DNA of 13,657 nt. Origin: Promethearchaeota archaeon. Lineage in GTDB: Archaea; Asgardarchaeota; Lokiarchaeia; Sigyniarchaeales; SOKP01. The notes below the pieces were generated by a model. That model ran no database searches. It was not told the origin of the DNA and saw nothing but the letters and a program-made list of their open reading frames with translations. How positions within the stretch are numbered: position 1 is the first letter of the stretch; the number at the start of each line of letters is the position of its first letter. This document shows positions 1-13,657 of this stretch, piece by piece. A program made the translations under genes and the position numbers. Location: positions 1-13,657 of the forward strand of contig JAFGGO010000116.1 in assembly GCA_016930515.1 (NCBI GenBank), written 5' to 3'.

Positions 1-65
1 ATAGATAAAGCAAAATCTAAATTAAAAGTTCAATTATCATAGCGGTTATATATTATTATTTCTAG

Positions 66-374
66 ATGAAATTAGCAGAGGACAGCGAGGTACTTGTTTG
101 CTTTAAAAATCAAAACTCATTCAATAGATGGATTGAAAAAGTCGAAAGAGATGTTTTAAAGTACGAAGACAAGGAAGAATTTCTCGTAAACATGCTCAAG
201 TGTTTTGAAAAAATCCATTGGATACGGATCATCGCCGAAGAGACCCTCTCTTTTAAAATTGAGTTACTAGGGGAAGAATCCAAAATAAATTTCGAATACA
301 TGTTCAAATGTTTCTTAAAATATGCTAAAATTACAGAAAGTCATGGGGAATTTATGTTAAATAAAATTATTTAG
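66..374 (+). CDS. Hypothetical protein (102 aa)
   Basis: ATG-initiated ORF with ordinary globular composition, flanked by AT-rich intergenic DNA and convergent with the next gene. No motif recognised. Confidence 0.45.
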   Translation: MKLAEDSEVLVCFKNQNSFNRWIEKVERDVLKYEDKEEFLVNMLKCFEKIHWIRIIAEETLSFKIELLGEESKINFEYMFKCFLKYAKITESHGEFMLNKII

Positions 375-413
375 TATTAAAATATATCCTATCAATCAAT
401 AGAACATCATATC

Positions 414-923
414 TTAAAATTCTATTCCAAATCGGGCATTAATACCCTGAGAGATGTAATAATGCTTGATCATTTTCATTTCCGTAATGAGATCAACTTT
501 ATCTATAACTTCTTGAGGTACTTGCTTACCACCTGTTATGATCAGTTCTACTCTTTTTGGTTTTAAATCGATAATTTCGAGCAAGTCTTTTACATCTACG
601 ATACCCATTTCGATAGCAACTCCAATCTCGTCCAGAATGACCACATCGTATTCTTCACTCGAGATTATCTCTTTAGCGTGCTTGATTGCCTTTTCACCCT
701 CATAGAGATCAATGTCTCCTGGAGTTTTTACTAATTCAGGAGTACCAAACTGCCTGAGTTCGAAATTTGGATTTAATCCTATAGCCTTTACTTCTCCGTA
801 GTTGCTATTTCCTTTTAAAAATTGGATCATGTAAACTTTGAAACTATGACCAGCTGCTCGAAAACCCTGTCCAATAGCCGCAGTTGTTTTCCCCTTGCCT
901 CTTCCAAAATACCATTGAATCAA
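414..923 (-). CDS. cobO: ATP:corrinoid (cob(I)yrinic acid a,c-diamide) adenosyltransferase, CobO/BtuR/CobA family
   Basis: Family motifs GxGKGKTTAAxG (P-loop), QFLKG...YGE, YDVVILDE, ELIITG and DLITEM..IKHYY..G..AR.GIEF. The TTG at 923 probably truncates the N-terminus (see findings). Confidence 0.92.
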   Translation of the reverse strand: MIQWYFGRGKGKTTAAIGQGFRAAGHSFKVYMIQFLKGNSNYGEVKAIGLNPNFELRQFGTPELVKTPGDIDLYEGEKAIKHAKEIISSEEYDVVILDEIGVAIEMGIVDVKDLLEIIDLKPKRVELIITGGKQVPQEVIDKVDLITEMKMIKHYYISQGINARFGIEF

Positions 924-1005
924 GCCTTGCTGTAATCTTTGTCGTGTAATATTTAAATCCCTTATTTTGATATTATGTATTGTTTTAATGAGAATTTTAT
1001 AATGA

Positions 1006-1818
1006 TTATTTTAAAATTTTAAATGCTTCTTCTTTTTGCGATTCAATATAGTTTTTAATTAGTTCAAGCGTATCTTGGATGTTCTTTTTATTGTTAAAAG
1101 TAAAAATTATTTGATTTAATTCTTCGCTAGGCAATTTTCGTAGTTTGGTAGCCATTTCGATCATCGCGGGTAATGCCCTCACGATGTTGTCAACAATTGA
1201 AATATCTGCCCATAGGGCTGTTCGGCTGATTGGGTTGAGATCGACAGTTATAACTCTTTTACCTAATTTTTTTAAAGCTTCCGTGCGGTCTCCGTCTTCT
1301 AGTGGAACAAAAACAGTATCAGCTATTTTAATTCCATTTGGATCTACTAATCTTCGATTACTTCGCAGTTCTTCTATCTCAACCATAGTAGATTCGTCCG
1401 TACCCAAGATATTGGTTGCCCCTGCTTTTTTTAAGGCGTTTGTTATAGCCTCAATTCTACCTTCTTTACGGTAAAAAAGGTTAATTTCAAGAGGAGCGGA
1501 GATTATTGTTGATAATTTTACGAGCTCCTCGGGAACTAAAGCAGCAACATTTCCATTCACGCTTATAATTGGATGATCTGAAACTAACAAAAGTGCTACG
1601 GCAGCTTTAATGGCTTCAAGGGCTGTTTTATTTGTCTTTTCTCCCAAAATATAATCAAAACATTCGCCACGACCATGGGCAATGAGGCCTGCTTCCGCGA
1701 CGATTAGATTTTTCATTCCTTCTATAAGATCATGCCGATGTTTAAGGCTTTCGAATCGAGGATGGTCCTCGGGGACGTGACTGGGTTTATTTCCTTGCTT
1801 GCTCATTCTTGTCTCCAC
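1006..1818 (-). CDS. pps: Archaeal phosphopantothenate synthetase (4-phosphopantoate--beta-alanine ligase)
   Basis: Signature motifs P.DHPR.ESL, GLIAHGRGE.FDY.LGEKT, P.ISVNGN.AAL, VPLEDGDRTEAL, DLNP.SRT and IVDNIVRA. The ORF track starts at GTG 1818; the ATG at 1806 (MSKQ) is an equally plausible start. Confidence 0.93.
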   Translation of the reverse strand: METRMSKQGNKPSHVPEDHPRFESLKHRHDLIEGMKNLIVAEAGLIAHGRGECFDYILGEKTNKTALEAIKAAVALLLVSDHPIISVNGNVAALVPEELVKLSTIISAPLEINLFYRKEGRIEAITNALKKAGATNILGTDESTMVEIEELRSNRRLVDPNGIKIADTVFVPLEDGDRTEALKKLGKRVITVDLNPISRTALWADISIVDNIVRALPAMIEMATKLRKLPSEELNQIIFTFNNKKNIQDTLELIKNYIESQKEEAFKILK

Positions 1819-2367
1819 GAATCTTTATATCATAATAGGAAAAATGATCATATACATATTACTTTTACTAAGCTAAGATAATGCTTTTAAAAAAGACCGA
1901 TAAATTCGCTATTTGGTTCAAGAAAATGTTTTAATATTTAAAGAATTTTATTATTTTTTTTGGTTGTAACATTCCATTTAACTCACTTTCCCACCCATAG
2001 TGTTTGAACCAAAGCATATAGTAATCCCGCAGGGATTTTAAAATTCCTTGCAAAGTAGGTTTTATTTCTTTTTGTTTTTATTTAGAGCTTCCATTTTTTC
2101 AACTAGCCTGTAACTATAGTTTTAATATATTTTGTGGCATGTAAAAAAAGGGATTGTTATTGAGTTTTTCGTAGTTACCCATCGATTGAGACGATAGATC
2201 ATTATATATAAAATTATGAGTAAAGTAATTTTCTTCTAATAGCTTATAATCAAAAATTATTAATTTTCTTTCGAATTTCATTATTTGGTAAAAAAAAAGC
2301 CTGTAAATAAGATTAAACAATTTCTTTTTAGCAAAATATTTTATTCAAATAAGTTAAGAATGATCTT

Positions 2368-3546
2368 ATGAGAAACGAAGGAATGAAAAAGGAGGACATC
2401 TTAAATTTCCTTGATAAAAAATTAGACGGCGATTACGCTTACGATATGGGATATATATTGGGTTCAATGTGTACGGAACCCCTCGATTTTGGAAAAGAAG
2501 TATATACAAAATACTTGCATAAAAATTTAGGAGACCCAGGGCTTTTCAAGGCAACAGCAGACTTAGAAAACGAATTAATAGCCGATATCGGAGAATTATT
2601 AAACGGAAAGAACATCATCGGAACTTTTACGACAGGTGGTTCTGAAGCAAACATAGTTGCCATGCGCCTTGCGAGAAAATCTCGTCCCGAGATCAAGGAT
2701 CCTGAGATCGTGGTACCCGCTTCTGCACACATGTCCTTTGAAAAAGGAGCAGATCTAATGGGCGTAAAAGTTAGGAAAGCTAACTTGAAAGAAGATTTCG
2801 AATTAAACTTGGAACATTTCGAATCCCTAATTAATAAAAATACTTGCGGAATCGTAGGTATTGCCGGAACAACCTCGTTGGGATTGGTAGATCCTATTGT
2901 GAAGATGGCAAAAATCATAGATGATAAGGACATTTTTTTTCACGTTGACGCTGCGTTCGGCGGATTCGTTCTTCCCTTTTTAGAAAAGCTAGGTCACGAA
3001 ATATTACCTTGGGACTTCCGTGTAAAACAGGTCTGTTCTATCACTTCGGATCCGCATAAAATGGGCCTTGGAATCATTCCTTCTGGCGGATTTTTCGTCA
3101 GAGATGCTTCAATACTCGAGCATGCTGGATTTGAAATACCCTATCTCGCAGGCGGAGGATTCAAGCACTTGCATATTGTAGGAACTAGACCTGGAGGTAC
3201 GGTAATTGCGTTTTGGGCGATTATGAACTTCTTAGGAATAGAAGGATATAAAAAGATTGTAAAACAGTGCATGGATAACACATATTACTTAGCAAAACGT
3301 ATTTCAGAGATAAAAGGAGTTAAATTAGCAGCAGATCCCGTGATGAACGTTTTGGGAATTACAACGGAAAGCGGGAGAAGCGTTTGCGAGATGGATAATG
3401 AGTTCCGTAAGAAGCATTGGATGCTTGGAAAATTCATGGATTTGAATCTCATACGCGTGGTTATCATGCCTCATGTTACAAGAGAACATCTTTCTGACTT
3501 CTGTGTCGATCTAGAAAATATCGTAAAGAATTTAAAATTGACATAA
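2368..3546 (+). CDS. mfnA: MfnA-family group II PLP-dependent decarboxylase (L-tyrosine/L-aspartate decarboxylase)
   Basis: ILGSMCTEP, NLGDPGLF, TTGGSEAN, SAHMSFEK, HVDAAFGG, SITSDPHKMG (PLP lysine at 3058-3060), GTRPG and R.V.MPHV are all MfnA hallmarks. Length is 392 aa. Confidence 0.92.
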   Translation: MRNEGMKKEDILNFLDKKLDGDYAYDMGYILGSMCTEPLDFGKEVYTKYLHKNLGDPGLFKATADLENELIADIGELLNGKNIIGTFTTGGSEANIVAMRLARKSRPEIKDPEIVVPASAHMSFEKGADLMGVKVRKANLKEDFELNLEHFESLINKNTCGIVGIAGTTSLGLVDPIVKMAKIIDDKDIFFHVDAAFGGFVLPFLEKLGHEILPWDFRVKQVCSITSDPHKMGLGIIPSGGFFVRDASILEHAGFEIPYLAGGGFKHLHIVGTRPGGTVIAFWAIMNFLGIEGYKKIVKQCMDNTYYLAKRISEIKGVKLAADPVMNVLGITTESGRSVCEMDNEFRKKHWMLGKFMDLNLIRVVIMPHVTREHLSDFCVDLENIVKNLKLT

Positions 3547-3785
3547 AAAAAAGGTCCTTGGTTAAAAAACACTCTAATTCTATTTTAATGTCTAAATTCT
3601 CCTAATTATCTTTATTAGGTTAATTTTAAATAAGTTTTTACATTAAAAACTGTTACATTTCAAACCAATAATTCAATGTTATAATTTATTATCTTATAAT
3701 TATCAAACAAGATCTTTAAGGTAAATACTTAAACAAGAAATTAAATCATTAAATTTATCAAAAAGTTAGAAAAAATTAAATTATA

Positions 3786-6700
3786 GTGAAAAATCAGATG
3801 GGAGAAAATTTAGATTTAGACGACCTAAAAAGGCAGCTACGGGATCAATATAACAGGCGTAATCATGGTCTCACGATCGAATTAGCAAATAAAATACTCG
3901 AACAAGAGCCAGATTATTACGATGCCTTGGAATATAGGCTTGTCGCTACTTATGGATTAAAACAAGACGCTCCAGAGGCTGAAAAGGAACAATTAAGTCC
4001 AAGATATAAGGAGCTTGCCCTAGCAATGATAAAATACATGGAAGAAAAGGGCGATTTTACCAGAGATTCTCGCAAGCAATACACATATGTCGTAGCACGA
4101 AACAATTTAGGTTGGGAAGAAGTACTTCACGGTAAAACAGAAGAAGAGTGGGAAACGGGTTTGAAACACGTTGAAGTAGGATTGAAATACGACCAGCCGT
4201 CCTTTGCCTTGGATACAAAAATACGATTGCTTTTAAAATTAGAAAGAAATAGCGAGGCTTACGAAATAGCCCTTTCAATGCTAAGAAAAAACGAAAAGGA
4301 GAGAGACGTTCAGGACATAAAGTCAAACGCCGAATTCATCGAATGGGTTAAGAAGAAGCATCCCACTGATGTTTTAATCGTTGATAAGCACGAGGGCATG
4401 AACTTAAGAGATAAAGCTTTCCTGCAGGAGTTAGAATCACTTCTAAAAAAAACCTTAAAGGAGATTGAACCAGATAAAACGGGAAGGCAAGGATTTAGAA
4501 CCGTTAATGATAGAATAACTTCTCTTTTCTTGCGCGATTCCTACAATTTAGAGTCAATTCCAGAGAGTATAGGAAATTTGGATCACTTAAAAGAACTAGA
4601 AATAACATATAACGGTAATTTAAGGACATTACCTGAAAATCTAGGAAATTTGAAAAATCTCGAAGCACTAACGATAAAGAATTGCTACCTACTTAATAAT
4701 CTCCCAGAATCGCTTGGCAATTTAGAAAATCTGAGATGGTTTACGATAGATTACCTTAGAAGTGTGGAAACCTTACCAAACACGATTGGAAACCTGAAGA
4801 ACCTTGAAACCCTCTATATTAATCAAATTGGATCTAATTCTCTTCCAGAATCCATGGAAAGATTGAAAAAATTGTCCACCCTCAAGATTAAGAATTGTTC
4901 TTTCGAAAGCTTACCAGAAGGAATATGTGAATTATCTTCTTTAACCAATTTGGAAATAAAACACTGCAATTCCCTTCGCACGCTCCCCAAAAACATTGCG
5001 AAGCTTAAATCGTTAGAGATCCTAATTCTCGAAAATCTTTCTGGCATAGATTCGCTACCCGAGAGTTTTGGCGAATTAGAAAAATTGAGCAAATTAGAGA
5101 TGACGAAACTAAACGAGCTTCCCGTATTACCAGAATCTATTGGAGAATTACATTCGTTAGGGTTTTTAACCATTAATCGCTGTAGGGGCCTGAAAGATCT
5201 TCCTGAAAGCATCGGTAATCTCCCAAACCTTCGAGAATTTAGGCTAATAGAATGTAATGGTATTAGTACTATTCCAAACAATTTTTCAAAACTCCAAAAG
5301 CTTGAAACGATTGAAATTAATTCGCTTTCAGACGATTTTAAGGGATTCTCGGATAATTTTGGCAATTTAAAATCCCTTAATAAAGTTTCAATATCCAGTT
5401 GTAATGGTATCGAAAGCCTACCAGACACAATAGATAGTTTACATTACCTAAAAGATTTAGAGATTTCTTCTTGTCGCAAATTAAAAAACCTACCAAGAAG
5501 TATTGGTGGTATAACATCTCTTGTTAAGCTATCTCTATATGAATGTGATAATATTGAATTATTACCCGTTGAACTTACGGATCTTGCTTCCTTGGAAGAA
5601 ATACGCCTTGATAATTGTCAAAAATTATGTAAATTACCTGATTCTTTTACCAAGCTCCAAAATCTACGTAGAATATACATCAACAAGTGCCCAAGCTTAC
5701 AACTTATCCCTGACGAATTTGTGAATTTAAAATCAATAGAGGAAATAATTATTTTAAGATCGGGATTGAAAGCCCCGCCAGACAAGTTAAATTCTTTTAA
5801 GAACCTCAAAAAGCTAGAACTTTCGGGGAACATTTATTCTCCAGATAAAGACGAGAAGATGGAACTTATAAAAAAAAGGTGGAAAAAATACGAAAATCCC
5901 TGGAGGCGTTTTATCCTCTGGGGTTGGGACGAAAAAAATAATCCATCTTACATTATTCTTTATGGAAAGCACGATTTTATGGGGCTTGAAATTAATATTA
6001 ATGACAAAGAAATTGAGGATTTTGCTCAACTGAAAGTGCAATCTCTTCCGGAAGGAAAACGATTAGATATTAAACCAGGGGTCTATAATGTGCTTCAAGA
6101 CGATGTGAAGTACTCCTGCTACGCCGTTTTTCATGGTAAAAAAGGCCACTTACCTTCTTTCCAAGCTATAAAGGTCATTCAAAAAAGCCATTACGATTAT
6201 AAGACGCGATCATATTCTTACGATGACCCTGAAATGTATTTCAAAAAAGATATTTCATATCATTGGGGATGGAAGACGGATAAAAAAAAAATGTACAAGG
6301 AATTTAATAACCTCAAGGAATCGAAAAAAATCGTGCTCCCATATTTCGCACTCCTTTCTTACAAGCAACTTGTAAATAAGATTCATGAGCAGAAGTTCCA
6401 AATCAAGGGTTTCAGGATTGCAAGCTCTCTAAACGAGATACTGCAATTACCCAAAGATAAAGCAGAATACATCGAAATTATTGTAAAAACAATAAACCAC
6501 CAAAACATATACATAAGAAAAAAATACCTTTTCGAGCTGCTTTCAAAAGGACCTTCTAAAGATATATTGGCATCAATTATTAAAGTTGGTAGCTCAGAAC
6601 TCATTTCTGGGATATTTTTAGAGTTAGCTAAGCTCCAAAACCCCATTTTATTAAACGAGGCCCAGAACATTATCGACGGCTCGATTGAATGGACAGATGA

Positions 6701-8825
6701 AAGTTTCGCTCGTGGTGTTAAGAGATGCGCAACAATATATGTTAATTCCCTTGATTCAGAAAAAGTAAAACAGAGATCTAATTGGATTCTTAAGAATCTC
6801 CCAAACGCGGATCTTCATTTGAAAAAATTGAGAGGGGAAGAAATTCCTCCAGAAAAGCGATTAACGGGAGCTACTTATCGTAAATACGCACAGCAAGGTT
6901 ATTTGAATGACAATTATAAATATTACGATTACAATTCGAGAGATTATATATACGAAACTAATCGATACGATATAGGAGCATACTCCAACGGAATGATTTT
7001 AAATATAATCGAGTTTAAAAACACGATTCAAGAGGCAGAGATTTATCAGTTATCAAACATAATTGGCAAGATTGCTTATTATATTGATGCTCCTCGAATC
7101 GTTTATTATCTCAAGGGAAGCAAGAAAACCAAGGCTCTACGCTATTTCCAGAGTTACCTAAGGAGGATAATAAGTTCTATTGCAGATAAAGACGAATTAA
7201 AATTCATGGAAATAATGAAAGATTTTTTAACAAGCTTTAAACCCGAAGATTCTGTTAGCAAGTACGCTAATGATTTTTCCTCTAATACTCTCTTGAGATT
7301 TTTCATGTACCACGATTTTTCAGAAATTGGTCCAGATAGAAAAACAACGACTTGGGAGGAACGAGCGGAATATTATAGCGTGCCAAAAATGATGAGATTA
7401 ACGGGGCGTCGAGAATTTAAAAAGGAGATCTGGGACAGGCACTTAGATGTTGTTTTGGAAATCGTTTTAAACGCTCAGATAGACTCTATTAAGAAAGCTT
7501 GCTATTATATCTTAAAAGAAACATCAAACCTTCAAGAATTTGTCGATAAAATGTCCTTTAAACAAATCATCCAACTGGCTCTTGCGTCCTACGAACCGTT
7601 AGCAGGAATGTTCCTAAAAATTTTAAACGAAAAGATGGAAAAAATAGAAACCTTCGATCCCGAATTGATGCTCGCATTAATTGGATCTTCTGACGATCAA
7701 ATGCAACACCACGCCATGGATTTTTTCAACAGAACAAACGGATCTTTTGCACCAGAGACAGTCGCAGATTTTATCTTTTTAGACAACTTAGATCGTTGGT
7801 TTGAACTCTTTCAACAGAATTTAACGGCACTAAAGGGAGATAATTTTGCACAATTCCTTGAGAGCATTATCAATAAAATTCCAGAATTTATTGATAAAGA
7901 AATATCCATTTCACAGGAAACAAAAGATTTGTTATCAAATTCAACGCAGGAGATGGAATATTTATCGCCTTCGGTAAAAAAAGAGTTAATAACTGTTATA
8001 ATTGAAGTTATTTCAAAACAAAGAAGTATTCCTGATTGGACTATGAACTTACTTGAGGAGTGTATTTTTTCTATACCATATGAGGATTTAGATCTTGCGT
8101 TAAAAGGAATTGATATTGATTCTTTCAAGGGCGCATTTACTCAGAAAAGGATAATCTTTGCAATACTAAAGGCGATAAAAAACAATCAATTACCTTCGAA
8201 TCCTGATATCATTGATCTTTTAGATATTGGTACTGCTAAAATAATTAACACTTTTCTCACGATGGTGTCAAGGAACAAGGAAGAACTATCCAACCGTTTT
8301 TCGACTTTGCTTGTGATGTTCGAGTCGGAGGTTATATCGCTAAATCTTCACGCAGCCGATGTGTTTAATGAGTTGCCTCGTGAAAAACAAAAACGGTTGC
8401 ATTCAATGGTAATTGATTCTCCAGTTCATAGAGCCTATGAGTTTGGCCTTAAGAAGCTAGAAAGCGTTTATGGGGATTTAATTCCTGACGACATGATAAT
8501 TCAAATGCTAGAACACGGATCGAGCGAGGTAAAAGCCTATGTTTCCCGTAAAATTAACAATATAATCGAAAACTTAGGGAACGGCGATAAGAACCTTTTC
8601 ATGTATTATCTTCACACCTTATTATTACTACCAAACAAGCATGCAAAAAGTAAAAATAAGATTTACAATGTGTTACCCAAGTTTGCGTTGAAATATCAAG
8701 ATAAAATAAAGGAAATAGAACGAATGTTATTAGATATCGGCGGTTCTAATGTAATCGCCGATTCCGAGCGAGCGTTAGTGGCGCTTGCTAAAATAAAAAA
8801 GGAGGTACAAATAAATGCAAGTTAA
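3786..8825 (+). CDS. Large multidomain protein: N-terminal TPR-like helices, ~18 leucine-rich repeats and a ~990-aa C-terminal region ending in ARM/HEAT-like helical repeats; putative retron accessory/sensor
   Basis: aa ~1-190 are TPR-like (ANKILEQEPDYYDAL; NNLGW...ALDTKIRLLLKL). aa ~244-682 are LRRs. The region after M692 has a different, aromatic-rich character and then becomes Leu/Ile/Glu-rich amphipathic helices; the ARM/HEAT call is by eye only. Start is GTG 3786 or ATG 3798. Confidence 0.8.
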   Translation: MKNQMGENLDLDDLKRQLRDQYNRRNHGLTIELANKILEQEPDYYDALEYRLVATYGLKQDAPEAEKEQLSPRYKELALAMIKYMEEKGDFTRDSRKQYTYVVARNNLGWEEVLHGKTEEEWETGLKHVEVGLKYDQPSFALDTKIRLLLKLERNSEAYEIALSMLRKNEKERDVQDIKSNAEFIEWVKKKHPTDVLIVDKHEGMNLRDKAFLQELESLLKKTLKEIEPDKTGRQGFRTVNDRITSLFLRDSYNLESIPESIGNLDHLKELEITYNGNLRTLPENLGNLKNLEALTIKNCYLLNNLPESLGNLENLRWFTIDYLRSVETLPNTIGNLKNLETLYINQIGSNSLPESMERLKKLSTLKIKNCSFESLPEGICELSSLTNLEIKHCNSLRTLPKNIAKLKSLEILILENLSGIDSLPESFGELEKLSKLEMTKLNELPVLPESIGELHSLGFLTINRCRGLKDLPESIGNLPNLREFRLIECNGISTIPNNFSKLQKLETIEINSLSDDFKGFSDNFGNLKSLNKVSISSCNGIESLPDTIDSLHYLKDLEISSCRKLKNLPRSIGGITSLVKLSLYECDNIELLPVELTDLASLEEIRLDNCQKLCKLPDSFTKLQNLRRIYINKCPSLQLIPDEFVNLKSIEEIIILRSGLKAPPDKLNSFKNLKKLELSGNIYSPDKDEKMELIKKRWKKYENPWRRFILWGWDEKNNPSYIILYGKHDFMGLEININDKEIEDFAQLKVQSLPEGKRLDIKPGVYNVLQDDVKYSCYAVFHGKKGHLPSFQAIKVIQKSHYDYKTRSYSYDDPEMYFKKDISYHWGWKTDKKKMYKEFNNLKESKKIVLPYFALLSYKQLVNKIHEQKFQIKGFRIASSLNEILQLPKDKAEYIEIIVKTINHQNIYIRKKYLFELLSKGPSKDILASIIKVGSSELISGIFLELAKLQNPILLNEAQNIIDGSIEWTDESFARGVKRCATIYVNSLDSEKVKQRSNWILKNLPNADLHLKKLRGEEIPPEKRLTGATYRKYAQQGYLNDNYKYYDYNSRDYIYETNRYDIGAYSNGMILNIIEFKNTIQEAEIYQLSNIIGKIAYYIDAPRIVYYLKGSKKTKALRYFQSYLRRIISSIADKDELKFMEIMKDFLTSFKPEDSVSKYANDFSSNTLLRFFMYHDFSEIGPDRKTTTWEERAEYYSVPKMMRLTGRREFKKEIWDRHLDVVLEIVLNAQIDSIKKACYYILKETSNLQEFVDKMSFKQIIQLALASYEPLAGMFLKILNEKMEKIETFDPELMLALIGSSDDQMQHHAMDFFNRTNGSFAPETVADFIFLDNLDRWFELFQQNLTALKGDNFAQFLESIINKIPEFIDKEISISQETKDLLSNSTQEMEYLSPSVKKELITVIIEVISKQRSIPDWTMNLLEECIFSIPYEDLDLALKGIDIDSFKGAFTQKRIIFAILKAIKNNQLPSNPDIIDLLDIGTAKIINTFLTMVSRNKEELSNRFSTLLVMFESEVISLNLHAADVFNELPREKQKRLHSMVIDSPVHRAYEFGLKKLESVYGDLIPDDMIIQMLEHGSSEVKAYVSRKINNIIENLGNGDKNLFMYYLHTLLLLPNKHAKSKNKIYNVLPKFALKYQDKIKEIERMLLDIGGSNVIADSERALVALAKIKKEVQINAS
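4515..5831 (+). repeat. Protein-level leucine-rich repeat array, ~18-19 units of 23-25 aa
   Basis: Consensus LPxxIGxLxxLxxLxIxxCxxLxx. I counted 18 LP/IP-type anchors from IPES to PPDK. The DNA copies are diverged. Confidence 0.95.
8799..8806 (+). promoter_or_regulatory. Shine-Dalgarno-like site for the SWIM gene
   Basis: AAGGAGGT ends 8 nt before the ATG at 8815, inside the 3' end of the upstream gene. Confidence 0.6.
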
Positions 8826-10578
8826 TTACAAGTACGCAAGTCCTTCAATGTGTCTTCAACAAGAAGACCAGACCATATTAGGGTTAAGTCCTGACCTATC
8901 GAGGGAAGAAAAAGTATCGTTTAGGGGAAAACTAAAACACCCCTTAATATTCAGAGACGCCATGTTAATGTTGCGCGAGATCGTCATATCAGATATGAGC
9001 CAAAAAAAGAAAGAAAGATTAGAGTTTTTTGCGTGGCTCGAAGACGAGATCGAAAGACGCGTTCTAAAGCACGAAAAATACTTACCCGGAGTAAGAGAAA
9101 GCTTGAGAGACGAAATGGAAGGTTTGCTTAAAGAATTAGCAGAAAAGGACGATTTATTAAAAAACCTTGCCAATGCGAGAGCCAATTTAAATAAGGAAAT
9201 TTATGACACGGGCGCCTGGAAAGAATATAACAAGCTCGAAAGGAAGTTCTGGAATTTCATTCGAAACCGCGATAAAGACTTGTGGTTCGTACTAGATCCC
9301 GTGATTACGGTTCATCCAGACCAAGTATCTTTTGAAGCGTTTTCATTGGATGAGTCCACTTATGGATGCTTATCGGTTACGATGGACGAATTTATTTTAG
9401 TACAAGAACCCCAATTAGGAACGACGAATATCGATTTTTCTGCCAAGTTATCAAGAGAGATGGAACGGTTTAGAACTTACACGAATGTCGAGTTATCCGT
9501 AAATCCAGAAGGTTTTACTGTAGAAACGGGAGTAATGCCCGAATATGTGGAAAAAAAGATAGACTTGCCCGAAACATGGATAAAAGGATTTAACCAAGTA
9601 TCAGCTGCTGCAAGTCTGGGAGGAGTTGATCTCGAACTATCTCCCGTTGACATGTATGACATTTGTTCGTTCTTACGAAGGCACAAGGCACGCAAAAGCC
9701 CTCGATACATGAAATGGATATTAGAACCCGGAAAACACGTGAAGATCGTTCTCGAACCATGGGGTTCGAAATTGGAATTAAAGGCGGTTTACAGCGGAGA
9801 TAGAATACGGGAAGAAAAAGTATGGGGAAGACGGCGCTGGTTAGTAATGGAAAAGATAATACCTATCGCATCATCATTCAAGGTAAGACTTTTAGGATTT
9901 GGTATGCCTCAGTTTATCGTAGCAGACTTGGGCACGATGAAGATGACAATAGGTTTTACTTCCTGGTCTTCAAACGATTGGGTGAAGGGTACGGCATTTA
10001 ATATTTTAGGGGGATACATAGGCGAGGGGAACTACGAAGACATATACACTTTGTTAAAAAAACGTCGCCTTTTGTCGTTAGAAGAGATCAACAAAGAGTT
10101 ATCAGATTTCACGAAAAGTAAAAACAAATCGGGAGTAGGCATGGTACTTAAGCGTGGAGAGGCTTATTATGATCCAATCGTTGATGCCGTAAGATTTCGA
10201 CAATTGTGCAATTCTCCCATTCCCAAAGAATTGTACGAAACTACCACGATGGAACTAAGCGTGCAAGAACATTTGGAAGAAGGAATGAAAGGCTTTACGT
10301 TGAAACAAACTCAAGAAAAAGATTTTATTGCCACGCACGCCTTGAAAAAAGGAAAGCGAAAGGAAAATCTTACCAAAACTGAAATGACAATCAATCAAGA
10401 TGGGCAAATCACCAAAGTAAAATGTGATTGCAAGCAATTCAAAAAAGGGGCGAGAAACATTTCCGATCCGTGCGCTCACCTTCTTTCCTTGTATATTACC
10501 ACATCGAAATTTTTAAACTTGGAATTAAAGCCAGATAGAGAATATACCATAAATGACATTTTGGAGATGTTATTATGA
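8815..10578 (+). CDS. SWIM zinc-finger domain protein, putative retron type XIII accessory
   Basis: C-terminal CxC-x13-CxH motif (CDCKQFKKGARNISDPCAH, 10423-10479) and an N-terminal coiled coil. The core blocks LDPVITVHPD..SFEAFS.DES.YG, GTTNIDFS, KKIDLPETWIKGF.QV and WGRRR match my recollection of the SWIM family found beside Mx162-like RTs. Confidence 0.85.
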   Translation: MQVNYKYASPSMCLQQEDQTILGLSPDLSREEKVSFRGKLKHPLIFRDAMLMLREIVISDMSQKKKERLEFFAWLEDEIERRVLKHEKYLPGVRESLRDEMEGLLKELAEKDDLLKNLANARANLNKEIYDTGAWKEYNKLERKFWNFIRNRDKDLWFVLDPVITVHPDQVSFEAFSLDESTYGCLSVTMDEFILVQEPQLGTTNIDFSAKLSREMERFRTYTNVELSVNPEGFTVETGVMPEYVEKKIDLPETWIKGFNQVSAAASLGGVDLELSPVDMYDICSFLRRHKARKSPRYMKWILEPGKHVKIVLEPWGSKLELKAVYSGDRIREEKVWGRRRWLVMEKIIPIASSFKVRLLGFGMPQFIVADLGTMKMTIGFTSWSSNDWVKGTAFNILGGYIGEGNYEDIYTLLKKRRLLSLEEINKELSDFTKSKNKSGVGMVLKRGEAYYDPIVDAVRFRQLCNSPIPKELYETTTMELSVQEHLEEGMKGFTLKQTQEKDFIATHALKKGKRKENLTKTEMTINQDGQITKVKCDCKQFKKGARNISDPCAHLLSLYITTSKFLNLELKPDREYTINDILEMLL

Positions 10579-12035
10579 CCGAAAACACAAAACAAGACTA
10601 TAGAACGCTAATAAATCAAATGGGCAAGAAAGAATTTACTATCATGAAAATGCAGGAATACGGCTTTTGGCCAAAAGATCTGCCAACTCCTTACGAAAAG
10701 CAATTAAACGAAACGCCTGAACAGTATTCCAAGCGTAAAGCGCTCGTGGAGGATTATAAAAGCATTATAGAAAGAATTTCAAAATTATACAAGGAAAAGC
10801 AAGAAATTAACGATAAACTAAGAGATTTGCGAAAAAAATACGACGAAACTTGGGACATCGAAAGAATAAGAAAAGATATCGCCCAAACGATCATGAAAGA
10901 ATCCATTGCTCGTCGCACAGAAAAAAAAAAGCAACGGGAACTCGAAAAACACGCGAAATCAGAAGCGTGGAAAAAGAAAAAAGCAGAACAAATCATTTTT
11001 ATTGGAAAGGGTTATTCTTCCTTTTTATACGATAACGAGACGGACCAGCCAAAACTTGAGTTGCAAGGCTTACCTGTCATAAAATCTGATATAGACTTAG
11101 CTAATTTTTTGGAAATAGATTATAAAAAGCTTAGGTTTTTGTCCTATCATCGTGATGTCGTTACTGTAGACCATTATCACCGTTACACCATTCCAAAGAG
11201 AAAAGGGGGAATGAGAAACATTGCTGCTCCAAAACCCATTTTAAAATCAGTTCAAAGAAAGATATTGGAAGATATTTTAAACAAATTTTCTCTTTCCCAA
11301 CAGGCTCATGGATTTATAAAGGAAAGATCTATCTTGAGTGGAGCGCTAGCACACAACATTCAACCCGCCCTGGTCATTAACATGGACATTGAGAATTTTT
11401 TTCCAACCATTTCTTTTGAACGAGTTCGGGGCATGTTTAAATCAGCGGGATATTCAGGATTCATTTCTTCGTTATTAGCAATGTTATGTACTTACTGCGA
11501 GCGCGTGTCAATAGAAGTAAAAAATAAAACAAGATTCATAGCAACTACAAAACGAATTTTACCTCAAGGTTCTCCTGCAAGCCCGATGATAACTAATATT
11601 ATTTGCAGGAGGTTGGACCAAAGGTTGAACGGACTCGCAAGTAAATTTGGATTTACTTACACGAGATATGCAGACGATATGAGCTTCAGCATAAACGACG
11701 AGACTAATGTGAAAGTGGGAAGATTCTACGGATTAGTTTCAAAAATCGTGAAAGACGAGGGATTTGAAATTAATAAAGAGAAAACACGGTTTTTAAGGAA
11801 AAATAACAGGCAATCCATCACGGGAGTAGTTGTCAACAACGAGAAACTTGGAGTTAATCGAATGTGGATGAGACGGTTTAGGGCTGCGATTCACAACGCA
11901 AGCAAGTTAAGATCAAATGGAGATTTGCCAATTGAAGTAAAAAGGGAGCTTTCGGGCATGGCTTCGTGGGTTAGAAGCGTTAATCCCGAACGTTACAAGA
12001 AATTAATAGAGACCGCAATGGAGGTAATTAAATAA
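10575..12035 (+). CDS. ret: Retron-type reverse transcriptase (Mx162/Sa163-like) with a ~150-aa charged N-terminal extension
   Basis: IPKRKGG.R.IAAP, AHGF...RSI, region X GALAH (canonical NAxxH; 11340-11354), DIENFFPTI, LPQGSPASP, YTRYADD (YADD at 11667-11678), region Y ITGVVVN (canonical VTG; 11817-11825) and RAAIHN. No maturase or endonuclease domain. The start overlaps the upstream stop (ATGA), with GGAG at 10563-10566. Confidence 0.95.
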   Translation: MTENTKQDYRTLINQMGKKEFTIMKMQEYGFWPKDLPTPYEKQLNETPEQYSKRKALVEDYKSIIERISKLYKEKQEINDKLRDLRKKYDETWDIERIRKDIAQTIMKESIARRTEKKKQRELEKHAKSEAWKKKKAEQIIFIGKGYSSFLYDNETDQPKLELQGLPVIKSDIDLANFLEIDYKKLRFLSYHRDVVTVDHYHRYTIPKRKGGMRNIAAPKPILKSVQRKILEDILNKFSLSQQAHGFIKERSILSGALAHNIQPALVINMDIENFFPTISFERVRGMFKSAGYSGFISSLLAMLCTYCERVSIEVKNKTRFIATTKRILPQGSPASPMITNIICRRLDQRLNGLASKFGFTYTRYADDMSFSINDETNVKVGRFYGLVSKIVKDEGFEINKEKTRFLRKNNRQSITGVVVNNEKLGVNRMWMRRFRAAIHNASKLRSNGDLPIEVKRELSGMASWVRSVNPERYKKLIETAMEVIK

Positions 12036-12064
12036 CTCTCATTTCAGGAAAAGAGAATAATTAT

Positions 12065-12251
12065 TTTCCTTGGCCTTCATGCCTCGGCGTTGCGTTGCGG
12101 TCGAAACTTGCCAAGCACACGACACCTGGACGAGCGCAACTCGCATCGCTGGTGTCCTAAATTTAAAACTGTAGGATCCATTTTAATAAATTTAGGACAA
12201 ACTGCTTTGCTAAAGTGTTGCATCTAGTTATGAGAATTGATAGCAAGGAAA
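12065..12251 (+). ncRNA. Putative retron ncRNA (msr-msd), copy 1
   Basis: Terminal IR TTTCCTTG (12065-12072) / CAAGGAAA (12244-12251), extendable to 12055/12257 with a bulge. Candidate branch G at 12073. Perfect 13-bp stem 12153-12165 / 12187-12199 with a 21-nt loop. Confidence 0.75.
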
Positions 12252-12278
12252 TTATTCCTTCCTTTTCCAATATTTATT

Positions 12279-12324
12279 AAAAAAAAAAAAATTTATTATA
12301 AATCAATTCCTCATAATTATAATA
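12279..12324 (+). promoter_or_regulatory. Putative archaeal promoter (A-rich BRE + TATA-like TTTATTA) for ncRNA copy 2
   Basis: An A13 run (12279-12291) is followed by TTTATTATA (12292-12300), starting 33 nt before the TTGGATTTCTTG arm. The same motif and spacing occur before copy 3. Confidence 0.45.
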
Positions 12325-12519
12325 TTGGATTTCTTGGCCTTCACGCCTCGGCGTTGCGCCGCGGTCGAAACTTGCCAAGCACACGACACCTGGACGAGCG
12401 CAACTCGCATCGCTACGCTGATCGTGCGCATTGAAAATGGAGCCTACGGTTATGCGACGATCAGCGCGCTCTGCTGAAGTGTCACGTCCAGTTGTGAGAA
12501 TCGTTAGCAAGAAATCCAA
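12325..12519 (+). ncRNA. Putative retron ncRNA (msr-msd), copy 2
   Basis: Perfect 12-bp terminal IR TTGGATTTCTTG (12325-12336) / CAAGAAATCCAA (12508-12519). Candidate branch G at 12337. 15-bp stem with one bulge, 12416-12431 / 12452-12466, and a 20-nt loop. Confidence 0.8.
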
Positions 12520-12540
12520 AATTCTCTATATCATTATAGA

Positions 12541-12583
12541 CACAAGAAGATTTATTAACTATCAAATCCTCATAATTATAATA
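12541..12583 (+). promoter_or_regulatory. Putative archaeal promoter for ncRNA copy 3
   Basis: Purine-rich AAGAAGA followed by TTTATTA (12551-12557), 33 nt before the TTGGATTTCTTG arm. It shares TCCTCATAATTATAATA with the copy 2 leader. Confidence 0.45.
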
Positions 12584-12584
12584 T

Positions 12585-12775
12585 TGGATTTCTTGGCCTT
12601 CACGCCTCGGCGTTGCGCCGCGGTCGAAACTTGCCAAGCACACGACACCTGGGCGTGCGCAACTCGCGTCGCTACATATAGTGTCTGATTGAAAATGGAG
12701 CCTTCGGTGATCAGACACTATATGCGCTCTGCTGAAGTGTCACTCCCAACTGTGAGAAAGTTAGCAAGAAATCCA
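12585..12775 (+). ncRNA. Putative retron ncRNA (msr-msd), copy 3
   Basis: Perfect 11-bp terminal IR TGGATTTCTTG (12585-12595) / CAAGAAATCCA (12765-12775). Candidate branch G at 12596. Perfect 15-bp stem CATATAGTGTCTGAT (12675-12689) / ATCAGACACTATATG (12710-12724) with a 20-nt loop. Confidence 0.8.
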
Positions 12776-12779
12776 TTAA

Positions 12780-12795
12780 TTTTTTCTTTTTATTT
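12780..12795 (+). terminator. Putative archaeal oligo-T terminator of the ncRNA array
   Basis: TTTTTTCTTTTTATTT lies 4 nt after the last IR arm and just before the stop codon of the convergent gene. Confidence 0.5.
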
Positions 12796-12803
12796 AATAA
12801 AAA

Positions 12804-13634
12804 TTAATTCAGTTTTATGAGATGTGCAAAATTGTTGTAAAAGACTTTCTGAAGCGTGCTTTTTTCTAAATTCAAACAGATAATCTTATTAATTTCAATA
12901 TCGGGAGGATTTGCGGCGGGAGCGTCAGAACCGAAAATCACTCTGTCCTCACCCATTGCTTTTATGAGAGATAATATCCCAAACGGGATGGACACGCTCG
13001 TTTCGAAATAGACATTTGGAATGTTCGAATCGTGAGCAAAAAAACGGACTAAACTCACGCAATATTCCATCGAAAAAGCCGCATGACCAATAATTAATTT
13101 TAGCTCCTTATATTTTTTTGCAAGGGCGTGATAATCTTTAACGCGAGCTTGTTTTTGAAAGAAAAAGCCAGAACCAGAGTGAATGTATAATGGAACATCG
13201 TGTTCTACGCAAAATTCTGCTAATTGATAAAAATCGTGTGGTGCCTTGAGAAAATCGATATAAGGGTGCGTTTTAACACCTTTAAATCCATAATCGACGA
13301 TATATTTTTCTAAAAAATCCCAATCATCTTCAGAAGCGATTTTTGGATTAAACCAGAAGAATCCATAAATGCGTTTTGGATACTCCTTAATGAGTGCCCT
13401 GACCTGCTCGTGGTCGTATTGTTGTTTTGGAACGAATTGATTCAATAATTCTTTAATATCGAGGATTTTTCCGCTTTGTTCGATGGCATTCATATTTGCG
13501 GCTTGATTCAAGGTAGTTACGGCAGCTTTCTCAATTCCGTGCTTATCCATTAATTGAATAAGGGACTCTTCTCTTGGTTTGAATCGCCCTGCGTGGTGCA
13601 TGTGAGCGTCAAAGATTTTAAATTCATTAGCCAT
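12804..13634 (-). CDS. Amidohydrolase family protein (metal-dependent TIM barrel, Amidohydro_2-like)
   Basis: N-terminal DAHMH (HxH), GFKGVKTHP, VPLYIHSG, IIGHA, NVYFETS, G.DRVIFGSD.P and a C-terminal KVFYNN. Confidence 0.88.
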   Translation of the reverse strand: MANEFKIFDAHMHHAGRFKPREESLIQLMDKHGIEKAAVTTLNQAANMNAIEQSGKILDIKELLNQFVPKQQYDHEQVRALIKEYPKRIYGFFWFNPKIASEDDWDFLEKYIVDYGFKGVKTHPYIDFLKAPHDFYQLAEFCVEHDVPLYIHSGSGFFFQKQARVKDYHALAKKYKELKLIIGHAAFSMEYCVSLVRFFAHDSNIPNVYFETSVSIPFGILSLIKAMGEDRVIFGSDAPAANPPDIEINKIICLNLEKSTLQKVFYNNFAHLIKLN

Positions 13635-13657
13635 TTATTATCGTCTCGATGATTCAT

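What the first reader, a model, noticed from the sequence alone, without database searches (positions are those of the whole stretch)
3786..12795. Complete type XIII (Mx162-like) retron operon in an apparent Asgard archaeon, with a multiplexed ncRNA array
Seen in the sequence: an overlapping operon of helical-repeat/LRR protein, SWIM protein and retron RT, followed by three msr-msd-like cassettes, all between archaeal housekeeping genes. Established: retrons are mostly bacterial anti-phage systems, normally with one ncRNA, and type XIII carries ARM/SWIM accessories with a poorly understood mechanism. Inference: this is an archaeal antiviral system in which one RT makes three different msDNAs and the accessory has gained a receptor-like module. 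I do not know of a description of this architecture but cannot search to confirm.
Basis: partly seen in the sequence, partly recalled or inferred. Interest (0 to 1): 0.9.

Follow-up and report, generated by a model that had tools for sequence, protein, structure and literature searches.

The report
Asgard retron with three template RNAs
An Asgard archaeon carries an intact, archaeon-adapted copy of a known but functionally unexplained bacterial reverse-transcriptase system (type XIII retron), with three separately promoted template RNAs and an added leucine-rich-repeat module; whether it fights viruses is not shown.

Summary
Confirmed. The window holds a type XIII retron (TPR-LRR-HEAT protein, SWIM protein, RT; PADLOC XIII models are the top hits) followed by three msr-msd units. 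It is a 9.26-kb insertion between mfnA and an amidohydrolase gene, shared by two related Promethearchaeota assemblies and absent from that site in three congeners, so it is not a chimera. It belongs to the Firmicutes subfamily rather than the Mx162 one. 8 of 400 phylum genomes carry type XIII, from several acquisitions. Units share the msr (92-97%) but have unrelated msd stems; wobble-pair asymmetry indicates folding as cDNA. Arrays are not Asgard-specific: 9 of 63 clostridial loci have 2-6 units, and this scan noted bacterial arrays before. New here: each internal Asgard unit has its own TATA box; the LRR fusion is confined to the Loki clade and conserved; unit 1 has its loop inverted. The SWIM protein has a PCNA clamp fold (Z 15.9; also noted earlier by the scan). 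Antiviral function is untested: neighbours are mostly housekeeping genes and the LRR shows no diversifying selection. No paper found on natural arrays or Asgard retrons.

The parts
3786..8825 (+). Accessory protein: TPR-like N-terminus (aa 1-200), about 19 LRRs (aa 235-690), beta-rich WGR-like domain (aa 690-880), HEAT/ARM solenoid to the C-terminus
   Evidence: fusion conserved in relatives; dN/dS 0.08-0.15 in all parts
8815..10578 (+). SWIM protein: PCNA-like two-domain clamp fold (aa 35-388) with a long helical insertion, DEDE motif from D161, winged helix (403-464), SWIM finger C537-C539-C553-H555
10575..12035 (+). Retron RT, type XIII (clade 10); region X QAHGF 243, YADD 365, region Y ITG 415, N-terminal helical extension
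   Evidence: dN/dS 0.058
12065..12251 (+). ncRNA unit 1: a1 12065-12072, a2 12244-12251, candidate branch G 12073, perfect 13-bp msd stem; no own TATA box (read-through from RT)
12166..12186 (-). msd loop of unit 1, present as the reverse complement of the family's conserved loop (in-place inversion between the stem arms)
   Evidence: 1 mismatch in reverse versus 6 forward; only clear case among 106 units
12292..12298 (+). TATA-like box of unit 2, 45 nt before the end of a1
12327..12517 (+). ncRNA unit 2: a1 12327-12336, a2 12508-12517, candidate branch G 12337, GC-rich msd stem, canonical loop
12551..12557 (+). TATA-like box of unit 3, 45 nt before the end of a1
12586..12774 (+). ncRNA unit 3: a1 12586-12595, a2 12765-12774, candidate branch G 12596, 15-bp msd stem, canonical loop
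   Evidence: same stem type with a compensatory change in GCA_016839425
2368..3546 (+). mfnA, left flank of the insertion (host gene, not part of the system)
12804..13634 (-). Amidohydrolase gene, right flank (host gene); directly follows mfnA in three congeners without the retron at this site

Best explanation
A type XIII retron of the subfamily shared with Clostridia, settled in a Lokiarchaeia-type lineage and adapted to it. (1) Unit 1 is read through from the operon, units 2 and 3 from their own archaeal promoters (inferred from motifs). (2) In each RNA a1 pairs with a2 and exposes a G; the RT primes there and copies the msd into a branched DNA hairpin (established retron chemistry; sequence features shown, product not shown). 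(3) The msDNAs share a ~20-nt loop and differ in a 13-17 bp stem whose pairing, not sequence, is common to all (shown). (4) RT-msDNA assembles with the clamp-fold SWIM protein, which grips the duplex stem regardless of sequence, and with the HEAT scaffold; the TPR-LRR arm adds a protein-binding surface (inferred). (5) The complex works as a guard, as other retrons do: msDNA restrains or signals to the SWIM/HEAT module, foreign DNA-processing proteins that touch an msDNA trip it, and several stems widen what can trip it (inferred, weakest step). Odds by step: working retron 0.9; at least two different msDNAs 0.75; defence role 0.4.
For: Type XIII identity and purifying selection on all genes, dN/dS 0.045-0.15, with dS like that of mfnA. 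Covariation: 23 of 36 pairs with double changes, 96.5% paired versus 34-55% for slid controls. Across 102 units the msd stem has 4 G-U and 30 A-C oppositions (G-T on the complementary strand), the RNA helices 68 and 7, so the msd is selected to fold as cDNA; 84 of 102 loop tips read as a GNA-triloop mini-hairpin on the DNA strand. Within arrays msr identity averages 0.90 and stem identity 0.44 (shuffled 0.39); distinct stems are kept position by position between clostridial genomes. TATA-like box 43-46 nt upstream in 9 of 11 internal Asgard units and 7 of 7 loci, never reached in 2000-3000 shuffles, not in first units. Clamp fold Z 15.9, rmsd 3.0 over 223 residues. Most tested retrons defend against phage (Millman, 10.1101/2020.06.21.156273).
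Against: No msDNA, transcript or phenotype was observed. Only 1 of 13 Asgard loci and about 4 of 18 clostridial loci have a credible defence neighbour. Millman et al. report two retron clades that are rarely near defence genes, and Mestre et al. (PMC7736814) report vertical inheritance for type XIII. No recognisable toxic effector domain. The LRR concave face is not more variable than other positions. About half of the Asgard loci and 54 of 63 clostridial loci have one ncRNA, so the array is dispensable. The wobble statistics count related sequences and overstate; the Asgard-only subset is 9 A-C versus 2 G-U.
Confidence: 0.4

Rival explanations
1. Same biochemistry, but a domesticated non-defence role: the msDNA-clamp-HEAT complex senses or regulates DNA replication, repair or stress, and the LRR couples it to host proteins of the LRR-rich Asgard proteome.
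For: Housekeeping neighbourhoods; vertical descent at one site with dS equal to mfnA; PCNA-like fold; at least 18 other contigs of the genome encode similar LRRs; type XIII tracks host phylogeny (PMC7736814).
Against: Patchy distribution (8 of 400 genomes), repeated acquisition, a frameshifted RT in one locus and varied domain fusions are typical of conflict systems.
Confidence: 0.3
2. The array is a dosage device that drifts. Extra units raise msDNA output; gene conversion homogenises the msr, while hairpin arms turn over by template switching and recombination. Stems are functionally equivalent and unit 1 is a decayed or neutral copy.
For: Copy number varies from 1 to 3 in the Loki clade; the closest relative has a chimeric unit with a broken stem; stems of the window and G003 are unrelated (0.28-0.50); unit 1 has the inverted loop and the lowest model score.
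Against: Arrays arose at least three times and always hold different stems; distinct stems persist between genomes; unit 1 keeps a1/a2 pairing and a perfect 13-bp stem. Note that this rival concerns the meaning of the array and is compatible with either function.
Confidence: 0.27
3. Assembly or binning artefact: a clostridial contig, or collapsed repeats, in an Asgard bin.
For: MAG with 5.3% contamination; proteins are 60-71% identical to clostridial ones.
Against: Archaeal genes on both sides; same arrangement in G003 and GCA_016839425; empty sites in three congeners; an independent Logan contig matches 12385-12649 without a difference; archaeal promoters in the array.
Confidence: 0.02

Closest known systems
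Type XIII retrons, RT clade 10 (Mestre et al. 2020, PMC7736814; Mx162, Mx65, Sa163, Ne144 and a Firmicutes ncRNA variant)
   Same: RT clade, WH-SWIM gene with DEDE motif, upstream WGR-like/HEAT-ARM gene, msr-msd RNA.
   Different: Archaeal host; three ncRNA units with separate TATA boxes; TPR-LRR fused to the HEAT protein; the paper does not mention tandem ncRNAs or a clamp fold and reads the DEDE region as transposase-derived.
Clostridial type XIII loci (for example Clostridium brassicae, Clostridium sp. MD294)
   Same: SWIM 60-71%, RT 55-67%, ncRNA 66-75% identical; 9 of 63 have arrays with variable stems.
   Different: No LRR; closest relatives have one ncRNA; the clostridial arrays lie upstream on the opposite strand with one sigma70 promoter and 20-40 nt spacers.
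Characterised defence retrons (Eco1/Ec86, Ec48, Eco7, Eco8, Sen2)
   Same: RT plus msDNA plus accessory protein; priming architecture.
   Different: Those have one ncRNA, a defined toxic effector and sit in defence islands; none of this is shown here.
Engineered multitrons (PMC10370050)
   Same: One RT serving several msd templates.
   Different: Synthetic; here natural, with complete msr-msd per unit.
PCNA / 9-1-1 sliding clamps
   Same: Two-domain fold, Z 15.9, rmsd 3.0, 223 of 248 residues.
   Different: 8-14% identity, 100-residue helical insertion, added winged helix and SWIM finger; ring formation unknown.

Membership tests
Type XIII retron | RT of clade 10 with retron motifs | tested here: met
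   RT_XIII 541 bits versus 286 for the next model; motifs X, YADD, Y; groups with clostridial type XIII RTs
Type XIII retron | Adjacent WH-SWIM gene with CxCx(n)CxH and DEDE motif | tested here: met
   winged helix in the model
Type XIII retron | Upstream WGR-like/HEAT-ARM gene | tested here: met
   WGR_XIII 3e-23; solenoid model pLDDT 90.5
Type XIII retron | msr-msd RNA with a1/a2 repeat, unpaired G and msd hairpin | tested here: met
Retron (general) | Production of 2'-5' branched msDNA | not testable with these tools
   only indirect: wobble asymmetry and GNA tip
Mx162 ncRNA subtype | Myxobacterial Mx162/Mx65 RNA structure and closest RT kin | tested here: inconclusive
   closest kin and RNA are clostridial; the published subtype models were not available
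Anti-phage retron systems | Location in defence islands | tested here: not met
   no background rate was computed
Anti-phage retron systems | Protection or abortive infection depending on RT, ncRNA and effector | not testable with these tools
   needs experiments
PCNA-type sliding clamp | Two-domain clamp fold | tested here: met
PCNA-type sliding clamp | Closed ring around duplex DNA | tested here: inconclusive
   complex job gave no verdict
Promethearchaeota (Asgard) host | Archaeal flanks and synteny with named relatives | tested here: met

The most novel reading that the evidence does not exclude
A Lokiarchaeia lineage has turned a type XIII retron into a multi-input immune sensor: one RT makes a repertoire of independently transcribed msDNA baits, held by a sliding-clamp-like protein and coupled to a eukaryote-like TPR-LRR receptor arm, with unit 1's inverted loop giving a complementary msDNA that can pair with and regulate the other two.
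Probability: 0.12. Interest if true: 0.9.

Novelty: new variant of a known kind. Interest (0 to 1): 0.62.

Why it matters
Type XIII includes the first retrons discovered, yet its function is unknown. This locus gives concrete handles: a clamp-fold partner, stems that vary freely around a fixed loop, a natural loop inversion as a built-in control, and independent origins of arrays under bacterial and archaeal promoters. It extends retrons to Asgard archaea, for which the dedicated defence survey (PMC11291487) does not mention them, and shows a bacterial-type system gaining an LRR module there. Natural multi-template retrons are also a design lead for multiplexed retron editing.

Tried and rejected
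Rfam: no match. Homodimer of the clamp region: no verdict. Viral contigs: no SWIM relative found. Sequencing runs: no RNA holder listed, and laid contigs were too sparse to say more than the 12385-12649 match. Stems as CRISPR-like spacers: 13-16 nt arms are too short to test; counts in the own genome gave nothing usable. Arrays as Asgard-specific: rejected. Single origin of all Asgard type XIII retrons: rejected, p-AU 1e-10. Direction of transfer between the Loki clade and Clostridia: unresolved; nest Clostridia inside Loki, another the reverse, p-AU 0.51. Diversifying selection on the LRR: not seen. HEAT protein fold search: only generic solenoids. Origin of the LRR from a host paralogue: host hits 36-37% and fused relatives 33-68%, not decisive. 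Paper searches for natural ncRNA arrays, type XIII function and Asgard retrons found no description; subscription papers are not covered.

Full report
Observation. PADLOC ranks type XIII models first for all three: WGR_XIII, SWIM_XIII and RT_XIII, the last at 541 bits against 286 for the next model. The RT has retron motifs X, YADD and Y; the SWIM protein has the DEDE motif and CxC..CxH finger given by Mestre et al. (PMC7736814). Three ~190-nt units follow the RT. Each has an a1/a2 inverted repeat followed by an unpaired G and one long msd hairpin. In an alignment with relatives 96.5% of cells pair and 23 of 36 pairs show double changes, far above slid controls.

Host and integrity. The window is a whole contig of a 4.0-Mb MAG. 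Its flanks are archaeal. A same-genus genome, whose contig matches an NCBI record named Promethearchaeota archaeon in length and coordinates, has the same order: mfnA, TPR-LRR-HEAT gene, SWIM, RT, two ncRNAs, amidohydrolase, on two contigs. So does GCA_016839425. In three other congeners mfnA and the amidohydrolase gene are adjacent, so the retron is a 9.26-kb insertion. Against GCA_016839425 all genes are under purifying selection (dN/dS 0.045-0.15) and dS (0.9-1.5) matches mfnA (1.24), so the cassette has descended with the locus. An independent contig matches the unit 2-3 junction exactly.

Distribution and origin. Eight of 400 genomes of the phylum have SWIM_XIII. Most fall in one Loki-family group whose nearest kin are Clostridia (SWIM 60-71%); two others, and a further Promethearchaeota RT, are separate lineages, and a single Asgard origin is rejected. 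Whether the Loki group is nested in Clostridia or the reverse depends on sampling. Bacteria to archaea is the more likely direction because type XIII is broad in bacteria (PMC13712802) and retrons are 4% of archaeal RTs (PMC8632793), but this is not shown.

The array. A model built from the units finds arrays of 2-3 in seven Asgard or Asgard-like loci (window, L084, L085, L112, L118, L121, L122) and of 2-6 in 9 of 63 clostridial loci. The clostridial arrays sit upstream on the other strand behind one sigma70 promoter; the Asgard arrays sit downstream, and 9 of 11 internal units have a TATA-like box 43-46 nt before the end of a1, in 7 of 7 loci, which shuffles never reach; first units lack it. 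The closest clostridial relatives have one unit. Arrays therefore arose at least three times (inference). Within arrays the msr is 90% identical on average and the stems 44%, near the shuffled 39%; in the window 92-97% and 27-40%. Non-canonical oppositions are G-U in the RNA helices (68 to 7) but A-C in the msd stem (30 to 4), which is G-T on the complementary strand, and 84 of 102 loop tips form a GNA mini-hairpin on that strand (stability of GNA triloops is my own knowledge). This is the best evidence that the msd is copied into DNA. Unit 1 carries the conserved loop in reverse between perfect 13-bp arms, the only clear case in 106 units. Its predicted DNA loop is complementary to those of units 2 and 3 (-12.9 and -10.3 kcal/mol), but a flip between inverted repeats gives that automatically. 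The closest relative has a unit 3-type copy with a compensatory change and a chimeric first unit, so recombination between units is ongoing.

The proteins. Residues 690-1679 of ORF1 match bacterial accessories over their full length; the TPR-LRR arm is extra. Seven of the 120 listed homologues have LRR domains on record, every named one is a Promethearchaeota or Lokiarchaeia protein, and L122 adds an eighth. They fall in one Asgard clade of the core tree, with two members lacking the LRR. The LRR is the least conserved part by identity but shows no excess change on its concave face. The SWIM protein folds as a PCNA-like clamp with a helical insertion, then a winged helix and the zinc finger. 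A sequence-blind duplex binder fits stems that keep pairing but not sequence; binding and ring formation are not shown.

Function. I favour a guard-type defence role at about 0.4, by analogy with tested retrons and because of patchy spread, repeated gain and varied fusions. Against it are housekeeping neighbourhoods, no clear toxic domain and reported vertical inheritance of type XIII. A domesticated DNA-metabolism or stress role is close behind (0.3). Whether the different stems matter or only add dosage is open.

Comparison and verdict. It meets every sequence criterion of type XIII and is a member, of the Firmicutes variant. I found no paper on natural retron ncRNA arrays, on type XIII function or on Asgard retrons in the held library. 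This scan has already noted tandem ncRNAs and the clamp fold in bacterial type XIII loci and another kind of Asgard retron. What this window adds is the complete Asgard operon, per-unit archaeal promoters, the Loki-restricted LRR fusion and the inverted loop. New variant of a known kind; interest 0.62.

Noticed in passing
L085:13186-13911 (G060): An unrelated type XIII retron (RT 41%) in another Asgard order has its own three-unit array with TATA boxes, and a second HEAT-ARM_XIII-like gene lies divergently at 4153-6810.
   Followed up: partly
L046:3593-4966, L050:3772-5082: Six-unit clostridial arrays behind one sigma70 promoter; stems are conserved by position among L042, L046 and L056.
   Followed up: partly
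L122:9001-10746: Asgard-like type XIII RT fused to a C-terminal BRCT domain, with LRR-HEAT gene and three ncRNAs.
   Followed up: partly
L086:12756-18719 (G053): A separate 1987-aa LRR protein directly follows the RT of an independently acquired type XIII retron: a possible second LRR association.
   Followed up: no
L111:4201-6540 (G281): A 779-aa TPR-repeat gene lies between the RT and its single ncRNA, about 3 kb apart.
   Followed up: no
L112:6730-8194 (G260): RT split by a frameshift although three ncRNA units are intact.
   Followed up: no
L110:547-3830 (G189): SWIM-RT-ncRNA without an adjacent HEAT gene.
   Followed up: no
L010:9806-11893; P0057, P0059, P0216, P0222: Clostridial type XIII RTs and HEAT proteins fused to TerD domains.
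   Followed up: no
L118:18232-18732, L127:6200-7042: Small GTPase genes directly downstream of two Asgard-like retron loci.
   Followed up: no
window 414-3546: Corrinoid adenosyltransferase, phosphopantothenate synthetase and mfnA cluster (cofactor biosynthesis); ordinary host genes.
   Followed up: no
G000:C18:11713-12402 and C79:13127-13807: Two further RT genes in the same genome, not examined.
   Followed up: no

Follow-up and report, generated by a model that had tools for sequence, protein, structure and literature searches.

The first retron found, Mx162, belongs to type XIII. To our knowledge, neither the function of the two large partner proteins of this type nor its mechanism has been established, and we know of no experiment that demonstrates antiviral defence by any type XIII retron. 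In the Firmicutes branch of this type, a reverse transcriptase (RT) of clade 10 is found together with a SWIM protein of cluster 114 and a HEAT/ARM protein of clusters 216/259/1688/3262 (Mestre et al. 2020, PMC7736814). The canonical WGR-HEAT partner (cluster 216_1; the Mx162/Mx65/Sa163/Ne144 class) is likewise a large alpha-solenoid adjoining SWIM and RT, and it carries an extra small domain at the N-terminus, which is WGR-like. Descriptions of type XIII in the searchable literature mention neither leucine-rich repeats (LRRs) nor an archaeal retron, and the searchable papers contain no retron of any kind with LRRs and none from Asgard archaea.

The DNA analysed here is a stretch of 13,657 nucleotides from a Promethearchaeota archaeon (contig JAFGGO010000116.1), referred to below as the window. 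Its retron locus has the same RT, the same SWIM protein with a zinc-finger motif and the same HEAT/ARM-like partner as the Firmicutes type XIII retrons, in the same gene order with overlapping genes and with ncRNA units downstream of the RT. The Clostridial proteins are 45-48% (partner), 71% (SWIM) and 65% (RT) identical to those of the Asgard locus. What sets the Asgard locus apart is the archaeal host, some 690 extra residues at the N-terminus of the partner and the presence of three tandem ncRNA units. The features are listed in Table 1.

Table 1. Features of the retron locus, in positions of the window.
Feature	Position	Strand	Basis
Limits of inserted cassette (9.2 kb)	3547..12803	.	Empty-site comparison
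Fused retron partner gene (single ORF with helical domain, LRR and HEAT/ARM module)	3798..8825	+	Database model P0005, closest orthologue
All-helical TPR-like domain, aa 11-199 of P0001	3816..4385	+	AlphaFold2, homologue searches
LRR N-cap, aa 207-243, cap helix and beta hairpin	4404..4514	+	AlphaFold2, comparison with P0129
19 leucine-rich repeats of ~24 aa, aa 244-686	4515..5843	+	Pfam, segmentation, AlphaFold2, structure search
Junction and linker IYSPDKDEK	5832..5858	+	Orthologue alignment
Met692 codon ATG	5859..5861	+	Not conserved among orthologues
Beta-rich N-terminal domains of partner module, module residues 1-190; WGR-like reading unconfirmed	5859..6428	+	AlphaFold2
HEAT/ARM-like alpha-solenoid of partner module	6429..8822	+	PADLOC WGR_XIII (partial, 3.4e-23), AlphaFold2
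SWIM protein of retron type XIII	8815..10578	+	PADLOC SWIM_XIII (4.4e-180)
Retron reverse transcriptase RT_XIII, YADD	10575..12035	+	PADLOC (4.8e-163)
Presumed msr-msd ncRNA array, three tandem ~260-nt units	12014..12790	+	Repeat and relative alignments

The RT is matched by the PADLOC RT_XIII profile over aa 3-484 and by Pfam RVT_1 (E 2.2e-25), and its YADD motif is intact. The SWIM protein is matched by SWIM_XIII over aa 1-563 and has a CxCx13CxH motif at its C-terminus, with a sub-threshold match to Pfam SWIM (E 0.19); its gene starts before the partner gene has ended (8815 versus 8825). The partner module was modelled by AlphaFold2 with a pLDDT of 90 as an alpha-solenoid from module residue 192 on, for which the best Foldseek matches are the HEAT solenoids SF3B1, CAND1, MMS19 and PP2A-A. 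Compared with the canonical WGR-HEAT partner, its profile match is only partial (positions 308-582 of 973 in WGR_XIII). For module residues 15-59 the prediction is three strands and a helix, hhalign of the module start against two WGR domains gave E 0.34, and Pfam WGR had no match in the partner protein. An atlas search of aa 692-885 returned no usable match, and PDB sequence searches with the conserved module and the SWIM protein returned nothing at E 1. Six related loci, Asgard as well as Clostridial, also have the ncRNA unit downstream of the RT, conserved at 68-84% nucleotide identity (70-76% over longer alignments); Rfam and tRNA scans of the window gave no matches. By its predicted gene content the locus is assigned to type XIII as a complete retron of the Firmicutes/Clostridia branch, the ncRNA role of the units being presumed.

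The partner gene is a single reading frame, open from GTG 3786 to 8825 on the forward strand (1679 aa if counted from the GTG) and without stop or frameshift along its whole length. The ATG at 3798, M5 when counted from the GTG, is used as the start by both the database gene model P0005 and the closest orthologue and gives a protein of 1675 aa. From N- to C-terminus it consists of an all-helical domain, an LRR N-cap, 19 LRRs, a linker and a HEAT/ARM partner module of 988 aa. The sequence character shifts at about aa 690, where the similarity to stand-alone homologues of ~1000 aa begins. AlphaFold2 modelled aa 1-700 with a mean pLDDT of 93.9 and a pTM of 0.81. By eye, the N-terminus has no long hydrophobic stretch, and the protein is predicted to be cytoplasmic, a location read from sequence alone.

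An assembly or gene-calling error that joined an LRR gene to a retron gene is conceivable for a MAG contig from a sediment metagenome in a genome with many LRR genes, and we regard it as practically excluded. An independent Logan contig of 11.9 kb (~12x depth, probably from the same sample as the MAG) spans positions 3600-9000 with no differences and is identical across the junction. Five orthologous fused genes with a conserved junction motif are found on other assemblies from other samples. Together with the uninterrupted reading frame, these observations confirm the initial annotation in that aa ~1-690 stand ahead of the retron partner in one gene and that the junction is genuine. Among the sequencing runs listed as containing the sequence there is no RNA run, and two metatranscriptome runs of the same study had no match to it; these results are silent on expression.

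The distribution of the fusion was assessed on the best 120 homologues of the C-terminal module. Stand-alone proteins of ~1000 aa, mostly from Clostridia, make up 109 of these, and the C-terminal 988 aa align to such proteins at 99-100% coverage. LRR fusions account for six of the 120, all from Asgard MAGs or metagenomes; five others carry a TerD domain and one another extension. The partner protein adjoins genes for SWIM (or SWIM-like) proteins and RT in 7/7 fetched neighbourhoods, with the same order of the three genes. It had been anticipated that stand-alone proteins starting near M692 would lie beside SWIM and RT genes and that other retron loci would not routinely carry the fusion; the coverage, the seven loci and the six fusions among the best 120 homologues agree with both expectations. 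We therefore describe the LRR-capped partner, as read from these comparisons, as a rare lineage-specific fusion in Asgard archaea.

The N-terminus of the partner appears as a variable slot, which may be bare, WGR-like (in the canonical form), filled by TerD, by an extension of 183 aa (in P0070) or by LRRs. The TerD-fused partners from Pseudobacteroides (P0061, P0063-P0065) belong to the same family, use the same N-terminal slot and lie beside SWIM and RT. They have a bacterial host and a TerD domain of ~190 aa, whereas the Asgard partner has the LRR instead; the LRR is likewise the Asgard addition where the canonical partner has its small domain.

Pfam LRR families span about aa 243-612 (LRR_14 with E 5e-47, plus nine other LRR families). 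Segmentation of aa 244 to ~686 gave 19 units, most of them 24 aa long within a range of 21-28 aa, and the AlphaFold2 model has 19 LRR strands matching these units. The cap helix lies at aa 207-220, and the style of the N-cap is the same as in free TPR+LRR proteins such as P0129. The consensus is LxxLxIxxCxxLxxLPxxIGxL, with Cys at the Asn position in many units. The earlier count of ~18 Cys-containing 24-aa units was thus close, and the likeness to plant NLRs that had been noted holds as well: the LRRs of Roq1 and RPP1 are likewise built of 24-residue units in which Cys takes the Asn position, and Roq1, a plant NLR, provides with its LRR the top sequence match in the PDB (E 1.4e-46). The best matches in a structure search with the aa 1-700 model were LIC11098 (Z 36.7), the plant receptor GSO1, the RPP1 LRR (Z 28.3), the Roco LRR (Z 27.8) and SHOC2; this search was dominated by LRR matches and barely probed the fold of the helical domain. 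Roco/SHOC2-type LRR proteins have the same repeat class, and Pfam architectures combining Roc/Ras with LRR (Asgard Roc/COR proteins) are also among the LRR matches.

Plant NLRs are intracellular, as the fused partner is predicted to be. Unlike NLR/STAND receptors, the partner is without a central NTPase, its LRR is joined to a retron scaffold and nothing else in it is NLR-like: a Pfam scan of the whole 1679-aa protein found no NB-ARC, NACHT or other STAND ATPase/P-loop family, and no TIR, CC domain or Roc-COR. The likeness to the plant NLR LRR is one of a shared repeat class and does not imply common descent with NLRs.

The host genome has 35 LRR matches at ~25 loci with 30-47% identity, and the rare helical domain of the fused partner also occurs together with LRRs in one host paralogue, P0274. 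Given this paralogue and the abundance of such LRRs in the host, a host origin of the LRR module is plausible. The best matches outside the host are only 31-40% identical, with plant NLRs interleaved with Asgard or metagenomic proteins, and the LRR donor can therefore not be named. Hence the proposed graft of a host LRR stands as far as the host type of the repeats is concerned and does not extend to a named donor; similarly, the search with the LRR returned the Asgard LRR matches that were expected, and not an exclusively Asgard source. At the DNA level, Tandem Repeats Finder detected nothing repetitive in 3700-6000; the LRR units are therefore old, have diverged and do not stem from a recent expansion. 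Across the fused orthologues the extension ahead of the conserved module ranges from 417 to 687 residues, and the number of repeats varies. Substitutions on the concave LRR face are not enriched relative to the closest orthologue (0.38 versus 0.40) and are mildly enriched relative to the next one (0.74 versus 0.62). Since they are not clearly concentrated on this face, there is no clear sign of arms-race selection.

The helical domain was modelled confidently as all-helical, with 10-11 helices of 7-25 residues, and is rare (44 matches among 1.8 billion representative proteins). Its core motif is NNxAW...DTKxRLLLKLxRxxEAY...DFQDIK. The 'TPR' label given to this region by the initial annotation is not supported, as a Pfam scan of aa 1-240 gave no family even at E 10. 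TPR-like is at best the appropriate term, based on the predicted helix-hairpin array, a sub-threshold TPR_14 match in the homologue P0246 and language-model neighbours, namely TPR clusters at 0.92 with <170 shared features, which are a lead only. The domain also adjoins LRRs in the host paralogue P0274 and in P0263, P0266 and P0267, the last two being WGR-LRR-helical proteins. These free proteins have the LRR class in common with the fused partner and also its rare helical domain, of which the core (aa 97-191) is shared. In them the helical domain follows the LRR, whereas in the fused partner it precedes it. None of the free LRR-helical and TPR+LRR proteins is joined to a retron module, unlike the fused partner.

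The cassette is flanked by genes for a PLP decarboxylase (2368-3546) and an amidohydrolase (12804-13634), which are 44-78 bp apart in two genomes of the same genus where the site is empty. G155 and L001 also have this site occupied, giving three genus members in all. Within the phylum, the partner module was found in 6 of 400 genomes, five of them in the family of the window. In an unrooted tree, in which several rows of the Asgard clade are metagenomic proteins lacking a taxon name, 12 Asgard rows are separated from the bacterial rows by a branch with support 100*. Within the Asgard clade the LRR forms are nearest to the bacterial rows, and the LRR-less forms make up one clade with support 87. 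About half of the Asgard clade is without LRR, and the LRR is therefore dispensable for the core function.

These comparisons indicate that an Asgard (Promethearchaeota-type) lineage acquired the retron from Bacillota as a 9.2-kb cassette, where the direction rests on the wider bacterial distribution and the nested Asgard position in FastTree. The Asgard clade set against the Clostridial forms, the 6/400 genomes and the insertion with its empty sites thus bear out the idea of an imported system. The N-terminus of the partner then gained a host-type LRR N-cap and LRRs, and in one sub-lineage also the rare helical domain. A shared junction motif, and the position of the LRR branches nearest to the bacterial forms, fit a single fusion event shortly after the transfer, the module having later been lost or replaced in some descendants.

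That motif, N(I/V/F)(Y/F)SP, is common to all six LRR-fused orthologues. The linker YSPDKDEK, the ATG codon of Met692 and the abrupt change of character had been described correctly. Stand-alone homologues start 10-40 residues before a conserved WKK..P.R..LWGWD block, i.e. near residue 692, and Met692 lies 8 residues before the WKK block, about where the bacterial proteins begin. On this ground the gene might be translated both into the full-length fusion with the LRR and into a short stand-alone partner started at Met692, which we consider very unlikely. The methionine is missing in all five other fused orthologues, the codon being TTA in the one that is 74% identical and AGC and CTC in two others, with no ATG at the junctions of P0006 and P0009; moreover, no SD-like motif is found upstream of Met692. 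For these reasons Met692 is neither a relic of an ancestral start nor a conserved internal start, and neither of these two earlier suggestions is retained.

The LRR-helical module probably adds a protein-recognition input to the retron. In the model that we propose, it would serve as an input or adaptor domain with a protein ligand bound at its concave face, and the linker, which is short and conserved, would relay this binding to the HEAT/ARM scaffold. Scaffold and RT-msDNA complex would jointly hold or release the SWIM/DEDE protein, a presumed nuclease-like effector. Internal initiation at Met692 has no part in this. Most plausibly the ligand would be a virus or mobile-element protein, and the retron would therefore be triggered by a protein, besides or instead of a disturbance of the msDNA. 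For the model as a whole, i.e. transfer of a type XIII retron, fusion of a host-type LRR and use of the LRR as a ligand input gating the SWIM effector, we estimate a probability of about 0.6. A more specific version, where the helical-LRR part is a pattern-recognition receptor for Asgard-virus proteins that directly gates the SWIM/DEDE effector on the HEAT scaffold with RT-msDNA, is put forward as a tentative suggestion.

Instead of sensing viruses, the same module could act as an adaptor for a partner in the host, or it could serve assembly or localisation, for instance by tethering the retron to Asgard small-GTPase/Roco-type signalling proteins or by oligomerisation. Such LRRs are abundant housekeeping and signalling modules in the host (the 35 matches) and in Asgard Roc/COR proteins, and the concave face has no clear diversifying pattern. 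The helical domain is the most conserved part relative to the closest orthologue (85% identity, versus 75% for the HEAT module and 68% for the LRR), as would fit a constant partner. Arf/Ras/Roc genes lie near two fused loci, a proximity which may be due to chance because GTPase genes are common in Asgard genomes. Against an adaptor role, the fusion occurs only on an imported, patchy cassette whose family is listed with the defence systems, and its repeat number varies between orthologues with the length of the extension. We regard the adaptor as a possible, minority reading.

Domestication of the retron for a cellular, non-defence role, with the LRR coupling it to host regulation, would agree with the insertion site kept in three genus members and with the partly vertical history of type XIII, its moderate correlation with host 16S and the non-defence roles suggested as possible for it (Mestre et al. 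2020, PMC7736814). This reading seems improbable in view of the presence/absence polymorphism inside one genus with clean empty sites, the module being present in merely 6/400 genomes, and the rapid turnover of N-terminal domains. Polymorphic presence, patchiness and domain turnover are typical of accessory defence cassettes and not of domesticated core genes.

If the module is a receptor for Asgard-virus proteins, the locus would combine a host LRR and a bacterial retron into an NLR-like LRR-sensor/effector logic without a STAND ATPase, and would do so in the closest archaeal relatives of eukaryotes. Innate immunity in eukaryotes relies on LRRs as its main sensors, whereas the defence systems of prokaryotes rarely contain them; an immune-type module coupled to an LRR in Asgard archaea would thus be informative about the origins of LRR-based sensing. 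The comparison also identifies the N-terminal end of the HEAT/ARM partner as an input slot with exchangeable content. Deleting or swapping the added domains and searching for a ligand is feasible, which gives a handle on type XIII function. The locus is, in addition, a clean and datable case of a bacterial defence-type cassette that entered an Asgard genome and was remodelled with a host-type LRR.

Two further candidates related to the helical domain were considered and rejected. P0246, taken as a possible carrier of the retron module, has no such module, and the gene lying upstream of P0009, a fused form of shorter length, was taken as a possible split-off helical domain but encodes a metallophosphoesterase-like protein.

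The source MAG (4.0 Mb, 94% complete, 5.3% contamination) is of Asgard type, and the window comprises one of its contigs (13.7 kb) in full. Besides the profiles SWIM_XIII and RT_XIII, each recognising one gene, the PADLOC profile WGR_XIII gave only a partial match, in the large protein (amino acids 1113-1395, E 3.4e-23). Based on these three matches the locus is, on sequence criteria, a type XIII retron as defined by Mestre et al. 2020 (PMC7736814), whose components are an RT of clade 10, a partner of HEAT/ARM-like type and a SWIM protein. Its flanks carry corrinoid adenosyltransferase, archaeal-type phosphopantothenate synthetase and amidohydrolase genes. The type XIII retron itself is known, and the LRR-fused, Asgard-borne form is new. 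A search of the original account of type XIII (Mestre et al. 2020, PMC7736814) and of the 2026 SPIRE retron survey turned up neither LRRs nor archaea, nor were LRRs found in a 2026 Asgard defensome paper, in which reverse transcriptases do not feature.

Coordinates of the retron cassette and the gene preceding it
Feature	Position	Strand	Remark
PLP-dependent decarboxylase gene	2368-3546	+	
Fused partner ORF, 1679 codons	3786-8825	+	most probable start ATG 3798
SWIM_XIII gene, 587 aa	8815-10578	+	PADLOC E 4.4e-180
RT_XIII gene, 486 aa	10575-12035	+	PADLOC E 4.8e-163
Presumed msr-msd array, three tandem direct-repeat units of ~260 nt each	12014-12790		directly after RT gene
Limits of inserted cassette	3547-12803		between PLP decarboxylase and amidohydrolase genes

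The start codon of the fused partner was chosen because the database model and the nearest orthologue agree on it. The LRRs claimed in the initial annotation were borne out. Pfam returned ten LRR families at approximately amino acids 243-612 and nothing else in the whole protein, and cutting the sequence into units resulted in 19 repeats of 21-28 residues from amino acid 244 to about 686. The consensus is LxxLxIxxCxxLxxLPxxIGxL, and many units have Cys where Asn is usual. An AlphaFold2 model of amino acids 1-700 (mean pLDDT 93.9, pTM 0.81) comprises an all-helical domain (11-199), a cap helix (207-220), a hairpin and 19 LRR strands. The top structural hits are all LRR proteins, namely LIC11098 (Z 36.7), plant receptor kinases, the LRR of RPP1 (a plant NLR), the Roco LRR and SHOC2. 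Among solved structures, the closest sequence match is to the LRR of Roq1, also a plant NLR (E 1.4e-46). The label 'TPR' is the weak point of the initial description, as no Pfam family was found at amino acids 1-240 with a cut-off up to E 10. A predicted helix array, together with a TPR_14 match below threshold in one homologue and TPR clusters as language-model neighbours (a lead only), suggests that the helical domain may be TPR-like. An assignment of the fused protein as an NLR was rejected, as the Pfam scan contained no STAND NTPase.

An assembly artefact at the junction can be excluded for practical purposes. A Logan contig of 11.9 kb spans positions 3600-9000 with zero differences at approximately 12-fold depth; this is an independent assembly, probably of the same source sample and thus not an independent sample. 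Greater weight falls on five orthologues from other assemblies, in each of which the fused gene runs without interruption and shares the motif N(I/V/F)(Y/F)SP at the junction, with a conserved W.K...PWR..LWG block after it. The linker and Met692 (ATG 5859) are present as initially described, and Met692 lies near the start of the bacterial proteins. This methionine is peculiar to the genome of the window: the codon is TTA in the closest orthologue and AGC or CTC in others, in two fused orthologues the whole vicinity of the junction lacks a Met, and no Shine-Dalgarno-like motif was found upstream of the ATG. These observations do not support reading Met692 as a relic start or as the start of a conserved short isoform.

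The conserved module, i.e. the 988 residues from Met692 onwards, matches 147 proteins, and the best 120 of these were examined. Fewer than 100 residues precede the point aligned with residue 692 in 109 of the 120 (median 33), and LRR fusion, found in six including the protein of the window, is thus not routine among them. An N-terminal TerD domain occurs in five of these 120 (Pseudobacteroides) and an unrelated extension of 183 residues in one. The TerD fusions at this N-terminal slot include P0061, P0064, P0065 and the Pseudobacteroides cellulosolvens locus (L009, 7001-10351); the 183-residue extension, without Pfam match, belongs to P0070 (L008, 7001-10513) of G196, a genome from the family of the window. 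Stand-alone forms derive mostly from Clostridium and other Clostridia (45-48% identity, 99-100% coverage). The adjacency to SWIM and RT genes anticipated for stand-alone relatives of about 1000 amino acids was seen in all seven neighbourhoods examined (three LRR-fused, two other Asgard, one Clostridium, one TerD form), each in the order partner, SWIM-like (~590 codons) and RT (~495 codons). The model of the module (pLDDT 90) is beta-rich at residues 1-190 and continues as a long alpha-solenoid best matching the generic HEAT proteins SF3B1, CAND1, MMS19 and PP2A-A, which accords with the published HEAT/ARM annotation.

The presumed ncRNA unit of ~260 nt recurs after the RT in six related loci, Clostridium among them, at 68-84% nucleotide identity (70-76% across longer alignments). 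Three copies are found in the window and one or two in Clostridium, Pseudobacteroides and Asgard relatives. Judged from this shared unit and gene order, the whole cassette including the RNA gene is therefore common to Clostridia and these archaea. In the BAJALOKI locus (L004), the unit (20671-20855) lies ~3.2 kb after the RT, and a 779-aa gene on the opposite strand without Pfam family (17530-19869, minus) is located between the two.

A tree was built from the 120 modules, together with a smaller maximum-likelihood tree of 32 modules. In both, a fully supported branch splits 12 Asgard-side modules from all bacterial modules, and in the 120-module tree Bacillota sequences surround the Asgard clade. 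Seven of the 12 were tied to Asgard MAGs by NCBI names, by identity to genomes of the window's family, or by gene neighbourhood in the case of the LRR-fused P0006, whose contig has an archaeal neighbourhood as in the window; the other five are unnamed metagenomic proteins. Of 400 genomes sampled from the phylum, only 6 contain the module, five of these belonging to the window's family. As an insertion, the cassette measures 9.2 kb. Two congeneric genomes, G154 (L029) and G156 (L030), have the site empty, with 44-78 bp between the decarboxylase and the amidohydrolase gene; a third (G155) carries the retron at this site, as does L001, the contig encoding the 74%-identical orthologue. Import of the system, already assumed in the initial annotation, is well supported by these observations, its direction being read from the distribution and the nesting in an unrooted tree. 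A metallophosphoesterase-like gene (65% identity; L002 9277-9822, L007 1-384) directly precedes two retrons, those of LRR-fused P0009 and LRR-less P0096, the modules of which are just 38% identical; it marks either a shared insertion site or an extra cassette gene of a sub-clade.

When the tree is read starting from the bacterial modules, lineages with LRRs are the first to diverge, and the LRR-less Asgard forms and the form with the other extension make up one clade (support 87). This branching order and the shared junction motif fit one fusion early in the Asgard clade with later loss or replacement; independent gains of the LRR may also have occurred. Four of the six LRR-fused proteins contain the helical domain. 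This domain is rare: when 1.8 billion representative proteins were searched exhaustively, only 44 matched at E up to 0.001. It follows the LRR in P0263, in P0266 and P0267 (WGR-LRR-helical), and in P0274, a 773-aa paralogue from the window's own genome. The P0274 gene (G000:C60, L026 712-3033, minus) also encodes a region of unknown family preceding the LRRs. In the host genome, the LRR of the retron has 35 matches at ~25 loci (30-47% identity), and the LRR N-cap style recurs in free TPR+LRR proteins. The best matches outside the genome are plant NLRs mixed with Asgard or metagenomic proteins (31-40% identity), so no single LRR donor can be named. Of the suggestion that a host LRR was grafted on, a host-type origin is plausible, but the module did not arise by simple cut-and-paste of a known gene, because the domain order differs. 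In L007, an LRR-less Asgard locus, the RT and ncRNA are closely followed, on the same strand, by an 860-aa CDC48_N+LRR gene (7355-9937, plus). It could be the separate-gene counterpart of the fusion, or adjacent by chance, LRR genes being common in these genomes.

No known mechanism for any type XIII retron was found in the literature searched. The N-terminus of the partner is variable, being bare or carrying TerD, another extension or LRR, and in LRR solenoids the concave face is where proteins bind. In the most parsimonious reading, the LRR/helical module would add a protein-recognition input to the HEAT scaffold, which with RT-msDNA would control the SWIM/DEDE protein, a putative nuclease according to Mestre et al. 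(PMC7736814). We assign this model, input or adaptor, an overall probability of roughly 0.6, with about even odds within it for a viral and a host ligand. A strong arms race is disfavoured by the substitutions on the concave face, which show no enrichment in the comparison with the closest orthologue (0.38 vs 0.40) and a mild one in that with the next (0.74 vs 0.62), by the helical domain being the most conserved part, and by about half of the Asgard clade being without LRR. The canonical type XIII partner contains a WGR-like domain, and this is the domain found at the N-terminus of P0266 and P0267.

What the first reader, a model, noticed from the sequence alone, without database searches (positions are those of the whole stretch)
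12153..12724. msd-like hairpins have replaced stem sequences but conserved length, position and loop
The stems are TGTCCTAAATTTA (13 bp, perfect), CGCTGATCGT-g-CGCAT (15 bp + bulge) and CATATAGTGTCTGAT (15 bp, perfect). They are mutually dissimilar even though flanks are ~96% identical and the loops of copies 2 and 3 are 18/20 identical (TGAAAATGGAGCCTaCGGTt vs TGAAAATGGAGCCTtCGGTg). Swapping both arms while keeping complementarity is hard to reach by point drift. It suggests diversifying selection or a dedicated replacement mechanism (template switching, msDNA-mediated conversion), making the stem a variable, spacer-like dsDNA payload in a constant scaffold.
Basis: partly seen in the sequence, partly recalled or inferred. 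Interest (0 to 1): 0.82.

Follow-up and report, generated by a model that had tools for sequence, protein, structure and literature searches.

The report
Retron template array with private stems
Three tandem template-RNA genes follow one type XIII retron reverse transcriptase in an Asgard archaeon; their differing hairpin stems are old, stably inherited variants produced by ordinary paired substitutions, not by a special stem-swapping mechanism.

Summary
The three hairpins are real: 13 bp, 10+5 bp with a bulged G, and 15 bp. Each sits at the same place in one of three tandem msr-msd ncRNA units. The units lie downstream of a complete type XIII retron (WGR/LRR protein, SWIM protein, RT) in an Asgard (Promethearchaeota-like) genome.

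"Mutually dissimilar" is overstated. All three stems share a GT(G)C/G-AC core. Copy 2's stem resembles the single-unit stems of Clostridium orthologues more than it resembles its own neighbours.

Stems are not hypervariable. In a syntenic relative (RT 86% identical) 4-fold degenerate sites differ by 53%. The copy-3 stem differs there at 3/31 positions and copy 2's 3' arm at 2 of its 15 bases. In nine further orthologous pairs, stem divergence stays below 4-fold-site divergence, apart from one saturated pair at parity. Changes are gradual and compensated.

The same design recurs widely: near-identical scaffold, divergent distal msd stem, divergent a1/a2. I found it in arrays of 2-3 units in four other Asgard-class loci and in 6 of 52 bacterial type XIII loci with a detectable unit.

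I found no natural retron ncRNA array described in the papers I could search. This scan has already reported such arrays on other DNA (e1-4178345, e1-2128880).

Verdict: an interesting natural multi-template retron. A dedicated replacement or spacer-like mechanism is not supported.

The parts
3786..8825 (+). Accessory protein (1679 aa): N-terminal LRR region plus a WGR_XIII-like part
   Evidence: Pfam LRR families. PADLOC WGR_XIII E 3.4e-23 over residues 1113-1395.
8815..10578 (+). SWIM-type retron type XIII effector/partner protein (587 aa)
   Evidence: PADLOC SWIM_XIII E 4.4e-180, residues 1-563.
10575..12035 (+). Retron reverse transcriptase, type XIII (486 aa)
   Evidence: PADLOC RT_XIII E 4.8e-163. 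Pfam RVT_1. Closest named relatives are Promethearchaeota and Clostridium RTs.
12055..12262 (+). ncRNA unit c1 (a1 12055-12072, a2 about 12244-12257). The most diverged unit.
   Evidence: Alignment A1/A5. Its a1/a2 covary relative to c2/c3. 16% non-stem differences from c2.
12153..12199 (+). c1 msd hairpin: 13-bp perfect stem and a 21-nt loop that is the family loop in inverted orientation
   Evidence: I11; folds; loop motif found only on the opposite strand.
12292..12299 (+). TTTATTAT, a TATA-box-like element 29 nt upstream of the a1 of c2 (inferred archaeal promoter)
   Evidence: Read from the sequence. The same element and spacing occur before c3. Not tested.
12321..12523 (+). ncRNA unit c2 (a1 12321-12336, a2 12508-12523); carries the ancestral-type stem
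   Evidence: I5. Fold z -3.7. Its stem matches Clostridium L035 at 20/31 and G067 at 18/31, but c1 at only 6/26.
12417..12465 (+). c2 msd hairpin: 10+5 bp with a bulged G and a loop holding a cUACGg tetraloop
   Evidence: The bulged-G core is conserved in Clostridium, L225, L226, L227 and G003_u2.
12551..12558 (+). TTTATTAA, a TATA-box-like element 29 nt upstream of the a1 of c3 (inferred)
   Evidence: Read from the sequence. Not tested.
12580..12778 (+). ncRNA unit c3 (a1 12580-12595, a2 12765-12778)
   Evidence: I13. Fold z -5.0. Positional orthologue of L225_B and G003_u2, the last unit before the syntenic amidohydrolase gene.
12675..12724 (+). c3 msd hairpin: 15-bp perfect stem and a loop holding a cUUCGg tetraloop
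   Evidence: I7. Differs at 3/31 arm positions from L225_B.

Best explanation
The window holds a complete type XIII retron followed by a natural array of three msr-msd template-RNA genes. Each gene has its own a1/a2 closing helix, probably its own promoter, the same RT-recognised scaffold, and a private distal msd stem.

Inferred mechanism: one RT primes on the conserved G after a1 of each unit and copies the msd. This would give up to three msDNA species that differ only in the distal stem.

The stems differ because the units are old paralogues. Both the c2 type and the c3 type already exist in relatives with RT 73-86% identity. In this RNA family only pairing is constrained in the lower stem and in two upper pairs. 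The bulged-G core, the apical UNCG loop and the scaffold are sequence-constrained. Stems therefore diverge by ordinary compensated substitutions, more slowly than neutral sites.

The scaffold stays nearly identical through purifying selection and occasional inter-unit gene conversion. Conversion that enters only one arm breaks the hairpin, as in L225_A. That is why distinct stems persist. No dedicated stem-replacement process is needed.
For: Identity of the system: PADLOC RT_XIII, SWIM_XIII and WGR_XIII. a1/a2, the msr hairpin and a long-range lower msd helix all show compensatory changes across 12 units (20 of 40 pairs).

Arrays recur. G003 has 2 units, G060 has 3, G138 has 3, L225 has 2. Six bacterial loci also have arrays, out of 52 with a detectable unit.

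Differences between array-mates concentrate in the stem arms.

Slow, per-position inheritance: c3 against L225_B has stem 3/31, scaffold 6/78, spacer 22/47, and RT 4-fold sites 71/135. The L225_A 3' arm matches c2 at 13 of the 15 arm bases read by hand; one search counts 3/15 differences over alignment columns 163-181.

Other orthologues (stem against 4-fold sites): L079/L085 0.14 against 0.24; L067/L103 0.02 against 0.49; L060/L101 0.33 against 0.53; L053/L054u2 0.10 against 0.71. Vibrio shows 0 stem changes at 0.15, Chitinophaga 0 at 0.27, C. tetani variants 0 at 0.10.

c2's stem is closer to Clostridium orthologues than to its array-mates. Gradual intermediates occur in G060.

Gene conversion: the 5' arm of L225_A is identical to that of L225_B (0/16), while the 3' arms differ at 9/15. 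That unit no longer folds canonically.
Against: - No expression or msDNA data exist.
- After duplication some copies changed faster than their sisters. L054u1 differs at 12-15/50 while L054u2 keeps the L053 stem at 5/50. c1 is at chance similarity to everything. This hints at more than clock-like drift.
- L046 u1 and u3 differ by a clustered 9-bp block on each arm, which looks like one event.
- Within-array scaffold identity (c2-c3, 3/78) is higher than between orthologues (6-7/78). So dating the duplications from scaffolds is unreliable.
Confidence: 0.72

Rival explanations
1. Functional repertoire. After duplication, selection favoured new stem sequences, so the array encodes msDNA isoforms with different specificities (for example baits or sensors for different phage nucleases, methylases or DNA-binding proteins). 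These are then kept by purifying or balancing selection.
For: Arrays with private, fully paired stems arose repeatedly in distant lineages. Extra units keep scaffold and pairing, so they are not simply decaying. Divergence after duplication is asymmetric (L054u1 against L054u2; c2 against c1/c3). Unit-specific stems are preserved between G000 and L225 despite 53% 4-fold-site divergence.
Against: The same stem positions also vary among single-unit orthologues. The a1/a2 helix varies too. No rate clearly exceeds the neutral rate. No target-like matches were found. Pairing constraint alone explains the conservation.
Confidence: 0.22
2. Dedicated or semi-dedicated replacement: template switching at the palindrome, or msDNA/cDNA copied back into the array (retro-conversion), rewrites both arms at once.
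For: The c1 loop is inverted. This is what annealing of an msDNA to the 'wrong' strand, or recombination between the arms, would produce. The L225_A conversion tract (about 48 nt) lies inside the msd. L046 u1 and u3 differ by a clustered 9-bp block.
Against: Stems are stable over long distances and change pair by pair. The one clear conversion event replaced only one arm and broke the hairpin. Inversion between short inverted repeats and ordinary gene conversion explain these events without the RT. The differences are not adenine-specific, so this is not DGR-like.
Confidence: 0.05
3. Spacer-like acquisition: stems are captured from invaders, like CRISPR spacers.
For: Only the formal resemblance: a constant repeat with a variable insert.
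Against: Stems are homologous to one another and to orthologues. There is no exact match in the host genome. The c2 16-mer has 28 viral hits, all in contigs of median 61% GC with no extension; the c3 15-mer has 28 hits against 50 for its reversed control; three 23-24-nt bacterial stems have 0 hits. Unit number is 1-3, with no polarity.
Confidence: 0.02
4. The extra units, especially c1, are non-functional or decaying duplicates, and their odd stems reflect relaxed constraint.
For: c1 has the most scaffold changes (16%), a shorter AT-rich stem, an inverted loop lacking the UNCG tetraloop and the weakest fold z-score (-2.2). L225_A is a clearly broken unit. G138 keeps 3 units beside an RT with an in-frame TGA.
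Against: c1 still has a perfect 13-bp stem and covarying a1/a2. c3 and its orthologues are conserved as well as c2.
Confidence: 0.15

Closest known systems
Type XIII retrons (Mestre et al. 2020, PMC7736814; clade 10; Mx162, Mx65, Sa163, Ne144)
   Same: RT, SWIM protein and WGR/helical-repeat protein match the type XIII models. The ncRNA has an a1/a2 closing helix, an msr hairpin and a long msd hairpin. The bacterial type XIII ncRNA HMM even detects the G060 unit.
   Different: Here the ncRNA genes lie downstream of the RT, in three tandem copies with private stems. The host is an Asgard archaeon. The accessory protein carries a large LRR extension. The described members have, to my knowledge, one msr-msd upstream of the RT. 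No array is mentioned in PMC7736814, PMC10849725 or PMC13712802.
Engineered 'multitron' retron arrays (10.1101/2023.07.17.549397)
   Same: Several msr-msd units in tandem serve one RT, each giving its own RT-DNA.
   Different: Those are synthetic Eco1-based constructs with designed donors. This array is natural, conserved in relatives, and varies only in a short distal stem.
Clostridium type XIII retrons (C. tetani, C. botulinum and others)
   Same: RT 60-66% identical. The ncRNA family lies downstream of the RT and has the same bulged-G stem core and the same loop.
   Different: A single unit per locus in the five Clostridium-type loci examined. The Asgard lineage expanded it to 2-3.
Diversity-generating retroelements and CRISPR arrays
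   Same: An RT-linked repeat, or a repeat with variable inserts.
   Different: There is no TR/VR pair, no adenine-specific changes and no cas genes. The 'inserts' are homologous hairpin arms, not acquired spacers.

Membership tests
Type XIII retron | RT of the type XIII (clade 10) lineage | tested here: met
   PADLOC RT_XIII E 4.8e-163, far better than any other retron RT model.
Type XIII retron | Adjacent SWIM zinc-finger (cluster 114) protein | tested here: met
   PADLOC SWIM_XIII E 4.4e-180. The gene overlaps the RT start.
Type XIII retron | Preceding WGR / helical-repeat accessory protein | tested here: met
   PADLOC WGR_XIII E 3.4e-23, but only over residues 1113-1395 of 1679. The N-terminus is LRR.
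Type XIII retron | Contiguous ncRNA with a1/a2 inverted repeats enclosing msr and a long msd hairpin | tested here: met
   a1/a2 pairs found. Covariation in a1/a2, the msr hairpin and the lower msd helix. Location is downstream of the RT, not upstream.
Type XIII retron | Production of branched msDNA primed from a conserved G | not testable with these tools
   A conserved GG follows a1 (invariant in A5).
Diversity-generating retroelement | Template/variable repeat pair with adenine-specific differences and a DGR-clade RT | tested here: not met
   The RT is retron type. Differences between units affect all four bases and are compensated on the opposite arm.
CRISPR-like spacer array | Variable inserts derived from foreign DNA | tested here: not met
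   Stems are homologous among units and orthologues. Viral hits are at chance level only.

The most novel reading that the evidence does not exclude
Type XIII retrons naturally run as multi-template systems. Tandem ncRNA genes give a small repertoire of msDNAs whose private distal stems are specificity determinants, each guarding against or sensing a different invader factor. The stems are kept distinct for long periods because partial gene conversion is lethal to the hairpin. In this window the system works in an Asgard archaeon after transfer from Clostridia.
Probability: 0.2. Interest if true: 0.8.

Novelty: new variant of a known kind. Interest (0 to 1): 0.5.

Why it matters
Retrons are normally described as one RT with one template RNA. 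Multi-template arrays had to be engineered for multiplex genome editing.

A natural, evolutionarily maintained array shows three things. One retron RT tolerates several templates in cis. The alignments show which parts of the type XIII msd are free to vary (the lower stem and two upper pairs) and which are fixed (the bulged G, the UNCG loop and the lower helix). The array also gives a ready-made design rule for orthogonal units.

It documents a complete retron of clostridial type in Asgard archaea.

For this specific finding, the result matters as a correction. The striking 'replaced' stems need no new mechanism.

Tried and rejected
- Rfam scan of 11900-12900: only chance-level hits.
- Metagenome scan with a 22-nt scaffold pattern: six hits, all chance matches in GC-rich DNA.
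No read-level polymorphism or expression test was possible, and read laying was not used.
- SRP RNA searches to place the host gave nothing. Ribosomal protein S8e and four actin-family genes did place it.
- Automatic helix picking on array alignments chose the wrong helices for several arrays. I replaced it with hand-defined arms.
- A regex for bacterial units missed many. I replaced it with nhmmer profiles.
- No ncRNA unit was found near the ten Lachnospiraceae RTs (L036-L045) with either profile. Their template is elsewhere or too diverged.
- Stems against the host genome: no exact copy, and near matches at chance level.
- Stems against viral contigs: chance level.
- I considered whether c1-c3 could be an assembly artefact and rejected it. 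Independent assemblies (G003, L225, G060, G138, isolates and MAGs of several phyla) show the same design.

Full report
**What is there**

The window carries three co-oriented, overlapping genes that match the three proteins of a type XIII retron:
- 3786-8825: an LRR plus WGR_XIII-like protein.
- 8815-10578: SWIM_XIII, E 4.4e-180.
- 10575-12035: RT_XIII, E 4.8e-163.

Directly after the RT stop come three direct repeats with a period of about 260 nt (family D1). Each repeat is a complete retron-style ncRNA unit. It has a terminal a1/a2 inverted repeat (for example 12321-12336 with 12508-12523), a conserved msr region with a small hairpin, a long composite msd helix, and an apical hairpin.

The whole genome holds only these three copies.

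The genome has ribosomal protein S8e and four actin-family genes, the best at 440 bits, and is 35% G+C. The closest named RT homologue is from a Promethearchaeota MAG. Dozens of Clostridium RTs follow at 60-66% identity. The host is therefore an Asgard archaeon, and the retron is of clostridial type.

**Check of the observation**

- c1: 13 bp perfect.
- c2: 10+5 bp with one bulged G.
- c3: 15 bp perfect.

They are stable both as RNA and as DNA. The loops of c2 and c3 are 18/20 identical. They contain a UNCG tetraloop, cUACGg and cUUCGg, so the variable loop base is the N.

The scaffold is very similar. c2 and c3 differ at 3/78 positions in the msr plus lower helix.

Two corrections are needed.

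First, the stems are not unrelated. Aligned on the loop, the units of this RNA family share a core: 5'-GT(G)C on one arm and G-AC on the other, with a bulged G. The family here comprises Asgard relatives plus Clostridium tetani, C. botulinum and two Clostridiaceae MAGs. Above the core, a C-G pair closes an upper stem with two variable pairs. Below it lies a variable lower stem of 7-10 bp. c2 has this core, c3 has it without the bulge, and c1 keeps TGTCC/GGACA.

Second, the c1 loop is the family loop in reverse-complement orientation.

**Is the stem hypervariable?**

No. The best test is L225, a syntenic contig of another assembly. Its RT is 86% identical, and the same amidohydrolase gene lies downstream.

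Between it and the window, 4-fold degenerate sites differ at 71/135 in the RT and 33/69 in the amidohydrolase. The spacer after the last unit differs at 22/47. The last unit's stem (c3 against L225_B) differs at only 3/31 arm positions. Those changes are one compensated pair and one bulge. This is the same level as the scaffold, 6/78.

The 3' arm of L225_A matches the 3' arm of c2 at 13 of its 15 bases, read by hand. One search counts 3/15 differences over alignment columns 163-181.

In G003 (RT 73%) and in L226 (71%), the c3-type stem is still recognisable.

In bacterial type XIII retrons the result is the same. Stem divergence is below 4-fold-site divergence in the orthologous pairs tested; one saturated pair (L097/L104, 0.62 against 0.59) is at parity:

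| Pair | Stem divergence | 4-fold-site divergence |
|---|---|---|
| L079/L085 | 0.14 | 0.24 |
| L067/L103 | 0.02 | 0.49 |
| L060/L101 | 0.33 | 0.53 |
| L053/L054u2 | 0.10 | 0.71 |
| Vibrio penaeicida (two strains) | 0 changes | 0.15 |
| Chitinophaga (two species) | 0 changes | 0.27 |
| C. tetani variants | 0 changes | 0.10 |

C. tetani against C. botulinum shows six differences, all compensated, at 0.39.

Stems therefore evolve by paired substitutions, more slowly than neutral sites.

**Why the array-mates still look so different**

The units are old paralogues. Both stem types are present in G000, L225 and G003.

c2's stem is closer to single-unit orthologues than to its neighbours, although its scaffold is closest to the neighbours:
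- Clostridium L035: 20/31.
- G067: 18/31.
- c3: 13/30.
- c1: 6/26.

The scaffold is held by strong purifying selection. It is also occasionally homogenised. In L225_A the 5' arm and half the loop are identical to L225_B (0/16), while the 3' arm is still c2-type (9/15 different from B). The a1 is c1-like and the a2 is c2-like. That mosaic no longer folds as a retron ncRNA. This shows that inter-unit recombination happens and that it destroys a hairpin when it covers only one arm. That is a simple reason for distinct stems to persist beside near-identical scaffolds.

The a1/a2 helix, which also needs only pairing, diverges between units in the same way.

**Generality**

Arrays of two or three units with this design are found in:
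- G003 (2 units), G060 (3), G138 (3) and L225 (2), all within the same archaeal class or its close relatives.
- Six bacterial loci, located upstream of the RT: Aureispira, two Bacteroidota, Planctomicrobium, Hyphomicrobiales and Acidobacteriota. These are 6 of the 52 type XIII loci in which a unit was detected.

Across ten arrays, differences between array-mates fall in the stem arms at 249/674 positions, against 186/1889 elsewhere. The units are not independent, so the p-value is only indicative. Pairing is kept.

**What remains open**

Some duplicates changed faster than their sisters. L054u1 differs at 12-15/50, while L054u2 keeps the stem of its orthologue L053 at 5/50. c1 is at chance similarity to everything. 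L046 u1 and u3 differ by a clustered 9-bp block.

Selection for a new stem after duplication, or occasional block events, therefore cannot be excluded.

The c1 loop inversion and the L225_A tract are what msDNA-mediated conversion would also produce. Ordinary recombination between inverted or direct repeats explains them more simply.

No stem matches the host genome. Nor do stems match viral contigs beyond composition-driven chance.

**Comparison with what is known**

The proteins and the RNA architecture place this firmly in type XIII (Mestre et al. 2020, PMC7736814). I found no mention of natural tandem ncRNA arrays in that paper, in the retron census (PMC10849725) or in the SPIRE survey (PMC13712802). 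A full-text search for retrons with multiple ncRNAs found nothing. Only engineered arrays are described.

Earlier reports of this scan describe the same kind of natural type XIII array on other genomes (e1-4178345, e1-2128880). Within the scan, this is a repeat observation in a new host.

**Verdict**

The hairpins are retron msd stems. The array is a natural multi-template retron. The stem differences are old, heritable and compensated. They are not the product of a dedicated replacement or spacer-like mechanism.

Noticed in passing
window 12166-12186: The apical loop of unit c1 is the family loop in reverse-complement orientation. It lies between two copies of the self-complementary octamer TAAATTTA. 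The RNA of c1 therefore lacks the UNCG tetraloop that every other unit has.
   Followed up: partly
L225:1574-1773: In the closest relative, the first unit is a mosaic: c1-like a1, a 5' arm identical to the neighbouring unit, and a c2-like 3' arm and a2. It no longer folds canonically. This is direct evidence of recombination or gene conversion between units.
   Followed up: yes
whole genome G000 (C141:5376-5738; C111:101705-102817) and window 10575-12035: The host is an Asgard archaeon (S8e, four actin-family genes). The retron RT is 60-66% identical to many Clostridium RTs, which suggests inter-domain transfer. Only 8 of 161 genomes of the class carry it.
   Followed up: partly
window 12292-12299 and 12551-12558: A conserved TTTATTA(T/A) element lies 29 nt upstream of the a1 of c2 and of c3, at archaeal TATA-box distance. 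A similar AT-rich box lies before c1, at about 12025-12036. This suggests each unit has its own promoter.
   Followed up: no
window 3786-5900: The WGR_XIII-like accessory protein carries a long N-terminal leucine-rich-repeat region that is not part of the PADLOC model match (residues 1113-1395 only).
   Followed up: no
homologue list (P0008, P0063, P0065, P0081; P0009, P0010, P0037): Some close RT homologues are fused to a TerD domain (PF02342) or to a BRCT domain (PF00533).
   Followed up: no
L027 (G138:C21): G138 keeps three well-formed ncRNA units next to an RT gene that has an in-frame TGA and matches only residues 1-321.
   Followed up: no
window 12177-12182, 12421-12424, 12458-12461, 12709-12712: Each hairpin contains a GATC: GGATCC in the c1 loop, TGATCG in both arms of c2, and TGATCA at the loop-stem junction of c3. 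It is not conserved in L225_B, so it may be chance.
   Followed up: no
L036-L045: Ten Lachnospiraceae type XIII loci (RT 56-58% identical) show no detectable ncRNA unit within 4 kb on either side with either profile.
   Followed up: partly
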